From Planktothrix sp. (GTDB taxonomy: Bacteria > Cyanobacteriota > Cyanobacteriia > Cyanobacteriales > Microcoleaceae), in contig JBIIDK010000001.1 of assembly GCA_044238405.1 (NCBI GenBank), positions 6,114 through 70,113 on the forward strand: DNA of 64,000 nt. The letters run 5' to 3'. Below the pieces are notes generated by a model. That model did not search any database and was not told where the DNA came from. It saw only the letters and a list, made by a program, of their open reading frames with translations. The position numbers were made by a program, and so were the translations under genes. How positions within the stretch are numbered: position 1 is the stretch's first letter; each line of letters opens with the position of its first letter. This document shows, piece by piece, positions 1 through 64,000 of this stretch.

Positions 1-561
1 GAAGCCACAGCCTTTCCTCTGGACTTATCAAAAGTTGAACAAGTTCATACCCAAATTGATAGTATTGTGGCTGCTTTTGGCCCGATTGACATCTTGGTCA
101 ATAACGCAGGTATGGGATACACCGGAGATTTAATCAACACCTCCCTAGCAGACTGGCAACGGGTGATTGATTTGAACCTCACCAGTGTTTTCCAGTGTGT
201 CAAAGGAGTTTTACCAGGAATGCGGGATCAAAAAAGCGGAACGATCATTAATGTTGTCTCCATTGCTGGTGTACAAGCTTTTCCCAACTGGGGCGCCTAC
301 TGCGTCAGTAAATTTGGTTTGATGGCTTTATCGAAAACCTTGGCTTTGGAAGAGCGATCAAATGGTATTCGGGTAACAGCTTTATGTCCAGGTTCTGTGA
401 ATACTCCCATCTGGGATAGCGAAACTGTTCAAGCAGATTTTGATCGTACAGCCATGCTAACACCGGAGATTGTCGCCGAGTCCATTCTCCATGTTGCCTT
501 ATTGCCGAGCACTGCCGTCATTGAAGAATTAACCTTAATGCCGAGCGTCGGCACGTTTTGA
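1..561 (+). CDS. SDR family oxidoreductase (5'-truncated by window)
   Basis: Frame is open from base 1; ILVNNAG motif and catalytic YCVSK (YxxxK); 10 nt upstream of the folE ORF. Confidence 0.9.
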
Positions 562-628
562 ATCGTTTTCTATGCCGATTCTAAAACCGTTCACTTTTGT
601 TGTTTCTAAACATAGCTCAAAATACACC

Positions 629-1348
629 ATGACTATCTCACCAAGCACCAATGGCGTCAAAACGTTAGAAACCCTCAATCAGGGGGTTAACAATGAAGAC
701 ACCAGTGGCTTTCCCATTCGACCTGATCGGACTTTATCTTATAGTCAAAATACCAACTTCCAACAGCGCACTGAAGTTAGTGATGAACAAATGATGGATG
801 CCGTTCGCACCATGCTCTTAGGTGTAGGTGAAGATCCTGAACGGGAAGGGTTACTCAAAACACCAAAACGGGTAGCTGAAGCCATGCGGTTTTTAACCAG
901 TGGTTACCATCAATCCCTCGAAGATCTCGTCAATGGCGCGATTTTTGATGAAGGCCATGAAGAAATGGTGCTGGTACGCGACATCAACTTTTTCAGTATG
1001 TGCGAACACCATATGTTACCGTTTATGGGTCGGGCGCACGTTGCCTATATTCCCAATCAAAAAGTGATTGGGTTAAGCAAACTAGCTCGGATTGTGGAAA
1101 TGTACAGCCGCCGTCTGCAAGTTCAAGAACGTCTAACTCGCCAAATTGCAGAAGCAATTAAAACCATTCTTGAACCTCAAGGGGTCGCCGTTGTCATGGA
1201 GGCAACCCATATGTGTATGGCCATGCGAGGGGTTCAAAAACCAGGATCTTGGACAGTGACGAGTGCAATGGTCGGTATCTTCCAAGAAGAACAGAAAACC
1301 CGTGAAGAATTCCTGAATTTGATTCGCCATCAACCTGCATTTTTCTAG
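629..1348 (+). CDS. folE: GTP cyclohydrolase I
   Basis: [54 protein letters not shown] motifs; start ATG629 preferred over 572. Confidence 0.97.
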
Positions 1349-1368
1349 GTCATCAGGATTTTAGCGCT

Positions 1369-1468
1369 GAATTAAGAATTGACAATTGAGAATTAAGAAA
1401 AATTTAACTTATGCTAAAAAAAGCTCAGAGGGTGTAATTCTTAGTTCTTAATTCTAAATTCTTAGTTC
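1369..1468. repeat. Heptamer STRR-type repeats (AAGAATT / AATTCTT) in inverted arrangement
   Basis: gaattaagaattgacaattgagaattaagaa ... taattcttagttcttaattctaaattcttagttc in the folE-pgm gap. Confidence 0.6.
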
Positions 1469-1476
1469 AACGTTTA

Positions 1477-2922
1477 GTGAAAAAATTTATGATGATTCAA
1501 CCCATCAAATTTGGAACCGATGGCTGGCGAGGCGTGATTGCTGCGGACTTCACTTTTGAACGAGTCGCTTTAGTTGCTCCTTTGGCGGCTCGAATTCTTG
1601 ATCAAACCTATGGAGAAAATACCGGAAGCCGAACGGTGATTGTCGGCTATGATCGACGGTTTTTAGCTGAAGAATTTGCCCGATGTGCTGCTGAAGCAAT
1701 CCAAACGGCAGGATTTGATGTCAAACTTAGTGAAACTTTTGCTCCAACTCCAGCTTTTTCCTTGATTGCTCATCAACAACAAGCGTTAGGCGCGATCGTC
1801 TTAACTGCTAGTCATAACCCTGGTAAGTATTTAGGGCTAAAAGTTAAAGGTGCTTTTGGTGGGTCTGTGGGGCCAGAAATTACCCAACAAATTGAAGCGT
1901 TATTACCCGATCCTCCTGTTGTGGAGGCTACACCTGGCACTTTAGAACATTTTAATCCTTGGCCGAGTTATTGTGAAACCTTGCGTTCTAAAGTGGATAT
2001 TACTGCCATTCAAGATGCTTTGAATCAAGGAAAAATTACGGTTTTTGCAGATGTAATGCACGGGGCGGCTTCAGGCGGCTTAACTCAATTATTGGGAGAT
2101 AAAGTTCACGAACTTAATAGCAATCGTGATCCTTATTTTGGTGGAGGTGCACCGGAACCTTTACCTCGTTATATTCCTGATCTATTAGAACAATTAGTGG
2201 CTTTTCGAGATTCCGGTGGGGGTTTAGCAATTGGGTTTGTTTTTGATGGGGATAGCGATCGCATTGCGGCTGTTGATCAAAATGGTAATTTCCTCAGTTC
2301 TCAAATTTTAATTCCTGTCTTAATTGAACATTTATCCACCCGTCGAGGATTTACGGGAGAAATTGTTAAAACCGTGAGTGGTTCTGATTTAATTCCTCGC
2401 ATTGCCCAATTATTTAATTTATCGTTGTATGAAACTCCGATTGGTTATAAATATATTGCCGATCGAATGTTAACCACTGAAGTTTTAGTTGGGGGTGAAG
2501 AATCGGGGGGGGTAGGATATGGAACCCATATTCCTGAACGGGATGCCTTGTTATCGGCGTTGTATGTTTTAGAAGCGATGGTACAGTCGGGAGAAGATCC
2601 GACCCAAACTTATCAACGGTTACAACAACAAACGGGTTTTGATTCCGCTTATGATCGGATTGATTTACCGTTAGCGAGTATGGAAGTGAGATCGCGCTTG
2701 GTGGAACAGTTGGAGACTCAACCGTTACAGGAGATTGCAGGACAAACGGTGGTTGATTGTTTGACCGTTGATGGTTACAAATACCGCCTCGCCGATGGTC
2801 GTTGGTTATTAATTCGCTTTAGTGGGACTGAACCAGTATTACGTCTCTATTGTGAAGCGCCAACTTTGGATCAGGTTCAGGAAACTCTAAATTGGGCTAA
2901 AGATTGGGCGCATCAATTCTAA
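1477..2922 (+). CDS. Phosphoglucomutase/phosphomannomutase family protein
   Basis: FGTDGWRG, TASHNP phosphoserine loop, FDGDSDR metal loop, GGEESGG, RFSGTEP. Confidence 0.95.
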   Translation: MKKFMMIQPIKFGTDGWRGVIAADFTFERVALVAPLAARILDQTYGENTGSRTVIVGYDRRFLAEEFARCAAEAIQTAGFDVKLSETFAPTPAFSLIAHQQQALGAIVLTASHNPGKYLGLKVKGAFGGSVGPEITQQIEALLPDPPVVEATPGTLEHFNPWPSYCETLRSKVDITAIQDALNQGKITVFADVMHGAASGGLTQLLGDKVHELNSNRDPYFGGGAPEPLPRYIPDLLEQLVAFRDSGGGLAIGFVFDGDSDRIAAVDQNGNFLSSQILIPVLIEHLSTRRGFTGEIVKTVSGSDLIPRIAQLFNLSLYETPIGYKYIADRMLTTEVLVGGEESGGVGYGTHIPERDALLSALYVLEAMVQSGEDPTQTYQRLQQQTGFDSAYDRIDLPLASMEVRSRLVEQLETQPLQEIAGQTVVDCLTVDGYKYRLADGRWLLIRFSGTEPVLRLYCEAPTLDQVQETLNWAKDWAHQF

Positions 2923-2924
2923 GA

Positions 2925-2985
2925 ATCAGTCATCAGTTATCAGTTATCAGTTTTTGGATAATTACGAATTACGAATTACGAATTA
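2925..2985. repeat. Heptamer STRR tandem repeats (ATCAGTT)x4 and (AATTACG)x3.7
   Basis: Read directly in the pgm-rdgB intergenic gap. Confidence 0.85.
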
Positions 2986-3006
2986 TTAATAATAGTTAAT
3001 GCGATT

Positions 3007-3588
3007 ATGAAAAAATTAATTGTAGCGACGGGTAACTCTGGTAAATTAAAGGAAATGCAAGCTTATTTGGAGGGTTTAGAGATTGAATTGCAGCTTAAGC
3101 CTAAAGATTTAGAAATAGAAGAAACCGGAAAAACTTTTCTTGAGAATGCTGGCTTAAAAGCTTCACAAGTGGCGTTAGCAACAGGAGAATGGGCGATCGC
3201 CGATGATTCTGGGTTAGCCGTTGATGCCTTAAATGGTGCACCAGGACTTTATTCTGCCCGTTATGCACCCACAGAAGCCGAATGTATTGTGCGACTGCTC
3301 AAGGAACTAGGGGAGACTCCCAACCGAAACGCCCAATTTGTCTGTGCTGTGGTAGTAGCCCGTCCCGATGGTTCCATTGCAATCCAATATGAAGGGATTT
3401 GTCAAGGAACGATTACACATCAACCGGTGGGAACCGGAGGGTTTGGTTATGATCCGATTTTTTATGTTCCCGAATATCAAATGACCTTTGCCCAAATGCC
3501 TGCGGAATTAAAACACGAAATTTCCCATCGAGGTCGAGCGTTTCAATGGGTTTTACCGCAACTGCAAGCATTAGGGAACAAATTGTGA
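3007..3588 (+). CDS. rdgB: Non-canonical purine NTP pyrophosphatase (Ham1/RdgB)
   Basis: ATGNSGKLKE, ADDSGL, GFGYDPIF, SHRGRA motifs. Confidence 0.96.
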   Translation: MKKLIVATGNSGKLKEMQAYLEGLEIELQLKPKDLEIEETGKTFLENAGLKASQVALATGEWAIADDSGLAVDALNGAPGLYSARYAPTEAECIVRLLKELGETPNRNAQFVCAVVVARPDGSIAIQYEGICQGTITHQPVGTGGFGYDPIFYVPEYQMTFAQMPAELKHEISHRGRAFQWVLPQLQALGNKL

Positions 3589-3675
3589 AACAAGAGGGTT
3601 ATATAGCAGTTGCCAAGTCTACTAACTCCTGACTCCTGCTATATATCGTCTCCCGTTTTATGGATTTGAAAAGGA

Positions 3676-4044
<369 letters not shown>

Positions 4045-4098
4045 TTAGCCGTCACTTGGCATTTTATCTTTTGATATCACCCCCAAGAGACTGTTATT

Positions 4099-4114
4099 TG
4101 TAAAATATGCTACA
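4099..4114. promoter_or_regulatory. Candidate NtcA box TGTA-N8-TACA upstream of glnB
   Basis: tGTAaaatatgcTACa matches the GTA-N8-TAC consensus, ~85 nt upstream of the glnB start. Confidence 0.6.
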
Positions 4115-4509
4115 ATCTATCTCCAAAATGGAAGATGGGTCTGCTCCTCCTTACCCTGTGTCTGAATTTGATCTCAGTCAGATTCAAAAATGGGAAAAGG
4201 TGGGGACTAGCCCCGAAGCCAGAGAGATTTTACCATACTTTAGACAGTTGGCTTGAGGCTTTAAAAATCAATATGCACATTCGCTAATTTTCAGCCGGGT
4301 AAAACGAGATGTGATTTCCTTCAAAACGCCAATAGACTGTCAATGTAAAATCTTGTTAAAAGTGGCAGTTTCTCAAGCTTGAGAGCTTAGTAGCTTTTAA
4401 AATAAAAACACTATTGTATGGGCAGGTTGATCAAAATCTTTTTTAAGATTGTTCGGCTGATTGAAAAACCTACCCCTTTGTCAACAAAAACACAGTTTGA
4501 GGAATTACT

Positions 4510-6345
4510 GTGCAACTAAAAACTAAAATAGCGGCAAAACGGGCAACAGGTGCTTATGCCTTGATGGATAGTTTGAAACGTCATGGCGTCAAGCATATTT
4601 TTGGCTATCCGGGTGGGGCGATTTTACCCATTTATGATGAACTGTATCGCTTTGAAGCCACCGGGGATTTACAACATATTCTCGTGCGTCATGAACAAGG
4701 TGCTGCCCATGCGGCGGACGGTTATGCACGGGCGACGGGTCGAGTCGGAGTCTGTTTTGGCACATCTGGGCCAGGGGCAACCAATTTAGTCACCGGAATT
4801 GCAACGGCCCACATGGACTCAATTCCGATGGTGATCATTACGGGACAGGTTCCTCGTCCCGCTATTGGCACCGATGCCTTCCAAGAAACGGACATCTATG
4901 GTATTACCCTTCCGATTGTCAAGCACTCCTATGTGGTGCGTGACCCTAAAGATATGGCTCGCATTGTCGCTGAGGCGTTTCATATTGCCAGTAGTGGACG
5001 TCCTGGCCCAGTGCTGATTGATATTCCTAAAGATGTTGGTTTAGAAGAATTTGATTATATTCCTGTTAATCCGGGGGAAGTGAATTTACCCGGATATCGC
5101 CCCACGGTCAAAGGCAATACCCGTCAAATTAATCAAGCGATTAAATTAATTCGCCAAGCAGAACGACCGTTGTTATATGTTGGGGGAGGTGCTATCTCTG
5201 CTGGAGCCCATGGGGAAATTCAAGAGTTAGCAGAATTGTTTAATTTGCCTGTGACAACAACTCTCATGGGTAAGGGTGCTTTTGATGAAAATCACCCCTT
5301 ATCGGTGGGAATGTTGGGAATGCACGGCACGGCTTATGCTAATTTTGCCGTTACCGAATGCGATTTATTAATTGCCGTTGGTGCTCGTTTTGATGACCGA
5401 GTGACCGGGAAATTAGATGAATTTGCTTCCCGTGCCAAAGTCATCCATATTGATATTGATCCGGCGGAAGTTGGGAAAAACCGCGCCCCTGATGTTCCGA
5501 TTGTTGGGGATGTTAGACAGGTGTTAGTGGATTTATTACGTCGATGTCATGAAACCGGAGGGGGAACGGAAACCACCCAAACGGCGGAATGGTTAGAACG
5601 CATTCAACGCTGGCGTGAAGATTATCCTCTAATTGTCCCAACCTATGACGATTTCCTCTCTCCTCAAGAAGTAATCGATACGTTGGGTAAAATGGCGCCC
5701 CAAGCTTACTACACAACCGATGTGGGACAGCACCAAATGTGGGCCGCCCAATTCTTAAAGAATGGCCCCCGTCAGTGGATTTCTAGTGCTGGTTTAGGAA
5801 CCATGGGTTATGGAATGCCTGCGGCGATGGGAGCAAAAATGGCACTTCCTGATCAGGAAGTGATTTGTGTGGCTGGGGATGCCAGTATTCAGATGAATAT
5901 TCAGGAGTTGGGAACCCTGGCTCAATATGGGATTCATGTTAAAACCGTGATTGTCAATAATGGTTGGCAAGGTATGGTACGTCAGTGGCAAGAAACCTTT
6001 TATGGCGAGCGCTATTCTTCTTCGGATATGCAGCCTGGAATGCCCAATTTTGTGATGTTGGCTCAAGCCTACGGCGTGAAGGGAATTAAGGTGACTCGAC
6101 GGGAAGAGTTAAAGGATGCCATTGCCGAAATGCTGGCGTTTAATGGCCCGGTGTTGATGGATGTGCAGGTGAAACGGGATGAAAACTGTTATCCTATGGT
6201 CGCACCCGGTAAGAGCAATGCTCAAATGATTGGTTTACCAGAACGGACAAATTTAGAAACTATTGAGTTAGTGTATTGCAGCAATTGTGGTGCGAAAAAT
6301 GTCGGCAGTAATAATTTCTGTCCTGAGTGTGGAACAAAGCTTTAA
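4510..6345 (+). CDS. ilvB: Acetolactate synthase large subunit with C-terminal zinc ribbon
   Basis: [51 protein letters not shown]; ends CSNC..CPEC. Confidence 0.97.
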
Positions 6346-6367
6346 TTAATGTGATTTGAGTGATGAG

Positions 6368-6393
6368 CAACCCCTATATGGGGTTGTTTTTTT
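6368..6393 (+). terminator. Intrinsic terminator after ilvB
   Basis: CAACCCC-tatat-GGGGTTG followed by T7. Confidence 0.85.
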
Positions 6394-6914
6394 ATGCGTT
6401 GATTCTAGTTGCAGTCCCCCAAACCTGATTCTAAGTTATCTCACATTTAAACTTTATATCCCAGCCAGGGAGGACGCTAACACAGAAGAGGCTTTCCCGA
6501 TTTCTGAATACACAATATAGATACTTAACAGCTTATTAGTCAAAAGTTGTTGGGCTTCAGCCTTTATCCCTTCATTATTTTGCTTCAGTCCCGCGAACGA
6601 GATTCTATTAGTTAAAAGTTCTGCTCTTGCTTCGATTCACGAAAACTATAGTAAACCAAATACAACCTCTTGTCAAGATTCATTTTCTATGATGTGGATT
6701 GTCTAAGGTATTGAAATCTGCATCAACATTGACACTCTCAGGTCTGAAGACACGCTCGTTTTCAATCTCCCACCTTAGTCTTATAAACACTTTCTGAGAT
6801 GCTTCATTTCACTCAGCATGACAAAGTGTTATTTGATTTATTTTGTAATAGAATTGCAGTATCTTTCTGATTTCATTCAGCATGACAAAGACTGCAATTA
6901 TTCTAGTTTAACGT

Positions 6915-8339
6915 TTAAATTTTATCAGCAAAATGTTCCTGTAATAAATAATGAATAAAACGATAGCGATCGCCTGTCCTCTGTAATAATAATTTACGAC
7001 TACAATCTTTTAAAAACCGTTGATAATTCCAAGGAATATTCCCATCTTTCCATAAAACCCATCGGATAGTAAACTGTTCTATTTTTTCCTTTAAACCTAA
7101 CTTGTCTAATAAAATTGCAAACAATAATCCTAAGACCATTCCCAGAATTAATAGTGAAGTTTGACTTAAAATAACTCCTGTTAAGATGATCAGCAGAATG
7201 AGCAGCCAGATTAAACCTAAAATTATCTTTAAAGTCACTTTATAACGTTGCTTTTGTTCTCCATCGTTTAACCAATGGATAGGAATCTTTTTAACCGAAA
7301 ATTCGATTAATTCATCAGCTTTAAGATGAGTTGCTAACCATCCTAACCACCGTCTAAAATCCTCAGATTTCGGTGCTTTTTTTGGGGAATATTCTGATTT
7401 ATAAATATCCTGATTCAGTTGACGGCGAATATAAGCATTAAATAAATAGTGACGTTGTTCCTCAAAAGAATGAAGGTGTTTCCAAGACATGATTAAAATT
7501 TCTTCATAAGCTAACGTCATCATCGTTAAATATAACGGAACTTTCGCTAACTTTAATAAAGATTCATCTCCGTCAATATTGTGCCAAAGTTCTCGACTGC
7601 GAGAATTAATCAGATAATCCTGTATTTGTTGCGTTGTTAAAGGACGTAAAAAAATCGCCCCATTGAGTTGTAAACGTTCAGGGAGTTTTTGATAACTAAT
7701 AACATTTGCACAAATCACTAAATGTAACGGTGCAATCTCTCCATTTAACAATTGATTAATCTGTTGAACACATTGAACCTGTTTCGGGATTGGAAGTTCA
7801 TCTAACCCATCCAATAAAGGTAAAATTTTAAGTTTTTGCATCCAATTTTCGCCTAGAGAAATAGCAATTCCATACTTCAGATAAAGTTGTTCTAAAATCC
7901 AATCTACGAGAGTTTGTTCTGAATTTTTCCAGGCTAATAAATTCAGTAAAACCGGAATCGGTTCTTCCCCATCCGCTTCCGCACGACCTATTAATACTTT
8001 AGTTAATCCGATTAACGTTGTTGTTTTTCCTGAGCCCGGAGCCCCTAAAATTAATAATCTTCCATTTAAGCGATCAAAAACTTGAATAATTCCCGTATCC
8101 GGTGTTAAACGAACACTGGGTTGATGGCTGACTTTTAACTCTACATCCCAAATTCGTCGCATTTTTAACGGGGGGGTTTCCTGCGCCAAATGCCTTAATA
8201 CCGCGCGATGTAAAGACTGTAACCGATACTGCTTCACTTCTTTTTCAACCTGAAGCAGTACCTTTTGACGATTTTGCAACTCAACTTTGGAAGAAGCCAA
8301 TTGTGCCATTGAAAGTTTAGAATTTGTAAAAAACAGCAA
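6915..8339 (-). CDS. NACHT/STAND-type NTPase with C-terminal transmembrane segment
   Basis: Walker A GAPGSGKTT, Walker B PLLDGLDEL, hydrophobic helices near C-terminus, terminal YRFIHYLLQEHFA. Confidence 0.85.
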   Translation of the reverse strand: MLFFTNSKLSMAQLASSKVELQNRQKVLLQVEKEVKQYRLQSLHRAVLRHLAQETPPLKMRRIWDVELKVSHQPSVRLTPDTGIIQVFDRLNGRLLILGAPGSGKTTTLIGLTKVLIGRAEADGEEPIPVLLNLLAWKNSEQTLVDWILEQLYLKYGIAISLGENWMQKLKILPLLDGLDELPIPKQVQCVQQINQLLNGEIAPLHLVICANVISYQKLPERLQLNGAIFLRPLTTQQIQDYLINSRSRELWHNIDGDESLLKLAKVPLYLTMMTLAYEEILIMSWKHLHSFEEQRHYLFNAYIRRQLNQDIYKSEYSPKKAPKSEDFRRWLGWLATHLKADELIEFSVKKIPIHWLNDGEQKQRYKVTLKIILGLIWLLILLIILTGVILSQTSLLILGMVLGLLFAILLDKLGLKEKIEQFTIRWVLWKDGNIPWNYQRFLKDCSRKLLLQRTGDRYRFIHYLLQEHFADKI

Positions 8340-8509
8340 CCTATCCGTTGTCAGAATTTAGAATTAGTATATCCCTAGAAAATCCAGTTGTTAAATTTTA
8401 TTGGGATCTCCTGAAAAATTACATTAAAATCTGTAAACTCAGCCATTCTATCAAAGATATTCCTCAAGGAATATGCGATCGCGATTCGCCACAAACGAGG
8501 TTAACCGAT

Positions 8510-9256
8510 ATGTCCATTAAACCTAGTCAACTGATCATAGCAGGTGCGGTCGGGGTGATTGCTGGAGTCACAATTGCCTTGATGACCGTTCAGTCTCCCT
8601 CCTCGAAATCGTCCCCACCCCCTCAAACCGAGTCTCCCCGACCTCCTGAACCCCCCATTACCTCGGTTCCCGCATCCGTTACCAATACATCACCACCATC
8701 GGAAACACCTCCTATCGCTATCATTAAACCCCCTATGGAGGGTTGCAAAATTAGTATGGCGGTTGTCAAAGATCCCGATGCACCGTTGAACGTTCGTTCA
8801 ACACCGGAAGTAACAGAGGGTAATATTGTCGGTCAATTGAATAATAATACCTTTGTTTTTGTAATTGAAGAAAAAAACGGATGGTTTAAAATTAATAATC
8901 CTGTGAGTGGATGGATTGCTAAAAGTCGCACCGAGAGCAGTTGTTCAATAGTAGAAAAAAATATTGAGTTTTTACCGGGTGGAAATGCAGCGTTAGTTCA
9001 GGGAAAAATTATTGGAGGAGGAAGTCACAATTATAAAATTACAGCCATTACAGGTCAAACCTTAACGATTGAGAATTATAAATCTGTATTCCCAATGGTA
9101 ATGAGTCCCAATGGTGAATTATTAACAGATAATCTGGGTATTACACCCGATACAAAAGTTTTTTCTAATAAACTTCCCCTAACTGGAGAATATACGTTAC
9201 AACTAGATTCTAATTATAAAGGCTTTGAATATGAGTTTTTAGTTAAAGTTGAGTAA
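8510..9256 (+). CDS. Membrane-anchored protein with Pro-rich linker, bacterial SH3-like domain and PPC-like C-terminal domain
   Basis: MSIKPSQLIIAGAVGVIAG anchor; PLNVRSTPE...NGWFKI..PVSGWI SH3b pattern; LPLTGEYTLQL. Start likely ATG8510, not 8348. Confidence 0.7.
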   Translation: MSIKPSQLIIAGAVGVIAGVTIALMTVQSPSSKSSPPPQTESPRPPEPPITSVPASVTNTSPPSETPPIAIIKPPMEGCKISMAVVKDPDAPLNVRSTPEVTEGNIVGQLNNNTFVFVIEEKNGWFKINNPVSGWIAKSRTESSCSIVEKNIEFLPGGNAALVQGKIIGGGSHNYKITAITGQTLTIENYKSVFPMVMSPNGELLTDNLGITPDTKVFSNKLPLTGEYTLQLDSNYKGFEYEFLVKVE

Positions 9257-9258
9257 TC

Positions 9259-9441
9259 TTAAATTAAGGATTCATGTTCAGTGTTATCAAATTCTAGGCA
9301 AAGTTCTATTGCTTCTTGAATTCGTAACCTAAGCTCATCTAAGGATGTTGCTTGTGTGTGACAACCTTTTAAAGTAGGAACTGATGCTACAAAAAAACCA
9401 TCAGAATCTTTCTCAATCAGTACATTAAATTTTTTGACCAT
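9259..9441 (-). CDS. Short HicB-like antitoxin, copy 1 (60 aa, no DNA-binding domain)
   Basis: FNVLIEKDSDGFFVASVPTLKGCHTQATSLDELRLRIQEAIELCL is the HicB N-terminal domain pattern. Confidence 0.85.
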   Translation of the reverse strand: MVKKFNVLIEKDSDGFFVASVPTLKGCHTQATSLDELRLRIQEAIELCLEFDNTEHESLI

Positions 9442-9482
9442 TTGTTAACCGCTTAAATAAATTTATTTTACTAAATTAAATA

Positions 9483-10406
9483 TTACTGTATTTTAAGGCC
9501 AATATATCCAATAATAATTTGTCCTGGCATCAGGGGGAGAAAATATAGTCTCCAAGCACCAGGTGTCATTCTAAGATGCAAACTGAAAGTTCGTTCTGTC
9601 TGATCAGGACATCTAAAAGTCAACTGCTCCTTAAATTTCTTTAACCTAGACTCGCTTTCTGGAGATGCTTTACTGGGAAGATTATCATAATTAAAAGAAC
9701 CGAATGTCCATCTCTTAGAACATTCTTCAATTTCACACAAGCGCTTCACAATTGGTTCAATCATCGGAAGTCCATGTTTAATAATCTTTAATTGATCTTC
9801 AACAGCATCACAAAATACTAAGTGAGGAAACAAATCTGATTTCCGTTGCCACAAATCAATACCATTATATATTTCTAGCTTTTTAGGTAGATAGCGTTCA
9901 GGTAGATTTTTAACTTGGTCAGCATTTATTAAATTATAAATTTCTATAATCTCTGGAGGGTTTTCATCGAGCTTGAACGTGAGATTGATCAATTCGCTCG
10001 AAAAATCAGGTGCTTGCTGCAAGCTAATCAACATTCCTTTTAAGTATGCTGCACCAGCCAATGAACTTTCACAATAGTCTTCACCATTAAATTCGCATTC
10101 CCAATATAATAGTTCTTGATTTAAAATATCTAAGATAAAAGGCCCATCTGTAAATAATTTAATCAATAATAATGCTTGCACTTGATCATGATCATTAGAT
10201 AATGATTTTTCATACACCCAGTCTTTTACTGTATAGTTTTCTGTAATTTTGCAATTTGAAAATAATTCATGTATATAAATAGAATCATTTCCTAAAATGG
10301 GTTTAATTGATTTGATAACCTCTGTTAAAGCTTTCATGAGCGTGTCAGCCTCATAAAGATTTTTAGCTTGCCCAATAAAAGATAATTCGTTAATTAATAA
10401 ATTCAT
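9483..10406 (-). CDS. Putative effector of a Menshen-like system (NsnC-like), RelE-like C-terminus
   Basis: ATG10406 overlaps the ATPase stop (TAATG); C-terminal FSLHLRMTPGAWRLYF..IIIGYIG. Confidence 0.55.
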   Translation of the reverse strand: MNLLINELSFIGQAKNLYEADTLMKALTEVIKSIKPILGNDSIYIHELFSNCKITENYTVKDWVYEKSLSNDHDQVQALLLIKLFTDGPFILDILNQELLYWECEFNGEDYCESSLAGAAYLKGMLISLQQAPDFSSELINLTFKLDENPPEIIEIYNLINADQVKNLPERYLPKKLEIYNGIDLWQRKSDLFPHLVFCDAVEDQLKIIKHGLPMIEPIVKRLCEIEECSKRWTFGSFNYDNLPSKASPESESRLKKFKEQLTFRCPDQTERTFSLHLRMTPGAWRLYFLPLMPGQIIIGYIGLKIQ

Positions 10407-11503
10407 TACATTAATTGGATTAAATCTTTTTGAGTTTGATCGAAAAAGCCAGAAGGCCATTGATTAATTCGTCCATTTTTATCTATTTTAGGCGATACTA
10501 CTTCTGTAATTAATTGTCCATCCTCCTCTATCCGTTGAAAGTAATGTAACTGAACATCTTCCGGTTTAATTTTGCCATCATGAACTGCAAGGCGAATTCC
10601 ATTCAAAACATGATCGCTGTGGGTTTCTACAACAATTTGAACCCCACAACTTGCTGCAAGTGCTAACAGTTGACCCATTTGGGATTGTCCTTTAGGATGC
10701 AGATGAGATTCTGGATTTTCAACAAGAATTAAAGTTTCGGGTTCAGCAGCCAAAATAGCAACTAAAATAGGTAAAGTATATGTGACTCCAAAACCCACAT
10801 TAAATGGACTATAACCTCTACTTCCTTTAAAAAAATATTGAAGTGTTATACGCTGGGTTAGTAAGTTTTGTTCAGTTTTGATTGAAATTCCAGGGCTTAT
10901 TTCTCCCACCCAAGCATCAACTTGATCTTTTAAACTGAGTGATTTTGCTTTAGGATGACTTAATTTTTCATGGGGGATATCTTTATTTCCAAAAGTGTCT
11001 AAAAAATGAGTTGCATACTCTCCATTTATTCCAAGTTGTTTTTTTTGAATCACATCAAACTCTGACATTGGGTATGAGATTTGAGGCCCAATTCGTTCTG
11101 CTTTTAAGTAATGAAATTTTTTATCCTTAAAAATGCTAGATTTATAAATTTCAGGTTCAACTTTCTCTGATGCCACTTCTAAAACATTTAATTCTTTAGA
11201 AGAACTAAAGTTCCAAATTCCTTTCTGTTCATTTTCTAAATCTATTTCAAATCCAATTAATCCATTTTCTATATACTCAAAAAGTGCGTCTTTTCCTGTA
11301 CCAATATATACTTGTTCATCATTTAAAATTAAACCCTTGTTAGGAAGCAAGTCTCTCTGATATGAACGGCGTAACAGCATCAAAGCTTGTAATACTGAAG
11401 ATTTTCCTGTACTATTCAAACCTGATAATAAAGTCAAAGGTTTAAAAGAAATACTTTGATCTTCAAAAGGTTTGAAATTGATTAGCCGTAAATTTTCAAT
11501 CAT
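10406..11503 (-). CDS. ABC/SMC-type AAA ATPase with DUF3696 C-terminus (Menshen NsnB-like)
   Basis: SGLNSTGKSS Walker A, NVGFGVTY signature, VENPESHLHP Walker B, VETHSDH, IDKNGRINQWPSGFFDQ. Confidence 0.85.
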   Translation of the reverse strand: MIENLRLINFKPFEDQSISFKPLTLLSGLNSTGKSSVLQALMLLRRSYQRDLLPNKGLILNDEQVYIGTGKDALFEYIENGLIGFEIDLENEQKGIWNFSSSKELNVLEVASEKVEPEIYKSSIFKDKKFHYLKAERIGPQISYPMSEFDVIQKKQLGINGEYATHFLDTFGNKDIPHEKLSHPKAKSLSLKDQVDAWVGEISPGISIKTEQNLLTQRITLQYFFKGSRGYSPFNVGFGVTYTLPILVAILAAEPETLILVENPESHLHPKGQSQMGQLLALAASCGVQIVVETHSDHVLNGIRLAVHDGKIKPEDVQLHYFQRIEEDGQLITEVVSPKIDKNGRINQWPSGFFDQTQKDLIQLM

Positions 11504-12582
11504 TACAACACTTCCTTAATAATTGTTTCAATATGGGCTAAACGTTTTTTAACACTTTCTTTATTTCCTGTCTCTCTATAAATTGTAGCATCAAACTCAC
11601 CGTTTGTTTTTCTATTTAAAAGATTATAACATAAATCATCTTTGCGATGAATCAAGATTTTTATAGCATGATCATCTAATCGATCCAAGTTAACAGACCA
11701 AGCCTCAAATAGAGCTTTATTGATAGGATACCGTCTTTTCCGCTCAGGTGACTTGGGCTTACGAAAAGCTTCTCTACCTAATATATCATAAGCTGCATCC
11801 ATAGCGCGATTAAAACGCCATCTTAATGATTCAATTTCTTGCTCACTCATTTGGTTTATCTGAGCCATTTTGTCATTTAAAAAAACATCATAGTCTTTAA
11901 AATTATATTCAAAAGCATGACTATCAGCTAGAGCTAAAAAGCGCAAAATACATTCCTGATCTAACATTCTTTTATATTTTAAACTGTTACCTGTAGCGGT
12001 TTTAAAAGATTTTGAATTTGCTAGAGATTTTAATAAATCCGTCGCTTGACCTTGATTTTTAGCATAACGCATTTCCTGTGAAGACAAAGGAAAACCAACC
12101 CGATTAATTCGCTTATACAAGCTAAACATTACATCTTTAGATGTTCCTCTTAAGATTAAAAATATAGTTAATTCTGTTTCTCTAATTCGTCGCCTTAAAT
12201 AACCAGGAATATCGGAAGATTTGGCTCCATTAAGCTGTTCTAAAAATTCCAAATTTTTTAATTCCAAGGTTTCTTCTATTAAAAATTCTTTAAAAGTGGT
12301 TAACCGTTGTATTCCATCAATAACAAACCATTCTTCTTCATTTGTTGCATCAATATAAAACGGTGGAATTGGAAAAAGAATTAAAACAGATTCGATTAAT
12401 CTACTTTTAGCTACTTGAGTCCAAATTCCTTGATTTCTTTGAAACTCTGGAGCTAAATTCAGTTGATTATTTTCCAATCTCGTTAGAAGTTGCTGAACCG
12501 TCATGGGTCGAGTTGAAACACTAATAAAATCAGGATCAAAAAACTCTGAAATTGTTAGTTCATCGTCTGAGTTGAATAACAT
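11503..12582 (-). CDS. DUF262 (ParB/GmrSD-like) protein (Menshen NsnA-like)
   Basis: PEFQRNQGIW, SRLIESVL..FPIPPFY, VIDGIQRLTT motifs; stop overlaps the ATPase start. Confidence 0.85.
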   Translation of the reverse strand: MLFNSDDELTISEFFDPDFISVSTRPMTVQQLLTRLENNQLNLAPEFQRNQGIWTQVAKSRLIESVLILFPIPPFYIDATNEEEWFVIDGIQRLTTFKEFLIEETLELKNLEFLEQLNGAKSSDIPGYLRRRIRETELTIFLILRGTSKDVMFSLYKRINRVGFPLSSQEMRYAKNQGQATDLLKSLANSKSFKTATGNSLKYKRMLDQECILRFLALADSHAFEYNFKDYDVFLNDKMAQINQMSEQEIESLRWRFNRAMDAAYDILGREAFRKPKSPERKRRYPINKALFEAWSVNLDRLDDHAIKILIHRKDDLCYNLLNRKTNGEFDATIYRETGNKESVKKRLAHIETIIKEVL

Positions 12583-12590
12583 AATAATTA

Positions 12591-12758
12591 TTAGTAAAAA
12601 TTTTCAAATTCTAGGCAAAGTTCTATCGCCTCTTGAATCCTTGACCTAAGCTCATCAAGGGATTTTGCTTGTGTATGACAACCTTTCAAACTAGGAACTG
12701 AAGCCACAAAATAACCATCAGAATCTTTCTCAATCAGTACATTAAATTCTTTAATCAT
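12591..12758 (-). CDS. Short HicB-like antitoxin, copy 2 (55 aa; absent from ORF track)
   Basis: Translated by hand: MIKEFNVLIEKDSDGYFVASVPSLKGCHTQAKSLDELRSRIQEAIELCLEFENFY; AGAGG upstream. Confidence 0.85.
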   Translation of the reverse strand: MIKEFNVLIEKDSDGYFVASVPSLKGCHTQAKSLDELRSRIQEAIELCLEFENFY

Positions 12759-12841
12759 TTTCTAACCTCTAGTAAACCAAAATAGGAGCAAGCCTGATCT
12801 TGCCCCTATCATCATAGATTTATTTTAGCTAATTTCGTCAA

Positions 12842-14260
<1,419 letters not shown>

Positions 14261-14367
14261 TTAATCGAATGTTTTCTAACTAAAATTAGACAAAAGTACC
14301 CCTGACTTAGAATCCAATGGATTCAAAGTCTAAGCTCGATTAAGAATTAGGGAACTAAGCGGGGAAA

Positions 14368-15825
14368 TTATTTGAAATCCGACAGAGAAATTTCATCATC
14401 ATCTGAAGAACCTGTTAATCCGTCGATATCAATATCGTCCATGTCTCCAGTTGTTAAATCACCCATATCGTCGAGATTAAAATCCCCTAAATCATCGGAT
14501 GAAAAATCATCATCCCCTAATCCTAAATCGTCTAAATTATCCCCAATATCGAGATCGAGTCCATCGGAAGAATTATCTTCTAACCCGAAATCACCCAGAT
14601 TATCATCCAGATCCGAATCTGTATCTGTTGAGTCCAACCCTCCTAGATCATCGGAACCCAAATCATCCGCTTCTAAATCTAAATTAATATCCCCATCCAG
14701 GTCATCAGCGGCTAGAACTTCTGACCCTAACCCTAGATCGTCGAGAGCATCAGCGTCCAGGTCATCGGAGGACTCTAAACCAAAATCAATATCATTGCTG
14801 GATTCTGTCTCTTCGCCGGGTTGTGTGTGAACCTCATCCTCCCAGACATCAGATTCGGTATCAATTTCTAATCCGCCTGATTCTGCTTCGACATCTAAGC
14901 CCATATCCAGGTCATCAGAACCCATCTCATCGGCATCTAAGCCCATATCCAGGTCATCAGAACCCATCTCATCGGCATCTAAGCCCATATCCAGGTCATC
15001 AGAACCCATCTCATCGACATCTAAGCCCATATCCAGGTCATCAGAACCTATCTCATCGACATCTAAGCCCATATCCAGGTCATCGACATCTGCCGATTCT
15101 GATTCATCATCCCACCCTAGATCCAGGTCTTCCTCGGCTACGTCAGTCGCCTCTGTGTCGATATCTAAACTGAGATCCCCATCGAGATCATCGGCCATAT
15201 CACCTGTCTCGACCTCCATGTCCAAATCATCGTCCATTGATATTTCATCAATGGTGATTTCTTCTTCGTCGAGATCAAGTGGCGCGGAGTCCTCAAGGAT
15301 ATCTGGAATCACCGCAGCCCCTCCGACAACAGCAGCAGTAGCAGCAGCAGCGACGGCCATAGCTGCAACATTGGGTTGTTGTACAGCCACGTCTTCGGGT
15401 ACAACGGGAGGATGATATCCAGGGACAGCCTGAGTTGCAGTGGGTTGTACTTCCGGGGTGGGATGATAACCGGGGGTAGCAGAAACCGGAGTCACAACTT
15501 GATAAGCTGGAGCAACTGCCGTTGCAGGTTGGTCTGGGGTAGACCTAAAGCCCAATGCTATATCGGGGTCGAAATTGAGTCCTAAAACATCAATCAGTTT
15601 TTCGGGGTCTGGATTGAGTTTAGAAAAAGGCAACATCAGTTGGGCTGCCTCTGGGTCAAGGGCGTTGATCGTTCCCAAAATGAGGGAGGAGGCAGGTCTT
15701 CGACCCCCGTCTGGGGTCGGTATTGAATTCAAATCCATTTGCAGTACCAGCCACTCTCGATTGGCTTGGTAATATTGCAACCACTTATCTTTAAGCGCGG
15801 TGGTAAAGTCTTTGAAGAAAGCCAT
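14368..15825 (-). CDS. DUF5331-like protein with very long acidic low-complexity tail
   Basis: N-terminal LKDKWLQYYQANREWL..TPDGGRRP..LGLNFDPD; position between chlL and chlN; D/L/G/E-rich C-terminus. Confidence 0.75.
   Translation of the reverse strand: MAFFKDFTTALKDKWLQYYQANREWLVLQMDLNSIPTPDGGRRPASSLILGTINALDPEAAQLMLPFSKLNPDPEKLIDVLGLNFDPDIALGFRSTPDQPATAVAPAYQVVTPVSATPGYHPTPEVQPTATQAVPGYHPPVVPEDVAVQQPNVAAMAVAAAATAAVVGGAAVIPDILEDSAPLDLDEEEITIDEISMDDDLDMEVETGDMADDLDGDLSLDIDTEATDVAEEDLDLGWDDESESADVDDLDMGLDVDEIGSDDLDMGLDVDEMGSDDLDMGLDADEMGSDDLDMGLDADEMGSDDLDMGLDVEAESGGLEIDTESDVWEDEVHTQPGEETESSNDIDFGLESSDDLDADALDDLGLGSEVLAADDLDGDINLDLEADDLGSDDLGGLDSTDTDSDLDDNLGDFGLEDNSSDGLDLDIGDNLDDLGLGDDDFSSDDLGDFNLDDMGDLTTGDMDDIDIDGLTGSSDDDEISLSDFK
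14892..15084. repeat. 42-bp coding tandem repeat, ~4.6 copies (SDDLDMGLD[V/A]DEMG)
   Basis: Unit catctaagcccatatccaggtcatcagaacccatctcatcg(g/a) starting at 14892, 14934, 14976, 15018, 15060. Confidence 0.95.
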
Positions 15826-15861
15826 AACCTCTATATCCTCATCCTGAGATAGCTAGACATA

Positions 15862-16728
15862 TTAAACCATCATCAGGTCTAGCTCATCTTGCTGACTTTG
15901 AACAAGGGGTTGAGTCGGATTGAGGTAAAAGTCGGATAACAATGAGAATAATTCCCGATCTGGGGCATCTTGGGGAACCACTCCTTCTGGTTGGGACAGG
16001 AGTTGATCGGCAATATTCAAATAATAATCACAGACGTAGTTGAGAGATGGATCACTTTCAGCCATCTCAAACAATGTTTTTCCTTTAACACGAGACACCC
16101 GAATGTCCTCAATTAAGGGTAACACTTCTAAGACAGGCATGGGAACCGATTCGATATATTTTTCAATTAAATCCCGTTTGGCGGTGCGGTTGCCGATTAG
16201 TCCGGCTAATCGTAAAGGATGGGTGCGGGCTTTTTCCCGAACTGACGCGGCGATGCGGTTGGCTGCAAATAAGGCATCAAAGCCGTTATCGGTGACAATC
16301 ACGCAATAGTCGGCATAGTTGAGGGGTGCTGCAAACCCCCCACAAACCACGTCTCCTAAGACATCAAATAAAATCACATCGTATTCGTCAAAGGCGTTAA
16401 GTTCTTTGAGCAGTTTAACGGTTTCTCCCACAACGTAACCGCCACATCCCGCCCCGGCTGGAGGGCCACCTGCTTCGACGCAATCAACACCCCCATAACC
16501 TTTATAAATCACATCTTCTGGCCAGATATCTTCGTAGTGATAGTCTTTTTCTTGCAAAGTGTCAATAATGGTGGGAATTAAAAATCCGGTCAGGGTAAAG
16601 GTACTGTCGTGTTTGGGATCGCAGCCAATTTGCAGAACTTTTTTACCCCGTTTCGCTAAAGCCGCAGAAATATTACAGCTTGTGGTTGATTTACCAATTC
16701 CGCCTTTACCGTAGACTGCTAGTTTCAC
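15862..16728 (-). CDS. chlL: Light-independent protochlorophyllide reductase iron-sulfur ATP-binding subunit L
   Basis: [47 protein letters not shown]. Confidence 0.98.
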
Positions 16729-17241
16729 GCTGACATCTCCTTATCGGTTTTTATTAAAAACGGTTGACTGTTGACTGCTAGAGCAGTAGGTCTTTTGGTT
16801 TGATACAGCCATTATTGACATAACTGCCCCAGAAAATAAAGGGCTTAATTTAATAAATAGGGCTATAAATTAAAGCTTTAAGACTCAAAAAAACAATATT
16901 CTAATTTTATTAGACTAGAATAAGCTTCACAATTTTTATTAATTAAATTTAAAATTTTAAATAAACTTTTTTATAAAAATAGTTACAATAAACAAAAAAT
17001 TAAAGCTAGAGGTTTATCAACTCGACCAATAGTAACCCCCAGGATCACCCTTGACCGTAGATGTTTAGGAATTTGGACAAAGGGTTTCCCTGGGTAAAAT
17101 TTTGATGAATATTAAATCTTTCCTATGGAATTCAATCATTATTTCTAAAAAAAGCTAAGTATTTTTACTGATGATTTTCAGCAAAAACCATCGAAAATCC
17201 CTGTTTCAAAACTCACCCTGTTAAATGTTAATTTTTACAAA

Positions 17242-19113
17242 TTAAGGGGTATAAGTCACACTAAAATAAATCCCATCATCTTGAAGATTATTGCCTCGAT
17301 CATCGATACTAATCAGGGGAAGACCATAATCAACACGGAGATTTAAGCCGGAAACGGGTTGCCAAAGAATACCTAATCCAGCACCCGCTAAAAAGGTTTT
17401 GCCAATAATACGATTAGGGTTGCCGTTATTGTTCCAAACCGTGCCAAAATCAATAAAGGGAGCCAGTTGAAACACAGGTTCAGAGTCTTGATTGCGATCA
17501 AGGGTAATGCGATCTTCCAGGGAAATCCGAAACCCATTATCGCCAGCGCGGACGTTTTGACGATATCCTCGCAGGGATAAAGCCCCTCCGATGACAAATT
17601 GTTGAGCCGGAAATAGAGAATCAGCCGATAATTGAATATCTCCTTGGGCAATTAATAGATTATCTTCCCCTAAACGTTGTACCCGTTGGACTTGACCCAA
17701 CCAACTGAAAAAAGAAGCATTGGGTGTACTGACGTCTGTAGCCCCTAGAATATCTAAACCGAGGTTAAATTGCGATCGCAAGGCCCAAGCTCCTTCTGCA
17801 TCACGAATTACATAATCCTGTCCAAATTTCAAGACGCTGGTGCGCGTATAGCCGTTACTATCTGGCCCTTGGGCAAAAGGTTCTCCGTCCTCATCTACAA
17901 GAGTTTGACTGTCTTGATAGGCAAAGCCAACGGATAAAGCCAGTTCAGCGATGGGGTTACGAACAATAGGTTGACGATAACTAATTTCATAGCGTTGAGA
18001 TTTCCCTTCAATATTCAACGCATCAAAGGGATCTTGAGTAATGCGATTTTGGTAAGGTTGGACTCGCAGTTGTAAAGTTCCGTTCATGGGGTTAATCGGA
18101 ATACTATACAACGCATCGATAATATCCGACTCCCCATCCGCAATTAAGCGAGTGGTATTGTAGGACAGTCCGAGAAAGTCTCCCCGACCCGTGAGGTTAA
18201 GATGGCGGACACTCATTCCCATGCGTTCTGAACCGATACTGGGGGGGGAATAGTTATCGACATTTAAACTCACCCCAAAGGGAGGTGCTTCTACCACCCG
18301 GACAATTAAAATACTTTGACCTTCTTGGGTTCCAGCCCTTAAACTGGCTTCTATACTTTCAAATAAGGGGTTAATGCGTAAGAGTCGCAATTGATCTTCT
18401 AAGGCGGCGGTACTGAGGGGTTTAGTGGCTCCTAAACGAATGCGACTGGTAATATAGGAGGGATGAAGGCGTTTTATCCCTTCAACTTCGATATTTTCTA
18501 AGGTTCCTTCTATGACCTGAATATTAACAATACCGTTGATGATGGTTTGTTCAGGGACAATTGCCCTAGAGGTAATGTAACCTCGTTCTAAATACAGGGC
18601 TGTAATTTTATCCGCCACTTCCCGTAATTGCGTTAAGGTGACAGAACGATTTTCCAGAGGGGTAATTAAGGTTTGAATTTCCTCTGAAGTCAGAATGGTA
18701 CTTCCTGTAACGTTAATAGTTTGAACCGGAATGGGAGTTTCATCCGTTGGGAGGGTAGGTGTTGGGGTGGGAGTGGGAGTCGGTTGTAACTCTGGAGTTT
18801 CGGGAGGTTCGGGTTTAGGGGGGATTGGCGGTCGAGGGATAAAGCGATCTCGATTGGGATCAGGTTGGGGAACTTGGGGAGGAATATTAAGGGGTTGATT
18901 TTGAGCTACTTTTAGAAAGTTGCGTTTGTTATTATTAAATGAGGTTAAAGTTGGAGATTCTTCCGAAAGACCGGGACGAGATAAGAGGGACAAAACCAGT
19001 AAGAGACTACTGGTAATCATCACTCTAAACTGACAAAAACGGATTAAATTTCCACTCCTACCCATAAATTCCTTACTTCTATCAGTTTTAAAAGCGAGAT
19101 TTTCCCGCCCCAA
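17242..19113 (-). CDS. ShlB/FhaC/HecB-family two-partner secretion outer-membrane transporter (TpsB)
   Basis: POTRA pattern ITALYLERGYITSRA, DNYSPPSIGSER, LRGYRQN, terminal aromatic FSVTYTP. Confidence 0.9.
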   Translation of the reverse strand: MGRENLAFKTDRSKEFMGRSGNLIRFCQFRVMITSSLLLVLSLLSRPGLSEESPTLTSFNNNKRNFLKVAQNQPLNIPPQVPQPDPNRDRFIPRPPIPPKPEPPETPELQPTPTPTPTPTLPTDETPIPVQTINVTGSTILTSEEIQTLITPLENRSVTLTQLREVADKITALYLERGYITSRAIVPEQTIINGIVNIQVIEGTLENIEVEGIKRLHPSYITSRIRLGATKPLSTAALEDQLRLLRINPLFESIEASLRAGTQEGQSILIVRVVEAPPFGVSLNVDNYSPPSIGSERMGMSVRHLNLTGRGDFLGLSYNTTRLIADGESDIIDALYSIPINPMNGTLQLRVQPYQNRITQDPFDALNIEGKSQRYEISYRQPIVRNPIAELALSVGFAYQDSQTLVDEDGEPFAQGPDSNGYTRTSVLKFGQDYVIRDAEGAWALRSQFNLGLDILGATDVSTPNASFFSWLGQVQRVQRLGEDNLLIAQGDIQLSADSLFPAQQFVIGGALSLRGYRQNVRAGDNGFRISLEDRITLDRNQDSEPVFQLAPFIDFGTVWNNNGNPNRIIGKTFLAGAGLGILWQPVSGLNLRVDYGLPLISIDDRGNNLQDDGIYFSVTYTP

Positions 19114-19167
19114 CTTATATAAAATCCCATTTTAGATGCTACAGATACTTCTTTAACTGATTTCCAA

Positions 19168-20064
19168 TTAGGGATTGGTTTGAATTTTCAGAATTGGAGC
19201 ATCAAGAATCACTTGAGCTCGATTTTTTTCACGTTCCGTTTGTTTTTGAGTCGGATCAAATCCAATAGATTTTAACAGTGCGTTCCACTGATTTTGAATC
19301 GAAGATGCTTGAGATTTTTCTAATCTTAAGGTGGCTAAAGTGGCGATTGTTTCATACCAAAGCCCCTCTTGAGCATAGAGTTTCAAACGTTCTAATGGAT
19401 CTTGAACTCGTTGCAATTGAGTTTTTTGATCTGCACTTAAACCCACAGGATTAATCCAGCCAATGACGAGTTGATCTTTTGAAGGATCATTGAGATCGCA
19501 TTTAATGGTTAAATACCAAATATAATTTTTATTGTCTTCTAAACTGATAAAATCAGACTTAGGAGACCATTGAATTCCGACAATGCCTGGGCGATTAATA
19601 CTGAGGGGAAAGGTCGTTTTATAGAGGGATTTATCATTTTCATCTGTAATTTCAAATTCAGTGACCGTTTGATTCAATGTCCCTGGAATATAAAGAAAAA
19701 AAGCGGGTTGTTTTGAGGCTGTGCGTCCAAAGTTAGACTCTGGAATTAACGCCGTTATTGGACTGGGACAATCTGACCCGCGAGTTCCTCCGCCTTCGCG
19801 ACGTCCGGGTATACCCCGTTGAGGGGGGGTAAACCCATTCCAGTCCGTAAAGGGTGAATGAGTTGATGGGGAGGGTTGTCCCGGTTGTTGAGCTTTTTGT
19901 TCAGAGTCGGGAGTCACCGTCCTTTGTTCATCTCGCTTATCGGGAGGTGAAGAGGCTGAATGAGCTATGGGTAAAATCCAGTAATTACTCACAATCATAG
20001 GCAACAATAACGTTAAGGAAACTGTTGCACGGTGGACGAAAAACATTGGCCTAGCCATAATCAA
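19168..20064 (-). CDS. DUF928 domain protein
   Basis: PGRREGGGTRGSDC, TASKQPAFFLYIP, YAQEGLWYETIATL, QWNALLKSIG. Confidence 0.85.
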   Translation of the reverse strand: MIMARPMFFVHRATVSLTLLLPMIVSNYWILPIAHSASSPPDKRDEQRTVTPDSEQKAQQPGQPSPSTHSPFTDWNGFTPPQRGIPGRREGGGTRGSDCPSPITALIPESNFGRTASKQPAFFLYIPGTLNQTVTEFEITDENDKSLYKTTFPLSINRPGIVGIQWSPKSDFISLEDNKNYIWYLTIKCDLNDPSKDQLVIGWINPVGLSADQKTQLQRVQDPLERLKLYAQEGLWYETIATLATLRLEKSQASSIQNQWNALLKSIGFDPTQKQTEREKNRAQVILDAPILKIQTNP

Positions 20065-20261
20065 TCAAGCTCACCGATCAGCAGAGTAGCATTTCTTGAC
20101 AGAACTATTGTATCCAATGTTCCTGCGAAATTTGTCAAAATCTGTGCTTAATCTTAAATGTTTGAGTCACAATCAGACTTTAGGGGAATTTTGGCTTTGT
20201 CCTTGATCTTAAATCTGAAGTTTGGCATCATTCACGGATTGAATATTTTCGTTTCATCATC

Positions 20262-21965
20262 ATGATAATTTCTATGAATCTTAATTCACCAAATCTGGGA
20301 AAAAATACTCATTTTAAACCTCGGACAATTCGACCGATGGGAGTTTCTGCTTTATATGGTTTAGTTGGGGTCGGGGATTCTCTACTGGCTGTTGATACCT
20401 TAAGGGGATTTTTACTAAAAATTGACCCGAAAACGGATAATGCAACGGTCGTTAATCCTGATTTGACTTTATCATTTAGAGATGTTACGGGTTTAGCAAT
20501 TTGGGATGATACCCTTTGGTTTACTCGTGGGAGTGAAGTGTACATTTGTCCCCAGGCTATTCAAGGGAATTCTATTGTTAATCTTGAACCTCAATTGTTT
20601 ATTGATTTGCCTGATAATGTTACTGGAATTGCCGTTTGGGAATCTACGCTTTATTTAGCTTGCGATCGCATTGGATCAATTTTAGTTTATAATCAAACAA
20701 CTCGACAGGAAATTACTCGCTTTCATTCCCCTGGAATTGGAGTTGAAAACCTCACAATTAAACAAGAAGAATTATGGGTTTGTGATCGAGAAGAACAAAC
20801 GGTTTATTGTTTAGAACGGGGAACGGGGGAAACTCGATTTAGTGTACTAACGCCCTTTGAATCTCCGAGTGGATTAACGTTTTATACCGATGTTGAAACG
20901 GGGGAGGAAGTGCTTTATGTTGCCTATGCAGGGGATGAACTTTATATTCGAGATAATCCCAATTCCTATGAACAGTTTGAGTTAGCAAAACGCGATCGCA
21001 CTTTTATCCATCCTCTCTATTTCCACTATCATGAATCTGAGCATTATGCCACCTCTAATGGTTATTTAATTGAAATGTCTTATGTGGAAGAATTAGAACC
21101 TTTAGATGCGGTTTACATTGACGATTTAGAATGGCGAATTGCATTACCTTCTAATACCAAACGACAGAAAGTTTTAGAGATTTCTCCGATTGGATTACCG
21201 TTTCGAGAAGAAGTCGAAGACGGGGAAAAAGTCGCAGTTTTTAGGTTTAATCCTTTAACCTCCAGAGAACGTTTAATTTTTGGTTGGAAAGCGTTACTGG
21301 AAGTTCGCAGTATTAAATATCAAATTATTCCTCGTCAGGTAGAAAATATTCCGGCGTTGTCACCGGATTTCCCCGAAAAATATTTAGTAGATGATGGGAA
21401 TTTAGCGATGAATACGTCAATTGTGAAAGATGCGGCACAAGCTGCTATTCGCAATGAAACCAATTTTCTCCGACAACTTTTAAGTATCCGAAATTATGTT
21501 TATGATCAGTTATCTTATAGTCTGACTTCTAAGATTGAAAATCCTGATGTTGTTTTGAAGCGAGGAATTGGTTCCTGTGGAGAATATGTGGGGGTTTTAT
21601 TAGCATTAGCACGATTAAATGGAATTGCTTGTCGAACCATTGGACGCTATAAATGTCCGCAATTTGCTGACCGTCGAGGCGTTCCTTTAGAACCTGAATA
21701 TAATCATGTTTGGTTGGAATTTTATATTCCGGGTTTCGGTTGGGTTCCGATGGAATCTAACCCGGATGATATTCAAGAAGGGGGCCCCTATCCGTTACGC
21801 TTTTTTATGGGATTAGCTTGGTATCATATTGAAATTGGGAAAGGAATTCGCTTTCAACGATTAACGAATCAAGGAGTTGATGTTGACCGAGAAAAAGTTT
21901 CTGTAGGAACCTTAGCAATTAATCACGTTCGGTTTACCATTTTAGATGAATTACCTGCTATTTAA
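20262..21965 (+). CDS. Transglutaminase-like protein with N-terminal beta-propeller
   Basis: GSCGEYVGV (Cys), NHVWLEFYIPGFGWVPME (His/acid); repeated TG(L/I)A(I/V)W propeller blades. Confidence 0.85.
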   Translation: MIISMNLNSPNLGKNTHFKPRTIRPMGVSALYGLVGVGDSLLAVDTLRGFLLKIDPKTDNATVVNPDLTLSFRDVTGLAIWDDTLWFTRGSEVYICPQAIQGNSIVNLEPQLFIDLPDNVTGIAVWESTLYLACDRIGSILVYNQTTRQEITRFHSPGIGVENLTIKQEELWVCDREEQTVYCLERGTGETRFSVLTPFESPSGLTFYTDVETGEEVLYVAYAGDELYIRDNPNSYEQFELAKRDRTFIHPLYFHYHESEHYATSNGYLIEMSYVEELEPLDAVYIDDLEWRIALPSNTKRQKVLEISPIGLPFREEVEDGEKVAVFRFNPLTSRERLIFGWKALLEVRSIKYQIIPRQVENIPALSPDFPEKYLVDDGNLAMNTSIVKDAAQAAIRNETNFLRQLLSIRNYVYDQLSYSLTSKIENPDVVLKRGIGSCGEYVGVLLALARLNGIACRTIGRYKCPQFADRRGVPLEPEYNHVWLEFYIPGFGWVPMESNPDDIQEGGPYPLRFFMGLAWYHIEIGKGIRFQRLTNQGVDVDREKVSVGTLAINHVRFTILDELPAI

Positions 21966-22077
21966 ACGGGTGAAAAACCGTTTCTGAGTCGTTGGATAGG
22001 TAACAATCAATGAATGGATGTTATCTATCCGACATTTTCAATTAAAATAAATATAAAACTGTTTTTTGAATCGACCT

Positions 22078-22227
22078 ATGGATATTTTACAAGAGTTGAC
22101 AATTGTTGATATTTTGGTAGTCCTTGCTTTTTCCCTGATGATTATTTTTACGGGGGGTGTGATTTATTTAACCGCCGCTGAATGGCGAGATCGCAGACGT
22201 CGAGAACAAGAAAAACCTCGGCGTTAA
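22078..22227 (+). CDS. Small single-TM protein, 49 aa (absent from ORF track)
   Basis: MDILQELTIVDILVVLAFSLMIIFTGGVIYLTAAEWRDRRRREQEKPRR: one hydrophobic helix followed by an Arg-rich tail. Confidence 0.7.
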   Translation: MDILQELTIVDILVVLAFSLMIIFTGGVIYLTAAEWRDRRRREQEKPRR

Positions 22228-22330
22228 ATTGATTTTAGGGTTTGGATCGTCCAACCTAGATTCCTAGAGGGTTGGGTTCCCCAACCCCTACGGTTATTGT
22301 TAACTATCGTTAGGACGCATTTTTACAGTT

Positions 22331-23419
22331 TTAATGGAATAAATGAATATTAAAATAAAGGATTGCTAAATAGGAGGTTAGCCAAAGGAATAAACTTAAT
22401 TTTATTGTATGATCTTGAATCAAAATACGGCTAGGTTCTTCTCCGTCTGCTAAAACGGTGACTAACCATTTATAGTGCATCACTGCATAATAAACAATCG
22501 GAACCGTAATCACTAACGATGGATTTTTACCCGATGTAATTGTAAATAAAGCATAGCACATAATAGTCATGGTTGCTGTGCTATTGAGCAGAGAATCTAA
22601 ATAAGGTAAAGTATATTCAGATAAAACTGGACGTTGTTTGTTTTGTTTTCCCCGTTGATAGAATAAATGTAAATAAGAGAATTTTAAGGTTTTAGAGTTG
22701 GTATTTTCTGGAGTTGAGGTTTCTAAATTTAAGCTGTCCTGATGGCTATGACGATGTAAGAGTGTTAACAGTTCAGAACGTCTTTTAGAAAAGCCTAAAA
22801 ATAACGTCAGGAAAAAGGTACATAAAACAATCCAAGCCGTCGGCATATCTCCTAACACATAAATTCCCGCTAATAACCTTAACACAAATCCAAAGGCAAT
22901 ACAATTAACATCAAATAACGGTAAATTCTTGAGTTTTAAAGAATAAACAATATTGTTAATAGCGTAAAGTAAAATACAAATTAATGTTGAAATTCCTAAT
23001 AAATTACCCCCTAGAATAGAAAGGATTGCTAAACTAACGGCGATCGCTAATCCCGTTTTAATTGAAACTTGACCACTGGCAATGGGTCGATACTTTTTTT
23101 TCGGATGCAAGCGATCGCGTTTTCGGTCTTGAATATCATTAAAAATATAAATGGCTGATGCCATAATTGAGAAGAAAATCACCGTTAATCCCGATAGTAA
23201 AATGCTCTGGGGTTCTAACAGTCTACCCCCAAACAAAAGTCCGGCTAAACAAAAAAGATTTTTTGTCCATTGATGGGGACGTAGAAGTTTAATCCAAGGA
23301 GTTAAAATGGAGGATTTAACCGGAATTAATTCAGGATGATTAGCATCAGAATGAGTTTCTATAATAGAAGTAGAATCCCCTGAGTAATGGTCTTGATCGA
23401 CTGGTTTCATAATATTCAT
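22331..23419 (-). CDS. UbiA-family decaprenyl-phosphate phosphoribosyltransferase-like protein
   Basis: LRPHQWTKN, YIFNDIQDRKRDRLHPKKKYRPIASG, GFVLR, FLGFSKRRSEL. Confidence 0.9.
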   Translation of the reverse strand: MNIMKPVDQDHYSGDSTSIIETHSDANHPELIPVKSSILTPWIKLLRPHQWTKNLFCLAGLLFGGRLLEPQSILLSGLTVIFFSIMASAIYIFNDIQDRKRDRLHPKKKYRPIASGQVSIKTGLAIAVSLAILSILGGNLLGISTLICILLYAINNIVYSLKLKNLPLFDVNCIAFGFVLRLLAGIYVLGDMPTAWIVLCTFFLTLFLGFSKRRSELLTLLHRHSHQDSLNLETSTPENTNSKTLKFSYLHLFYQRGKQNKQRPVLSEYTLPYLDSLLNSTATMTIMCYALFTITSGKNPSLVITVPIVYYAVMHYKWLVTVLADGEEPSRILIQDHTIKLSLFLWLTSYLAILYFNIHLFH

Positions 23420-23444
23420 TTCTCTGATATTTTATGGTTTTAAT

Positions 23445-23801
23445 TTAACGAGATATAATCATAATTCCAGCTACAATAAAACTTAACCCGAACACTTGAT
23501 TTAAACTAAAGCGTTCTCCAAAAAATAACGTTCCTGCTAATACCACTAAGGTAAAACCAATGGATGCAAAAATCGGATAAGCAATAGAAATCGGTAAGCG
23601 TTCTAAGGCTTTAGCAAAGGCAATAATATTAATCCCATAGACTAAGAGAGCAGCTAGAAACCAAGGAGATGATAAGAGCGTTAATAAACTCGAATCAGGA
23701 GCTTCTAGCCGTGATTTTTTGAGTAATATATTACCAATTGCTGTGTTAATAGAAGCGATTAAAACAAAACTCCATGAAATCCAGTTCGCTGAGTTTATCA
23801 T
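23445..23801 (-). CDS. SMR/EamA-like 4-TM small membrane protein (ArnE/F-like flippase candidate)
   Basis: 118 aa, four hydrophobic helices, LPISIAYP and FFGERFS..GL.FIVAGI patterns. Confidence 0.75.
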   Translation of the reverse strand: MINSANWISWSFVLIASINTAIGNILLKKSRLEAPDSSLLTLLSSPWFLAALLVYGINIIAFAKALERLPISIAYPIFASIGFTLVVLAGTLFFGERFSLNQVFGLSFIVAGIMIISR

Positions 23802-23872
23802 ATTTATCGAGTTTAAAATAGGTTATGAATCATTGATCAGGGTGTATTGTAATCACGCAACCAACAGAGGGT

Positions 23873-24898
23873 TTAGGAAAGTTGTTTTAACACCCAAAGT
23901 AATTTTTCTTTGACGGGACGCCGATGGGCGGAACCTGCTTTTTCCGCTTGCAGTTGATTATAGTTTTTTTGGAACCAATCATAACTTTCTCGGAACATTT
24001 CATCATTAGAATATTTTGGTTTCCAGCCTAGTTTTAGTAAAGGATCGACATCAAAATAAAATTCTTTATGATAAGTTAAATAATGCCAAGGAGCTAAAGG
24101 ACTTAACCCCATCCAGTCTAACAGTTGTAAAGTTCCAATTGTTAATCCAGTGGGTAAACTTTTAACTTCAGAATCTGTTCCTGCATATTCAATTAAATGT
24201 TCTAATCCTTCTCGTAACGTGCCAAAGCGATCAGTTCCAACATTATAAATTCCGGGTTGTCCTAAATCAAGAGCTAGGAGATAGGCATCCATTAAATCAT
24301 GGGCATGAACAAACTGGAATTTAACGTTACCGCTACCAATCACATAAATGTTTTTTCTTTCTTGAATCCATTCAAATAATATCTGAAAAATCCCTAATCT
24401 TCCTTCTCCTAAAATGGTTCGAGGACGAATTACAATTAAAGGTAAACCTGCTTGATCACAAATGTCTCTAACCGCTAATTCTCCAGCTAATTTTGCTCGT
24501 CCATAAATTTCAATGGCTTTTGTGGGTGTATCATTGGTAATTGGACATTTAGCATCGCCAAATAAGGCACTAGAACTCATGTGAATAAAGCTTTTTACCC
24601 CTGCTTTTACGGCTTCTTCGGTGGCGATTTTACTGCCTTCAACGTTAACTTCCCAGAATTTATTACCGGATTTTGTGAGAGGAACTAAAGCAACATTATG
24701 ATGCACAATATCAATTCCTTTCATCGCTTTTGCAACCCCAGTCCGATCGCAAATATCACAATTAATAAACTCAATTTCTGGGGGACGGGTGGGATCTTCC
24801 CAAATATCTAAAATTTTAACTTCTTCTCCCCGTTCATATAATCGACGAGCAATTAAATTCCCTAAAAACCCTGACCCGCCTGTTATTAAGTGCTTCAT
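23873..24898 (-). CDS. Extended SDR, NAD-dependent epimerase/dehydratase
   Basis: ITGGSGFLG, YGRAK (YxxxK), IRPRTILG. Confidence 0.9.
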   Translation of the reverse strand: MKHLITGGSGFLGNLIARRLYERGEEVKILDIWEDPTRPPEIEFINCDICDRTGVAKAMKGIDIVHHNVALVPLTKSGNKFWEVNVEGSKIATEEAVKAGVKSFIHMSSSALFGDAKCPITNDTPTKAIEIYGRAKLAGELAVRDICDQAGLPLIVIRPRTILGEGRLGIFQILFEWIQERKNIYVIGSGNVKFQFVHAHDLMDAYLLALDLGQPGIYNVGTDRFGTLREGLEHLIEYAGTDSEVKSLPTGLTIGTLQLLDWMGLSPLAPWHYLTYHKEFYFDVDPLLKLGWKPKYSNDEMFRESYDWFQKNYNQLQAEKAGSAHRRPVKEKLLWVLKQLS

Positions 24899-25027
24899 AA
24901 ATTTCTGTTTGTCCTTAACACCACCGATTTGCCCATATCATAAACGAAAGTTACCTTTTCGTAAAGGACGGATAACAACTAATTCTGAAAAAAGATAGTT
25001 AATTTACGCTGAGTTTAAATCTAGTTT

Positions 25028-25594
25028 TTAGCCTGAAAATTTGGAATCAATCTTCCATCGATAAACCCTAATTAAATCATACAATAAAGCTATATATTCG
25101 TAAAGTAAATTAGCGGGGAAATAATGATAATAAATCAAACGGAGTGGCATTGTTCTATTGGCTAGTTCAGGATAAGAAGTAATCACTTGTTGAATATTAT
25201 AGCCACACAATTTAAACATTAATTGACTTCGTAAAGCATGGGGTTGATTACAATATAAAATCACAGGTTCTAAGGGCCATTTTCCCTGTTGTTCTAACCA
25301 TTTTCTTAATAATCTAGCATTATCAAAGGTATCCAGATAAGGGCGATCTTTAACATTTTCAGGAATAAAAACTTGAAGCTCTGGTCGATAATACAAGAGA
25401 TATTTTGCAGCACATTGTTCTTCTGGTTCGGGACAATCAAAGGAATTCCCAGGGGAAATATAAACTTTTTCATCAACAGTAACCTGCTTTAAAACTTGTT
25501 GTAAAACTGCTTCAAAATAATTAGATAAAAAATAACAATTCGCGTAATCTTCCCGAAAAACTAATCCTTCTGTTACGACAATATGACTCACCAT
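25028..25594 (-). CDS. YdcF/DUF218-like protein
   Basis: DTFDNARLL and LYCNQPHALRS resemble the DUF218 TxENA / TSxxHxxRA motifs; terminal YEYIALLY. Confidence 0.55.
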   Translation of the reverse strand: MVSHIVVTEGLVFREDYANCYFLSNYFEAVLQQVLKQVTVDEKVYISPGNSFDCPEPEEQCAAKYLLYYRPELQVFIPENVKDRPYLDTFDNARLLRKWLEQQGKWPLEPVILYCNQPHALRSQLMFKLCGYNIQQVITSYPELANRTMPLRLIYYHYFPANLLYEYIALLYDLIRVYRWKIDSKFSG

Positions 25595-25596
25595 GA

Positions 25597-26661
25597 TTAA
25601 TCTAAACCTCCATAATTATTGAAAATCCAGGTTAAGCTTCTTCGCATTCCTTCTTCTAAAGTAATAACGGGATCATAGCCTAATTCCCGTTGAGCTTTAG
25701 CCACCGAACAAGCAATGGTTTTATTCATTTCTGAGAGAACATGAATTTTTTGATGATAGAATCCTAATGTTTGTAACGTTCCATCAATCACAAAAGCAAT
25801 TTCACTCGCTAAACTCGGTAATTTTAAGCGTTTATGGGTGCAAGTTTGGTGAAATTCTGTTTCTAATAATTGTTCAATGGTATCAATAATTTCATTCATT
25901 GAGTAGGGTCGTTTATCGGCGATCCAATAGGTTTCTCCGTTGGCTTTTTCAGTCATTGCTGCTAATAATAATCCCTGACAAAGATTATCTACATAAGCCA
26001 TTGATCTTAAGTTATTTCCACTTCCAACTATGGGTGCTTTCCCATCTCGAATCATTTTAAAAAATAAAGTTTGACGTTGAGGTTGATGGGGGCCATAAAA
26101 CCAAGGGGGACGAATTATAACGGTTTCTATTTTTCCCTGTTGTTGATAGGTTTTAACGGCTAATTCCATCAACATTTTTGATCGTCCATAGTTCATATAA
26201 GGATGATAGGGAGAGATTTCATCAAATAAATGATCAGGATGGGGATTACAACCACAGGGAGAATTTGAAGAGACAATAACTGCTCGTTTTACACCGTTAT
26301 TAATTGCAGAATTTAATAGATTTTTTGTTCCTTCTACATTGATTTGATAAAATTCTGATACGTTTTGCGGGTGAATAATTCCAGCCGTATGAAATAAAAT
26401 AGCATTTTCAGCATTTTCGCAAAAGCGATCGCAATCTTGGGGGTTTCTTAAGTCTCCTTGATAAATTTCGATTTGATCGGATATTTTTTGCAATTTTGTT
26501 GAATCTTGGTTGGGTAAAATTAAACAGCGAATTTTTAAAGGATTTTGAGGTTGACTCAAAGGTTCAAAATCAGGTAATCCTTGAACCAATGATTCTACTA
26601 AACGAATTCCTAACCATCCTAATGCACCTGTAACTAAAATCAGGTTAGTTTTTAACTCCAT
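25597..26661 (-). CDS. Extended SDR, NAD-dependent epimerase/dehydratase
   Basis: VTGALGWLG, FHTAG, YGRSK, IRPPWFYGP. Confidence 0.9.
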   Translation of the reverse strand: MELKTNLILVTGALGWLGIRLVESLVQGLPDFEPLSQPQNPLKIRCLILPNQDSTKLQKISDQIEIYQGDLRNPQDCDRFCENAENAILFHTAGIIHPQNVSEFYQINVEGTKNLLNSAINNGVKRAVIVSSNSPCGCNPHPDHLFDEISPYHPYMNYGRSKMLMELAVKTYQQQGKIETVIIRPPWFYGPHQPQRQTLFFKMIRDGKAPIVGSGNNLRSMAYVDNLCQGLLLAAMTEKANGETYWIADKRPYSMNEIIDTIEQLLETEFHQTCTHKRLKLPSLASEIAFVIDGTLQTLGFYHQKIHVLSEMNKTIACSVAKAQRELGYDPVITLEEGMRRSLTWIFNNYGGLD

Positions 26662-26736
26662 AATTTTATGATTTCGGATTATGATTATATTTTAGTCTTA
26701 ATTAAGGATATTATAACTGAAACCAGTAATTTTTTT

Positions 26737-28203
26737 CTAAATTTTATTTAAGAATTTTAGCACATTTCGACGAGCGATCGCCATAATTGAACCTTGAGGA
26801 TTAACCCCTGGTGCGGTACAAAGTAAACTAGCATCAGCAATATATAAATTATTAAACCCATGAACTTTCCCAAAGGAATTAACAGCACATTTTTTTAAGT
26901 TTTCTCCCATTGGACAGGAGGAGAAAACATGAACAGTCATTAAATTTGTTTGTTTTACAGGTAATTGTTCTGCTATTTTAGTTAAATCTTGAGGATGGGT
27001 CAAGGGAGAATGATTAGAAATACTAGGATAGAGAACTTTCGCCTTAGCTTCAAATAACAATAAAGCTAATTTTTGTAACGCTTCTGATAAATCTTTCAAG
27101 TCTTGAGAAGTTAGATGATAGCGAACCAAAGGATCATGAAAAAAGGGAATATTTCTCACCGTACCAAAACCTTCTCCAGTAATCATTGCATAATAGATCG
27201 CCATATTTTGCCAATATTTTTCAACAATGTTTGTATATTGGGGATGGTCGGTCATAGCAACGGATAAATAGGGAGGAGAACTAATTGAACATCCGAAACT
27301 AAATTGCGGTGCAAATTCTTTAACTTGATGGACAGGAACTCCCATATCTAAAGCGTTGATTTCTTCATTAAATTGAGCAATAATTTTAACCGTTGGGTGC
27401 ATTCTTAAAGAATTTCCAATATTATTTTTAATTCCACTGCGTCTTAATAACGCTGGGGTTTGAATTGCACCACAACAAACAAAGACGGTTTCCGCTTGAA
27501 TTTGAATTGGATAGCGTTGATAATTTCCCGTTAAAATCCACTGTTGATTAGTTTGTTTTAGGGTTTGAATTCGAGTATTCGCTAATAGTTTACATCCGGC
27601 TTTTAACGCTCTAGGAATAAAAGTTTTTGTCATCGATTGTCGAGTGCCTTTAGGAACTGTATTTTCCTCGGTTTCTTGATAACAAAACCAGCGAGGAACT
27701 TCTAAAGATTGCCACCCTAAAGCCGTTGCACCTTCCTGTAATTTTAAAGATGCAGTAGGAGCTTTCCCTGGTAAATAACAGACATTAACCGCTTGTTCAC
27801 AAGCTTCAAAATGGGGAATTAAATCATGTTCTGTTAATGTATCGACTTCAAATTCTGTGCGCCATTGCTCTAAAAGATCAGGGGGAGTGCGGTGATACAG
27901 TCCGCTATTAATTTCACTTCCTCCTCCGACACATCGACCTTCAACATATTGAATTTTAGGTTGACCAAAAGCGGCATTAAGTCCTCCATTTCGATACTTT
28001 TGTACCATTTCTTCAACGGAGAATGGCTGACAGGATTCTAAAGGTAAAAGAGATCCTTCTTCAATTAATAAAACCTCTCGTCCGGCTTCAGCCAATAAGC
28101 AAGCTGTAATTGCACCGCCTGGGCCAGAACCTATCACAGCAATTTCTGTTTTTAAATTAGATTCTACTGGAAAAATTAAGTTGATTTCTGAGAGATTAGA
28201 CAT
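26737..28203 (-). CDS. GMC family FAD oxidoreductase
   Basis: IGSGPGGA, GRCVGGGSEINSG, GAIQTPALL, HVFSSCPMG, IADAS, GVNPQGSIMA. Confidence 0.9.
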   Translation of the reverse strand: MSNLSEINLIFPVESNLKTEIAVIGSGPGGAITACLLAEAGREVLLIEEGSLLPLESCQPFSVEEMVQKYRNGGLNAAFGQPKIQYVEGRCVGGGSEINSGLYHRTPPDLLEQWRTEFEVDTLTEHDLIPHFEACEQAVNVCYLPGKAPTASLKLQEGATALGWQSLEVPRWFCYQETEENTVPKGTRQSMTKTFIPRALKAGCKLLANTRIQTLKQTNQQWILTGNYQRYPIQIQAETVFVCCGAIQTPALLRRSGIKNNIGNSLRMHPTVKIIAQFNEEINALDMGVPVHQVKEFAPQFSFGCSISSPPYLSVAMTDHPQYTNIVEKYWQNMAIYYAMITGEGFGTVRNIPFFHDPLVRYHLTSQDLKDLSEALQKLALLLFEAKAKVLYPSISNHSPLTHPQDLTKIAEQLPVKQTNLMTVHVFSSCPMGENLKKCAVNSFGKVHGFNNLYIADASLLCTAPGVNPQGSIMAIARRNVLKFLNKI

Positions 28204-28574
28204 GAATTTGATGAATGAATTGAATCAGATTGCCAATATAATACAACTAGACTTTCATAAAATCGCATCAGATCTCGACAAACGTGAAAGGGAGAATTTT
28301 TCCAAGCTAAAATTTGATGTTCTCGCATCGAGGGGGACTGACAATGAAAGAGAGAACCTCTAATAAGACCGGAAAATTCAAAAATTAATGTTAACACAAA
28401 TAAGGGCAATTGTAGATAATCGGGCATTCGCTTCTGTTGTTCTAAAACAAACTGAACGACAGAATTATGGGGAAAATATAAAGAATTGTTTGAGGCTGGA
28501 AAACGATAACTAATTAAAGAATAACACAGCGCAGAAACCGTATTTATAAACATTTGTTGAATCATTATTGACAT
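28176..28574 (-). CDS. Hypothetical protein, probable small partner of the GMC oxidoreductase
   Basis: 132-aa ORF overlapping the GMC start; no motif recognised with certainty. Confidence 0.5.
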   Translation of the reverse strand: MSIMIQQMFINTVSALCYSLISYRFPASNNSLYFPHNSVVQFVLEQQKRMPDYLQLPLFVLTLIFEFSGLIRGSLFHCQSPSMREHQILAWKNSPFHVCRDLMRFYESLVVLYWQSDSIHSSNSCLISQKST

Positions 28575-28877
28575 TTTTGATGACTTCGTTTAATATTATT
28601 TTTTTACTATAGCTTCGTATATCCTTTATTTTATCTCAAATTCCTTTGATTATTTTATATTTAATTCCTCCCTTAGCAATTTCTTGGTTTATTCTTGATT
28701 TTGGAATAATCTCTAGCTGTCGAAAAAAACAAAATTAAAGCTTGGATTTATGCTCCTAAATGTTAACAATTTATTCAAATAAACGGCGAAATTTCCGTCA
28801 TTGTTCAGCCCAAAAACAAACCCTAAGCCCTTAAAATATAAAAAAGACTAAATTGATTTGATCAATCTTTACCCGTT

Positions 28878-29978
28878 ATGAAACAACAGAGTGAAATTAT
28901 TCTCATCGGAGGCGGTTTAATCGGATTATCCCTCGCCGTTGAGTTAAAATTACGAGGAGCAACGGTCACGGTTCTCAGTCGAAATCAACAGGAAGCCGCA
29001 GGTTTAGTAGGTGCTGGAATGTTAGCACCCCAAGCGGAACAAATTCCCTCTGGCCCGATGCTAGACTTGTGTTTACGCAGTCGTGCACTGTACAACGACT
29101 GGACACGCAAACTAGAGGAAATGACCGGGTTAGAGACCGGATATTGGCCCTGTGGAATTTTAGCACCGGTTTATGAACGTCCCGACCGTACTACCTTACC
29201 CCAAACCCCAGACACGCCGAGTTATTGGCTAGAACGAGATGCCATTTTACATCAGCAACCCGGGTTAGGAGATGATGTCGTGGGGGGATGGTGGTTTCCC
29301 CAAGATGCTCAAGTTGATAACCGTCGGGGATTAATTAAAACCTTACAAACGGCGGCTCAGGAATTAGGCGTTACAATTATTGAGGGAATTACCGTCGAAA
29401 AAATAGTAACTTCTCCGCATCAAACGGTGACGGAACTACAAACCAATCAAGGAACCTTTAAAGCAGATCATTATATTTTAACAACAGGTGCTTGGTCAGG
29501 GGAATTATTATCAATTCCGGTTTATCCGAGAAAGGGTCAAATGTTATCGGTTCGGGTTCCCCAGGGTTTTGAATCTTTAGCGTTGAAACAAGTTTTATTC
29601 GGTTCAAATATTTATATTGTACCCCGTCGAGATGGTTTAATTGTGACTGGAGCTACATCAGAAACCGTCGGATTTACTACTGGTTTAACCCCTAATGGAA
29701 TTGAAGCGTTACTTTCAGGTGCGATTCGATTATATCCGATTTTAAAAGAGTTTCCTATTCAAGAATTTTGGTGGGGATTTCGACCCGAAACGCCCGATTT
29801 ATTCCCGATATTAGGGCCAAGTTCTTGGGACAATTTAACCTTAGCGGTCGGTCATTATCGGAATGGAATTTTATTAGCTCCAGTGACGGCTCAATTGATT
29901 GCAAATTGGGTTTTAAATGCTCAAACTGATCCATTATTACATCATTTTAGAAGCGATCGCTTTCAAACTTTAAGATAG
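28878..29978 (+). CDS. thiO: Glycine oxidase (thiamine biosynthesis)
   Basis: IGGGLIG, AGLVGAGMLAPQAE, PRKGQML, WWGFRP, GHYRNGILLAPVTA. Confidence 0.92.
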   Translation: MKQQSEIILIGGGLIGLSLAVELKLRGATVTVLSRNQQEAAGLVGAGMLAPQAEQIPSGPMLDLCLRSRALYNDWTRKLEEMTGLETGYWPCGILAPVYERPDRTTLPQTPDTPSYWLERDAILHQQPGLGDDVVGGWWFPQDAQVDNRRGLIKTLQTAAQELGVTIIEGITVEKIVTSPHQTVTELQTNQGTFKADHYILTTGAWSGELLSIPVYPRKGQMLSVRVPQGFESLALKQVLFGSNIYIVPRRDGLIVTGATSETVGFTTGLTPNGIEALLSGAIRLYPILKEFPIQEFWWGFRPETPDLFPILGPSSWDNLTLAVGHYRNGILLAPVTAQLIANWVLNAQTDPLLHHFRSDRFQTLR

Positions 29979-30075
29979 TAACCTAAGTCCCTAAACCTAA
30001 TGATTGAGAGATTTCTAAGTCCCTGTTCCCAGTAAATCGCAATTCCTGTTCCCTTCCTCAACTCGGTAATTTATT

Positions 30076-30714
30076 TTGCACTCATCACTTATGATCTCAA
30101 ATCTTAAAAAATTAGTATTGACAAGTTGGGAGTTGCAAACAGACTTAGAGTTTATTATCCAGTGGATATTAGTGACAGTCGTGGGATTTTTAGTCAGTTT
30201 AATCTGGATAGAAATTGGGGAAAGACCGGATTTAGGAGGACTCGAAGGTGCAATTGGCGGCTTGATGATCAGTTTCGCTCAATGGTGGGTTCTCAAACAT
30301 CATATTTCCCACAGTTGGCGCTGGATTTTTGTTCATATTTTAATCTGGACTATCATCGGGTTAACTCCGATTGGACTTTTAGGTTGGATTGTTCCTCGGA
30401 CATTACACCTGACCCCTCGAATTGTTTATGGCGTCATCGAGGGAGTGAAGTTAGGACTTTGTTTAAGCTTGGGCCAGTGGTGGGTCTTACGCACCGAAGT
30501 CTTCCAAGCATGGCGATGGATCATCGCCAGTGGACTTTCATGGGGGATAGCATTACCCATCGGTTGGATGTTTGGGGGAATTCTGCGTCAAGGAACCAGT
30601 TTTTTTCTCGGAGATGTTTTAGGTTTAGTCTTGGTTTGGACAATCGTTGCAGGGATGACCGGAACAGCGCTGACTCGATTATTATGGTATCCCATTAAAC
30701 AGAATGATGGGTAG
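30076..30714 (+). CDS. Multi-pass membrane protein of unknown function
   Basis: Several hydrophobic helices with an internally repeated QWWVL motif. Confidence 0.7.
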   Translation: MHSSLMISNLKKLVLTSWELQTDLEFIIQWILVTVVGFLVSLIWIEIGERPDLGGLEGAIGGLMISFAQWWVLKHHISHSWRWIFVHILIWTIIGLTPIGLLGWIVPRTLHLTPRIVYGVIEGVKLGLCLSLGQWWVLRTEVFQAWRWIIASGLSWGIALPIGWMFGGILRQGTSFFLGDVLGLVLVWTIVAGMTGTALTRLLWYPIKQNDG

Positions 30715-31219
30715 GAACCATCAGTTCTGTACGAATATCCACTTCCGTTGTTTCTTCGTTGTGCTCAGGAAAGAAGGGTTCAGGGGAAGAACCCGGTAAA
30801 GATACAACTTCCTCAGCACACATCGGTTCTAGTTGATGCTGCTGTTGACGGGATGGGTGATATTCGTCAATTCCTCCAGTTAAAATTAATTCTGTTGGAT
30901 CAGGCTGAATATTTAACAGAATTTTCGGGCCAGAGATGGCTAAATGAATCACTTGTCCATCGACTAAAGGAACTTGCTCAACCGCTTGGCCATTGACATA
31001 GGTTCCATTCGTTCCCAGATTGGTCACAATCCAATCTTCACAGTCGCGGCGAATCTCGACATGATAGCGAGAAACCACCGCACTATAGAGAACCACATCG
31101 TTCTTAAGGGATCGTCCAATCCGAATCACATCGTCCTTTTTAAAGACCCAACTGCGGACAGGAATCGATTGGAGAGGATGCAATAATGTTAGTTTAATCA
31201 CATTGGCAAAATCTAACAA
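30695..31219 (-). CDS. FHA domain protein
   Basis: IRIGRSLKND, VVSRYH, LGTNGTYVNG. Confidence 0.9.
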   Translation of the reverse strand: MLDFANVIKLTLLHPLQSIPVRSWVFKKDDVIRIGRSLKNDVVLYSAVVSRYHVEIRRDCEDWIVTNLGTNGTYVNGQAVEQVPLVDGQVIHLAISGPKILLNIQPDPTELILTGGIDEYHPSRQQQHQLEPMCAEEVVSLPGSSPEPFFPEHNEETTEVDIRTELMVPTHHSV

Positions 31220-31461
31220 TCAACAGTTACGCCCTAAACTTATTTTAATGTGGAATTTTTAGATTTTGGATGGGGACATAGGGCGATTGCGAGTTCAAGA
31301 CTCCTCTAAATTCGAGATTCAGAAAACCTGACTCCCCCACTCCAAAAATCTCGATACTCAAAACCTCTTGTACAGTTAGGAATTCATCAAGAACGGGTAG
31401 ATTGGCTGTTTTGTACTGAACTTCTCTTTACCCTCGCCCCTGTGTTCTGGGTTTTGCTCCG

Positions 31462-32202
31462 CTAAGACAATTGAAAAATAAACGAAACTAAATCTCCTTT
31501 ACCTAAAGCAATGCGATCGCCGGGTCTTAACCGATGTCGATTTCCTTTAGCTAGAGAGATATTATTAATATAAGTTCCATTGGAACTGCCCACATCTTCA
31601 ATATAGTACGCATCCCCTTCAATGCGAATATCCGCATGGGTACGAGAAACAATTTCTGAGTTGGGAAATCCCGAAACATCAACATCCGGGGGAACTAAAT
31701 CATTAGGTTTTCCCAGATGAATCACCGAGACATTGTGAGGTAATTCTAGGGTTGTATTGGTTTGAACATGAATCAACTTTGCAGTCTGCTGTTGTAATTG
31801 GGTTGCAGCACCTTGAAAACTTTGAACCCCCTGAGCTAGAGGTTCTGCAACCGGAATCACAGGAACAACAACAGAAGGAGATTTTTCTAAATTCGGTGCT
31901 GAACTGACCGCAGGCTCTGGCAACGGTTCAACAACAGAGGCACTTGGGGGGGAAACCAAAGTGGGAATTACCCCTTGATTTTCGCCGGGATTGGTTTCTG
32001 CCGATGCGGGTTGTAAATTTGACCCACATTGACCACAGAATGCCGCATCTGTTTGTATCGTCGCTCCACAATGGGGACACTGGGTCATGGCAGGCAACGG
32101 CGTATAACAAGCTTCACATTGGGTCGCACCGTCTGGATTTTGATGATTACAATTGGGGCAAACAATCATAAGATTCTGATGGACTAATTTTAATGAGATC
32201 AA
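31462..32202 (-). CDS. Double zinc ribbon + FHA domain protein (FraH-like)
   Basis: Four CxxC pairs at the N-terminus; VSRTHA, GSSNGTYIN FHA motifs. Confidence 0.85.
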   Translation of the reverse strand: MISLKLVHQNLMIVCPNCNHQNPDGATQCEACYTPLPAMTQCPHCGATIQTDAAFCGQCGSNLQPASAETNPGENQGVIPTLVSPPSASVVEPLPEPAVSSAPNLEKSPSVVVPVIPVAEPLAQGVQSFQGAATQLQQQTAKLIHVQTNTTLELPHNVSVIHLGKPNDLVPPDVDVSGFPNSEIVSRTHADIRIEGDAYYIEDVGSSNGTYINNISLAKGNRHRLRPGDRIALGKGDLVSFIFQLS

Positions 32203-32230
32203 GAGTTGTGATGCTTAATTTTGGCAAATT

Positions 32231-32950
32231 TTAAGTTAAATTGGCTCCTGCTTCGGAATCTAATAACCACCATAATTCCCCAACGGGTTGAATCAGTCGG
32301 CTGGGATAAATCATCCCATCTCCTTGAGATGCAAACACTTGGGCTAAAGGTTGCTGTTTATTGGCTCCTGTGACTAAAAACATCACACAACGAGCCTGGT
32401 TAATCAAGGGAACCGTAAAGGTAATTCGAGGTTGACCGTCTTTGTTTCCAACCGTAATTAAGCGATCTGCAACGGTTAAGGCTTCGGTTTGCGGAAATAA
32501 CGATGCCGTGTGAGCATCATCTCCCATCCCTAATAAAACCAGATCAAAAGCGGGGAATTCTCCGGGGTTGAGATCAAAAAATTGCTCTAATTCCCGATTG
32601 TATTGTTCAGCATCCGATGAGGGGTCATTGGCTGCCGTTGGCATTGGGTGAATATGAGTTGGGGGAAAATTCACTCGATCCAGCCAAGCTTGTCGCGCCA
32701 TGCGTTGGTTACTGTCGGGATGATCACCGGGTACATAACGTTCATCGCCCCAAAAGACATGAATTTGATTCCAAGGTAACGGTTGTGCAGCTAATGCTTC
32801 ATACAACGGTTTGGGGGTGCTCCCTCCGGCTAAAGCGATTGTAAATTGATCCCGACTTTGAAGCGCATCTTGAATTTTAGCGAGAATAATATCTAAAGCT
32901 CGCTTCGTAAGTTCCTCTTTATTTGCTAAAATTTCTATAAATTTTTTCAT
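32231..32950 (-). CDS. pgl: 6-phosphogluconolactonase
   Basis: LAGGSTP, FWGDERYVP..SN, LLGMGDDAHTASLFP, RITFT. Confidence 0.97.
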   Translation of the reverse strand: MKKFIEILANKEELTKRALDIILAKIQDALQSRDQFTIALAGGSTPKPLYEALAAQPLPWNQIHVFWGDERYVPGDHPDSNQRMARQAWLDRVNFPPTHIHPMPTAANDPSSDAEQYNRELEQFFDLNPGEFPAFDLVLLGMGDDAHTASLFPQTEALTVADRLITVGNKDGQPRITFTVPLINQARCVMFLVTGANKQQPLAQVFASQGDGMIYPSRLIQPVGELWWLLDSEAGANLT

Positions 32951-33022
32951 CTTTCTTCCCCTTTGGAGACTCCCGCTAAATCGGTACTCCGATTAGCGGA
33001 GAGAGGAAAAAGGGGTTGGGTT

Positions 33023-34300
33023 TTATGTGGCATACAAGTAACCATCCTTTTTGTGAATTGTTGTACAGTATTTGTAGCTGATGCCTTGAATAATTGCTTC
33101 TTTCAGGGTGATATTAAAACTCCCACTTGAACGAACAGCAATTCGTCCTATATGTGTTCCAATTTTCTTACCTTTGGTAACAACAGCTTTAACTATATCG
33201 CCCGTTTGAAACCCTTTGACAAATTTAAAACGAGGAACATAACAAGAGGGAAAACCCAATTTATCTGTTCGGCACATTTGTCGGGAACCATGACCTGTTG
33301 CTTTGATTAATAAAGGTTTATTGGTTAAAACCTTTAAAGTTTCAACTTTCCCAACGCAAGCTGCATCTAACCAATGGGTTTTAGACAAGTTTAATTGAGT
33401 CCGATTGAATTTAGTTAAACCACCGGAACCTGTTTCAACAGGTAAACCCGTTTCTTTTAACCGATTAAACAGTAACCATCGAGTTGAATTAACTACTGTA
33501 GCATCTTTTAAGGGTTGTTTAGCTTGTCTCAAAATCCTTAGCAGTAAGTCAGATTTACTCGATAGAAAATCTTGAATATCTTGATTTCCTTTCTTTTGGT
33601 TACAGTCATGACAAGCAACAGTAAGATTTGAAATTCGGTCAGTTCCGCCTTGGGATTTGGGGTGAATATGTTCTACTTCTAAGGGTACGTTTTCAATTCC
33701 ACAGTAAGCACATTTTCTACCCCATTTTTCCAATAAGTATTGCCGAACCTCGTATCCTTGTAACTCTCCTTGTTGATACTGAATTCCACTGATTTCAGGA
33801 TTTTCAAGTTGCTGTAAGTCAAATCTCACTAACTCTTGAACAATTGAACCAATCGGTGCAAATTTAATTAATTTGTTGACCCAGGTTAGAGTTGTTTCTA
33901 CTCGATGTTGAAGACTGGGTGTTAACCCACCTTCTTGTCTTTTTCGGTTTAAGAATCGAGGTTGACGATATCTAGTTTTACGATTTCTTCGGGAGCGACG
34001 CAATGAACGTCGAGATTCCAAAGACATTTTAATTGTTTGACCTCGATGAGTTAATTCCGCACCCCAAATTACTTTGTTTCCCTGAACTAATGCCATTCCC
34101 GTAGTTTTTGAACCGGGGTCAATTTTAAGAGTGATTTGTTCTATTTCTGATTCGGGTTTTGACTCCTTCAAGATAATAGTAAACGGATAACGGCGATAAA
34201 CAGCAGCTTGACCTTGATTCAATAACAATCGAGCTTGAGCAGGATGTACTGGGTTTTGAGGCTGTTTATTCGGATCAATTACAAAAACGTAATTAGACAT
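33023..34300 (-). CDS. iscB: RNA-guided endonuclease IscB (RRXRR/PLMP, split RuvC, HNH)
   Basis: PQNPVHPAQAR (PLMP-like), IDPGSKTTG RuvC-I, Arg-rich bridge helix, QELVRFD RuvC-II, CAYCG..EHIHP..NL...C..CN HNH, HWLDAAC RuvC-III; catalytic residues appear intact. Confidence 0.95.
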   Translation of the reverse strand: MSNYVFVIDPNKQPQNPVHPAQARLLLNQGQAAVYRRYPFTIILKESKPESEIEQITLKIDPGSKTTGMALVQGNKVIWGAELTHRGQTIKMSLESRRSLRRSRRNRKTRYRQPRFLNRKRQEGGLTPSLQHRVETTLTWVNKLIKFAPIGSIVQELVRFDLQQLENPEISGIQYQQGELQGYEVRQYLLEKWGRKCAYCGIENVPLEVEHIHPKSQGGTDRISNLTVACHDCNQKKGNQDIQDFLSSKSDLLLRILRQAKQPLKDATVVNSTRWLLFNRLKETGLPVETGSGGLTKFNRTQLNLSKTHWLDAACVGKVETLKVLTNKPLLIKATGHGSRQMCRTDKLGFPSCYVPRFKFVKGFQTGDIVKAVVTKGKKIGTHIGRIAVRSSGSFNITLKEAIIQGISYKYCTTIHKKDGYLYAT

Positions 34301-34557
34301 AAGTTGACTCCTATTTCTAGGGTAATGTTAGCTTCGACAATGTTAGTGGTCGGTACTTTCTCGTTTTGCACTTCCTTAACCCGCTAAAGATGTTTAACAA
34401 CTGAGTTTTAGAGCTTGGGACTAGCTACGCATCCCAAGGTAAGAACTTTAACGCTTTTCCACTAACGTAGTGCTTAAGAAGCACTTAGTCTGGTCAACTT
34501 GGGCTGTATTTCAAGCCCCCACTGTAGTTGTACTCAAGTCAGTGGTGGGTTGTTGAC
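34301..34557 (-). ncRNA. omegaRNA scaffold of IscB; guide derived from flank ~34558-34577
   Basis: Minus strand reads GTCAACAACCC...GTTGACCAGACTAAG...CTACGTT...ACATTGTCGAAGCTAACATTACC..AGGAG-ATG, the typical omegaRNA/HEARO motif order. Confidence 0.88.
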
Positions 34558-34833
34558 TTAGGTAGCCTCAGAGATTAATTTAGGCATGAAAGCAACAGGC
34601 TACAATAATAATAAAAGGTTTTGTCCGCGATTCGGTTGGGGTTTACCACCGAGCACTAAAGTTAAAGATTGACCGTTGAGGGAATTAGGCAATTGTGCTT
34701 GGAGCCATGAGCCAGACGTTAATTTCTTTTCTCCTTTTCTGTTGTCCCCATTTCCCCCACTTTTTTGCTTTCTTTGCCTTGCAACTGTCGCGCTCCTGTT
34801 CCTTTCAATACAGCAACAAGCTGTCTATAAGTT

Positions 34834-36060
34834 ATGTCTATTCATAAACGACTTCCTGAAACCATCGGTGCTGTTGGTGAAGCGTTTCAGTTTCTCCTAC
34901 AACCTCGCATTTGGGGTTCCCTTAGCGTTCTGGCGGTAGTGGGAATGTTTTTTTGGCAGTTTTCTGAACATCCTGACTGGTTTAGTTTGGATGCAGAATC
35001 AATTCCCAAGCTGGGTAACGCCTTGAATCAACTGACCCCAGAAGAACAATCCATTGCTGCCGATATTGATAGTTCTCAACTGTTATTGGATGAGTTAAAT
35101 CGAAATAATTCTGGTGTTGTACCTTTAAACACAAGTATATCCTTGGGGCAAGACTTACTTAAACAAGCACAAGAATCAGCTAAAAAATCTGAATCTTCCT
35201 CTAATTCAAACCCAATCTTAGACAGTATACTTTCAGGTTCATCTCCCAAAACACAACCCTCAGTACAGCAGAATACATCTACTCTTTCTAACAATCTAAA
35301 TTCCATTTCTGATCCGGCTCAAACGTCCACCCAGCCTAATCCTAACTTGGGTTTAAATCAGCCAACCTCACCCTCAGCAAAAACCCAAACCCCCCAAACG
35401 GCAACCTCCGCCTTACAACAAGCCATGCAGAACTATCTGCAAACCCAAGCAACCGTAAACCCAGATCTAGCGTTACCTTCTAACGCAACTCCCGAATCCA
35501 CTGCAAGCTCTGAAAACCCATCATCAACTTTCTCAACTTTATCTCCGAATCATCTCACAAATCCTAACGCAGCATTAAATCCCCCTTCAGGAAAAACCGT
35601 TGGTCTCACACCCTTTACAGGAACTCCCACGATTACAGGGCAAACCTTCGCACCGACTTGGAGTGTTCCCAGAAACAATCCGAATTCTGCGGTGGGTACA
35701 GTTCCTCTTCCGGTTCAAAACCCCTATCAAACCAACGTTACCCTACCTCCTGCGGTTCCCACAGTCCCAACGGTAACGCCCGGAAACCCAAACTATTCTA
35801 ATCTCAATGCTTATCCTTATACCGGACAACCAGCCTATCCTAATAATTATATTGCACCCTCCTATTCTGTTACTCCAAATCCTGGAAGTTATAGCACCGT
35901 TCAACCAATTCAACCGAATAGCTATATGACTCCTAGTAATATGAATCCTAATTTACAACCGGGTCAAATCGGTCAAACCCAACCTAATTTTTCTATTCCT
36001 AATCAGGTTCCGGGTCGTTATATTGGCGGAGGGGAAATTAATACATTTGCCAATCCTTAG
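34834..36060 (+). CDS. Membrane-anchored Pro/Ser/Asn-rich hypothetical protein
   Basis: Single TM near the N-terminus, long low-complexity region, conserved-looking end PGRYIGGGEINTFANP. Confidence 0.75.
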   Translation: MSIHKRLPETIGAVGEAFQFLLQPRIWGSLSVLAVVGMFFWQFSEHPDWFSLDAESIPKLGNALNQLTPEEQSIAADIDSSQLLLDELNRNNSGVVPLNTSISLGQDLLKQAQESAKKSESSSNSNPILDSILSGSSPKTQPSVQQNTSTLSNNLNSISDPAQTSTQPNPNLGLNQPTSPSAKTQTPQTATSALQQAMQNYLQTQATVNPDLALPSNATPESTASSENPSSTFSTLSPNHLTNPNAALNPPSGKTVGLTPFTGTPTITGQTFAPTWSVPRNNPNSAVGTVPLPVQNPYQTNVTLPPAVPTVPTVTPGNPNYSNLNAYPYTGQPAYPNNYIAPSYSVTPNPGSYSTVQPIQPNSYMTPSNMNPNLQPGQIGQTQPNFSIPNQVPGRYIGGGEINTFANP

Positions 36061-36213
36061 TTCGTAATTAAATTAATGATAACGTTAAAATAAGCGAGCG
36101 AACTCTGGGACAGTTCAGCTAAAGTTTTGTTGTTAATATTGAACTAATCTAACTTTAAAACCTGACGATACTATAATCATCCCAATCTTAATTATCGCTG
36201 TTACCCATTCAAA

Positions 36214-37333
36214 TTAATCTCTATCTCTATCTGGAATATTGCACTCAGGGCATTCTCCAAAATACCACTGATTTTCCTCCTCATTGTACCAAGATGTCCA
36301 AACTTCATCACTATTATAGGAACTTTCCAAAAAGTCATCTTCATCTTCTTCCAATATAGATAAAATATCTCTTTTTTTATCTGGACGATCAAATTTTTTC
36401 AATGCTTCAAAAAGCATTTCTTCAGAAGATGTTTCAGCATTCCAAACCTCTTCAAAAACAGCCGTAGAATATTCTTCGTCGTTGTATGTCCTAGCATAAA
36501 CACTCAAAATTTCTCCAGAAAAAAAAGTTCCAATATAAACAGAAGGCTTTTTGATCCAATCATAGCCACGAGCGCGTCGATTATAATATTCAACAACTAC
36601 ATCACTGCCACCTGGTTCGTGTGAAAGAATATTTGTTCGAGCTTCGCGCTTAACCCAGAATACACAATTAACAAGATGTTCTGGTAAACCGATATAAACG
36701 TGTTCAATTTCTTCATTTCTTTTTAACCTGTCTTCAAGTTGTAATTGTTTTTGAGCTTTTATTTTTTCAGTTTGAGATTGCTTACGAACTCGATCTTCTT
36801 CTTCTGCTTCTTTTTTCTGACGAATTTTTTCGTTACGTTGTTGCTCAAACTCATTTTTACGAACTGAACCCACCAAAGCTAAGTAGGTGGGCATAAATAA
36901 CGTCAACTAACAAAAAGCTAAACTCCTTATTCTGAAGGACTTACAGCGTTTATCATTTTAACTTTAATTATGACCACGTAATTAGTGTAATTTCATCTAA
37001 CCATTGGGGTACGGAACTATCAATATCAACCCAAATATTTTCAATATAAGCAACCAAATCATTTTGCTCATGCTGAGGGATATCTTGTGTCTTTAACCAA
37101 ATCTTCCTTACTTTTTCACGATCACTATTATCAATCTCATACCAAAAGTTAATATCTACGGATGAACCAGAATCTAATTCTTTAGCTAGTTCGGGGTAAT
37201 CATGCTTGATACTTCTAATATGAAACCAAACTCCCTTTTTTTGTCGTTGGTAAGTATTCTTAAATGTGCAACTTACAAAACCGAAGCCTCTCTCTACATT
37301 GTATTCACGAATATGACCAAATTCAATTTCCAT
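36214..37333 (-). pseudogene. Cold-shock-like-domain protein (338 aa if restored) split by a MITE
   Basis: N-terminal FGHIREYNVERGFGFV..VWFHI CSD pattern; deleting 36882-36984 rejoins the two ORFs in frame as ..DEITL-ALVGSVRK.. Confidence 0.85.
36882..36982. mobile_element. 101-bp MITE with TA target-site duplication (IS630/Tc1-like)
   Basis: TA at 36880-81 and 36983-84; imperfect TIRs agtaggtgggcataaataa / attacgtggtcataattaa (15/19); inserted into a CTAG site. Confidence 0.85.
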
Positions 37334-37466
37334 AAATTTAATCCCTCAGATTTACGTCAAATTTAACCTAGCCTAGATAATCAATATTTGTTTTACTAAA
37401 TTATTATAATCAATTTGAATTGTAGTTCCACTTTAGGTAGAGGTAGAACTACAATCATACTTAGAT

Positions 37467-37967
37467 TTAATCTTTTTCTACTTGATCACGTATGTCCCTA
37501 AAATCAATGTAGTGCATACCAGCCACAGTTCTCAACTCGTGAGCTATAACGCCTTGAGTTGACAGGACAAGAAAGCGTTTTCCTCTAGCACGCAAAAGTT
37601 CTAAAGGTCTTTCAAAGTCACCATCTCCACTAACAAGCACAGCCATGTCGTAATGTTCAATAGTATTAAACATATCTAAAACTATTTCAATATCCAAATT
37701 TGCTTTTTGTCTAACAGAACCATCATTTTGAAGAATTTGCTTTAATGTTTTGTTAACTATTACATATCCCATATTGGTTAAAGCCCTGAGATAGTTTTCT
37801 TGTCTTGCATCAGGTGGAGCTTCTACACCAGTGTAGTAGAAAGCATCAACGATGTCACCTTTCGTGCTAACAAAATCTAGAATTTTTTTAGGATCTGCCC
37901 ACCAGTGCAATGAATCTCTTTGCATATAAAAGAAGTTAGCGCCATCAATAAATAAAGAGACCTGCAT
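37467..37967 (-). CDS. NYN domain (LabA/DUF88 PIN-like) protein
   Basis: FIDGANFF, QKANLDIEIVLDM, LVSGDGDFERPL, YIDF. Confidence 0.92.
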   Translation of the reverse strand: MQVSLFIDGANFFYMQRDSLHWWADPKKILDFVSTKGDIVDAFYYTGVEAPPDARQENYLRALTNMGYVIVNKTLKQILQNDGSVRQKANLDIEIVLDMFNTIEHYDMAVLVSGDGDFERPLELLRARGKRFLVLSTQGVIAHELRTVAGMHYIDFRDIRDQVEKD

Positions 37968-38023
37968 TATCTTACTCCCAATGGTTTAGGGTTCTATTAT
38001 CATCCCATCATAAAAACTTAACA

Positions 38024-38104
38024 AGACGGAAAAGGACGGATAAAGAAGGAGATTTTCTTCAGTATGTGTAAAGTGGGCGGAAAATGACGGATAATGGCGG
38101 AAAA
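38024..38104 (+). promoter_or_regulatory. Two arrays of 10-bp direct repeats nG(A/G)CGGA(A/T)AA (2+3 copies), operator-like
   Basis: agacggaaaa/ggacggataa (38024-43) and gggcggaaaa/tgacggataa/tggcggaaaa (38075-104). Confidence 0.65.
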
Positions 38105-38137
38105 GTAATTTTTTTTGGGGGGGTCAATCTCAAAGAG

Positions 38138-38671
38138 ATGGACTGGGAAACCGTGTTAAAGTCGATTGATGAGTTAGTCTTTAAACAAACCGGAAAGCAC
38201 CTTGATAGTTTGCAAATGGAAATTTTAAAGGGGGTTTTCAATAGTCAGAAGTATAGAGAGATTGCAGAACGGTATAAATGTACTAAGGGTCATGTCAAGG
38301 ATGAGGGATATGAACTCTGGCAACTTTTGTCAGAAATCTTAGGAGAAGACCTAAATAAGTCTAATTTTTGCGCTACGGTTGAACGGTTAGGAATTGCTAA
38401 TTCTCACTCTAGGCTCGTTAATCCAGTTCAGATTGGTCATTTTAATCTTTACACTAATTCCGAAGCAGTAGAATTAGAAAATAGAGATACCCTAAATACT
38501 GAATCAAATCAGCAAAATACAAGACCTTCCAAGCGAACAATGGACGATGTTTTGCGTGTTACCCAATTAAAAACTATTTCTAAGTTAATCAAACTAGGTT
38601 TAACAGCAGAACAAATTGCTGAAGTTGTTGATTTACCTTTAAATGAAGTACAGGAAGCTATGGAAAAATAA
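38138..38671 (+). CDS. Protein with N-terminal winged-HTH (vWA-MoxR/STAND-associated type) and C-terminal Rpn-like HTH
   Basis: HLDSLQMEILKG..KYREIA...YELWQLLSEILGE.LNKSNF; LIKLGLTAEQIAEVVDLPLNEV; start ATG38138 preferred. Confidence 0.65.
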   Translation: MDWETVLKSIDELVFKQTGKHLDSLQMEILKGVFNSQKYREIAERYKCTKGHVKDEGYELWQLLSEILGEDLNKSNFCATVERLGIANSHSRLVNPVQIGHFNLYTNSEAVELENRDTLNTESNQQNTRPSKRTMDDVLRVTQLKTISKLIKLGLTAEQIAEVVDLPLNEVQEAMEK

Positions 38672-38797
38672 ATTAACATTGGTTTAATTATCACTTTCAA
38701 TTGATAGATTAGCAGCAAGCCCAAGAATTTCGCCAAAAGAGGAAACAGGAAGTCAATCTGTATTTTTCGATTAGTGGCAGTGGTTTAGAGGCAGGAC

Positions 38798-38826
38798 TTG
38801 ACAGGATTAAAACCACCCTCTATACT
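38798..38826 (+). promoter_or_regulatory. Near-consensus sigma70 promoter
   Basis: TTGACA (38798-803) - 17 nt - TATACT (38821-26). Confidence 0.8.
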
Positions 38827-38832
38827 AGAATG

Positions 38833-38974
38833 TAGAAGTATGGATGCAGCAGACATGAGATAATCATGACATCCCGTTACCCTTTAGGGTCGAGGCAAGT
38901 CCGGTAAAGACGTTCTGAATACCAAAAATATAAACAAGTTTTTGGCGAAGGCTCCTTAAGGAGCCTTTGTTATT
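38833..38974 (+). ncRNA. Predicted ~140-nt structured sRNA
   Basis: Lies between the promoter and terminator; stems GGATG/CATCC enclosing CATGA/TCATG, CG-ACCC/GGGT-CG, CCAAAAA/TTTTTGG; no long ORF. Confidence 0.55.
38948..38974 (+). terminator. Intrinsic terminator hairpin
   Basis: Perfect 20-bp palindrome AAGGCTCCTTAAGGAGCCTT followed by TGTTATT; contains the stop of the convergent gene. Confidence 0.7.
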
Positions 38975-39582
38975 GAAGGCTTCGGTAGTTTCTTATTATT
39001 CAATAAGTTCTTAGCTATGACGAAGAAATTGACTTTCTGTCTTTTTTCCTGTACACCTTCGGATTGGGGATAGGCACTTGTTACATGGAGTCTTAGCCTT
39101 TTAGTTTCCCTGAATACTTTAAAAACAACAAAATAATCAACTTTAACACCCTTGGAGTCCACAACTTTCACAATTGCATAATTTCCATACCCTGCATGAC
39201 AGACTAAGGTTGCACTCTGACCAAGTGCCTTGATAATTTCAGGTAACTGCTTTGATAGGTAATATCTCTCAAAGTTAAAGGGTCTGGACTCTCTTGGCGC
39301 ATTGTACATCAATAATTGTGATTCTTCCTCTGTAAGATCTTCCGATTCTTTTGTAAAGCAGTGTAAGCCATAGGTTACTATAAATTTATATTTAATTAGG
39401 TTATTTGTGTCTCTATCATCAAGATATTCAACCGAATGGGCGTTTAGATGTGATAAATCGTAAATTTCACTATTTAGTGTAAAATTTCTCCAGTTTTTAA
39501 CTTCTGTTTCAACAGTATTAAATCTTTCAACCATTTGAGTATAATATATAGAAATTCGCGCTATTGTATTTACAAATGACAA
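38956..39582 (-). CDS. Hypothetical protein, possible BECR/RelE-superfamily RNase
   Basis: YDLSHL..TYGLHCFT..RPFNFERYYLSKQLPEII..YFVVF..LHVTSAYP; the fold call is inference. Confidence 0.5.
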   Translation of the reverse strand: MSFVNTIARISIYYTQMVERFNTVETEVKNWRNFTLNSEIYDLSHLNAHSVEYLDDRDTNNLIKYKFIVTYGLHCFTKESEDLTEEESQLLMYNAPRESRPFNFERYYLSKQLPEIIKALGQSATLVCHAGYGNYAIVKVVDSKGVKVDYFVVFKVFRETKRLRLHVTSAYPQSEGVQEKRQKVNFFVIAKNLLNNKKLPKPSITKAP

Positions 39583-39719
39583 GCATAATTCTACAACAAA
39601 GATACAAAGAACACAAAGAAATTCTAAACGCTAAGTTATCATTGCTATAACTAAAAAATGTAGTGCTATATCAATCATCACTCCTTCTTGGCGATACACC
39701 CATTTATCTCCTCGAATTT

Positions 39720-40898
39720 CTACTTAGAAGCACGAACTAATAAAAAACTCGCAATTCCAATGCCTAAAAATGTTGGCAACCAAGCGGCGAAAAAGGGAGT
39801 TAGAATTTCTTTTTGACCTAATGCTCCGGTGATAAACGAAAGTAAATAATATCCGAAAATAACCATAACACTAATCCCGAAACTCGTAGCGCGGCTGGTG
39901 CTTTGGGGTCTACTGCCTAATGCAACTCCTAATAACGCGAAGACCACACAGGAGAAGGGCAGAGCATATTTTTGTTGAATTCTAACTTTGGTTTTAACGA
40001 TTCTTTGTTGATCACCACTTAATTTCATCAACTTTAAATAATCTTGAGCTTGAGCAATATTCATCTCATCAAACCCCCGTTTTTTGGAGGCTAAATCTAA
40101 CGGAGTTCGTGACAGTTTAATTTGTTTGTGATCAAAGCGAACAATATTGCGATAGGAACCATCGGGATTAACAATATAAATAGTACCATTAAAGAAATCC
40201 CAGGTATTTTGAGCAAAATTCCAATTGGCAGATTTTGAAGAAATAATTTGAGTCAAATCGGGTTGAGAGCGATCTAAAATCGTGACTTCCAACATTTGAC
40301 CGCGATCAAACTTTTCAGCATAAAACAATCGGACTAAGCGACTAATTTTTTTATCCGTTCCTTCAATTTCAATTTTATCATATTCAGGATAAAAAATATT
40401 ATCTTCCTGAATCGGAAGCTGACCTTCATTTAACGCTTTTTCATAGGTAATAGAGGCTCGATAATTGGCAGCAGGAACAATTACCTCATTAAAACCAAAG
40501 GTTAAACCTGTAATCAAAAAACTAAAGATTAAAGTTGGAATCAGCAACCGATATAAACTAATCCCACAACTTCTTAAGGCAATTAATTCACTATCACTGG
40601 ATAAACGACCATAAACCATTAATGCACTTAAAATCATCGCCATCGGAAAGGCTAAAACGATGAATTCTGGCATTTTTAAGAGAAAAATCTGCACCGCAAT
40701 AGAAACCGCCATTCCCGATTCTGCCACTTGTCGAACTAAGTCAAAAACGGTTCCGACCGTGAGAGCAACAGAACTAAATAATCCGACTCCAAAGACAAAG
40801 GGCGGAATAATTTCTTGGATTAAATATCGATCTAAAATTGAGACAGAGGGGAGGAAAAATTGACCTGAACCCCAGGGTTTAGAAAGAGTGATTTTCAT
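39720..40898 (-). CDS. LptF/LptG family permease
   Basis: LDRYLIQE, LSSDSELIALRSCGIS, KYALPFSC, AAWLP. Confidence 0.92.
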   Translation of the reverse strand: MKITLSKPWGSGQFFLPSVSILDRYLIQEIIPPFVFGVGLFSSVALTVGTVFDLVRQVAESGMAVSIAVQIFLLKMPEFIVLAFPMAMILSALMVYGRLSSDSELIALRSCGISLYRLLIPTLIFSFLITGLTFGFNEVIVPAANYRASITYEKALNEGQLPIQEDNIFYPEYDKIEIEGTDKKISRLVRLFYAEKFDRGQMLEVTILDRSQPDLTQIISSKSANWNFAQNTWDFFNGTIYIVNPDGSYRNIVRFDHKQIKLSRTPLDLASKKRGFDEMNIAQAQDYLKLMKLSGDQQRIVKTKVRIQQKYALPFSCVVFALLGVALGSRPQSTSRATSFGISVMVIFGYYLLSFITGALGQKEILTPFFAAWLPTFLGIGIASFLLVRASK

Positions 40899-41623
40899 AA
40901 TTGAAAATTGTCGCCAAGGTAATATTGCCGCACTAGGGGATTATTGTAGAGTTCTTCGGCGGTTCCTGATGCAAAAATTTGTCCATCCCGCATCATATAG
41001 GCTCGGTTTGTAATGGCTAAAGTTTCTCGCACGTTATGATCGGTAATCAAAATTCCCATATTGCGATCGCGTAATTGAGCGACAATTTCTTGAATTTCAG
41101 AAACAGCAATGGGGTCAACTCCAGCAAAAGGTTCATCTAAGAGTAAAAATTGAGGTAATTCTAATCCTGCTGCTAAAGCACGAGCAAGTTCAGTGCGGCG
41201 TCGTTCTCCTCCAGATACCTGATAACCTAAAGTTGAGGCGACTTTCTCTAACCGAAACTCCCGTAATAAAGTATGGAGACGTTTTTGCCATAAATGACGA
41301 GGAACACCGGTTTGCTGTAAAACCAATAAAATATTATCCCTGACACTGAGATGGCGAAAAATACTCGCTTGTTGAGTTAAATAACCAATGCCTAAACGAG
41401 CTCGCTGATGAATAGGTAAATCGGTAATCTCCAATTCATTAAGATAAACATTGCCTTGGGTGGGTTTTTCTAATCCCGTGGCAATATAGAAAGTCGTGGT
41501 TTTCCCAGCACCATTTGGCCCTAATAATCCCACAATTTCTCCTTGAGAAACCGAAAGATTGACTCGACTAACAACGGTGCGTTTCCGGTAGGATTTGTGA
41601 ATATTCTCCAGCACAATTTTCAT
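40895..41623 (-). CDS. lptB: LPS export ABC transporter ATP-binding protein
   Basis: GPNGAGKTT, SGGERRRTELAR, LLDEPFAGVDP, ITDHNVRETL. Confidence 0.96.
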   Translation of the reverse strand: MKIVLENIHKSYRKRTVVSRVNLSVSQGEIVGLLGPNGAGKTTTFYIATGLEKPTQGNVYLNELEITDLPIHQRARLGIGYLTQQASIFRHLSVRDNILLVLQQTGVPRHLWQKRLHTLLREFRLEKVASTLGYQVSGGERRRTELARALAAGLELPQFLLLDEPFAGVDPIAVSEIQEIVAQLRDRNMGILITDHNVRETLAITNRAYMMRDGQIFASGTAEELYNNPLVRQYYLGDNFQL

Positions 41624-41645
41624 AACAGAATTTGTTAGAAATAAT

Positions 41646-42191
41646 TTAAGGGTTACGAGGTGCTGAAGGGGAACTTAAAGGCGTTTTAAACGCAGGTTTC
41701 GGGTTAAAAGGTTCGACCGTTGCATTTTTAGGACTAGCACTTTCATCCGGGACTAAATACATTGATTCTACCTGTCCGCCTCCTTGAGGTAAAGCAATAA
41801 ATCGTCCTTCATCAATCAAATAGGTGACGGTTTCCCCTCGAATGGTGTTGCCTTCCTGTAAAACAAACACATTTCCACTCAGGACAATTCGACGTTCTCG
41901 ACTAAAATATTGAGCTTGAGCCGCAGTGGCTTGAATACTCCGAGCCGGATAGTTAATCTGGACATTTCCCCGTGCGGTAACAATTCCCGTCTGAGCATCC
42001 GCTTCTTGAATATCAGACCGAACGGTCATGGCTCGTCCCACTGGATTTTTAGCGGGAGGTGGATTTTGAGCATAGCTAGGAGTAGAACTCATAACGCTAT
42101 CGGTGACAAAACTACTGACCAGAGCAATAGGTAACAACAGGGTCAACCCGACCCGCAGAGAGATTGAATTTAAGCGCTTGGTAATTCGCAT
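41646..42191 (-). CDS. LptA/OstA family protein
   Basis: VTARGNVQI..ATAAQAQY..IVLSGNVFV.QEGN.IRGE; directly upstream of lptB. Confidence 0.88.
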   Translation of the reverse strand: MRITKRLNSISLRVGLTLLLPIALVSSFVTDSVMSSTPSYAQNPPPAKNPVGRAMTVRSDIQEADAQTGIVTARGNVQINYPARSIQATAAQAQYFSRERRIVLSGNVFVLQEGNTIRGETVTYLIDEGRFIALPQGGGQVESMYLVPDESASPKNATVEPFNPKPAFKTPLSSPSAPRNP

Positions 42192-42672
42192 TATGACCTT
42201 AAAAATTCTAAAACATTGACTGGGTGATGAAATTAAGCCAGGAGTGGTTTTAATGCCAAGAATAAAAGTTTTATATTAAGTCTGTGTGCCTATTGTACTC
42301 GATCATTGACGGGTGACTGTTGATAGTTGGCCTGATCTTCACCCGCCACCCAGTCATCTGACCCCCCAATCTCTCCTATTGCAGGTTGGGTGGGTATGAT
42401 CTATTTTAAAAATTATGTTGATCTAACAATCTTTTTAACAAACTTTCCGATGCCCAAAAAGATATCTTTTGAAAATTGTCAATAGCTGTAGATCAGTTGA
42501 TCAGTTTCATCGTTGCAGCTTGAGCTAAAATACTAAGTATTCCTGTAATAGATCAATTTATATCTATGGCTATGCGTCTGGCTTTTCGATCCTCTAAAAT
42601 TACTAAATTAGCCTTAATTTTTTGTAATAAAAGATCCCAAATTCTTGTTTAATTATAACAAAAAAAGATTAA

Positions 42673-42770
42673 TATAGCGCTACGCATTACAGTTAGGACA
42701 TTTCTGAATTCTCAAACCCTTTCACTTCTTACTGTTCCCTGTTCCCTGTTCCCTTGCGCGTAGCGCTATA
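42673..42770. mobile_element. MITE-like element copy A (98 bp)
   Basis: 13-bp perfect TIR tatagcgctacgc/gcgtagcgctata; internal (CTGTTCC)n. Confidence 0.75.
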
Positions 42771-43020
42771 AAATTGAAGGTCTTAATAAAAATTAGAATT
42801 GTCGGGACTGTTAATAGGAGTTTCTCGCCATCAATTTAGCAATTCAAACTAATGAAATCAGAACGCTTATAAATGGAGCAAAAAATGATTTTTTAAGGGT
42901 AATAAGTATTAATGACTGTGGACAGTTTGCCAAACAGATCTGGTGTAGGTTTCCACACCTCCTACAAATCACCTATGATTTGATCAGAGTAGATTAGCCG
43001 GAACGTTTAGGAAGTAGACA

Positions 43021-45822
43021 ATGGTATCTCCCGAATCCTCATCAATGTCTTCTGATTCGCCCTTAAAACCCGTAACCGATTGGCATAACTGTGCTGCTGA
43101 GAAAGCCATTAAGGTACTCGATACAGACAGCGAAACCGGGTTAACAACACAACAGGTGACTCAACGACAACAACAGTATGGTCTCAATGAATTAGAAGAA
43201 GGCGCGGGTCGCAGTCCCTTGGAGATCTTATGGGATCAGTTCACAAATATTATGCTTGTGATGCTGATTGCTGTCGCCATTGTATCTGCCTTTATCGATT
43301 TACGAAAGGGAAGTTTTCCCAAGGATGCCGTTGCCATTTTTGCGATTGTGATTTTGAATGGGATGTTAGGCTATTTTCAAGAAAGCCGTGCAGAACAAGC
43401 TTTAGCAGCCCTCAAACGGATGTCTTCACCTAAAGTTCGGGTGATGCGGGACGGTAAGCTGTTGGAAGTTTCAGCAAAAGAATTGGTTCCAGGGGATATT
43501 ATGTTTCTCGAAGCTGGGGTGCAAATTCCGGCGGATGGTCGCTTAATTGAAGCTCAGAATTTGCAAGTCCGAGAAGCCGCCTTAACGGGTGAAGCAGAAG
43601 GGGTGATTAAAAAACCTAATGTAGAATTACCCGAAGATGCCCCGTTAGGCGATCGCATTAATATGGTATTCATGGGGACGGAAGTTGTCCAGGGACGGGG
43701 ACAAGTTGTCGTTACTAATACGGGAATGACAACGGAACTGGGACGCATTGCAGAAATGATTCAAGGTGTCGAAAGTGAACCAACGCCTCTCCAGCAACGA
43801 ATGTCTCAGTTAGGGAATGTCTTAGTTAGTGGGTCTTTAGCCTTAGTCGCCTTAGTGGTCATTGGCGGTGTAATTAGAACCGGAAGTTTTAGCCGTTTAG
43901 AAGATTTATTAGAAGTGTCTCTGAGTATGGCGGTGGCTGTAGTCCCTGAAGGTTTACCTGCTGTGGTAACGGTGACTTTAGCCATTGGAACCCAACGAAT
44001 GGTACGGCGTCATGCGTTAATTCGTAAATTACCTGCGGTAGAAACCTTGGGTTCTGTTACAACCATTTGTTCAGATAAAACTGGAACCCTCACCCAAAAT
44101 AAAATGGTGGTGCAATCGGTTTATACCTTAAATGAAGTGTTTCAAGTCACCGGAGAAGGGTATGATCCCGTTGGGGAATTACAACTGATAACTTCTGAAA
44201 ACAATAGCAACATCTCTCCATCTTCTGAAGTTTTAAAACCCATTTTAACGGCCTGTGTTTTATGTAATGATGCTCAATTACAACAAGATAAAAATCAATG
44301 GATTATTTTAGGAGATCCCACAGAAGGAGCGTTATTATCGTTAGCAGGAAAAGCCAGTTTATTTCGAGAAACTCATAATCAACAAAACCCCCGTGTTGCT
44401 GAAATTCCTTTCTCTTCAGAACGCAAGCGCATGAGTGTGATTTGTCAATCTGATGATGAATTTTCGATGTTTACAAAAGGATCACCGGAGTTGATTTTAG
44501 CTCAATGTGATTCGGTTTTGGTCGGGAATAAAACGGTTTCTTTAACTGAAGTTGACCGTCAACGCATTCTTGATCAAAATAATGAAATGGCCGGAAAAGG
44601 ATTACGAGTTTTAGGATTTGCTACGCGATCTTTAACGACATTACCCGAAGAAGGCACTGAAGAAACTGCCGAACAGGAATTAGTTTGGTTAGGATTAGTG
44701 GGAATGTTAGATGCGCCCCGTCCTGAAGTTCGAGAAGCAGTTAAACGCTGTCGAGAAGCGGGAATTCGTCCGGTAATGATTACCGGAGATCATCAATTAA
44801 CAGCGAAAGTCATTGCTCAAGATTTAGGGATTGCTTCTCCTAATGATTTAAGTTTAACAGGTCAAGAATTACAGAAACTTTCTCAAGCCGAATTAGAACA
44901 AGAAGTTGAACAAGTCAGTGTTTACGCGAGGGTTTCTCCTGAACATAAACTTCGCATTGTTCAAGCCTTACAAAAGAATGGTGAATTTGTCGCCATGACC
45001 GGGGATGGAGTTAATGATGCTCCCGCCTTAAAACAAGCCGATATTGGCATTGCGATGGGCATTACCGGAACCGATGTTAGTAAAGAAGCTAGTGATATGA
45101 TTTTACTAGATGATAACTTTGCCACCATTGTTGCCGCCACAGAAGAAGGACGAGTTGTTTATAGTAATATTCGCCGTTTTGTTAAATATATTCTCGGTAG
45201 TAATATTGGGGAAGTTTTAGTAATTGCATCTTCTCCAATTTTAGGGTTAGGGGGTGTTCCTTTATCGCCATTACAAATTTTATGGATGAACCTTGTAACC
45301 GATGGTTTACCAGCTTTAGCTTTAGCGATGGAACCTGCCGAACCTGCGGTGATGCAACGTCCTCCTAATAATCCCCGTGAAAGTATTTTTGCGCGAGGAT
45401 TAGGATTATATATGGTGAGAATTGGGATTATTTTTGCCATTTTAACGATTGTTTTAATGGTTTGGGCTTACGATCATACTAAAATCGCGGGTAATCCTGA
45501 ACGTTGGAAAACAATGGTGTTTACCACCTTATGTTTAGCCCAAATGGGTCATGCTTTGGCGGTGCGTTCCGATAGCCAATTAACAATACAAATGAACCCG
45601 AAAACGAATCTTTATCTTTGGGCTGCTGTAGGATTAACCACTGTTCTTCAATTACTATTAATTTATGTTCCGCCCTTACAAAGTTTCTTTGGAACTCACG
45701 CTTTAACATCTACAGAATTGTTAATCTGTTTAGGCTTTAGTGCCTTAATGTTTGTCTGGATTGAAATGGAAAAACTGGTTCAAAGATGGTTTTTCCAACG
45801 TCGTCAAAACCCTAGTTTGTAA
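43021..45822 (+). CDS. P-type cation-transporting ATPase (type IIA, Ca2+-like)
   Basis: [41 protein letters not shown]. Confidence 0.95.
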
Positions 45823-46124
45823 AGGATAACTCTTGATTCAAAGCCCAAGATAACGATTATCAACTTGGTTTTTGGGTTTGGTGACATTGACGTTTGACAG
45901 GGTTAGTGGTAGCGTTGCACTCAACAACCTACGGCTAACCCGATACCGTTCAGTGGGACATTCTGGAGCGATTGGGTTTCCTATTTTAACCCCAATTCCT
46001 CAAGGTTTTTTAAGTTTTACTCAACAGTATTGCCAAGTGACCCCATTCGCCATAGAATCAGGACGAGAACCCAGGGTACATAAAATGAGGAAACAATTAA
46101 TTAGGAATATACAAAAACACACTT

Positions 46125-47627
46125 ATGAGTTACCTAAATTTAATTTCTTTTTTGGGAATTTTTGCCTTATGCTTTATCGCTTGGTTATTCTCAGAAAATA
46201 AACGAGTCATCCCTTGGCGAACAATGGGTTTAGGGATTGGCTTACAATTGGTTTTAGCCTTTTTAGTATTTCTGTTTCCTCCCACCAGAACGGCTTTAGA
46301 ATGGTTTAGTAGTCTTCTCGATAGTTTATTTTATGCTGCCGATACAGGAGCTAGATTTATCTTTGGAAAAAATATTGTTCCCATTCCTGGGCAAACCCCT
46401 GATGTTAATTTAGGTTATATTTTTGCATTTAGAGCCTTACCTACGGTAATTTTCTTCTCCGGCTTAATGGCATTGTTATATAACTTAGGTGTGATTCAAT
46501 TTGTTACCAATATTTTTGCTAAGTTATTCTATAAAACGATGCGCTTAAGTGGGGCAGAAGCCTTAAGCGGTGCAGCTAATATCTTTGTCGGAATTGAAGC
46601 CGCCATTGTGGTTAAACCCTACTTAGAAAAGATGACCCGTTCTGAACTGTGTGCCATTCTAAGTTGTTGTTTTGGAACGGCTGCTTCTTCAACCTTAGCA
46701 ATTTATGTTAGTTTTTTAAGACCTGTTTTTCCGAATATTTTAGGGCATTTAGTTTCTGCCTCTATTATGGCAATTCCTGCCTGTTTTGTCATTTCTAAAA
46801 TTTTAGTTCCTGAAACCGATAAACCCTTAACTTTAGGGATGCTTCCTGAAGAGAAAAAAGAAGAGAATTTCGTCACCCACGAAGGCGAAGAACCCCAACT
46901 CGAAAGCGTTGGCGGTGAACTCATGGAGCGAGTTAGCCCCCTAGATTCAGCCATTATTGGGGCATTAGATGGGGTAAAAATGTCCGTTGCCATTGCTGCG
47001 GTTTTGATCTTAATTTTAGGATTAGTTTCTTTAATTAATCAATTTTCAAGCTGGTTAGGTTTATTACCGAGTCCAGTGGGAGACGTTTTTAAAGTTCTAA
47101 CCTTAGCAAATATTTTAGGATTTATTTTTTATCCCTTAACGATTTTAACAGGAGTTCCCTTTGAAGATTCTTGGGCAGCTTCAGTGATTATTGGTCGTCG
47201 GTTATTAGAAACAGCAATTCCTCCCTATCAAGCCTTAGCAGAAGCCGCAAAAGAAGGATTAATTACTCCTAGAACCGTTTTAATTGTCAGTTATGCCTTA
47301 TCCGGTTTTGCCCATGTAGCTTCGGTGGGAATTTTTGTAGGGGGAATGGTGGGTTTAGTTCCGTCTCGGCGAAAAGATATTTCCGAATTAGGCTGGAAAG
47401 CATTATTTGCTGGAACCTTAGCCACCATGATGATTGCCTGTTTAGCCGGATTCTATGATAATGGGAATCCAAGTATTATGGGTGAACCCGCAACAACCCC
47501 GGCCGTTAGCACCCCTGCGGCTCCTAACACAACGGTTTCACCAACCCCAACCCCTGCACCGACGGTGAGTCCAACCCCTAAATCTCCTTCCCCTAAAGCG
47601 ACAACAGCACCCTCTGAAAAGCAGTAG
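46125..47627 (+). CDS. Concentrative nucleoside transporter (CNT/NupC family)
   Basis: AWLFSENKRVIPWR, FAFRALPTVIFFS, AANIFVG, YALSGFAHVAS; Pro/Thr-rich tail. Confidence 0.9.
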   Translation: MSYLNLISFLGIFALCFIAWLFSENKRVIPWRTMGLGIGLQLVLAFLVFLFPPTRTALEWFSSLLDSLFYAADTGARFIFGKNIVPIPGQTPDVNLGYIFAFRALPTVIFFSGLMALLYNLGVIQFVTNIFAKLFYKTMRLSGAEALSGAANIFVGIEAAIVVKPYLEKMTRSELCAILSCCFGTAASSTLAIYVSFLRPVFPNILGHLVSASIMAIPACFVISKILVPETDKPLTLGMLPEEKKEENFVTHEGEEPQLESVGGELMERVSPLDSAIIGALDGVKMSVAIAAVLILILGLVSLINQFSSWLGLLPSPVGDVFKVLTLANILGFIFYPLTILTGVPFEDSWAASVIIGRRLLETAIPPYQALAEAAKEGLITPRTVLIVSYALSGFAHVASVGIFVGGMVGLVPSRRKDISELGWKALFAGTLATMMIACLAGFYDNGNPSIMGEPATTPAVSTPAAPNTTVSPTPTPAPTVSPTPKSPSPKATTAPSEKQ

Positions 47628-47727
47628 GGGAATTAACTTCTGAATCTGGCGATGGGCGGAATGACCCCGCCCCTAAAGACCCCAGGTTCCTATTTTCTGA
47701 GTTTCCATACACCCGATTAGATTTTTC

Positions 47728-49533
47728 ATGACCAATATTATTCTGACTCTTAGTATTGTTATTTTGGCTTTAATTGCCTTTATTTTTGAGTGGCTTCCTG
47801 TTGATTTAACCGCTCTCACCATTACCGTTGTTTTAATGATTTTAAAGTTAGTCACACCCGATGAAGGCATATCTGGGTTTGGTAACTCTGCCACAATTAC
47901 AGTAATGGCAATGTTTATTTTAAGTGCCGGAATTACAAAAACCGGAGTTGTACAAACCGTTCGAGATTGGTTAGTGAAATGGGGCGGAAAAACGGCGGGT
48001 CAACAAATTTTAGTCATGGGATTAATTGTTGGCCCGATTACGGCTTTTATTAATAACACCGCAGTTGTTGCCATTTTCTTACCGATTATTGAAGATTGGT
48101 GTCGGAAACAAAAAATTTCTCCCTCTAAATTATTAATTCCCCTTTCCTATGTGACAGTTTTGGGGGGAATGATTACCGTCATTGGAACTTCAACCAACGT
48201 TTTAGCTAGTGGTATTTCTAAACAACTGGGATATGGAGAATTTCAGTTATTTCAATTTACGGTATTAGGCATTATTACTTTTATTATCGGTTTAATTTAT
48301 TTAGCTATTATTGCACCTCGACTTTTACCTGACCGTAAACCCCCCAATTTTGAAGTTCTTGAACAGGAATATGGGTTAAAAGATTATGTTAGTGAACTCG
48401 TGATTACTCCCCGTTCTAGTTTGGTGGGACAAACCGTTAACGAAAGTGAAATTCAACGCAAATTTGATTTAGATGTACTTGAATTAATTCAAAATAAGAT
48501 GCGCTTTCCCCAACCGTTAGGGGATAAAGTATTAAGTGCAGGAGATATCTTAATTGTTCGTAGTAGTCGAGAAGATTTATTAAAAATTCGAGATGAAAGA
48601 GGGTTAGATATTTTTCCTGATGTGAAATTTAAAGAAGAATCGTTAGAAACAGTTTTAAGTTCAGGAGAAGAAAAAATAGCTGAGGTTTTAATTTTATCGA
48701 ATTCTCGATTAATTGGAACAACTTTAAAAGATTTAAGATTCCGTCAACGCTATAATGCAACGGTTTTAGCGATTCGTCGCGGTTCAGAATTAGTTCAAGG
48801 ACGATTAGGGAAAGTTCCCTTACGATTTGGGGATTTATTATTACTTCAAGGCCCAAAACAAAGCTTTATTGGGTTACAAACCACACGGGAACTGTTAGTT
48901 TTAGAAGAACGAGATGTAGAAAATCTCAGACAAGATAAAGCTTGGGTCGCACTGGCAATTATTTTAGGCGTTATTGTTCTCGCTGCATTTGATATTATGC
49001 CGATTTTAGTCAGTGCTTTAGCGGGTGTGATTTTAATGGTGATTACAGGATGTATTAAACCCGGAGAAATTTATGGCGCGGTTCGTTGGGATGTGATCTT
49101 TTTATTAGCGGGATTAATTCCATTAGGAATTGCAATGGATAAATCCGGTTCAACTCAATGGTTAGCTGATACATTGGTTGGTTTTGGCGGTCATTTATCC
49201 GGGTATTGGATTTTATTATTCTTCTATATTGCCACATCGATTCTGACAGAAATTCTCTCGAATAATGCAACAGTTGTCTTAATGATTCCGGTTGCGGTAA
49301 AAGTTGCTATAACATTAGGTTTGAATCCATTTGCCTTTATGTATGCTGTTACCTTTGCCGCTTCTAATAGTTATATGACCCCCATTGGTTATCAAACGAA
49401 TACAATGGTTTACAGTCCAGGGGGATATAAATTCTTTGACTTTACCCGTGTTGGTGCTCCTTTGAATTTAATCCTAACTCTTGTTACTCCATTATTAATT
49501 GTTTGGTTATATGGATTATCCCCCATTCAATAA
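47728..49533 (+). CDS. SLC13/DASS family permease with two TrkA-C (RCK_C) domains
   Basis: TAFINNTAVVA, IGTSTNV, TEILSNNAT, SYMTPIGYQTN. Confidence 0.9.
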   Translation: MTNIILTLSIVILALIAFIFEWLPVDLTALTITVVLMILKLVTPDEGISGFGNSATITVMAMFILSAGITKTGVVQTVRDWLVKWGGKTAGQQILVMGLIVGPITAFINNTAVVAIFLPIIEDWCRKQKISPSKLLIPLSYVTVLGGMITVIGTSTNVLASGISKQLGYGEFQLFQFTVLGIITFIIGLIYLAIIAPRLLPDRKPPNFEVLEQEYGLKDYVSELVITPRSSLVGQTVNESEIQRKFDLDVLELIQNKMRFPQPLGDKVLSAGDILIVRSSREDLLKIRDERGLDIFPDVKFKEESLETVLSSGEEKIAEVLILSNSRLIGTTLKDLRFRQRYNATVLAIRRGSELVQGRLGKVPLRFGDLLLLQGPKQSFIGLQTTRELLVLEERDVENLRQDKAWVALAIILGVIVLAAFDIMPILVSALAGVILMVITGCIKPGEIYGAVRWDVIFLLAGLIPLGIAMDKSGSTQWLADTLVGFGGHLSGYWILLFFYIATSILTEILSNNATVVLMIPVAVKVAITLGLNPFAFMYAVTFAASNSYMTPIGYQTNTMVYSPGGYKFFDFTRVGAPLNLILTLVTPLLIVWLYGLSPIQ

Positions 49534-49570
49534 TCACCCTCTTTTGTTCACTTAGGAAAGTTTGAACCTC

Positions 49571-49676
49571 TAGCGCTACGCATTACAGTTAGGACATTTC
49601 TGAATCCAGCAAACCCTTTCAGTTCTTACCGTTAAGCTGTTCCCAGTCAATCGCAGTTCCCTTGAGCGTAGCGCTA
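49571..49676. mobile_element. MITE-like element copy B (106 bp)
   Basis: 11-bp TIR tagcgctacgc/gcgtagcgcta; shares tagcgctacgcattacagttaggacatttctgaat with copy A. Confidence 0.75.
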
Positions 49677-49765
49677 TCGTCAAAAAATCAAACCTTTCCC
49701 TTGAAGTGATAAAAGAGGGTTGAGTTTATCTCTTAATTGTTACCCTCCAGAAAGAATAAACTCAA

Positions 49766-51694
49766 TTATTCCACTGTTACAGACTTGGCTAAATTTCGAG
49801 GTTGATCGACATCTAATCCTCGCCGTGCTGCAATATGATAAGCTAACAATTGCAGGGGAATAACAGTTAAAATCGGAGATAAAATTTCATCAACCACAGG
49901 AACTCCTAAAACATCATTAAAGATTTCCTTCGCTTCCGGTTCTTCCTTCGGCATTACCCCAATTAAACGAGCATCTCGTGCCTTTGCTTCTTGAGCATTA
50001 GAAATGACTTTTTCATAGACAGTTCCCGGCATTGCGATCGCCACAACAGGCACTTTTTCATCTAATAAAGCAATGGGGCCATGTTTCATTTCTCCTGCGG
50101 GATATCCTTCAGCATGAATATAACTAATTTCCTTTAATTTTAACGCTCCTTCTAACGCAATGGGAAAATTAATTCCTCGTCCTAAAAAGATAAAATCATG
50201 AGTTTCATTAAAATCATGGGCTAACTCCTCAATAGATTTTTCTTGATCCTGTAATAACTGTTCCATTTGAGTCGGAAGTTGTCGCAAATCTTTGATAATT
50301 TCTAACAAGCGAGATTTCGGTAAGGTTTGACGATGCCAAGCCATATCTAAGGCTAATAAATAAAAGGCAATTAATTGAGCAACAAAGGTTTTTGTTGCTG
50401 CTACCCCAATTTCAATTCCGGCTCTAGTATCAATAATATGGGGGACTAATTGGGCTAAAGAACTTTCAGGACGGTTCGTAATTCCTAATAGTTTCGCTGC
50501 ATATTCAGGCTTTGCATTCATCCGTCGTTGCTGTTCCATTGCTAAAGAAGCTAGGGTATCAGCCGTTTCTCCTGACTGGGTAACACCAATGGTTAAGGTA
50601 TGAGGTCTGAGGGGAGTGGGTGCATAACGCGCTTCTGAAGCATATTGTACAATCGTCGGAATTCCTGCTAATTGTTCTAGTAAATATTTGCCGACTAAAC
50701 TCGCGTGCCAACTGGTTCCACAAGCTAATATTTCAATTTGTTCTAAATCTTGATACCAACTAGAAGGAATACTTAAATGAATCGGTGAAGGTTGTTTTTT
50801 ATCGGAAGATTTTTGAGCCGATTTTTTAGATATTTTTTCTGCTTCTAGTTCACAGTCATCATTCAAATAAGCTTGTAAACAATCCCGAACAACTCCGGGT
50901 TGTTCATGGATTTCTTTGAGCATGAAATGTTTAAAAACGTGCTTTTCAACTAAAGACGGACTCCAATTGAGAATGCGAGGAACTTTATGTAAACGTTCTC
51001 CAGTAAACGTATAAACTTCCACACCCAAATGAGTTAAACGGGCAATTTCACCATTTTCTAAACTCAAAACTGCTTGGGTATAAGGAACTAAAGCCGGAGT
51101 ATCAGAAGCACAGAAAAATTCCCCTTGACCTAACCCAATAGACAAGGGAGCTTGTTGACGGGCAACAATTAATTCATTAGGAAAATCTGCACATAAAACC
51201 GCAATCGCAAAGGCTCCTTCCAAACGATTAACAGCTTTAATAACAGCATCTAAAAAGGTAATTTTTTCTGAACTTTTAGCTATTAAAATATCAGCAATTA
51301 AATGAGGGATTACTTCGGTATCCGTATCCGATTTAAACTCATAACCTTTAGCTTTTAATTCTTCTCGTAATTCTCGATAATTTTCAACAATTCCATTCTG
51401 AACAACCGCCACTCGTCCTTGATTATCCAGATGAGGATGGGCGTTTCGTTCTTCCGGTTTACCATGAGTCGCCCAGCGTGTATGACCAATGCCAATACTA
51501 GAAGGCATTTCAACCTGAGCTAATTTTTCCCGTAGATTATAAAGTTTTCCTTTCGCCCGAACCGAATGAATATTTCCTTCCCAAATCGTCGCTAAACCCG
51601 CAGAATCATAACCCCGATACTCCAGTTTTTCTAATCCTGCGATTAAAATGTCACTGGCGACTTGAGTTCCAATATAACCGACAATTCCACACAT
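49766..51694 (-). CDS. glmS: Glutamine-fructose-6-phosphate transaminase
   Basis: MCGIVG, GHTRWATHG, EGYPAGEMKHGP, DVDQPRNLAKSVTVE. Confidence 0.98.
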   Translation of the reverse strand: MCGIVGYIGTQVASDILIAGLEKLEYRGYDSAGLATIWEGNIHSVRAKGKLYNLREKLAQVEMPSSIGIGHTRWATHGKPEERNAHPHLDNQGRVAVVQNGIVENYRELREELKAKGYEFKSDTDTEVIPHLIADILIAKSSEKITFLDAVIKAVNRLEGAFAIAVLCADFPNELIVARQQAPLSIGLGQGEFFCASDTPALVPYTQAVLSLENGEIARLTHLGVEVYTFTGERLHKVPRILNWSPSLVEKHVFKHFMLKEIHEQPGVVRDCLQAYLNDDCELEAEKISKKSAQKSSDKKQPSPIHLSIPSSWYQDLEQIEILACGTSWHASLVGKYLLEQLAGIPTIVQYASEARYAPTPLRPHTLTIGVTQSGETADTLASLAMEQQRRMNAKPEYAAKLLGITNRPESSLAQLVPHIIDTRAGIEIGVAATKTFVAQLIAFYLLALDMAWHRQTLPKSRLLEIIKDLRQLPTQMEQLLQDQEKSIEELAHDFNETHDFIFLGRGINFPIALEGALKLKEISYIHAEGYPAGEMKHGPIALLDEKVPVVAIAMPGTVYEKVISNAQEAKARDARLIGVMPKEEPEAKEIFNDVLGVPVVDEILSPILTVIPLQLLAYHIAARRGLDVDQPRNLAKSVTVE

Positions 51695-51859
51695 AACTTC
51701 ACAACTCCTACTTTAATTGCCTTGATCTTACAAATTGGAACTATTCTATTCCGGTGGCCGATCAAGAAGCTATAGAACGTAACCCACAATTTCACCCTAT
51801 TGAGTTTCAGTGCGTCAGTCCTGGTACTATATTGACGACGCAGACATTAGGGAAATCCA

Positions 51860-52957
51860 GTGGAGCCAAATTTTCAACCTCTCAATCCTGATCATCCAGG
51901 GGTACGGGAAGTTATGCAATATATGTTGTCACGTCGTCAGTTTCTTGTATTAGGGACTGGCTCTTTTGTGACAACACTGATGCTTTCAAGTTTAACAGGG
52001 GAAGCTGAATCTGCTCAAAATACCGATGTTTCTTCTACAAGCAATTCAATCAAAAGTGAGGTAAAAACGATGGATATTCAACCCACTAATCCTGAGTATT
52101 TTATTCCTAATCGATTTCAAGGAAAAACGATTTTAATTACAGGTGCGGCGACGGGAATTGGTGCGGCGACGGCGATTAGAGCCGCTCGTGAGGGTGCTAA
52201 TGTGGTGGGAGTTGACCGCAAGGAAAAAGAACTCAATCAGACCATTAGCAAGATTAAAGGGGAAGGACATAATGCGATCGCAATTGTCGGGAATGTCGTA
52301 GAAACAGCATTATGTGATCGTATGGTAACAGAAGCGGTGAATGCCTTTGGCGGTGTCGATTTGGCGCTGAATGCGGCGGGAGTCATGGATGGAGGAGATC
52401 CGGCTCAACCCCTGAATTTTGAAGGTCAACGCAATTTGTTACCTAACTCAATTCATCTGGCTACTGATGAATATTGGGATGCTGTGGTAGCAACCAATAC
52501 AACGGGTTTATTTAAGTCGATGCGCTCAGAATTGCGACAGATGGTCGCACAAGGTCAAGGGGGAGCTATTGTTAATATTGGTTCAATCGCTGGCTTAACC
52601 GGATTAGCTGGAAATCCTGCCTACGTTGCGAGTAAACACGGAGTGACAGGCTTAACGCGAAATGCAGCCCTAGATTATGCCCCTTACGGGATTCGCATCA
52701 ACTCAGTTAATATGGCAGCCACAGATACACCCATGGTAGCCAGAGCGGGTGAATTTGTGCAAGCCAGCAAAAAAGCGGGAGAGGGTAGCTCGATGGGTGG
52801 GCTCAAACTACAGAGCATTTTGTCTGCTGTTGATTCTAAAAATCGTTCATCTACTGTTTGGGAACAAGGGGCAATTATTCTCTTTCTTTTGTCTCCAGAT
52901 GCTTCTAATTTAACGGGTTGTACTTATGCGACGGATGGAGGTTGGACGGCTTACTAA
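51860..52957 (+). CDS. SDR oxidoreductase with twin-arginine-like signal peptide
   Basis: SRRQFL + hydrophobic stretch; TGAATGIG, LNAAG, YVASK. Confidence 0.85.
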   Translation: MEPNFQPLNPDHPGVREVMQYMLSRRQFLVLGTGSFVTTLMLSSLTGEAESAQNTDVSSTSNSIKSEVKTMDIQPTNPEYFIPNRFQGKTILITGAATGIGAATAIRAAREGANVVGVDRKEKELNQTISKIKGEGHNAIAIVGNVVETALCDRMVTEAVNAFGGVDLALNAAGVMDGGDPAQPLNFEGQRNLLPNSIHLATDEYWDAVVATNTTGLFKSMRSELRQMVAQGQGGAIVNIGSIAGLTGLAGNPAYVASKHGVTGLTRNAALDYAPYGIRINSVNMAATDTPMVARAGEFVQASKKAGEGSSMGGLKLQSILSAVDSKNRSSTVWEQGAIILFLLSPDASNLTGCTYATDGGWTAY

Positions 52958-53007
52958 AGCGAAGAGATTTCGACTGAGTGTGATGGCCTAGCCACCAAAA
53001 TTATATA

Positions 53008-53137
53008 ATATGAAATCCTTAAGCATTTGCTATCAATAATAAATTGGGTAACTCATCACTTTTGATTATCCCCTATTCCTATTTTATTGTCCCCTCTGTT
53101 CCCTTTTCCCTCTAGTATTAATTTAAGGATTTCATAT
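53008..53137. repeat. MITE-like element, 15-bp perfect TIR, purine/pyrimidine-skewed interior
   Basis: atatgaaatccttaa ... ttaaggatttcatat; related sequence at ~59700-59805. Confidence 0.6.
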
Positions 53138-53165
53138 CAGAATTAACGGCTTACAACAACCCAAT

Positions 53166-54281
53166 TTATAAAGTAACTGCAATTTTATTGTGTTGTTGAC
53201 GATAGCGATAATAAGCCGCACAAGCACCTTCAGAAGAAACCATCGGTGCACCTAACGGATGTTCAGGAGTACAACGGGTTCCAAAAGCAGAACATTCATG
53301 GGGTTTTTTAATTCCTTGTAAAATTTCCCCACTAATACAGTCAGCACAGGGAGAAGAAACGGGAATTAACTGTTGAGAATTAAACCGTTTTTGAGCATCA
53401 AAATTAATATATTTGGGTTTAATTCCTAACCCACTTTGGGGAATTTCCCCCAAACCTCGCCATTGACGGGGAACAATTTCAAAGATTTCGTGAATAATGG
53501 TTTTAGCGGTTTCATTTCCTTCTCGACGCACGGAACGATTATATTGATTTTCGAGTTTATATTCGCTGTTTTCTAACTGTTGAATACAGAAATAAATTCC
53601 CTGTAAAATATCAACAGGTTCAAACCCTGTTACTACAATAGGAATTTGATATTTTTCAACAATCGGTTCATATTCAGTATATCCCATAATCGTACAAACA
53701 TGACCCGCCGCTAAGAAGCCTTGAACTTGACAATTAGAACTCGATAAAATAGCTTCCATCGCCGGAGGAACAAGCACATGGGAAACTAACAGGGAGAAAT
53801 TCTTAATGTTTTGTTGATAAGCTTGATAGACTGCCATTGCGGTTGTTGGGGCGGTGGTTTCAAAACCAACAGCAAAGAAAATTACTTCTTTTGTTGGGTT
53901 TTGTTGGGCAATTTTTAAACAGTCTAAAGGGTTATAAACTATTCTAACATCTGCCCCGGTTGCTTTAACGCTTAAGAGGTCTTTTTCACTCCCTGGAACC
54001 CGTAACATATCCCCAAAGGAACACAGAATAATATTAGGTAAAGAAGCGAGAGCAATGGCTTGATCAATAATATTAATATCCGTCACACAAACGGGACAAC
54101 CAGGGCCATGAATTAAAGTAATTTCTGAAGGTAATAACTCATCAATGCCATATTTAACAATAGAGTGGGTTTGTCCTCCACAAATTTCCATAATTGTCCA
54201 AGGTTTTGTGGTAATAGCTGCGATCGCTTTGGCATAATCTTGAGCTAATTTAGCATCCCGATATTCATCAACAAATTTCAT
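53166..54281 (-). CDS. hypD: Hydrogenase maturation protein HypD
   Basis: [37 protein letters not shown]. Confidence 0.97.
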
Positions 54282-54444
54282 AATATTTTTATAATAAATT
54301 TCTAAATCACACTTATATTAACACTTGTTCCTGGGTTCTACCCAGGAATCATAAACGTAGGCTCTGCCTACGGTAAATAGAATAGAGGCAGAGCCTCTGA
54401 TACTCATTCCCAGGCAGAGCCAGGGAACGAGAAAATACAGGGGT

Positions 54445-55455
54445 TTAAACTAAACTATGACCCAGTTTATAAGAGGTAATTGTCTTCATATATTGAGCCC
54501 GTTCGTAGGCAGATTCATCTTCACAATGGAGTTGAGACATTGAACCCTGCATTTGTTTCACAGACTCATATTCGTGTTCTTCCATCCAGTGTTTCATCTC
54601 TTCTTCCATGACTTGAATATAATTAAAACCATGTCGGAGTAAGGTGGAACAAACTTGAGTCACTTTTGCACCAGCCATTAACATTTTAATGGCATCATGA
54701 CCTCGTTGAACGCCACTGGTACAAGCTAAATCAGCGTTAATTCGACCATATAAAATCGCTATCCAACGCATCGGTAAACGCATATCATGGGGACTACTTA
54801 AAATGGTTCCCGGTTCCACAATTAATTCTTCGGGGTTAATATCCGGTTGTAGGAAACGATTAAATAACACTAAACCATCCGCCCCAGCATCACAGAATTG
54901 TTTTGCCATATTCGCCATATTGCTAAAATAAGGGCTCACTTTTAACGCAACGGGAATGGTCACTTCTGCTTTAACTTCTCGCAGGGTATTGAGATAGTTT
55001 TGTTCGACTTGTTCTCCGGTTAAATCAAAGTCCGTAGGAACATAATAAATGTTTAATTCAATTGCATCAGCCCCGGCTTGTTGCATCAATTGAGCATATT
55101 CTACCCAACCCCCAGAAGAAAAGCCGTTTAAACTGGCAATAATCGGAATATTCGTGCATTCTTTCGCTTGACGAATATGTTCTAAATACAGTTCTGGCCC
55201 AACGTGATATTCATCGGGTTCAGGAAAATAACTTAAGGCTTCTGCAAAGCTATTCGTTCCGTATTCTAAATGATGGTGCAGTTCAAATTTTTCTCGGAGT
55301 AATTGTTCCTCAAATAAGGAATGTAAAACCACCGCCGCCGCCCCAGCATCTTCTAGGCGTTTAACATTATCAATATCTTCTGAAAGGGGAGCCGCAGCAG
55401 AAGGAACGATGGGAGTCCGTAAATTTAAGCCGAGATAGGTTGTTGTTAAATCCAT
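54445..55455 (-). CDS. Dihydroorotate dehydrogenase-like flavoprotein (PFOR-associated)
   Basis: DLTTTYLGLNLRTP, IPIIASLN, PVALKVSP, ADGLVLFNRF; ELNIYYVP in place of ELNxSCPN. Confidence 0.85.
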   Translation of the reverse strand: MDLTTTYLGLNLRTPIVPSAAAPLSEDIDNVKRLEDAGAAAVVLHSLFEEQLLREKFELHHHLEYGTNSFAEALSYFPEPDEYHVGPELYLEHIRQAKECTNIPIIASLNGFSSGGWVEYAQLMQQAGADAIELNIYYVPTDFDLTGEQVEQNYLNTLREVKAEVTIPVALKVSPYFSNMANMAKQFCDAGADGLVLFNRFLQPDINPEELIVEPGTILSSPHDMRLPMRWIAILYGRINADLACTSGVQRGHDAIKMLMAGAKVTQVCSTLLRHGFNYIQVMEEEMKHWMEEHEYESVKQMQGSMSQLHCEDESAYERAQYMKTITSYKLGHSLV

Positions 55456-55486
55456 TGTTTTTTCGTCCTCGGTTTGCAGATGGGAT

Positions 55487-55670
55487 AGGAATTAGGAATT
55501 AAGAATTAAGAATTAAGAATTACCCTTCTTAATTCTTATGTTGATTTCAACTAACAGTTAGTGAGAAACCCGATTTCTGAACTCAAATTGTTGATTTCAG
55601 TGGGTGAGAAACCGGGTTTCTTTTCCTAGATTGTAATGACAACTAACAGTTAGTTAGAAACCCGGTTCCT
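55487..55670. repeat. Heptamer (A[A/G]GAATT)x5 plus duplicated caactaacagttag.agaaacccg units
   Basis: Direct repeats at 55548 and 55640; three AGAAACC.G.TT.CT palindromes. Confidence 0.75.
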
Positions 55671-55673
55671 TGT

Positions 55674-58600
55674 TTATACAGGTGTAGTTTCAGGGGGTTT
55701 TGTTTCAGAGGGTGGGGTCGATTTTGCCTCTGAATGGCCGTTTCCATGACCGTGATGACCATTGGTTTCTACAGAACGAGCGGCCATGTATTCATACAGT
55801 TTCCAACGGGTATTAACGTCTTGTTGAGCTTCTTGTAATAACCGTTTGGCGTCGGCTGGTTTACTCTTGGTGAGCATTTTGAAACGGTTCTCCGCATACA
55901 TGGAGGGTTCAATGGTTTTCTTGGGTGATTTAGAATCCAAAATTAACGGGTTTTTGCCTTGTTCTTTCAAGTCAGGGTTATAGCGATACAGCAACCAACG
56001 ACCGCTTTCCACCAATTCTTTTTGATGGGTCATGGCCGTTGCCATATTAATCCCGTGAGCAATACAGTGAGAATAGGCAATAATAATCGATGGCCCGTCG
56101 TAGGCTTCCGCTTCCAAGAAGGCTTTGAGGGTATGTTCATCCCGTGCACCCATAGCCACACTCGCCACATAAACGTTACCGTAGGTCATGGCAATTAAGC
56201 CTAAGTCTTTCTTGGGTGACGGTTTACCCCCAGCCGCAAACTTGGCAACGGCACCACGTGGCGTGGCTTTCGAGGACTGTCCGCCTGTATTGGAATACAC
56301 TTCCGTATCCAACACTAAAATATTGACGTTGCGACCACTGGCGATGACGTGATCTAAGCCACCGTAACCAATATCATAGGCCCAACCATCTCCGCCAATA
56401 ATCCAAACGGATTTTTTGACTAAATAATCCGCTAAACTCAATAATTGTCGAGCATCAGCAGAGTCCACCCCTTGTAATTTTTGTTTGAGTTCAGCAACAA
56501 GTTGCCGTTGTTCCCAAATATCCGCTTCTGATTTTTGCGAGTTATTGAGAATTTGCGTAACTAAATTATCCCCAACTTCACCACCGAGTTTTTGTAACAG
56601 TTCCAAAGCAAACCCAGCGTGTTTGTCGATGGAGAGACGGAAGCCTAAGCCAAATTCGGCGTTATCTTCAAATAAACTATTTGCCCAAGCGGGGCCACGT
56701 CCCTCGGCGTTTTGTGTCCAGGGGGTAGTGGGTAAGTTACCACCATAAATAGAGGAACATCCGGTGGCGTTAGCAACCATCATGCGATCGCCAAATAACT
56801 GCGTGACTAACTTAATATAAGGAGTTTCGCCACAACCGCCACAAGCTCCAGAGAACTCAAATAACGGTTCTTGCCATTGTTGTTGACGGATCAGGTCTGG
56901 CCGTAATTTTAAGCGATCCGGGTTGGGAATACTGAGGAAGAAATCCCAATTTTCCGCTTCTTGTTCCCGTAACGGAAGTTGAGCTTCCATGTTAATGGCT
57001 TTTTTCGACGGCATGGATTTATTTTTAGCGGGGCAAACATCCACGCACACGCCACATCCGGTACAATCTTCGGGAGCGACTTGGATGGTGAATTTTTCAC
57101 CGCCAAAGGCTTTATCTTTAACGTCGGTAAATTTAAAGCTGGCGGGAGCGTTTTCTAACACGGCTGCATCATAGGCTTTCCCCCGAATAACCGCATGGGG
57201 ACAAACCATAATACATTTGCCACACTGCACGCAGACATCGGCATCCCAAACGGGGATCTCTTGAGCAATATTGCGTTTTTCCCATTTGGAGGTTCCGGTG
57301 GGATAAGTACCATCACAGGGGAGTTTACTAACGGGTAATTCATCTCCTCGTCCGGCAATCATCATGCCTTCGACTTCTTTAACAAAGGCAGGCGCGGCTT
57401 CAGGAACGGGTAAAGCCCGTCGCAGTGGAGACGTGCCATGACGCGTCTCTACTTCATAGAGATGTTCTAGGGTATCGTCAACGGCTTTTAAGTTTAAGCG
57501 GACAATTTCTGCACCTTTTTTACCGTAGGTTTTTTCGATCGCTTTTTTAATTTGATAGATCGCTTCTTCCCGTGGTAAAACCTTCGCTAAGGCAAAGAAA
57601 CACACCTGCATAATGGTATTAATGCGGTTGCCCATCCCCGTATCACGGGCGACTTGGTTGGCATTAATTACATAAAACTTGATATTTTTTCGGATGATGG
57701 TTTCTTGAATTTCTAAGGGCAAATGCTCCCAAACTTCATCGGGGCCATAGGGACTATTTAATAAGAACGTTGTGCCGTCCATTGCACATTTAAGAACGTC
57801 TAATTTTTCGATAAATGTCCATTGATGGCATCCGATAAAATTAGCTTTGCTAATTAAATAAATTGACCGGATCGGTTGCGGGCCAAACCGCAGGTGAGAA
57901 ACGGTAACAGCACCGGATTTTTTAGAGTCATAAACAAAATATCCTTGGGCGTAATTATCGGTTTCTTCCCCAATAATTTTAATTGAGTTTTTATTCGCGC
58001 CAACGGTTCCATCAGCACCCAAACCATAGAACATTGCCCGCACAACGTTATCGGGTTCAGTGGAGAAGTTAGGATCGTATTCTAACGAGGTTTGGCTAAC
58101 ATCATCATTGATGCCGATGGTAAAGTGATTTTTGGGTTTAGTTTGAGCTAAATTATCAAAAATGGCTTTAACCATTGCTGGGTTAAATTCTTTAGAAGAT
58201 AAGCCGTAACGACCGCCAACTAAGGATTTAAGGTTTTTAATCTTAGCTTTGAGATCCTCGTTATCTCCTAACATCACTTCTTGAACAGCCGTAACCACAT
58301 CTAAATAGAGAGGTTCCCCACTAGAACCGGGTTCTTTGGTTCGATCTAAAACTGCGATCGCTTTGACGGTTTCTGGCAGTTCTGCAACTAATTGTTCTCC
58401 CTTCCAAGGACGGTATAACCGAACTTTTAAGACTCCTAATTTTTCTCCTTGAGCGTTCAAATAATCGACGGTTTCATGAACGGTTTCGCAACCGGAACCC
58501 ATGAGAATAATCACTTTTTCGGCATCGGGTGCGCCGTGATATTCAAACAGTTTATAATTGCGTCCTGTCAGTTGTCCGAATTTATCCATCGCCCGTTGCA

Positions 58601-59330
58601 CAATATCAGGGGTTTTGGCATAAAACGGGTTAACGGTTTCTCTAGCTTGGAAATAGACATCCGGGTTTTGGGCGGTGCCTCGCAGCACGGGACGGTCGGG
58701 GGTTAACGCGCGATTCCGATGTTCATAAACGTATTGATCATCGATCATGTCTCGCATGACACTCTCATCTAAAAGATCAATTTTTTGAACTTCATGAGAG
58801 GTGCGAAATCCGTCAAAAAAGTGAATAAACGGAACCCGTGCTTCTAAGGTCGCAGTTTGGGCAATTAAAGCCATATCCTGGGCCTCTTGCACCGAAGCCG
58901 AACATAACAAGGCGAACCCTGTGGCTCTGGCGGCCATAACATCACTGTGATCGCCAAAAATCGATAACCCTTGGGCGGCTAAGGAGCGAGCGGCGACTTG
59001 AATGACCGCACAGGTTAATTCTCCGGCAATTTTGTAGAGGTTGGGGAGCATTAACATTAACCCTTGGGATGCCGTGAAGGTGGTGGTGAGGGAACCCGCT
59101 TGTAACGCCCCATGAATGGCTCCGGCTGCTCCCCCTTCGCTTTGCATTTCCACAACGGCCGGAACGGTACCCCAGAGGTTTTTATCGCCCACAGAAGCCC
59201 AAGCATCAGCCCATTCTCCCATGGGTGAGGAGGGCGTGATCGGATAAATCGCGATCACTTCACTTAAACGATAAGCAACACGGGCAACGGCTTCGTTACC
59301 ATCTAGGGTTGCATAATTTTTTGTATTCAT
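55674..59330 (-). CDS. nifJ: Pyruvate:ferredoxin (flavodoxin) oxidoreductase
   Basis: AIYPITPSSPM, CVQCGKC..CP and CTGCGVC..CP ferredoxin motifs, SGACGGCGETPY, GGDGWAYDIG. Confidence 0.98.
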   Translation of the reverse strand: MNTKNYATLDGNEAVARVAYRLSEVIAIYPITPSSPMGEWADAWASVGDKNLWGTVPAVVEMQSEGGAAGAIHGALQAGSLTTTFTASQGLMLMLPNLYKIAGELTCAVIQVAARSLAAQGLSIFGDHSDVMAARATGFALLCSASVQEAQDMALIAQTATLEARVPFIHFFDGFRTSHEVQKIDLLDESVMRDMIDDQYVYEHRNRALTPDRPVLRGTAQNPDVYFQARETVNPFYAKTPDIVQRAMDKFGQLTGRNYKLFEYHGAPDAEKVIILMGSGCETVHETVDYLNAQGEKLGVLKVRLYRPWKGEQLVAELPETVKAIAVLDRTKEPGSSGEPLYLDVVTAVQEVMLGDNEDLKAKIKNLKSLVGGRYGLSSKEFNPAMVKAIFDNLAQTKPKNHFTIGINDDVSQTSLEYDPNFSTEPDNVVRAMFYGLGADGTVGANKNSIKIIGEETDNYAQGYFVYDSKKSGAVTVSHLRFGPQPIRSIYLISKANFIGCHQWTFIEKLDVLKCAMDGTTFLLNSPYGPDEVWEHLPLEIQETIIRKNIKFYVINANQVARDTGMGNRINTIMQVCFFALAKVLPREEAIYQIKKAIEKTYGKKGAEIVRLNLKAVDDTLEHLYEVETRHGTSPLRRALPVPEAAPAFVKEVEGMMIAGRGDELPVSKLPCDGTYPTGTSKWEKRNIAQEIPVWDADVCVQCGKCIMVCPHAVIRGKAYDAAVLENAPASFKFTDVKDKAFGGEKFTIQVAPEDCTGCGVCVDVCPAKNKSMPSKKAINMEAQLPLREQEAENWDFFLSIPNPDRLKLRPDLIRQQQWQEPLFEFSGACGGCGETPYIKLVTQLFGDRMMVANATGCSSIYGGNLPTTPWTQNAEGRGPAWANSLFEDNAEFGLGFRLSIDKHAGFALELLQKLGGEVGDNLVTQILNNSQKSEADIWEQRQLVAELKQKLQGVDSADARQLLSLADYLVKKSVWIIGGDGWAYDIGYGGLDHVIASGRNVNILVLDTEVYSNTGGQSSKATPRGAVAKFAAGGKPSPKKDLGLIAMTYGNVYVASVAMGARDEHTLKAFLEAEAYDGPSIIIAYSHCIAHGINMATAMTHQKELVESGRWLLYRYNPDLKEQGKNPLILDSKSPKKTIEPSMYAENRFKMLTKSKPADAKRLLQEAQQDVNTRWKLYEYMAARSVETNGHHGHGNGHSEAKSTPPSETKPPETTPV
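57425..57452. repeat. REP-like palindrome inside the nifJ coding sequence
   Basis: gtggagacgtgccatgacgcgtctctac, 25/28 identical to the palindrome at 59841; encodes VETRHGTSP. Confidence 0.8.
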
Positions 59331-59840
59331 TCCTAAAATTCCTCTAGCAATAAAACTTTAATGCGAGTGCCCGCTTAGATACAGAATTGTTTTGGCAATT
59401 TCTGCGCCAAAATTGACCGTTTTGTTGTTTAGTTTGGGTTGGTAATGATTCTAATTCTGTAATTAAACGGATAGAAATATCCTTAAAATTACTTCAGCTT
59501 TTTTTCGTTACCCCAGCTATTGTTTAATTTGGAATTTTCCAGAGTCAAATATCGGTCGAGATTAATTTTTCCTTAAATTTAGATTAAGGATTGTTGAGGT
59601 TTACCCCCTAGATTCCTATTTTAGATCATCTAATAAAAACGGCAGAAAGGGAACCACAACTTAACGTTTTTTAACTCATTGTCACGATTTGTAATAGCAG
59701 GGAACAGGGAACAGAAGGGAAAAGGAAAATAGGGAATAGGGGATAGGAAAAAGTGATGAGCGATCCGATCAACGATCTGTAACAGATATTTAATATGAAA
59801 TCCTTGAAATTGATACTACAGATTATCCCCTAAAACACCT

Positions 59841-59868
59841 GTAGAGACGCGCCATGGCGCGTCTCTAC
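59841..59868. repeat. 28-bp perfect REP-like palindrome
   Basis: GTAGAGACGCGCCATGGCGCGTCTCTAC downstream of pflB. Confidence 0.9.
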
Positions 59869-59922
59869 GGTAGTTAATATTGTGAAGGGAGTTTCTAAGG
59901 TTAAACCCCTAGAATCATTCCA

Positions 59923-62199
59923 CTAAAACCGATCATGGAATGTGCGTTTAATCACGTCTAACTGTTGTTCACGAGTTAATTTAATGAAATTCACAGCATA
60001 TCCAGAAACCCGAATGGTAAGTTGAGGATAGTTTTCAGGATGATTCATCGCATCGATTAACATCTCTTTATCCAAGACATTAACATTAATATGATGTCCG
60101 CCATCATAGAAATATCCATCCAACATTCCTGTCAAGTTATTAACTTGATCCTCTAGGGTTTTACCCAAGGCTTTCGGAACAATTGAAAAGGTGTAAGAAA
60201 TGCCATCTTGAGCGTGTTCATAAGGCAATTTTGCCACAGAAGCAGAGGATGCGATCGCACCGTTACTATCTCGTCCATGGAGGGGATTTGCTCCCGGTGC
60301 AAAAGGCTCTCCGGCTTTACGTCCATCGGGGGTATTTCCGGTCATTTTGCCATACACCACATTGGAAGTAATGGTTAAAATAGATTGGGTGGGTACGGCA
60401 TGGCGATAGGTTTTTTGATTGCGAACTTTATTCATAAAAGTCCGAACTAAATTCACGGCAATTTCATCGACTCGTTGATCATTATTGCCATATTTAGGAT
60501 AATCTCCTTGAATTTCATAATCCAGAGCTAACCCATTTTCTCCCCGCAATATTTTAACTTGAGCATATTTAATCGCGGATAAAGAATCAGCTACAACGGA
60601 TAACCCTGCGATCCCACAAGCTAAAGTTCGATAAACATCCCGATCATGTAACGCCATTTCAATGCGTTCATAACAGTATTTATCGTGCATATAGTGAATT
60701 ACATTCAGGGTATTGACGTATAATTTCGCCAACCATTCCATCATTTGATCAAATTTGGCGACCACTTCATCATAATCTAAATATTCAGAAGTAATCGGAG
60801 CAAACAGAGGGGCAATTTGCTCACCTGTTTTTTCATCTTTTCCGCCATTAATGGCATAAAGTAACGCTTTGGCTAAGTTCGCTCGTGCTCCAAAAAATTG
60901 CATTTGTTTGCCAATTCGCATGGCACTAACACAACAAGCAATTCCATAATCATCCCCATAAATAGGACGCATGAGATCATCATTTTCATACTGAATGGAA
61001 CTGCTTTCAATGGAAACTTTGGCACAGAATTTCTTGAAATTTTCAGGTAAGCGTTCTGACCATAAAACCGTTAAATTAGGTTCCGGTGCAGGCCCTAAAG
61101 TTGATAAGGTATGCAGGAAGCGGAAACTGGTTTTACTCACTAATGATCGTCCGTCTTCTCCCATTCCTGCCAGACATTCTGTTACCCAAGTGGGATCACC
61201 AGAGAATAATTGATTGTATTCTGGGGCTCGTAAAAATCGTACCATCCGTAATTTAATGACAAAATGATCGATAATTTCTTGAGCTTCAGATTCCGTTAAA
61301 ATCCCTTGTTTCAAATCCCGATTAAAATAGACATCTAGGAAGGTTGAAACCCGTCCCAAGGACATCGCTGCACCATTTTGTTCTTTAACGGCAGCTAAAT
61401 AACCAAAATACGTCCACTGTACCGCTTCTTTAGCATTGGCAGCCGGAAAACTGAGATCAAATCCATAACTCGCCGCCATCGCTTTGAGTTCTTTTAAGGC
61501 TTTAATTTGTTCAGAAATTTCTTCCCGTAGCTGAATAGTGGTTTCTACAATTTCATCCAATTCTAAGGATTCAAGTTGTTCTTTTTTATCGGTAATTAAC
61601 CGATCAATTCCGTACAACGCAACGCGACGATAATCCCCAATAATTCGTCCTCGTCCATAGGCATCGGGTAATCCGGTAATAATACCAGAATGACGGGCTT
61701 TTTTCATTTGACGAGTATAGGCATCAAAAACTCCATCATTATGAGTTTTACGATATTGGGTAAAAATGTCTTCGGTTTCAGGATCAAGTTCATAACCATA
61801 GGATTCTAAAGAAGCTTTGACAACCCGAATTCCACCAAAGGGCATAATTGCACGTTTTAAGGGGTGATCGGTTTGTAAACCTACAATTTGTTCTAAGCTT
61901 TGATCAATATAACCAGCACCATGAGAAACAATATTAGAGGGAATTTTTGTATCCACATCTAAAATGCCTTTTTCCCGTTCTACACGCATTAAATCTCGCA
62001 CTAACTCCCACAATTTTTGAGTGCGTTCCGTTGCTGAAGCTAAAAAGGATTCATCCCCGACATAAGGGGTGTAATTTTTTTGGATGAAATTTCTGACATT
62101 AATTTCTTTCGTCCATTTATCTTCAATAAATCCTTGCCATTGTTTACATAAATTACTAGAGGATTGATTTAAGATTTGACGTTCATTTGTAGCAATCAT
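59923..62199 (-). CDS. pflB: Pyruvate formate-lyase (formate C-acetyltransferase)
   Basis: [23 protein letters not shown] catalytic Cys pair, RVSGYAV glycyl-radical loop. Confidence 0.98.
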
Positions 62200-62354
62200 A
62201 ATTCAGACTAACCTAATTCGATTTGAAACTTTAAGCTTTGACGTTAATAGCAGTAGCGACAAAATGTTAGAACATAGACTCTTGACTCAAATTGAAAGCG
62301 TTCTGTATCAGTTCAAAAGTTTATGATTTTCTGTTTTCTCTGATTCCCAAAATA

Positions 62355-63140
62355 TTACTGAACTGAAAGTCCATAACGCCTAAAACAGTCTTTGACTTGA
62401 TGAATTTGCTCAGAAGTGGGCACGGGTGTGTCTTGGAGATGATAAGTGTATCCCAGTTTTTCCCACTTATATTCTCCGAGTTGGTGGAAAGGTGACACTT
62501 CTACCTTTTCCACATTCTTTAATTGAGAAATAAACTTAGCTAATCCTTCAATATTGTCGGGATCATCGGTCAGGTTCGGAACTAAAACAAACCGAATCCA
62601 AGTAGGTTTATTAATCCCGTTCAAATATTGAGCAAATCTCAAGGTGGGTTCAATGGAAGTTCCTGTTACTTGACGATAGGTTAACGGATTAAAGGATTTA
62701 ATATCCAATAAAACCAAATCCACAAATTCGAGAACAGGTTTAGCAACGGTTAAGTTAACGTAACCTGAAGTATCTAAAGCGGTGTGAATTCCGATTTCTT
62801 GACAGCGTTGGAAAATTGCTTGCACAAAGTCGGGTTGTACTAAGGGTTCACCCCCGCTAATGGTAACACCTCCTCCTGAAAATCGCATATAAGAGCGATA
62901 TTTTTGAATTTCAGCAATCAGTTCATCAACGGTAATTTCTTTGCCATCTTGCAAATTTCGAGTGTCAGGATTATGGCAATAAAGACACCGTAGACAACAG
63001 CCTTGAGTAAAAATAATAAATCGGATTCCTGGGCCATCAACCGTGCCACAAGTCTCTATAGAATGAATCCGACCGGAAACTTTAGAAAGCGGTGAAATGC
63101 TTTGAATGGTTTCTGGATGTTGATGGGTTTTAACCGTCAT
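62355..63140 (-). CDS. pflA: Pyruvate formate-lyase activating enzyme (radical SAM)
   Basis: GTVDGPGIR, CLRCLYCHNPDT, GGVTISGGEP. Confidence 0.97.
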   Translation of the reverse strand: MTVKTHQHPETIQSISPLSKVSGRIHSIETCGTVDGPGIRFIIFTQGCCLRCLYCHNPDTRNLQDGKEITVDELIAEIQKYRSYMRFSGGGVTISGGEPLVQPDFVQAIFQRCQEIGIHTALDTSGYVNLTVAKPVLEFVDLVLLDIKSFNPLTYRQVTGTSIEPTLRFAQYLNGINKPTWIRFVLVPNLTDDPDNIEGLAKFISQLKNVEKVEVSPFHQLGEYKWEKLGYTYHLQDTPVPTSEQIHQVKDCFRRYGLSVQ

Positions 63141-63286
63141 GGTGATACCCTAATTTCATCATATCCAATCCCAGATTAAGAATGTTGAAAGTCTATCTCC
63201 CTCGTTTTTTTTGTGAGGAGTTCGCTACTCCTTCGATATTATTCTCTAACACAACAGGGAAAATTGAAATCGTCTCTTAACGTATT

Positions 63287-63520
63287 TTAACTGATTGTCA
63301 CTATTTGTTGTAAATCTGTTAAGGTTTGTTGTGCGGCTTGTTCATCGACAATACTCAGCGCAAAACCCACATGAACAATGACATAATCACCGACTTGAGC
63401 CTCTGGAACATAAGCTAGGTTGACTTCCTTGACGAGTCCGCCAAAGCTAACTTTCCCCATTTTTTGTAAGGGATCATTGCCAGAAATACTGAGCAATTGA
63501 CCGGGAATCGCTAAACACAT
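63287..63520 (-). CDS. hypC: Hydrogenase maturation chaperone HypC
   Basis: MCLAIPG, GDYVIVHVGFA. Confidence 0.97.
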   Translation of the reverse strand: MCLAIPGQLLSISGNDPLQKMGKVSFGGLVKEVNLAYVPEAQVGDYVIVHVGFALSIVDEQAAQQTLTDLQQIVTIS

Positions 63521-63922
63521 TGCTTTACCTATATTATTGTTACATTTCTTGAAGGACAGAGGAGCGGTTGTGAGGAAATCACCACCTTTTCTGAGGGGCT
63601 GATTTTCCTTCTGTTTGGTGTCCGCCCCATCTCATGGTTTCATTATTAACTCAGACTGATTAATTCTTTTTTTTATTTTAAGACTTTTTTCCAGAAGTAG
63701 GAAGTAGACTTACAATTTAGAATAGAAGTTGGAGTCAAATCCAGAATCATCGAGATAAACAACACAAGAGTTGTATAACCAACTCTTAACAAAGTCTACA
63801 ATCCCTAAGTCCACAACTGTTATTTAATTTGTGATCATTTTGCTGAACTGAACAGAACTTTTTGAAACGGATCTGCCATTAAAAATCAGCAACAATCCCC
63901 ATCATTAGTAGAGAACTGAACT

Positions 63923-64000
63923 ATGCAATCTTCTACGGTAACTGCTGCAAAAGCCGATAAGCCCAAGGCTGAAACTGCTAAAGGGGGCGATAAACGATTT
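63923..64000 (+). CDS. hoxE: Bidirectional hydrogenase diaphorase subunit HoxE, N-terminus (3'-truncated by window)
   Basis: MQSSTVTAAKADKPKAETAKGGDKRF ends in the GDKRF motif of cyanobacterial HoxE; hyp/PFOR context; only 26 codons visible. Confidence 0.65.
   Translation, partial: MQSSTVTAAKADKPKAETAKGGDKRF

Follow-up and report, generated by a model that had tools for sequence, protein, structure and literature searches.

Gene content of the chlN-SH3 locus

The window analyzed here is the whole 64-kb stretch of Planktothrix DNA, in which five co-oriented genes occupy the minus strand between chlN and an SH3_3-domain gene: a hicB of 55 aa (hicB1), nsnA, nsnB, nsnC, and a second hicB of 60 aa (hicB2) (Table 1). 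ORF coordinates confirmed this order, as read in a first-pass annotation made from the sequence alone, together with the TAATG overlaps, in which one base is shared at nsnA/nsnB and again at nsnB/nsnC. The mechanical ORF of nsnC begins at 10460; its true start was placed at 10406 because the alignment to PADLOC NsnC models begins at residue 19, which is a Met, and the gene caller gave a 307-aa nsnC on the identical contig L001. Neither hicB copy is accompanied by hicA, as had been claimed: tblastn with the orthologous HicA74 as the query found no match at E below 1 in the 64-kb window. Pfam/ORF inspection of the cassette and its surroundings found no recombinase domain among the five genes or their neighbors.

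TABLE 1 Features of the chlN-SH3 locus, with positions counted from the first letter of the window
Feature	Position	Strand	Description
chlN	12842..14248	-	Left conserved flank of the variable site; ORF 468 aa; Pfam Oxidored_nitro on identical contigs
Terminator-like hairpin, chlN/hicB1 spacer	12781..12810	-	12-bp stem, then T-rich tail
Direct repeat copy 1	12601..12770	-	Ribosome-binding region plus hicB codons 1-53; repeat family D1, 88% identical to 9284-9453
hicB1	12591..12758	-	55 aa; probable 3'-truncated relic of resident hicBA module; Pfam HicB_lk_antitox, profile positions 1-46/123
Deletion junction	12589..12598	-	hicB 3' end and entire hicA lost; 12599 = L019 6160, 12588 = L019 6452
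nsnA	11503..12582	-	359 aa; predicted ParB/DUF262 sensor component of Menshen; PADLOC NsnA, Pfam GmrSD_N
nsnB	10406..11503	-	365 aa; ABC-type ATPase, DUF3696 tail; PADLOC NsnB, Pfam AAA_15/AAA_21/DUF3696
nsnC	9483..10406	-	307 aa; predicted effector: N-terminal domain plus C-terminal RelE/BECR-like domain; PADLOC NsnC
Direct repeat copy 2	9284..9453	-	Repeat family D1
hicB2	9259..9441	-	60 aa; probable 3'-truncated relic ending at right conserved flank; Pfam HicB_lk_antitox, positions 1-47/123
SH3_3-domain gene	8348..9256	+	Right conserved flank, convergent; Pfam SH3_3 on identical contigs

A Menshen core with a candidate RelE-like effector

The Menshen system was reportedly described by Millman et al. 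in 2022. In the window, NsnA matched its PADLOC profile at 2e-118, with 350 of 385 profile positions covered, and Pfam PF03235 (GmrSD_N) at 3.5e-17; NsnB matched PADLOC NsnB at 1.2e-124 and Pfam AAA_15 (1e-21), AAA_21 (6.5e-18), and DUF3696 (5e-19); and NsnC matched at 1.1e-62 along the entire protein, and another 10 NsnC models matched it too. These matches upheld the earlier Menshen call, and, judged by gene content, the operon next to chlN is a genuine Menshen (NsnABC) anti-phage system. Its core is no different from that of known systems, comprising the same DUF262/ParB protein, ABC-type ATPase with a DUF3696 tail, and two-domain third protein.

The AlphaFold model of NsnC (pLDDT 86.9 for the whole protein, 94.5 for the C-domain) resolves into two domains joined by a linker of low confidence (residues 169-176), and the nearest allele differs per domain. 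In the modeled C-domain, an alpha-helical portion leads into an antiparallel sheet, and the conserved His/Arg/Tyr/Lys residues are H277, R279, R286, Y301, and K305. Foldseek against the PDB returned RelE (E 0.17, prob 0.82), RelE (E 0.44), YoeB (E 0.74), and ParE (E 0.74) as its top matches, all weak (E at least 0.17, none at E 0.001; TM 0.4 to 0.65 for entries 2KC8 and 4FXE of RelE, 7V6W of YoeB, and 8C24 of ParE). The C-domain had no Pfam match even at E 10 and no toxin match by PDB sequence search. Most NsnC C-domains have been put in the BECR/RelE superfamily (Li et al. 2025, PMC12065111). With that placement and those top matches, the first-pass description of NsnC as a RelE-like effector is plausible at the level of the model, although no match was significant. 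Unlike the RelE, YoeB, and ParE (BECR-fold) toxins, the NsnC C-domain is fused to an N-terminal domain; it is presumably under the control of NsnB rather than of a dedicated antitoxin.

Twin hicB genes in a divergent direct repeat

A repeat search aligned the two hicB regions without gaps over 170 nt, from 12 nt 5' of each ATG to codon 52-53; the longest stretch free of mismatches is 36 nt. The direct repeat noticed earlier therefore stands, but its count of 17 mismatches in 157 nt and ~6 amino acid differences becomes 21/170 overall and 18/156 across the aligned coding bases (~10 synonymous, 8 nonsynonymous), with 7 of 52 amino acids changed. Both copies matched the HicB N-terminal (partial RNase H) domain, PF15919, at 31.4 and 30.3 bits (cutoff, 27 bits) over profile positions 1-46/47; they were 83 to 96% identical to named HicB family proteins, and their PDB relatives are TTHA1756 (2YZT) and HicB (6G1C/6G1N). 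Both ORFs are open, each with a start codon and a ribosome-binding-like sequence, which counts against reading them as relics.

The dN/dS ratio was 0.18 between hicB1 and hicB2 (dS = 0.38) and 0.12 between hicB1 and its counterpart in L012, which has the same deletion junction. Taken alone, these low ratios suggest constraint; because the hicB1 segment, a patch brought in by recombination, resembles full-length alleles more than it does L012, the divergence may instead have accumulated in functional genes. For hicB2 against its orthologue in L010, 9 nonsynonymous and 5 synonymous changes gave a dN/dS of 0.47. An excess of synonymous change between the copies does not imply that both ORFs are maintained, as the first-pass annotation had read it.

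The copies have different closest relatives. For hicB1 this is the full-length hicB of L018/L019 (96%), its protein being 96% identical to residues 1-53 of their 71-aa HicB; for hicB2, homologous to the 71-aa HicB across codons 1-59, it is the relic that L010 carries on the downstream side only (DNA 92% identical across 180 nt). This difference, the dS of 0.38, the unequal truncation points, and the occurrence of each copy alone in other alleles make it highly improbable that one hicB was duplicated in place in this chromosome, even though the copies are direct, 3.3 kb apart, and in the same register. Codons 38-39 (Arg-Ser) are common to the window hicB1 and the L010 hicB60 lineage; this pattern suggests gene conversion between copies.

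Intact HicB in this family has 71 aa, and the window copies, ending at residues 55 and 60, are without the last 11-16 residues (...SLEFIGIQKVSVQV). Neither has the full-length beta-beta-beta-alpha-beta domain of about 71 aa, and the absent segment should, by analogy with single-domain HicBs, be the last strand of that fold (PMC10865869). Pfam found no DNA-binding domain in either copy, as noted earlier, but this absence is normal for the family, whose intact members have 71 aa; in Class 2 hicBA, HicB is a single-domain protein of 60-90 aa that has no such domain (Gerdes 2024, PMC10865869). The lost C terminus is what is abnormal.

Alleles and decay of hicBA at the chlN-SH3 slot

What this locus adds to known Menshen systems is a within-genus, single-locus series, with at least 10 alleles at the chlN-linked site in Planktothrix. 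The intact module in related Planktothrix is a 71-aa hicB, then a hicA of 73-74 aa (Pfam HicA_toxin) with a 4-nt overlap, either alone or before Menshen; this hicB-then-hicA order at the orthologous site is that of Class 2 hicBA (Gerdes 2024, PMC10865869). hicA was found in L121-L128, where chlN-hicB71-hicA is followed directly by Uma2 as a clean empty site; in L018, which has the same arrangement plus nsnA remnants; and in L019 and L077, which carry chlN-hicB71-hicA74-nsnABC.

Aligned to L019, homology at hicB1 stops at hicB nucleotide 160 and is back 6 nt before nsnA. The 291-bp (~0.29-kb) deletion took the last 18 hicB codons and the entire hicA (L019 6213-6437), leaving the hicB1 relic 8 nt 5' of nsnA, and a multiple alignment showed the junction to be common to L012-L016. 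hicB2 breaks off at codon 60, right at the start of the conserved flank, with flank homology to all SH3-type alleles from 9260. Relics of the hicB2 type stand without an upstream hicB in L010, L011, and L030, and Planktothrix FACHB-1365 has hicB60 alone, downstream of Menshen. Further lesions comprise a separate 222-bp deletion in L031-L036, by which hicA was lost and hicB66 left; a hicA cut after ~6 codons in L020; a nonsense codon in L030 that shortens the gene to hicB54, alongside a 1453-bp deletion inside nsnB-nsnC; and an 8-nt deletion in the hicB ribosome-binding region of L012. Compared at the sequence level, these are independent decay events at one locus.

Another allele (L002-L006) has no hicB, a ChlN protein identical to that of the window, and a different Menshen inside. 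The flanks of this hicB-less allele are 98.5 to 99.95% identical to those of the window (chlN DNA, 99.5 to 99.95% as far as 12839), and the SH3 gene DNA is 96 to 99% identical to that of other SH3-type alleles; homology breaks sharply at 12839 and 9260, at the chlN and SH3 stop codons, outside both hicB copies. Homology to L085, also hicB-less, ends at 9453, the upstream edge of repeat copy 2. Most alleles carry one hicB or none, and the same nsnA/nsnB alleles pair with a hicB of 55, 66, or 71 aa.

The window operon is a three-way mosaic, L012-like from 13800 to 10600 (89-93%), L005/L085-like from 10600 to 9851 (85-93%), and L010/L085-like from 9850 to 9260. The breakpoint near 10600 lies in nsnB, with 89-93% identity to L012 upstream and 85-90% to L005 downstream. 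At the protein level, NsnA is 87% identical to the L012 and L019 alleles and 43-45% to those of L003 and L010; the NsnC N-domain is 78-80% identical to L003/L005/L085, and its C-domain reaches 65-68% with L010/L085 but only 39% with L003. Alleles at this site have shuffled both NsnC domains and the tail of NsnB, as Li et al. 2025 (PMC12065111) describe across genomes; HicB has 0 occurrences in that paper.

Candidate roles for the hicB copies

The first-pass annotation offered the hicB pair as recombination arms that load, excise, or amplify the cassette; in a fuller form of this reading, recombination between the 157-170-bp direct repeats would also release it as a circle or exchange it for other cargo. 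The flanks make this unlikely: a hicB-less Menshen sits between the same flanks, so cargo swapping needs no hicB, and because the breaks at 12839 and 9260 fall outside both copies, hicB is cargo and not an arm. Some allele breakpoints do fall on hicB edges (the L085 end at 9453, the SH3 flank start at 9260), and the 36-nt perfect run is near the minimum for RecA-type recombination. The patchlike hicB1 segment, set against its surroundings, and the putative gene conversion at codons 38-39 also fit recombination at hicB. The copies are, however, 12% divergent and so neither a recent duplication nor an att-type repeat, no recombinase is encoded in the cassette or adjoining genes, most alleles do not have a pair, and no chlN-hicB-SH3 allele with a single hybrid hicB was present among the alleles looked up. 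Two checks proposed beforehand came out only in part: empty alleles downstream of chlN exist but hold full-length hicB with hicA, and different cargo occurs at the site but was swapped in alleles without any hicB. A site-specific mobile cassette with att direct repeats was rejected, given the lack of a recombinase and repeats that are 170 nt long, 88% identical, and coding relics.

Equally part of the first reading was co-option of the truncated HicBs, either as operon regulators or as antitoxins restraining the RelE-like NsnC nuclease. Intact ORFs, the low dN/dS between copies, the position of hicB1 8 nt before nsnA with probable cotranscription, and the RelE/BECR-like appearance of the NsnC C-domain (PMC12065111) speak for such a role. 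Yet when tblastn and profile searches were run on 80 Menshen loci of other cyanobacterial genomes, taken with 6-kb flanks where the contig allowed, a hicB or clear hicA match came from 1, the Planktothrix one; co-option is disfavored because the hicB-Menshen link is confined to this locus. Alleles whose NsnC is of the same family function, or are at any rate maintained, in Menshen loci that have no hicB (L003-L006, L085, and 79 loci of other genomes), and hicB length varies (55, 66, and 71 aa) over the same nsnA/nsnB. To our knowledge, the established partners of HicB are HicA (dsRBD fold), not RelE-fold toxins. Both copies are also without a DNA-binding domain and the presumed last strand of the fold (PMC10865869), and the hicB2 dN/dS of 0.47, the L030 nonsense codon, and the missing L012 ribosome-binding region point the same way, such that we regard co-option as very unlikely. 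Orphan hicB genes that belong to this family, are truncated, and have no hicA are common in other cyanobacteria, among them Nodularia.

A role for hicB1 as DNA rather than protein is possible but doubtful, and is compatible with our preferred explanation for the origin of the copies: the sequence 5' of the former hicBA, together with the first 160 nt of hicB, would supply nsnABC with a promoter, a 5' leader, or a coupled upstream ORF. Where the module is intact, 20 nt separate hicA from nsnA, which suggests a single hicB-hicA-nsnABC transcript. The independent 291-bp and 222-bp hicA deletions both spared the 5' portion of hicB and the spacer between it and chlN, and L012 kept the remainder after losing the hicB ribosome-binding region. 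hicB1 is probably transcribed, since one low-depth RNA contig from a related strain spans the chlN 3' end, hicB1, and nsnA; nsnB is transcribed in lakes, as seen in metatranscriptome contigs. By contig depth, a crude measure, one metatranscriptome gave ~1260 on chlN versus ~7 on the hicB1-nsnA contig. Against such a role, a promoter scan stayed at background (18 sites versus 16.6 expected from shuffled sequence), a terminator-like hairpin lies just ~20 nt before the hicB1 ATG, its stem (GGGGCAAG/CTTGCTCC) conserved and its loop variable across alleles, hicB-less alleles use a different 108-nt spacer before nsnA, and the RNA support is that single contig.

Origin of the twin layout and implications

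We consider it likely that a Menshen operon occupies a hypervariable chlN-SH3 slot and that the hicB pair represents nonidentical, 3'-truncated relics of Class 2 hicBA modules native to the site, not working defense parts. hicB1 is what the ~0.29-kb deletion left, and hicB2 is a second relic, cut where the conserved flank starts. Homologous recombination inside the Menshen genes would then have joined two haplotypes, one with the relic upstream (chlN-hicB55-nsnAB...) and one with the relic downstream (...nsnC-hicB60-SH3); the order of events that placed relics on both sides is our reconstruction, not an observation. Such toxinless antitoxin stubs are what the decay of a toxin-antitoxin module should finally leave, because the toxin can be lost without harm, whereas the antitoxin cannot be the first to go. 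The window allele is widespread, present in at least 20 freshwater metagenome runs, which counts against the relic reading.

By analogy, the operon would act like other Menshen systems; in the published model, itself a hypothesis, sensing is assigned to NsnA (ParB/DUF262), transduction to NsnB (ATPase), and the effector action to the RelE/BECR-type C-terminal nuclease domain of NsnC. The hicB relics would be dispensable for this action, the hicB1 segment serving at most as upstream transcribed sequence or an nsnA leader. At chromosomal defense hotspots, conserved core genes bracket a site in which alternative systems replace one another. The chlN-SH3 slot resembles them in its near-identical flanks, divergent interior, and sharp breaks at stop codons, and differs in that its occupants, empty alleles aside, are all Menshen variants, some accompanied by hicBA and some not. 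Neither an integrase nor a transposase was seen, and exchange at the slot therefore appears to rely on homologous recombination. Solitary hicB genes in defense islands were noted by Gerdes 2024 (PMC10865869); the orphan truncated hicB genes here are alike, the difference being that their decay path is documented.

The locus is a Menshen hotspot with toxin-antitoxin relics, both of kinds already known. Its decay path can be traced stepwise, with intact, half-decayed, and decayed alleles all at one orthologous site, and, rather than a new mechanism, it provides a clear population-level case of Menshen domain shuffling.

Architecture of the Menshen operon

All five ORFs in region 9259-12760 lie on the minus strand between chlN and a convergent SH3-domain gene, with a 1-base overlap (TAATG) at both nsnA/nsnB and nsnB/nsnC. 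The mechanical nsnC ORF opens at 10460; because PADLOC NsnC models align from Met19 of that ORF and the gene caller gave a product of 307 aa on an identical contig, the true start was placed at 10406. A repeat search recovered the two small hicB genes, hicB1 at the upstream and hicB2 at the downstream end of the operon, as a gapless 170-nt direct repeat of 88% identity (21 mismatches; longest identical run, 36 nt) that extends from 12 nt upstream of each ATG to codon 52-53, past which the ORFs end in ...EFENFY and ...EFDNTEHESLI. The layout described in the first-pass annotation (five co-oriented genes, TAATG coupling, a hicB repeat of ~89%, and no hicA beside either copy) was borne out, and hicA-like sequence was absent from the whole 64-kb window.

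Features of the Menshen region and its neighbors in the window
Feature	Position	Strand	Description
P-loop protein gene	6915-8339	minus	474 aa, just past the SH3 gene
SH3-domain gene	8348-9256	plus	convergent flank
hicB2	9259-9441	minus	60 aa
nsnC	9483-10406	minus	307 aa
nsnB	10406-11503	minus	365 aa
nsnA	11503-12582	minus	359 aa
hicB1	12591-12758	minus	55 aa
Direct repeat, hicB2 copy	9284-9453		170 nt
Direct repeat, hicB1 copy	12601-12770		170 nt
Terminator-like hairpin	12781-12810	minus	after chlN
chlN	12842-14248	minus	flank of region
DUF5331 gene	14368-15825	minus	485 aa, between chlL and chlN
42-nt tandem repeat units	14888-14992		within the DUF5331 gene
Mosaic segment	13800-10600		chlN 3' end, hicB1, nsnA, most of nsnB; closest (d), 89-93%
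Mosaic segment	10600-9851		nsnB tail, NsnC N-domain; closest (f)/(j), 85-93%
Mosaic segment	9850-9260		NsnC C-domain, hicB2; closest (e)/(j), up to 94% in hicB2

Two further genes lie close by. The acidic, Asp-rich repeat protein with a DUF5331 match (Pfam) varies by strain (485, 499, 491, or 489 aa, or split ORFs) with differing BLAST offsets, which suggests that the tandem repeats in its gene vary in copy number. The P-loop protein, with a GAPGSGKTT motif and hydrophobic C-terminal segments, gave faint to weak NACHT matches in related contigs and could be another defense-type STAND ATPase beside the Menshen slot.

Menshen core and the NsnC effector

The Menshen call was correct: PADLOC models matched NsnA (2e-118), NsnB (1.2e-124), and NsnC (1.1e-62). 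Pfam identified GmrSD_N (DUF262) in NsnA and AAA_15, AAA_21, and DUF3696 in NsnB; NsnC had no Pfam match, including when its halves were searched separately at E values up to 10, and NCBIfam returned nothing specific for any of the five proteins. NsnC has been described as an inactive-PIN-like N-terminal domain joined to a variable C-terminal nuclease, within a hypothesized scheme in which NsnA is the sensor and NsnB an ATPase transducer, NsnC being the effector whose nuclease domain NsnB regulates (Li et al. 2025, PMC12065111). Under that scheme, NsnA of the window operon would sense, the NsnB ATPase would transduce, and NsnC would act via its nuclease C-domain.

A structure of NsnC modeled using 50 homologues comprised two domains (pLDDT 86.9), and its C-terminal 130 residues modeled alone reached a pLDDT of 94.5. 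When the C-domain model was compared with the PDB by Foldseek, the top matches were RelE (2KC8, probability 0.82, E value 0.17; 4FXE), YoeB, and ParE, none of them significant. Structure searches with the full-length model did not rise above noise (the weak matches included ParE and HigB), and a profile of the 50 homologues searched against PDB sequences gave only spurious matches, e.g., ARIH1. The RelE-like effector of the first-pass annotation is thus plausible and in keeping with the literature.

An allelic series downstream of chlN

Contigs encoding HicB homologues, together with contigs encoding an identical ChlN, revealed at least 10 alleles at one orthologous chromosomal site in Planktothrix. 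Both an empty site and swapped cargo downstream of chlN, as had been envisaged, were found: allele (a) is empty of Menshen, and allele (f) carries a different Menshen. An exact look-up of the SH3 protein returned the window-type allele only, with three short contigs ending inside hicB2.

Alleles at the site downstream of chlN (L-numbers, retrieved loci; numbers after gene names, protein lengths in aa)
Allele	Loci	Gene order	Remarks
(a)	L121-L128	chlN, hicB71-hicA73, Uma2 (minus strand)	without Menshen, clean empty site
(a')	L018	as (a)	plus ~150 nt of nsnA remnants
(b)	L019, L077	chlN, hicB71-hicA74-nsnA-nsnB-nsnC(262/280), Uma2	
(c)	L020	chlN, hicB71, hicA cut after ~6 codons, Uma2	
(d)	L012-L016	chlN, hicB55-nsnA359-nsnB370-nsnC268, SH3	
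(e)	L010 (Planktothrix sp. FACHB-1365), L011	chlN, nsnA401-nsnB370-nsnC313-hicB60, SH3	
(f)	L002-L006	chlN, nsnA393-nsnB369-nsnC319, SH3	without hicB
(g)	window, L001	chlN, hicB55-nsnABC-hicB60, SH3	
(h)	L031-L036	chlN, hicB66-nsnA359-nsnB364-nsnC250, SH3	
(i)	L030	as (e)	1453-bp deletion within nsnB-nsnC; nonsense codon giving hicB54
(j)	L085	chlN, nsnA-nsnB-nsnC305, Uma2-type flank sequence	without hicB

In the empty allele (L121 2645-2692), hicA is succeeded by the same ~60-nt sequence (ATCATGTTTTTTATCACCCAGGTTAGCACGCTTATATAATATTTA...) that comes after nsnC in the occupied one (L019 9419-9522), so that ~3 kb of Menshen cassette was cleanly inserted or deleted between hicA and this sequence. 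A metatranscriptome contig from run X35 matches the SH3 gene to window position 9257 and then continues for 190 nt unlike hicB2, which points to a further allele in that lake, differing at the right-hand junction. L085 (DATNRE010000472.1) is labeled as part of a Candidatus Obscuribacterales MAG; its chlN has 85% DNA identity to that of the window and is followed by a Menshen whose NsnC is 75% identical to the window's. The contig probably belongs to a Planktothrix-like cyanobacterium and was mis-binned. In L077, from the "complete" Planktothrix sp. GU0601_MAG3, frameshifts affect both hicB (4467-4683; a T run longer by one T) and nsnB (6001-7063; now two pieces of 260 and 107 aa), which could be real decay or homopolymer errors of long-read assembly.

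The hicB genes as probable relics of a hicBA module

A homologue search with hicB2 recovered a large cyanobacterial HicB family, usually of 71 aa and with its closest members in Planktothrix. The 71-aa proteins end in ...EFENSENESLEFIGIQKVSVQV, a tail missing from both window copies. The window is homologous to allele (b) across chlN, the spacer, and hicB as far as L019 6160, and homology returns at L019 6452, 6 nt upstream of nsnA; within the missing ~0.29 kb lie hicB codons 54-71 and the whole of hicA (L019 6213-6437). This hicB1 junction is common to allele (d). In allele (h), hicA was removed by a separate 222-bp deletion (L019 6197-6418) that spared 65 codons of hicB and the final 19 nt of hicA. 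Loss of hicA has therefore happened at this site at least three separate times (d/g, h, and c). Toxin-antitoxin logic predicts that the toxin decays first. The hicB genes themselves are also damaged: 8 nt of the ribosome-binding region of hicB are gone from allele (d), and allele (i) has a nonsense codon. All 59 sense codons of hicB2 are homologous to the 71-aa gene, and hicB2 ends where the conserved SH3 flank starts, at 9260; a hicB60 relic occurs alone in (e), after the same 41-nt spacer past nsnC, and no hicB remnant was found in (f). The window hicB genes are thus most likely truncated relics of the resident hicBA module.

Both copies do lack a DNA-binding domain, as first noted, but that is normal for this family, whose modules belong to Class 2 hicBA, with HicB proteins of 60-90 aa and a beta-beta-beta-alpha-beta fold (Gerdes 2024, PMC10865869). 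What is abnormal, and sets the window copies apart from Class 2, is the missing C-terminal segment, which by the Gerdes description should form the last strand.

Cassette exchange and the probable origin of the twin arrangement

The ChlN proteins of allele (f) and the window are the same, and the flank DNA is 98.5-99.95% identical; the identity breaks at 12839 (3 nt past the chlN stop) and 9260 (by the SH3 stop), and between these points the two are 24-55% diverged or unalignable. Whole cassettes are therefore exchanged via the conserved flanks in alleles without hicB. The proposal that the hicB pair serves as recombination arms is accordingly not supported, and these alignments point to hicB as cargo, not a recombination arm. 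It is improbable, in our estimation, that the hicB 5' segment provides portable homology for the capture, conversion, or deletion of Menshen cassettes or cassette halves, or that truncated HicB tunes Menshen; were this so, the repeated independent loss of hicA in Menshen alleles would mean that the HicA toxin is in conflict with, or redundant to, the Menshen nuclease.

The operon of the window is itself a mosaic of three segments with different closest alleles. The NsnB tail and NsnC N-domain move together, with a breakpoint near 10600, which fits the NsnB-NsnC interface predicted by Li et al. 2025 (PMC12065111). For the twin arrangement, the simplest origin that we infer is a crossover within the Menshen genes that joined a (d)-like haplotype carrying an upstream relic to an (e)-like haplotype carrying a downstream relic. 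In-place duplication of hicB is unlikely and was rejected, as each copy is closer to another allele's hicB than to its twin: hicB1 matches hicB of L018/L019 at 96% identity and hicB2 the L010 copy at 92%, against 88% between the twins (dS 0.38).

At codons 38-39, hicB1 has Arg-Ser (AGG TCA; window 12640-12650), as does the downstream-type hicB60 of FACHB-1365 (L010 8110-8120); full-length alleles have Ile/Met-Glu and hicB2 has Arg-Leu. Gene conversion over a short tract between the two lineages of the repeat may account for the match.

Maintenance and expression of the relics

Both ORFs had been thought to be maintained, given their excess of synonymous changes. The dN/dS ratio was 0.18 between hicB1 and hicB2 and 0.12 between hicB1 and the (d) copy sharing its junction, from few sites (33-38 synonymous). 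Over 12750-12601, hicB1 differs from full-length (b) at 7 positions and from (d) at 14, while the adjoining segments are closer to (d); this hicB1 segment has therefore been swapped with functional alleles, and truncation may have come after much of the divergence. Given this recombination patch and the few sites, low dN/dS was rejected as a decisive sign of maintenance. Between hicB2 and its (e) orthologue, 9 non-synonymous and 5 synonymous differences (dN/dS 0.47) fit relaxed constraint, again over few sites. By rough, uncomputed estimate, the odds that a 55-codon ORF remains open through 14 substitutions are about even, and intact ORFs of 55-60 codons are by themselves weak evidence of maintenance.

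The window allele was present in at least 20 freshwater metagenome runs, each with 66-99% of the allele's sampled words, and nsnB was covered at 100% identity by metatranscriptome contigs in three runs. Since one 680-nt RNA contig from a related strain (~95% identity, low depth) spans chlN 3'-hicB1-nsnA, hicB1 is probably transcribed with nsnA. The terminator-like hairpin after chlN (stem GGGGCAAG/CTTGCTCC) keeps its stem in all hicB-bearing alleles, each with a different 6-nt loop; as it sits ~20 nt before the hicB1 ATG, hicB1-nsnABC may need read-through or an unrecognized promoter. A promoter scan did no better than on shuffled sequence. The hicB genes presumably play no part in defense. 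Because both independent hicA deletions spared the spacer and the hicB 5' part, hicB1 may persist for the upstream expression signals that its DNA carries for nsnA; hicB2 would be a stub where the variable region meets its flank.

hicB beside Menshen in other genomes

An NsnB-alignment-anchored scan of one genome per species yielded 80 Menshen loci, almost all cyanobacterial, with 6-kb flanks where the contig allowed. These were searched by tblastn with full-length HicB71 and HicA74 of the orthologous Planktothrix hicBA module and, in six-frame translation, with an HMM of 26 family members. By both methods hicB was found in a single locus, Planktothrix L077, which was also the sole locus with a clear hicA; L065 gave one marginal match on the opposite strand (E value 0.0096). 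A co-opted role for hicB as Menshen regulator or antitoxin, the other earlier proposal, thus finds no support here. Nodularia and other cyanobacteria carry orphan truncated hicB genes of the same family (55-59 aa) in unrelated surroundings, with neither hicA nor Menshen nearby. HicB is not mentioned in Li et al. 2025 (PMC12065111), and solitary hicB genes are known from defense islands (Gerdes 2024, PMC10865869).

In another cyanobacterial lineage (L027-L029), genes for an AAA_21 ATPase and a 214-aa protein precede a 55-aa truncated hicB (L027 1466-1633) whose end is overlapped by a convergent glycosyltransferase gene, a second hicB stub edging a possible two-gene defense pair.

Implications

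The locus points to no new mechanism; it is a natural experiment in which defense-locus turnover and toxin-antitoxin decay are well resolved. For annotation, toxin-less small hicB genes beside defense systems should be compared with full-length orthologues, to see whether they are truncated, before any function is assigned to them. One site holds intact hicBA, hicBA with Menshen, at least three independent stages of hicA loss, varied NsnC N- and C-domains, and degraded Menshen. Menshen domain shuffling has been inferred across phyla (Li et al. 2025, PMC12065111), and the Planktothrix locus shows it at population scale, together with a stepwise view of a toxin-antitoxin module turning into orphan antitoxin stubs.

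Follow-up and report, generated by a model that had tools for sequence, protein, structure and literature searches.

An IscB transposon directly before the pgl start codon and a probable start-codon niche among its relatives

Introduction

IscB, the ancestor of Cas9, is under development as a compact genome editor, and the genomic life of IscB elements is only partly understood. The window analysed here (the whole 64,000-nt stretch of Planktothrix DNA) contains such an element at pgl, the gene for 6-phosphogluconolactonase, where it separates the ribosome-binding site from the ATG. The locus raises the question of how a 1.6-kb nuclease-encoding insert can occupy this position: what it recognises there, what transcribes it and what becomes of the gene behind it.

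Results

Boundaries and composition of the element

The element at pgl is an IscB/omegaRNA transposon of 1607 bp (34557..32951, minus strand, as are all features discussed), with the native GAGG of pgl on one side and the pgl ATG on the other. On the minus strand TCTGAGGCTACCTAA is followed by GTCAAC at the 5′ junction, and CCAAAGGGGAAGAAAG by ATGAAAAAA at the 3′ junction. A second copy of the element with identical IscB lies at a different site (L088), where the flank gatgagatgat runs into GTCAAC and GAAGAAAG into ATGATTTAG. RNA and DNA contigs were also found with a joint from 32950 to 34558 that skips exactly 1607 bases. The second copy, these skip-joint contigs and 20 empty alleles fix the boundaries at 34557 and 32951 to the base. 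This confirms the first-pass annotation, which had placed an IscB element exactly between RBS and ATG and had held that removing 32951–34557 restores GAGG, 8 nt and ATG; in each of the empty alleles GAGG and the ATG are indeed 8 nt apart. There is no target duplication at pgl, where the element lies immediately 5′ of ATGA and the coding sequence is untouched. Taken together, the empty sites and the second copy show a fixed motif of 4–5 nt adjoining the insertion, and neither target duplication nor terminal inverted repeats.

At the 5′ boundary (RE in TnpA terms) lies the omegaRNA scaffold (Rfam HEARO, RF02033; 34557..34322, minus strand), which scores 139.2 bits (gathering score 83) over the full model (1–211) and whose first matched base is the start of GTCAAC. 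It is followed by iscB (34300..33023, minus strand), encoding 425 aa with Pfam RRXRR (5.4e-74, residues 5–178) and HNH (2.3e-13, residues 197–240) domains and made up of PLMP/RuvC (RRXRR), bridge helix, HNH and RuvC-III parts. The protein matches the solved IscBs TbaIscB, HfmIscB and OgeuIscB (E from 1e-44 to 1e-26), and in the alignment to them its RuvC and HNH motifs (IDPGSK, EVEHIHP...N and THWLDAA) are intact, which together with the data for GstIscB suggests that it would cleave DNA in an RNA-guided, TAM-dependent manner. Folding and covariation predict a three-part hairpin at the 3′ end (LE in TnpA terms; 32951..33022, minus strand). The element thus has the features of the IscB/OMEGA group, namely IscB domains, an omegaRNA at the boundary, insertion at a fixed motif and a predicted subterminal hairpin of the kind that serves the Y1 transposase (TnpA). 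Since it has no second ORF it is non-autonomous, and it classes as an ISC-type transposon of the IS200/IS605 superfamily consisting of omegaRNA scaffold, iscB and structured end.

Within the window neither the element nor its ends occur a second time, and no near-identical DNA was found in plasmids. When metagenome contigs were searched for the exact pattern of the element end, the pgl copy was the sole match. The best IscB match in the genome collection is 78% identical. The omegaRNAs of relatives were found with Rfam; blastn with the omegaRNA missed most of them. HEARO is placed likewise in all of the 79 relatives scanned (a set to which L070 does not belong) except L012, L058 and L066, where iscB lies near the contig start. 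A second type of element, sharing the same 24-nt terminus, appears in the RNA data.

The pgl leader as predicted guide and the start codon as predicted target

The pgl gene (32231..32950, minus strand; 239 aa) is intact, with Pfam Glucosamine_iso from residue 10, and is followed on the same strand by two FHA-domain genes (32202..31462 and 31219..30695). A strict sigma-70 consensus scan upstream of the element gave no promoter site. A candidate −10 region (TATTAT or TATTGT; 34595..34610, minus strand) lies in a stretch conserved in the empty loci of other species, minus-strand RNA contigs extend to 34589 and those of the divergent gene start at 34614–34626. Transcription of pgl would start near 34595, from a promoter that would be the outside one for guide, omegaRNA, iscB and pgl alike.

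IscB guides are encoded outside the element and depend on outside transcription (Meers 2023). The predicted guide at pgl, CTCTGAGGCTACCTAA (34558..34573, minus strand), for which a length of 16 nt was assumed from the family, adjoins the HEARO start on its 5′ side. It is the final 16 nt of the native pgl 5′UTR, includes the native SD GAGG at 34569..34566, and precedes the ATG in identical form in all empty alleles of the same species. Because the scaffold directly follows these last 16 nt, the pgl leader would supply the guide, in line with the earlier proposal that the guide is the pgl 5′UTR.

The predicted target and TAM, ATGA(A), comprises the pgl start codon and the first two bases of codon 2 (32946..32950, minus strand), as judged from related sites and empty alleles. 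ATGA is present at 61 of 63 related sites, with A as the fifth base in 60%, and the similarity between non-orthologous copies stops at the junction with ATGA(A). An N/ATGA target (the slash marks the insertion point) has been published for ISC transposons (Kapitonov 2016, PMC4810608), and the TTCAT TAM of GstIscB has been shown experimentally and is sensitive to mutation (Meers 2023). These lines of evidence agree with the first-pass view of the start codon itself as the TAM, and they support the start codon plus one base, ATGA, as the target predicted for the present IscB at pgl.

Empty pgl alleles lack the target

Empty pgl loci, 14 from the same species and six from other species, read GAGGCTACCTAA directly followed by ATGG, with nothing between. 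The annotation had predicted beforehand that the empty allele would continue ATGAAA; the sequence found is GAGGCTACCTAA-ATGGAA, a departure that the annotation had itself named as refuting its reading. All 10 occupied loci have ATGA and all 20 empty loci ATGG (Met-Glu), so that base 32947 is A, the derived state, on occupied alleles and G on every empty one. In the joints from RNA runs this base was deduced from a comparison of SNP lists with L104; the X25 joint has ATGG, and in X27, X34 and X38 the base was not directly readable. The pgl protein is identical to that of an empty allele (P0127) except for Glu2Lys. Between the nearest occupied and empty haplotypes there are 3–4 differences in 2.5–3.9 kb, and position +4 is always among them. 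In one strain the element sits elsewhere in the genome and pgl itself is empty, with ATGG. The insertion was found in many samples from 2021 to 2025 and on two haplotype backgrounds.

In this population the ATGA target arose when G became A in codon 2 (Glu2Lys), and this change is in tight linkage with the insertion. Repeated independent gain, or loss accompanied by a TAM-escape mutation, was considered and rejected, as the markers −327 and +4 are common to the occupied alleles of both backgrounds and the outgroups have ATGG; for the same reasons a single origin followed by recombination is the simpler account. Since all empty alleles are ATGG and lack the target, they should resist both insertion and cutting by IscB. 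The guide match that a homing-type drive would need is present in them, with ATGG in the place of the TAM in 20/20. The proposed cutting of empty alleles, and with it an ongoing drive, is therefore unlikely.

Transcription through the element

Metatranscriptome contigs from X27, X28, X31, X32 and X37 span the junction of iscB with pgl, and an X28 contig spans that of the 5′ flank with the omegaRNA; no contig joining leader to omegaRNA was seen in X32. Together the RNA contigs connect 5′ flank, omegaRNA, iscB, pgl and the FHA genes, and from iscB through pgl into the FHA genes they are continuous and of similar depth, although it should be noted that these are assembled contigs from metatranscriptomes that are unstranded or of unknown strand, so that carry-over of DNA is possible. 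In run X27 contig depth was about 1069 in the omegaRNA bin against about 47 over iscB. No terminator-like site was found on the minus strand of the element and no U-tract follows the 3′ hairpin; the lack of a terminator favours one read-through transcript. The outside transcription that the IscB guide needs would then come from the pgl promoter, and a single transcript would carry guide, omegaRNA, iscB, pgl and the FHA genes. The RNA contigs and the terminator scan are both in agreement with the co-transcription that had been claimed for these genes.

The 3′ end and translation of pgl

In the 3′ hairpin an outer stem pairs CCCCTTT (33015..33009) with AAAGGGG (32964..32958) and an inner stem pairs CCGCTAAATCGG with CCGATTTAGCGG, after which comes a 7-nt tail, AAGAAAG. 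The RNA fold has a predicted energy of −30.6 kcal/mol (z = −3.6), and compensatory changes were seen in nine of its 19 pairs among 21 relatives. The 3′ arm of the outer stem, AAAGGGG (32958..32964, minus strand), is also an SD-like purine run 7 nt before the pgl ATG and had been proposed as a replacement RBS. It is predicted to pair with the 16S 3′ end at −8.0 kcal/mol, where the native leader reaches −5.6. More generally, strong anti-SD pairing is predicted for 71% of element ends and for 11% of random 18-mers, and at least six unrelated end sequences have GAGG or GGAG 4–8 nt upstream of the ATG.

An SD-like end as a requirement for residence at start codons was rejected, as U-rich ends without an SD are found there in 13 of 18 cases and other ends in 27 of 45. 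The SD-like run before the ATG is thus only a putative replacement RBS, because it is an arm of a covarying hairpin and subfamilies without an SD are equally at start codons. Only 15% of native leaders in the genomes examined have an SD, so that an SD is perhaps not needed at all.

Translation of pgl would restart at its own ATG, aided by the last 20 nt of the element with the SD-like run in the hairpin. All 21 members of the subfamily have 8 nt between the iscB stop and the stem's 5′ arm. Because the arm begins so close to the stop, terminating iscB ribosomes might open the SD-hiding hairpin, a form of translational coupling. The covarying stem could instead act on DNA, for TnpA. In two betaproteobacterial copies, from Polaromonas and Cupriavidus, the annotated iscB ORF reaches the junction itself, its stop TG/A spanning the element end and overlapping the host ATG.

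Related elements at start codons

Among unique scorable sites of related elements 33/62 (53%) are exactly at start codons, against 115/2268 (5%) of background ATGA (p = 8e-25), which bears out the bias suspected in the first-pass annotation. When non-disruptive sites alone are counted, the figures are 32/50 (64%) and 115/640 (18%) (p = 1e-11, odds ratio 8). All 10 of the junction ORFs tested have Pfam domains beginning at profile positions 1–6 (SucD, FtsZ, SurE, HolA, HisC, Amt and others), and the genes with a related element at the start codon include ftsZ, holA, sucD and parB. Of the sites that are not at starts, 16/23 are upstream of a co-oriented ORF. In an independent set, annotated plasmid copies from several phyla, 8/16 have the junction ATG as the very start of an annotated CDS. 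With about half of the relatives at start codons and most others in the leaders of co-oriented genes, the niche would be family-wide.

TnpA and IscB would share the target ATGA, and insertions at N/ATG, being both harmless and transcribed, would be retained. The excess more likely reflects such biased retention than the recognition of start codons that ‘targeting’ would imply. The supposed coupling of the nuclease to the pentose phosphate pathway appears incidental, as relatives precede unrelated genes. What the niche seems to give these elements is transcription without harm to the host. Earlier work had established both the ATGA target and the dependence on an outside promoter; we found no description of the start-codon niche in the literature. 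A 2009 paper on HEARO is said to mention, perhaps, ATGA or GTGA beside HEARO elements.

Discussion

We consider it probable that the locus is an ISC-type transposon inserted at the N/ATGA of pgl, read through from the pgl promoter, and that it represents one case of a start-codon niche in which such insertions are retained. More tentatively, and short of what we would ourselves favour, the family may include a widespread IscB clade specialised for start codons, which would combine a target (the ATG) that the host cannot mutate without loss of the gene, a host promoter and an end module for restarting translation, at low cost before genes such as ftsZ, holA and parB. As part of the same tentative reading, the module might take the form of a stem-hidden SD after the iscB stop, a U-rich leader or a TG/ATG overlap, and the sole escape for the host would be the base after ATG, exactly where the empty pgl alleles differ (ATGG).

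Against any such niche it may be argued that the element is a neutral passenger: it met a start codon with ATGA by chance and is harmless there, its purine-rich end is only the arm of a TnpA hairpin, pgl is translated unaided and the excess at starts is the work of purifying selection. That the SD-like run forms the 3′ side of a covarying stem, that subfamilies without an SD are as frequent at start codons, that native leaders mostly lack one and that the insertion has a single origin with later recombination and no repeated gain all fit this view. We nevertheless hold it to be unlikely, since the excess persists among non-disruptive ATGA sites (64% versus 18%, odds ratio 8) and non-start copies are mostly in the leaders of co-oriented genes, a placement that fits a need for upstream transcription and not mere harmlessness. 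Nor does it readily accommodate the unrelated ends, at least six in number, with GAGG or GGAG 4–8 nt before the ATG, or the stop-start overlap across the junction in two proteobacterial copies. The contrary view, that the insertion is polar and harmful, separating pgl from its promoter and RBS so that the gene is silent or decaying, we regard as barely credible. The native SD has indeed been moved 1607 bp away, the new SD-like run is locked in a hairpin of −30 kcal/mol and pgl may be dispensable; yet pgl is intact and differs from P0127 by Glu2Lys alone, the insertion recurs in many samples from 2021 to 2025 on two haplotype backgrounds, RNA contigs run from iscB through pgl to the FHA genes at similar depth, and relatives precede essential genes such as ftsZ and holA.

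There remains the active gene drive, in which IscB with its pgl-leader guide would at present cut and convert empty pgl on other chromosome copies or incoming DNA. The cutting of donor joints and of element-less sister chromosomes has been shown for the family, the iscB motifs are intact, omegaRNA is abundant in the RNA data, and no empty ATGA allele was seen, as would be expected once a drive had run its course within the susceptible class. However, cutting by IscB is highly sensitive to the TAM and 20/20 empty alleles are ATGG, and the strain with the element elsewhere has kept an empty ATGG pgl. The markers −327 and +4 shared by occupied haplotypes fit a single origin with ordinary recombination, and linkage over 4 bp is enough to explain the tight association of A with the element. 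We therefore think a drive at this locus improbable, and return to a retained insertion read through from the pgl promoter.

Retention at the start codon suggests a source for guide transcription, in that the leader of a host gene is taken over by the insertion, and the intact coding sequence, read-through transcription and restarted translation suggest how this might be tolerated. For annotation it is a warning that 1.6-kb ‘intergenic’ inserts right before essential genes may belong to the transcription unit.

Among known systems, the stop-start overlaps of operons (ATGA or TGATG) and the coupling of genes through a sequestered SD resemble the arrangement of the iscB stop 8 nt before the SD-hiding stem, and the TG/A overlap in Polaromonas and Cupriavidus. 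Unlike in sequestered-SD systems, coupling is here inferred from sequence only and the stem may be a transposase site at the DNA level. With homing endonuclease genes in self-splicing introns and inteins, and with IStrons, the element shares a selfish nuclease, low cost to the host and a site that is hard to change (the start codon makes up three of the four target bases). Here there is no splicing; harm would be avoided by the position before the ATG, read-through and restart of translation, and the target would be recognised by guide RNA plus TAM. The likeness is one of logic, not membership. Comparable, too, is the IscB element ISGst5 of Geobacillus stearothermophilus, modelled as moving by peel-and-paste plus cut-and-copy, the cut donor joint being restored to the element-bearing state from a sister copy (Meers 2023). 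Its TAM is the one predicted here, TTCAT being ATGAA on the iscB strand; its guide is encoded beyond the omegaRNA end of the element and needs outside transcription, and it is co-oriented with the upstream gene (Meers 2023). That work describes an orientation bias but no start-codon niche; its nuclease is active, while ours is known from sequence and faces empty alleles without the TAM. Comparable as well are the ISC transposons with an N/ATGA target (ISC1-1_MA of Microcystis, ISC2-1_HM and ISC2-1_MS; PMC4810608), which are likewise non-autonomous, with iscB as sole gene, a 5′-GT terminus, subterminal hairpins, no target duplication and insertion 5′ of ATGA, and which occur in cyanobacteria and proteobacteria and have an end in common with a partner element. 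Start codons and ribosome binding have no occurrence in that account (Kapitonov et al. 2016, PMC4810608), whereas in the present set about half of the sites are gene starts and the element ends are SD-like or U-rich.

Boundaries and anatomy of the element

The identical IscB protein is encoded on public contigs at two kinds of site, of which the pgl site is in the majority. The copy at the other site (locus L088, which reads ...gatgagatgat|GTCAAC...GAAGAAAG|ATGATTTAG) fixes both ends, so that the element spans 34557 to 32951 on the minus strand (1607 bp). Element-free contigs encoding close Pgl variants read ...TCTGAGGCTACCTAA|ATGGAAAAATTT, which puts the insertion point precisely at the boundary of the native leader and the ATG, with the native GAGG lying 8 nt upstream of the ATG in the empty allele, and the same joint (32950 to 34558, 1607 bases skipped) is present in contigs from sequencing runs. 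The first-pass annotation had put the element precisely between the native ribosome-binding site and the pgl ATG and this is borne out by all three sources; the empty sequence that it predicted was correct in all but one base, ATGG being found instead of ATGA. In Planktothrix pseudagardhii the intergenic region before an empty pgl (L093:2141-2420, upstream) contains an extended array of GGGGACAAGG / GGGGATTAGG-type repeats, absent from the species of the window.

The omegaRNA scaffold (34557..34322, minus strand) is a full-length match to Rfam HEARO (139 bits) with its first base at GTCAAC, which, like the junction sequences, matches the earlier reading. It is followed on the same strand by iscB (34300..33023, 425 aa, Pfam RRXRR and HNH), in which the RuvC-I, HNH and RuvC-III motifs are kept when aligned to the solved TbaIscB, HfmIscB and OgeuIscB structures. 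After the iscB stop codon 72 bases precede the start of pgl (32950, minus strand, 239 aa, Pfam Glucosamine_iso match from residue 10), whose coding sequence is intact, and two FHA-domain genes lie 3′ of pgl on the same strand. The divergent neighbour (34834..36060, plus strand) encodes a 408-aa Pro/Asn/Ser/Thr/Gln-rich protein that matches no Pfam family and has a single hydrophobic stretch, at the N-terminus; its position beside pgl is conserved in related species. No second copy of the element was found within the window. Names given to near-identical Pgl proteins identify the host as a Planktothrix species recorded in freshwater metagenomes. The locus passed every structural ISC/IscB test run here, the activities of TnpA and of the nuclease being predicted only, and is an ordinary member of this known family.

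Target motif and residence at start codons

For comparison 80 related loci were fetched, mostly from filamentous cyanobacteria, with IscB proteins 66–78% identical. Similarity between copies at different sites ends at ...|ATGA or ...|ATGAA; ATGA is present at 61/63 unique sites, and the fifth position is occupied by A in 60% of sites, start codons and other positions alike. The same N|ATGA target has been described for ISC elements of cyanobacteria and proteobacteria (PMC4810608), and the motif also matches the experimentally determined TAM of GstIscB, TTCAT, cutting being highly sensitive to changes in it (bioRxiv 10.1101/2023.03.14.532601); this upholds the proposal that the target, ATGA(A), is the pgl start codon itself. 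At L118 (a Chroococcidiopsis plasmid, where the ATG is an annotated start codon) and L080 the element abuts ATGG rather than ATGA; either base 4 is not absolutely strict or it mutated once the element was in place, in which case the element would be locked in. The sucD start codon of Microcoleus is occupied in five genomes (L007/L036, L049/L051 and L054) with three left flanks and hence three guides, which would be explained by divergence of the leaders following a single insertion or by repeated hits on the site.

The empty site was rebuilt for each unique site by joining the flanks, and a site was scored as start-like if the junction ATG opened an ORF of at least 90 codons with an in-frame stop no more than 25 codons upstream. 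By this measure 33/62 scorable sites (53%) are start-like vs 115/2268 (5.1%) of the remaining ATGA positions in these flanks (Fisher p = 8e-25), and the difference persists when only sites that do not break a long ORF are counted (32/50, 64%, vs 115/640, 18%; p = 1e-11). Several of the sites scored as internal also mark true N-termini (those of SurE, an ABC ATPase and an aldo-keto reductase). When junction ORFs were compared with Pfam the first domain began at profile positions 1–6 in 10/10 scanned, among them SucD, FtsZ, HolA, HisC, SurE and Amt. Non-start sites lie upstream of a co-oriented ORF in 16/23 cases, ten of these 16 at 33–271 nt from it. As an independent check on third-party annotation, 16 plasmid IscB copies were inspected and in 8/16 an annotated co-oriented CDS begins exactly at the junction ATG, with examples from Pseudomonas, Polaromonas and Cupriavidus, as well as parA-iscB-parB arrangements in Trichormus and Deinococcus. 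In the latter (L121, a Trichormus variabilis plasmid, and L122, a Deinococcus sp. plasmid) the transposon separates parA from parB, and its end directly adjoins the annotated parB start codon; the IscB proteins differ, as do the ParB N-termini, and the two insertions look independent. On the site counts and the plasmid check, the start-codon bias expected for other copies is real, strong and wider than cyanobacteria. The suggested link of the insertion to the pentose phosphate pathway is incidental.

Two further features of the relatives were seen. Start codons of homologous small membrane proteins (MKTIPLLGISFLVAI... and MKTFANLLISIVVAL...) are occupied at L012:~1434 (Microcoleus) and L055:~4357 (Scytonema) by elements of two different end subfamilies, so that one gene family was hit twice. 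Second HEARO/omegaRNA copies lie a few hundred to a few thousand bases from the first at L002:2042-2258 (minus strand, opposite to the first) and L048:6046-6260 (plus strand), which shows that some genomes contain local clusters of IscB elements.

The element end

A three-part hairpin is predicted for the last 72 nt (−30.6 kcal/mol, z = −3.6), with compensatory changes in 9/19 pairs among 21 subfamily members. The SD-like run (AAAGGGG in the window, AAGGGGG in most subfamily members) is the 3′ arm of the outer stem, and its 5′ partner, CCCC(C)TT, begins 8 nt past the iscB stop codon in all 21. Across the 63 sites strong pairing to the 16S 3′ end is predicted for 71% of element ends vs 11% of random 18-mers and 15% of the displaced native leaders, and GAGG or GGAG occurs 4–8 nt before the ATG in at least six unrelated end sequences, other ends being U-rich. 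However, SD-type ends are found at start codons in 27/45 cases and U-rich ends in 13/18, and since SD-type ends are no commoner there an SD is not required for start-codon residence. The purine run may also be conserved for a DNA hairpin needed by TnpA, and the replacement ribosome-binding site that had been claimed for the element end is unproven. In two betaproteobacterial plasmids, Polaromonas pPNAP01 (L126) and Cupriavidus pRK1-2 (L129), the annotated iscB ORF runs about 36 codons beyond the homologous C-terminus, through the transposon end, to a TGA stop formed by the last two bases of the element and the A of the host ATG (...AACTG|ATGA). Such stop-start overlaps are known from coupled operon genes; here the overlap may reflect coupling or chance in GC-rich DNA.

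Evidence for transcription through the element

Several metatranscriptome runs contain stretches of the window. The iscB–pgl junction is crossed by contigs in runs X27, X28, X31, X32 and X37 and that from the 5′ flank into the omegaRNA by a contig in X28, while a single 3.2-kb contig in X32 extends from iscB through pgl and 2.4 kb beyond; no terminator-like site was found on the minus strand within the element. Depth in X27 is very uneven (about 1069 in the omegaRNA bin vs about 47 in iscB), which argues for RNA over DNA carry-over and suggests a stable processed omegaRNA. A strict scan called no promoter upstream of the element near 34595. A transcription start there is plausible because the minus-strand unit has contigs that stop near 34589, the divergent gene has contigs that start at 34614–34626, and a conserved TATTAT/TATTGT lies at 34610–34602. 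The contigs are strand-less, so co-transcription of the element and pgl is supported, not proven; to that extent the predicted read-through from omegaRNA through iscB into pgl holds.

Other RNA contigs, in at least eight runs, match only the last 24 nt of the element plus ATGAAA (32945..32974) with unrelated sequence on both sides, and therefore come from a different element type with the same terminus and target. Candidates are a TnpB (IS605B) partner and a short non-coding derivative, and expression appears to be high (one such contig in run X19 has a depth of 2917). In one X19 contig 121 nt of the omegaRNA (within 34361..34483) are replaced by 119 other letters, and contigs in several runs match only 34402..34456 and diverge beyond; the same communities express related omegaRNAs belonging to other IscB subfamilies.

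Allele history at pgl

Empty pgl loci carry ATGG (Met-Glu) in 14/14 same-species and 6/6 other-species cases vs ATGA (Met-Lys) in 10/10 occupied loci, and as the outgroups carry G, A at +4 is the derived state. Occupied and empty alleles are present on each of two haplotype backgrounds, and the nearest occupied/empty pairs have only 3–4 differences over 2.5–3.9 kb, with −327 and +4 always among them. This pattern fits one G-to-A change that would have created the target, one insertion and then recombination, and it gives no sign of repeated homing. The strain in run X25 has the element at the L088-type site and an empty pgl of its own with ATGG. We infer that present-day empty ATGG alleles are refractory, and with 20/20 empty loci in this state the active drive on existing empty alleles that had been envisaged is unlikely.

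Discussion

The element is an IscB/omegaRNA insertion sequence at N|ATGA, the ATG being the pgl start, and its family occupies a strong start-codon and leader niche. The pgl leader directly adjoins the 5′ end of the scaffold and is thus the would-be guide, as had been proposed. Guides of IscB depend on transcription that starts outside the element, and the elements share the orientation of upstream genes (Meers 2023). After excision by TnpA, IscB cleaves the donor joint that remains, and a sister copy then serves to restore the element (bioRxiv 10.1101/2023.03.14.532601). At this locus the pgl promoter would drive a single transcript through the element and pgl translation would restart at its own ATG, aided by the element end and possibly coupled to iscB translation. 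The niche would arise from biased retention rather than from recognition of start codons, because insertions at N|ATG would be both harmless and transcribed. The first-pass annotation is confirmed as an observation and upheld in part as an interpretation: its position, target, guide, read-through and family bias hold, active drive on existing empty alleles is improbable, the ribosome-binding role is unproven and the metabolic link is incidental.

Earlier publications already describe the ATGA target and TTCAT TAM, the orientation bias and the guide encoded outside the element. In the literature searched there was no statement of start-codon residence of ISC/IscB elements or of ribosome-binding or coupling features in their ends, and the start-codon niche is a new form of known behaviour. 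Its significance lies in the family-wide pattern and in the natural near-isogenic occupied and empty strains available for testing. Homing endonucleases are comparable in logic alone: of the four bases of the IscB target here the host is unable to change three, and the fourth is where all empty alleles differ.

What the first reader, a model, noticed from the sequence alone, without database searches (positions are those of the whole stretch)
38798..39582. Strong-promoter structured sRNA convergent on a putative RNase gene: candidate new RNA-antitoxin module
Seen: TTGACA-17-TATACT (38798-38826) has no downstream + strand gene for >4 kb. It is followed by ~140 nt with nested stems (GGATG[CATGA-gataa-TCATG]CATCC; CG-ACCC-ttta-GGGT-CG; CCAAAAA/TTTTTGG) and a perfect 20-bp terminator palindrome whose loop contains the stop codon of the oppositely oriented 208-aa gene. 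That protein is soluble and ends in a beta-rich ..YFVVF..LHVTSAYP segment like BECR/RelE-fold RNases (inference). Established: type I TA sRNAs overlap toxin 3' ends but control small hydrophobic peptides; type III antitoxin RNAs are upstream repeats that bind RNase toxins. This locus mixes the two layouts. Alternative: 7- and 13-codon micro-ORFs in the RNA (38840, 38866).
Basis: partly seen in the sequence, partly recalled or inferred. Interest (0 to 1): 0.7.

Follow-up and report, generated by a model that had tools for sequence, protein, structure and literature searches.

The report
SroH-like sRNA with YjaZ partner
This is a cyanobacterial copy of the E. coli small RNA SroH and its convergent neighbour gene yjaZ. 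It is a real two-gene RNA-protein cassette of unknown function, found from cyanobacteria to enterobacterial plasmids, and its structured RNA changes along with the protein.

Summary
A near-consensus promoter (38798-38826) drives a ~140-nt structured RNA that ends in a terminator shared with a convergent gene.

The locus is not an unknown kind of object. The RNA matches Rfam sroH (RF00372) over its full length (68.6 bits, E 2e-15, below the gathering score of 80). The protein is 51% identical to E. coli YjaZ (PF27200), and in K-12 yjaZ and sroH have the same convergent layout.

What goes beyond the databases:
- A model built here finds the RNA next to 54 of the yjaZ homologues fetched from Cyanobacteria and Gammaproteobacteria. 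All but one closest relative sit in unrelated flanks.
- 18 of 29 base pairs show compensatory changes.
- More distant YjaZ clades carry two other convergent RNA types that Rfam does not hold.
- The unit is present or absent as a whole in E. coli and occurs on 576 plasmids.

The BECR/RelE RNase fold is not supported: two models gave no significant structural match. No paper in the held library assigns a function to SroH or YjaZ.

Best reading (about 0.4): the RNA binds and restrains its own YjaZ protein, in a type III-like toxin-antitoxin logic. A non-toxic RNA-protein complex is nearly as likely. Toxicity and binding are untested.

The parts
38798..38826 (+). Sigma-70-type promoter of the sRNA: TTGACA, 17 nt, TATACT. 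The transcription start is inferred near 38833-38834.
   Evidence: 11 of 12 matches; a promoter with at least 10 of 12 matches stands in the same place in 17 of 45 homologous loci. In most cyanobacterial loci the -10 box ends about 8 nt before GGAUG.
38834..38975 (+). SroH-like small RNA, about 140 nt. It has helices P1-P5, a possible 4-bp pseudoknot (CAGA 38850-53 with UCUG 38914-17) and an intrinsic terminator.
   Evidence: Rfam RF00372 sroH, full length, 68.6 bits, E 1.9e-15; own model R1 hits 38832-38976 at 155 bits; covariation. G-U pairs and the U-tail fix the strand as +.
38842..38874 (+). P1 (GGAUG/CAUCC) enclosing the invariant CAGCAGAC and the variable hairpin P2 (38854-58 with 38864-68).
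   Evidence: P1 covaries to GAAUG/CAUUC and GAGUG/CACUC within type 1, and to GGGUG/CACCC in type 2. All 5 pairs of P2 show compensatory changes.
38879..38903 (+). P3 (ACCC/GGGU) and P4 (CGAGG/UCCG, with a bulged A).
   Evidence: P3 is invariant in its 3 modelled pairs. In P4 the closing pair changes from C:G to U:A in the Pseudanabaena clade. The inner parts vary in length with pairing kept.
38904..38921 (+). Nearly invariant single-stranded stretch GUAAAGACGUUCUGAAUA. It contains the 3' strand of the proposed pseudoknot.
   Evidence: conserved from cyanobacteria to E. coli. The pseudoknot pair changes from CAGA:UCUG in type 1 to CAGG:CCUG in type 2.
38922..38945 (+). P5 hairpin: CCAAAAA, loop, UUUUUGG.
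   Evidence: all 4 modelled pairs show compensatory changes (CCAA/UUGG, CCAG/CUGG, CCGA/UCGG, CCUG/CAGG).
38948..38975 (+). Shared terminator: the palindrome AAGGCTCC-TTAA-GGAGCCTT plus a U-rich tail. It overlaps the last codons of the convergent gene.
   Evidence: sequence; 6 of 8 stem pairs show compensatory changes. One search lists an overlapping alternative hairpin at 38960-38983.
38956..39534 (-). yjaZ-family gene: 192 aa from the ATG at 39534, pI 9.05, soluble. The mechanical ORF from the TTG at 39582 is 208 aa.
   Evidence: 51% identity to E. coli YjaZ, E 2e-58. NF007263 at 178 bits; homologues carry PF27200 'YjaZ'; start codon. AF2 model with pLDDT 82; pI.
38755..39534 (.). Approximate extent of the portable cassette, RNA gene plus yjaZ.
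   Evidence: metatranscriptome contigs of a related strain (about 94% identical) match only 38755-39534 and carry other sequence on both sides; only the closest relative (L004) shares the window's flanking genes.

Best explanation
**Shown.** The locus is the cyanobacterial counterpart of the E. coli yjaZ-sroH pair. A strong promoter makes a ~140-nt RNA that folds into five helices, probably with a small pseudoknot, and ends at a terminator shared with the convergent gene. That gene encodes a basic ~185-aa protein of the YjaZ family, whose fold matches nothing solved. The two genes travel together as a self-contained cassette. The RNA diverges in step with the protein, in three RNA types for three protein clades.

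**Inferred mechanism.** The RNA acts on its own protein by direct binding, not mainly by antisense pairing. The most likely logic is an RNA antitoxin holding a harmful or tightly controlled protein in check: type III-like in principle, with a type I-like 3' overlap. The abundant but labile RNA keeps YjaZ inactive. Loss of the cassette, or a fall in the RNA, frees the protein. That would explain carriage on plasmids and transposons and gain or loss as a unit.

**Not shown.** The activity of YjaZ is unknown. Conserved residues are H29, H58, T61, R90, Y134, S153 and Y155. Binding and toxicity are both untested.
For: **Identity.**

**Linkage.**
- Model R1 finds the RNA at 54 fetched loci plus the window, with E at or below 1e-16. 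Two of these loci, the E. coli plasmid records L001 and L002, were fetched through their match to the RNA itself rather than through the protein, and L001 has no yjaZ gene. The RNA lies directly beyond the 3' end of the gene on the opposite strand, except in L049 and L001.
- Flanking genes differ in all loci but one.

**Unit behaviour.**
- 3718 of 5426 E. coli genomes hold the whole 861-nt unit. Only 23 hold a part.
- 576 plasmid records carry the gene, 295 of them conjugative.
- One copy sits next to a Tn3 transposase.

**RNA structure.**

**Co-evolution.**
- A type 2 RNA goes with the YjaZ clade at 31-36% identity in Pseudomonas, Pasteurellaceae and Klebsiella plasmids.
- A type 3 RNA goes with a more distant clade.

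**Not antisense-dependent.**
- In Thiomargarita the RNA lies upstream and co-directional with the gene, as in ToxIN.
- There is no extra pairing with the yjaZ start region (mean z 0.08).

**Toxin-antitoxin-like decay pattern.**
- The protein gene is frameshifted, interrupted or absent beside an intact RNA in L055, L043 and L001.
- No intact type 1 gene lacks the RNA.

**Other.**
- The RNA is labile in E. coli: polyadenylated and a PNPase substrate.
- All family proteins are basic.
Against: - No toxicity or binding data exist.
- An E. coli sroH deletion is viable, with only an envelope-stress phenotype (cited in PMC5389530 and PMC13572404).
- No nuclease or known toxin fold was found.
- There is no PADLOC family.
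- The RNA is a single structured unit, not the processed tandem repeats of type III antitoxins.
- The single-stranded RNA core is almost invariant between phyla while the protein is only about 50% identical. This could mean that the RNA contacts something more conserved than YjaZ.
- A Vibrio plasmid homologue (L072) and L086 show no recognisable RNA.
- Neighbouring genes are mostly housekeeping genes, not defence islands.
Confidence: 0.4

Rival explanations
1. Non-toxic ribonucleoprotein. YjaZ is the dedicated partner of the RNA, as binder, stabiliser, processing or modifying enzyme. The complex has a cellular job such as a stress response or RNA quality control, comparable to Rsr (Ro60) with Y RNAs or SmpB with tmRNA. 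The cassette is accessory but not addictive.
For: - It rests on the same linkage and co-evolution evidence.
- The RNA is more complex and more conserved than a simple inhibitor needs: five helices and about 60 invariant nucleotides across phyla.
- The sroH deletion is viable, with an envelope-stress phenotype.
- In E. coli the pair sits at a fixed chromosomal site beside rpoBC in 69% of genomes.
- In cyanobacteria the neighbours are housekeeping genes.
Against: - Carriage on plasmids and a Tn3 element, and patchy distribution, fit a selfish module better.
- Protein genes decay beside intact RNA genes.
- The RNA core shows no mimicry of, or complementarity to, rRNA.
Confidence: 0.3
2. Pure cis-antisense control. 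The RNA regulates yjaZ only through convergent transcription and the roughly 20-30-nt 3' overlap. This would be RNase III-type decay or transcriptional interference, as in the 3'-overlapping type I pairs of Bacillus such as txpA/RatA and bsrG/SR4.
For: - The convergent layout with a shared terminator is kept in 52 of the 54 loci fetched with the RNA.
- The terminator and U-tail overlap the end of the coding sequence.
- The reverse direction of the terminator lacks a U-tail, so the yjaZ mRNA may read into the RNA gene (sequence).
Against: - The overlap cannot explain the conserved, covarying 110-nt structured core, which lies outside it.
- In Thiomargarita the RNA is co-directional with the gene.
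- An orphan copy keeps its promoter on plasmids.
- The toxin would be a 192-aa soluble protein, not a small membrane peptide.
Confidence: 0.12
3. An ordinary trans-acting, Hfq-dependent sRNA that regulates unrelated mRNAs, and whose position next to yjaZ has no functional meaning.
For: - SroH was enriched with Hfq in a PAR-CLIP preprint.
- An in-vitro binding target (kbl) was reported.
Against: - Linkage to yjaZ is kept between phyla in unrelated genomic contexts, with joint gain and loss.
- The RNA type changes with the protein clade.
- The conservation pattern is that of a folded core, not of a short seed.
Confidence: 0.06
4. The transcript is a small mRNA for the 7- or 13-codon micro-ORFs at 38840 and 38866.
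For: The ORFs exist in this sequence.
Against: - The start context and the P2 sequence vary through compensatory base changes, not synonymous ones.
- E. coli SroH has low ribosome coverage.
Confidence: 0.02

Closest known systems
E. coli SroH sRNA (Rfam RF00372) with yjaZ/htrC (PF27200, NCBIfam NF007263)
   Same: - The RNA matches full length, with long identical stretches: GGAUGCAGCAGAC, GACAUCCCG, GUCCGGUAA, GUUCUGAAUACC and UGGCGAA.
- The protein is 51% identical.
- The layout is the same: convergent, with a shared terminator.
   Different: - The host is a different phylum.
- The score is below Rfam's gathering value and below the NCBIfam equivalog cut-off.
- The promoter stands closer to P1, so the 5' leader is about 8 nt rather than about 30 nt.
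- The ORF reads 4 codons further, into the terminator loop.
- Rfam annotates no structure apart from the terminator.
- In the papers searched, the function of both partners is unknown.
Type III toxin-antitoxin systems (ToxIN, CptIN, TenpIN)
   Same: - An RNA gene is paired with a soluble protein gene.
- The pair occurs on plasmids.
- The proposed logic is the same: an RNA binds and neutralises the protein.
- The RNA is pseudoknotted.
- One homologue (Thiomargarita) has the order RNA, terminator, gene.
   Different: - The RNA has no tandem repeats.
- The orientation is convergent.
- The protein has no ToxN/AbiQ-like or other recognisable RNase fold.
- There is no evidence of processing or toxicity.
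Type I pairs with 3' overlap or enzyme toxins (txpA/RatA, bsrG/SR4; ralR/RalA, symE/SymR). These are recalled from knowledge and were not tested here.
   Same: - The antisense RNA converges on the 3' end of its partner.
- RalR and SymE show that type I toxins can be soluble enzymes.
- SroH was enriched with Hfq in one study.
   Different: - The overlap is only the terminator.
- Most of the RNA is a conserved fold outside the overlap.
- There is no extra pairing with the start region.
- The protein is 192 aa and hydrophilic.
Rsr (Ro60) with Y RNA modules. This is recalled from knowledge.
   Same: A structured sRNA gene lies next to the gene of its protein partner, and the pair is spread patchily among bacteria.
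   Different: Neither the RNA nor the protein shows sequence or fold similarity to these modules. There is no Rfam Y RNA match.

Membership tests
Rfam RF00372 sroH | Covariance-model score at or above the gathering score of 80 bits | tested here: not met
   68.6 bits, E 1.9e-15, model positions 1-161 all matched. It is homologous but more diverged than the enterobacterial seed.
Rfam RF00372 sroH | Lies beyond the 3' end of yjaZ on the opposite strand and ends in an intrinsic terminator | tested here: met
   the layout is the same as in K-12; the terminator stem covaries.
Rfam RF00372 sroH | Expressed as a discrete RNA of about 140-160 nt | tested here: inconclusive
   metatranscriptome contigs cover the region, but contigs carry no strand or end information and may include DNA. 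Expression is documented only for E. coli.
YjaZ family (Pfam PF27200; NCBIfam NF007263) | Significant full-length similarity to YjaZ | tested here: met
   51% identity over 182 aa, E 2e-58. NF007263 with E 1.7e-52; relatives at 89-91% identity carry PF27200 'YjaZ'.
YjaZ family (Pfam PF27200; NCBIfam NF007263) | NCBIfam equivalog cut-off of 324 bits | tested here: not met
   178 bits. It is a family member, not an equivalog of the enterobacterial protein. The local Pfam copy lacks PF27200.
Type III toxin-antitoxin | Antitoxin RNA made of tandem direct repeats upstream of the toxin gene on the same strand | tested here: not met
   there are no repeats in the RNA gene; the RNA is convergent and lies downstream.
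Type III toxin-antitoxin | Toxin is an endoribonuclease of a known fold | tested here: not met
   no PDB match with E below 0.08; no sequence match to solved structures.
Type III toxin-antitoxin | RNA binds and neutralises the protein, and the protein is toxic alone | not testable with these tools
   This needs expression and binding experiments.
Type I toxin-antitoxin | Antisense RNA overlaps the toxin mRNA | tested here: met
   the terminator and tail of the RNA (38948-38975) overlap the last codons and the stop of the gene (38956 onward). Only about 20 nt of coding sequence are covered.
Type I toxin-antitoxin | Small hydrophobic toxin peptide | tested here: not met
   192 aa, GRAVY -0.48, pI 9.05.
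   the best BECR-type hit is 6cp9_G, E 0.25, probability 0.60, TM 0.23/0.37 over 76 columns, which is not significant; the C-terminal model gives no such hit, and that model is weak (pLDDT 70).
Known anti-phage defence systems (PADLOC 2.0) | Match to a PADLOC protein model | tested here: not met
   no family for the window protein or for E. coli YjaZ.

The most novel reading that the evidence does not exclude
YjaZ-family proteins and their cognate convergent RNAs (SroH and two RNA types that Rfam does not hold) form a widespread, undescribed class of RNA-protein toxin-antitoxin or addiction modules. A single pseudoknotted RNA would neutralise a toxin of a new fold by direct binding. That would also give E. 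coli SroH and YjaZ their first function.
Probability: 0.3. Interest if true: 0.8.

Novelty: new member of a known kind. Interest (0 to 1): 0.6.

Why it matters
SroH has been a named E. coli sRNA for about twenty years without a function. YjaZ lost its old 'heat-shock protein HtrC' designation.

This locus shows three things:
- The two are a conserved pair from cyanobacteria to enterobacteria and their plasmids.
- The RNA has a covariation-supported fold that Rfam does not annotate.
- Related protein clades carry their own RNA types.

Together these turn two orphan annotations into one testable hypothesis: an RNA-protein module, possibly a new toxin-antitoxin class. They also give hundreds of natural sequence variants for designing binding and rescue experiments, and they supply seed alignments for extending RF00372 and adding two RNA families.

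Tried and rejected
1. **BECR/RelE or any known fold.** Tried Foldseek of the full model against PDB and BFVD, a C-terminal model against PDB, and HMM searches against PDB sequences, Pfam, PHROGs and PADLOC. Nothing was significant. The best viral hit was a fragment of a polyvalent 'nuclease' protein (E 4.9e-3, TM 0.30), too weak to use.

2. **The RNA as a mimic or antisense of rRNA.** The 16S 530-loop seemed to share short words with the RNA. Local alignment of the window and K-12 RNA cores to E. coli 16S, 23S and 5S, both strands, stayed at shuffle level. The only z above 2 lies on the variable P3 loop.

3. **Extra base pairing between the RNA core and the yjaZ start region.** The mean z against shuffles was 0.08 over 36 loci.

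5. **A phage origin.** There was no tblastn hit in 50,697 phage genomes. Only 5 of 2.9 million viral contigs hold the core RNA motif.

6. **Rfam families for the type 2 and type 3 RNAs.** None were found. A marginal RsmY hit (25 bits against a gathering score of 57) was ignored.

7. **Literature.** Eight full-text searches for sroH, yjaZ and htrC found no paper that links the two genes or assigns a mechanism. The library lacks most subscription journals, so this is not proof that none exists.

8. **Strand-specific expression in the window's organism.** Only assembled metatranscriptome contigs were available.
Full report
**What is in the window**

The + strand carries TTGACA-17-TATACT at 38798-38826. 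This is the only promoter-like site with 11 of 12 matches in 37000-41000. No real + strand gene follows before 43021. Downstream lies a stretch of about 140 nt that ends in the palindrome AAGGCTCC-TTAA-GGAGCCTT (38948-38967) plus a U-rich tail.

On the - strand an ORF runs from 39582 to 38956, and its stop codon lies in the loop of that palindrome. Alignment with homologues puts the true start at the ATG at 39534, which gives 192 aa. The single-sequence fold of the RNA is only mildly better than shuffles (z -2.47). The sequence alone therefore would not settle the matter.

**Identity**

A permissive Rfam scan matched 38820-38969 to RF00372 sroH over the whole model. The score was 68.6 bits with E 1.9e-15, below the gathering score of 80. 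The default gathering-score scan had missed it.

The protein has no family in the local Pfam copy. It is nevertheless 51% identical to E. coli K-12 YjaZ (E 2e-58) and matches NCBIfam NF007263 'YjaZ' at 178 bits, against an equivalog cut-off of 324. Its close relatives carry the newer Pfam family PF27200, named YjaZ.

In K-12, yjaZ (+) is followed one base later by sroH (-). This is the same convergent layout as in the window. Window, K-12 and plasmid copies share long identical RNA stretches, while the hairpin sequences differ in a compensatory way.

**How general the pair is**

The protein family is large:
- 186 close clusters, mostly cyanobacterial.
- 787 clusters at 50% identity with E at or below 1e-3.

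A scan of one genome per species returned 67 loci in Cyanobacteria and Gammaproteobacteria. A covariance model built here (R1) finds the RNA at 54 fetched loci besides the window, each with E at or below 1e-16. Two of these loci, the E. coli plasmid records L001 and L002, were fetched through their match to the RNA itself rather than through the protein. The RNA lies directly beyond the 3' end of the gene on the opposite strand. There are two exceptions:
- In the Thiomargarita MAG L049 the RNA lies upstream of the gene and on the same strand.
- In the plasmid L001 there is no yjaZ at all.

Only the closest relative (L004) shares the window's flanking genes. Elsewhere the neighbours are unrelated housekeeping genes, a Tn3 transposase or a type I restriction system.

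In E. coli, 3718 of 5426 complete genomes hold the whole 861-nt unit and only 23 hold a part of it. The gene occurs on 576 plasmid records, mostly from Klebsiella, and 295 of these are conjugative. It is essentially absent from phages.

**RNA structure**

On 46 type 1 sequences, 98.5% of pair cells are standard pairs, against 86.9% in shuffles. Eighteen of 29 pairs have changes on both sides, no shuffle reaches any of the measures, and partners slid by one to three columns collapse to 28-49% paired. One caveat applies: the alignment was fitted to the model.

- P1, P2, P4, P5 and the terminator all covary.
- P3 is invariant in its three modelled pairs.
- About 60 nucleotides, many of them unpaired, are invariant between phyla.
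- RNAalifold proposed a long-range pairing CAGA:UCUG, which would form a pseudoknot with P1. It never varies within type 1 but becomes CAGG:CCUG in type 2. That is one compensatory event, suggestive only.
- A promoter with at least 10 of 12 matches stands at the equivalent place in 17 of 45 loci.

**RNA types follow protein clades**

YjaZ homologues at 31-36% identity in Pseudomonas, Pasteurellaceae and Klebsiella plasmids are not hit by R1. They carry a convergent RNA with the same five-helix order and partly shared motifs (CGUUAC, GGUAA.A.CGU.CUG), and it covaries internally.

A still more distant clade, from metagenomes, has a third convergent RNA with its own conserved motifs: CCGCC, two hairpins, AUAGCCAAGAGGCCCG, then a terminator. 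Rfam holds neither type.

Two homologues showed no recognisable RNA: the Vibrio plasmid L072, which has a convergent 115-aa ORF instead, and L086.

**The protein**

The AF2 model is confident (pLDDT 82, pTM 0.78). It is mostly antiparallel beta strands with a few helices.

- Foldseek finds nothing significant in PDB. The best E is 0.087. A CDI toxin-complex chain scores probability 0.6 with TM 0.37.
- In BFVD there is only a weak hit to a polyvalent-protein 'nuclease' fragment.
- A C-terminal sub-model was weaker (pLDDT 70) and also matched nothing.

Conserved across the superfamily are F18, L27, H58, R90, Y134, S153 and A154, and nearly so H29, T61, S94 and Y155. All members are basic, with pI 8.8-9.7. 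This fits nucleic-acid binding or a metal-independent nuclease, but it proves neither.

**Mechanism**

The facts to be explained are:
- strict linkage in unrelated contexts;
- joint gain and loss;
- an RNA type that follows the protein clade;
- a conserved folded RNA core that lies outside the short antisense overlap;
- one co-directional arrangement;
- a strong RNA promoter;
- plasmid and transposon carriage;
- three cases in which the protein gene is frameshifted, interrupted or missing while the RNA is intact (L055, L043, L001), with no intact type 1 gene lacking the RNA.

Direct recognition of the protein by its cognate RNA explains these best. An antitoxin-like role is the most economical version (about 0.4).

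Against it:
- The sroH deletion in MG1655 is viable, with an envelope-stress phenotype. This is cited second-hand in PMC5389530 and PMC13572404.
- No toxin fold was recognised.
- The RNA core is far more conserved than the protein.

A non-toxic ribonucleoprotein is therefore almost as likely (about 0.3). Pure cis-antisense control (about 0.12), an unrelated Hfq sRNA (about 0.06) and a micro-ORF mRNA (about 0.02) fit the data poorly. I also tested and rejected rRNA mimicry or complementarity and extra pairing with the yjaZ start region.

**Expression**

For E. coli, the papers read here document the RNA, its polyadenylation, its decay by PNPase, its enrichment with Hfq and its low ribosome coverage.

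For the window's organism, only assembled metatranscriptome contigs were available. They cover the cassette, and in a related strain they show it bounded by other sequence at 38755 and 39534. They give no strand or end information.

**Comparison with what is known, and novelty**

The locus is a diverged member of the known sroH/yjaZ pair. It is not a new kind of object. Its layout fits neither type I nor type III toxin-antitoxin definitions (see the membership table).

Eight full-text searches found no paper that links the two genes or gives either a function. As late as August 2026, SroH is described only by the envelope-stress phenotype of its deletion. The library is incomplete, so prior description elsewhere cannot be excluded.

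To my knowledge, what this analysis adds is:
- the spread of the pair across phyla;
- the covariation-supported fold;
- the two further RNA types;
- the unit behaviour of the cassette.

**Verdict**

The finding is real and correctly seen. Its interpretation is partly right: the toxin-antitoxin-like reading stays open, the RNase fold is not supported, and the locus is not new as an object. Interest is moderate to high, because a widespread and experimentally accessible RNA-protein pair, present in K-12, still has no known function.

Noticed in passing
window 33023-34557 (- strand): A HEARO (omega) RNA at 34322-34557 (139 bits, above gathering) lies directly upstream of a 425-aa ORF with HNH motifs at 33023-34300. 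This is a typical IscB-omegaRNA (OMEGA) locus.
   Followed up: partly
window 36214-37967 (- strand): A NYN-domain gene at 37467-37967 (Pfam E 2.8e-27; PADLOC NYN and HEC-09 hits) lies beside a cold-shock-domain-like gene (36968-37333) and an unknown 230-aa gene (36214-36906). This could be a defence-type cluster next to the cassette.
   Followed up: no
window 38084-38671 (+ strand): A 195-aa ORF has weak sigma-70 region 4 / HTH matches and a T8G7 homopolymer run near its start (about 38107-38121). A metatranscriptome contig from a related strain skips 38383-38754, so that strain lacks the ORF's 3' half.
   Followed up: no
L001 3002-3143 (E. coli plasmid NZ_CP100912.1): An orphan SroH-like RNA gene has its own promoter and no yjaZ remnant. 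It lies just outside the end of a Tn5403-type transposase gene and converges on a relBE toxin-antitoxin operon. Several E. coli plasmids share this arrangement.
   Followed up: partly
L049 2712-3606 (Thiomargarita MAG): The RNA lies upstream of the yjaZ homologue and on the same strand, which is the ToxIN-like order. Its P2 hairpin carries an insertion of about 130 nt. This is a single case from a MAG.
   Followed up: partly
L054, L056-L066, L068, L071, L073 (3' flank of the gene, opposite strand): A 'type 2' RNA (GGGUGGUUACAGGG..GCACCCCGUU..GGUAACAACGUCCUGCCC..GCUGAGAA plus a terminator) accompanies the YjaZ clade of Pseudomonas, Pasteurellaceae and Klebsiella plasmids. It has no Rfam family.
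   Followed up: partly
L078, L080, L081, L083 (3' flank of the gene, opposite strand): A 'type 3' convergent RNA (..CCGCC, two hairpins, AUAGCCAAGAGGCCCG, terminator) accompanies a more distant YjaZ clade from metagenomes. In L078 the gene follows a Tn3-family transposase.
   Followed up: partly
L055 (Shigella flexneri) and L043 (Microcoleus sp. N9_A2): The yjaZ homologue is frameshifted in L055 and interrupted in L043, while the adjacent RNA gene scores as intact (115 and 154 bits).
   Followed up: partly
window 39535-39585 and the equivalent places in cyanobacterial loci: Many cyanobacterial yjaZ genes have a -10-like hexamer 6-7 nt before the ATG and no Shine-Dalgarno sequence, which suggests leaderless mRNAs. 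E. coli yjaZ has a normal Shine-Dalgarno sequence.
   Followed up: partly
L072 4604-4951 (Vibrio parahaemolyticus plasmid): A yjaZ-like gene has no recognisable partner RNA. A convergent 115-aa hypothetical ORF stands in the place where the RNA lies elsewhere.
   Followed up: no
window 34834-36060 (+ strand): A 408-aa ORF is very rich in P, N, Q, S and T. It looks like a low-complexity, probably secreted or cell-surface protein.
   Followed up: no
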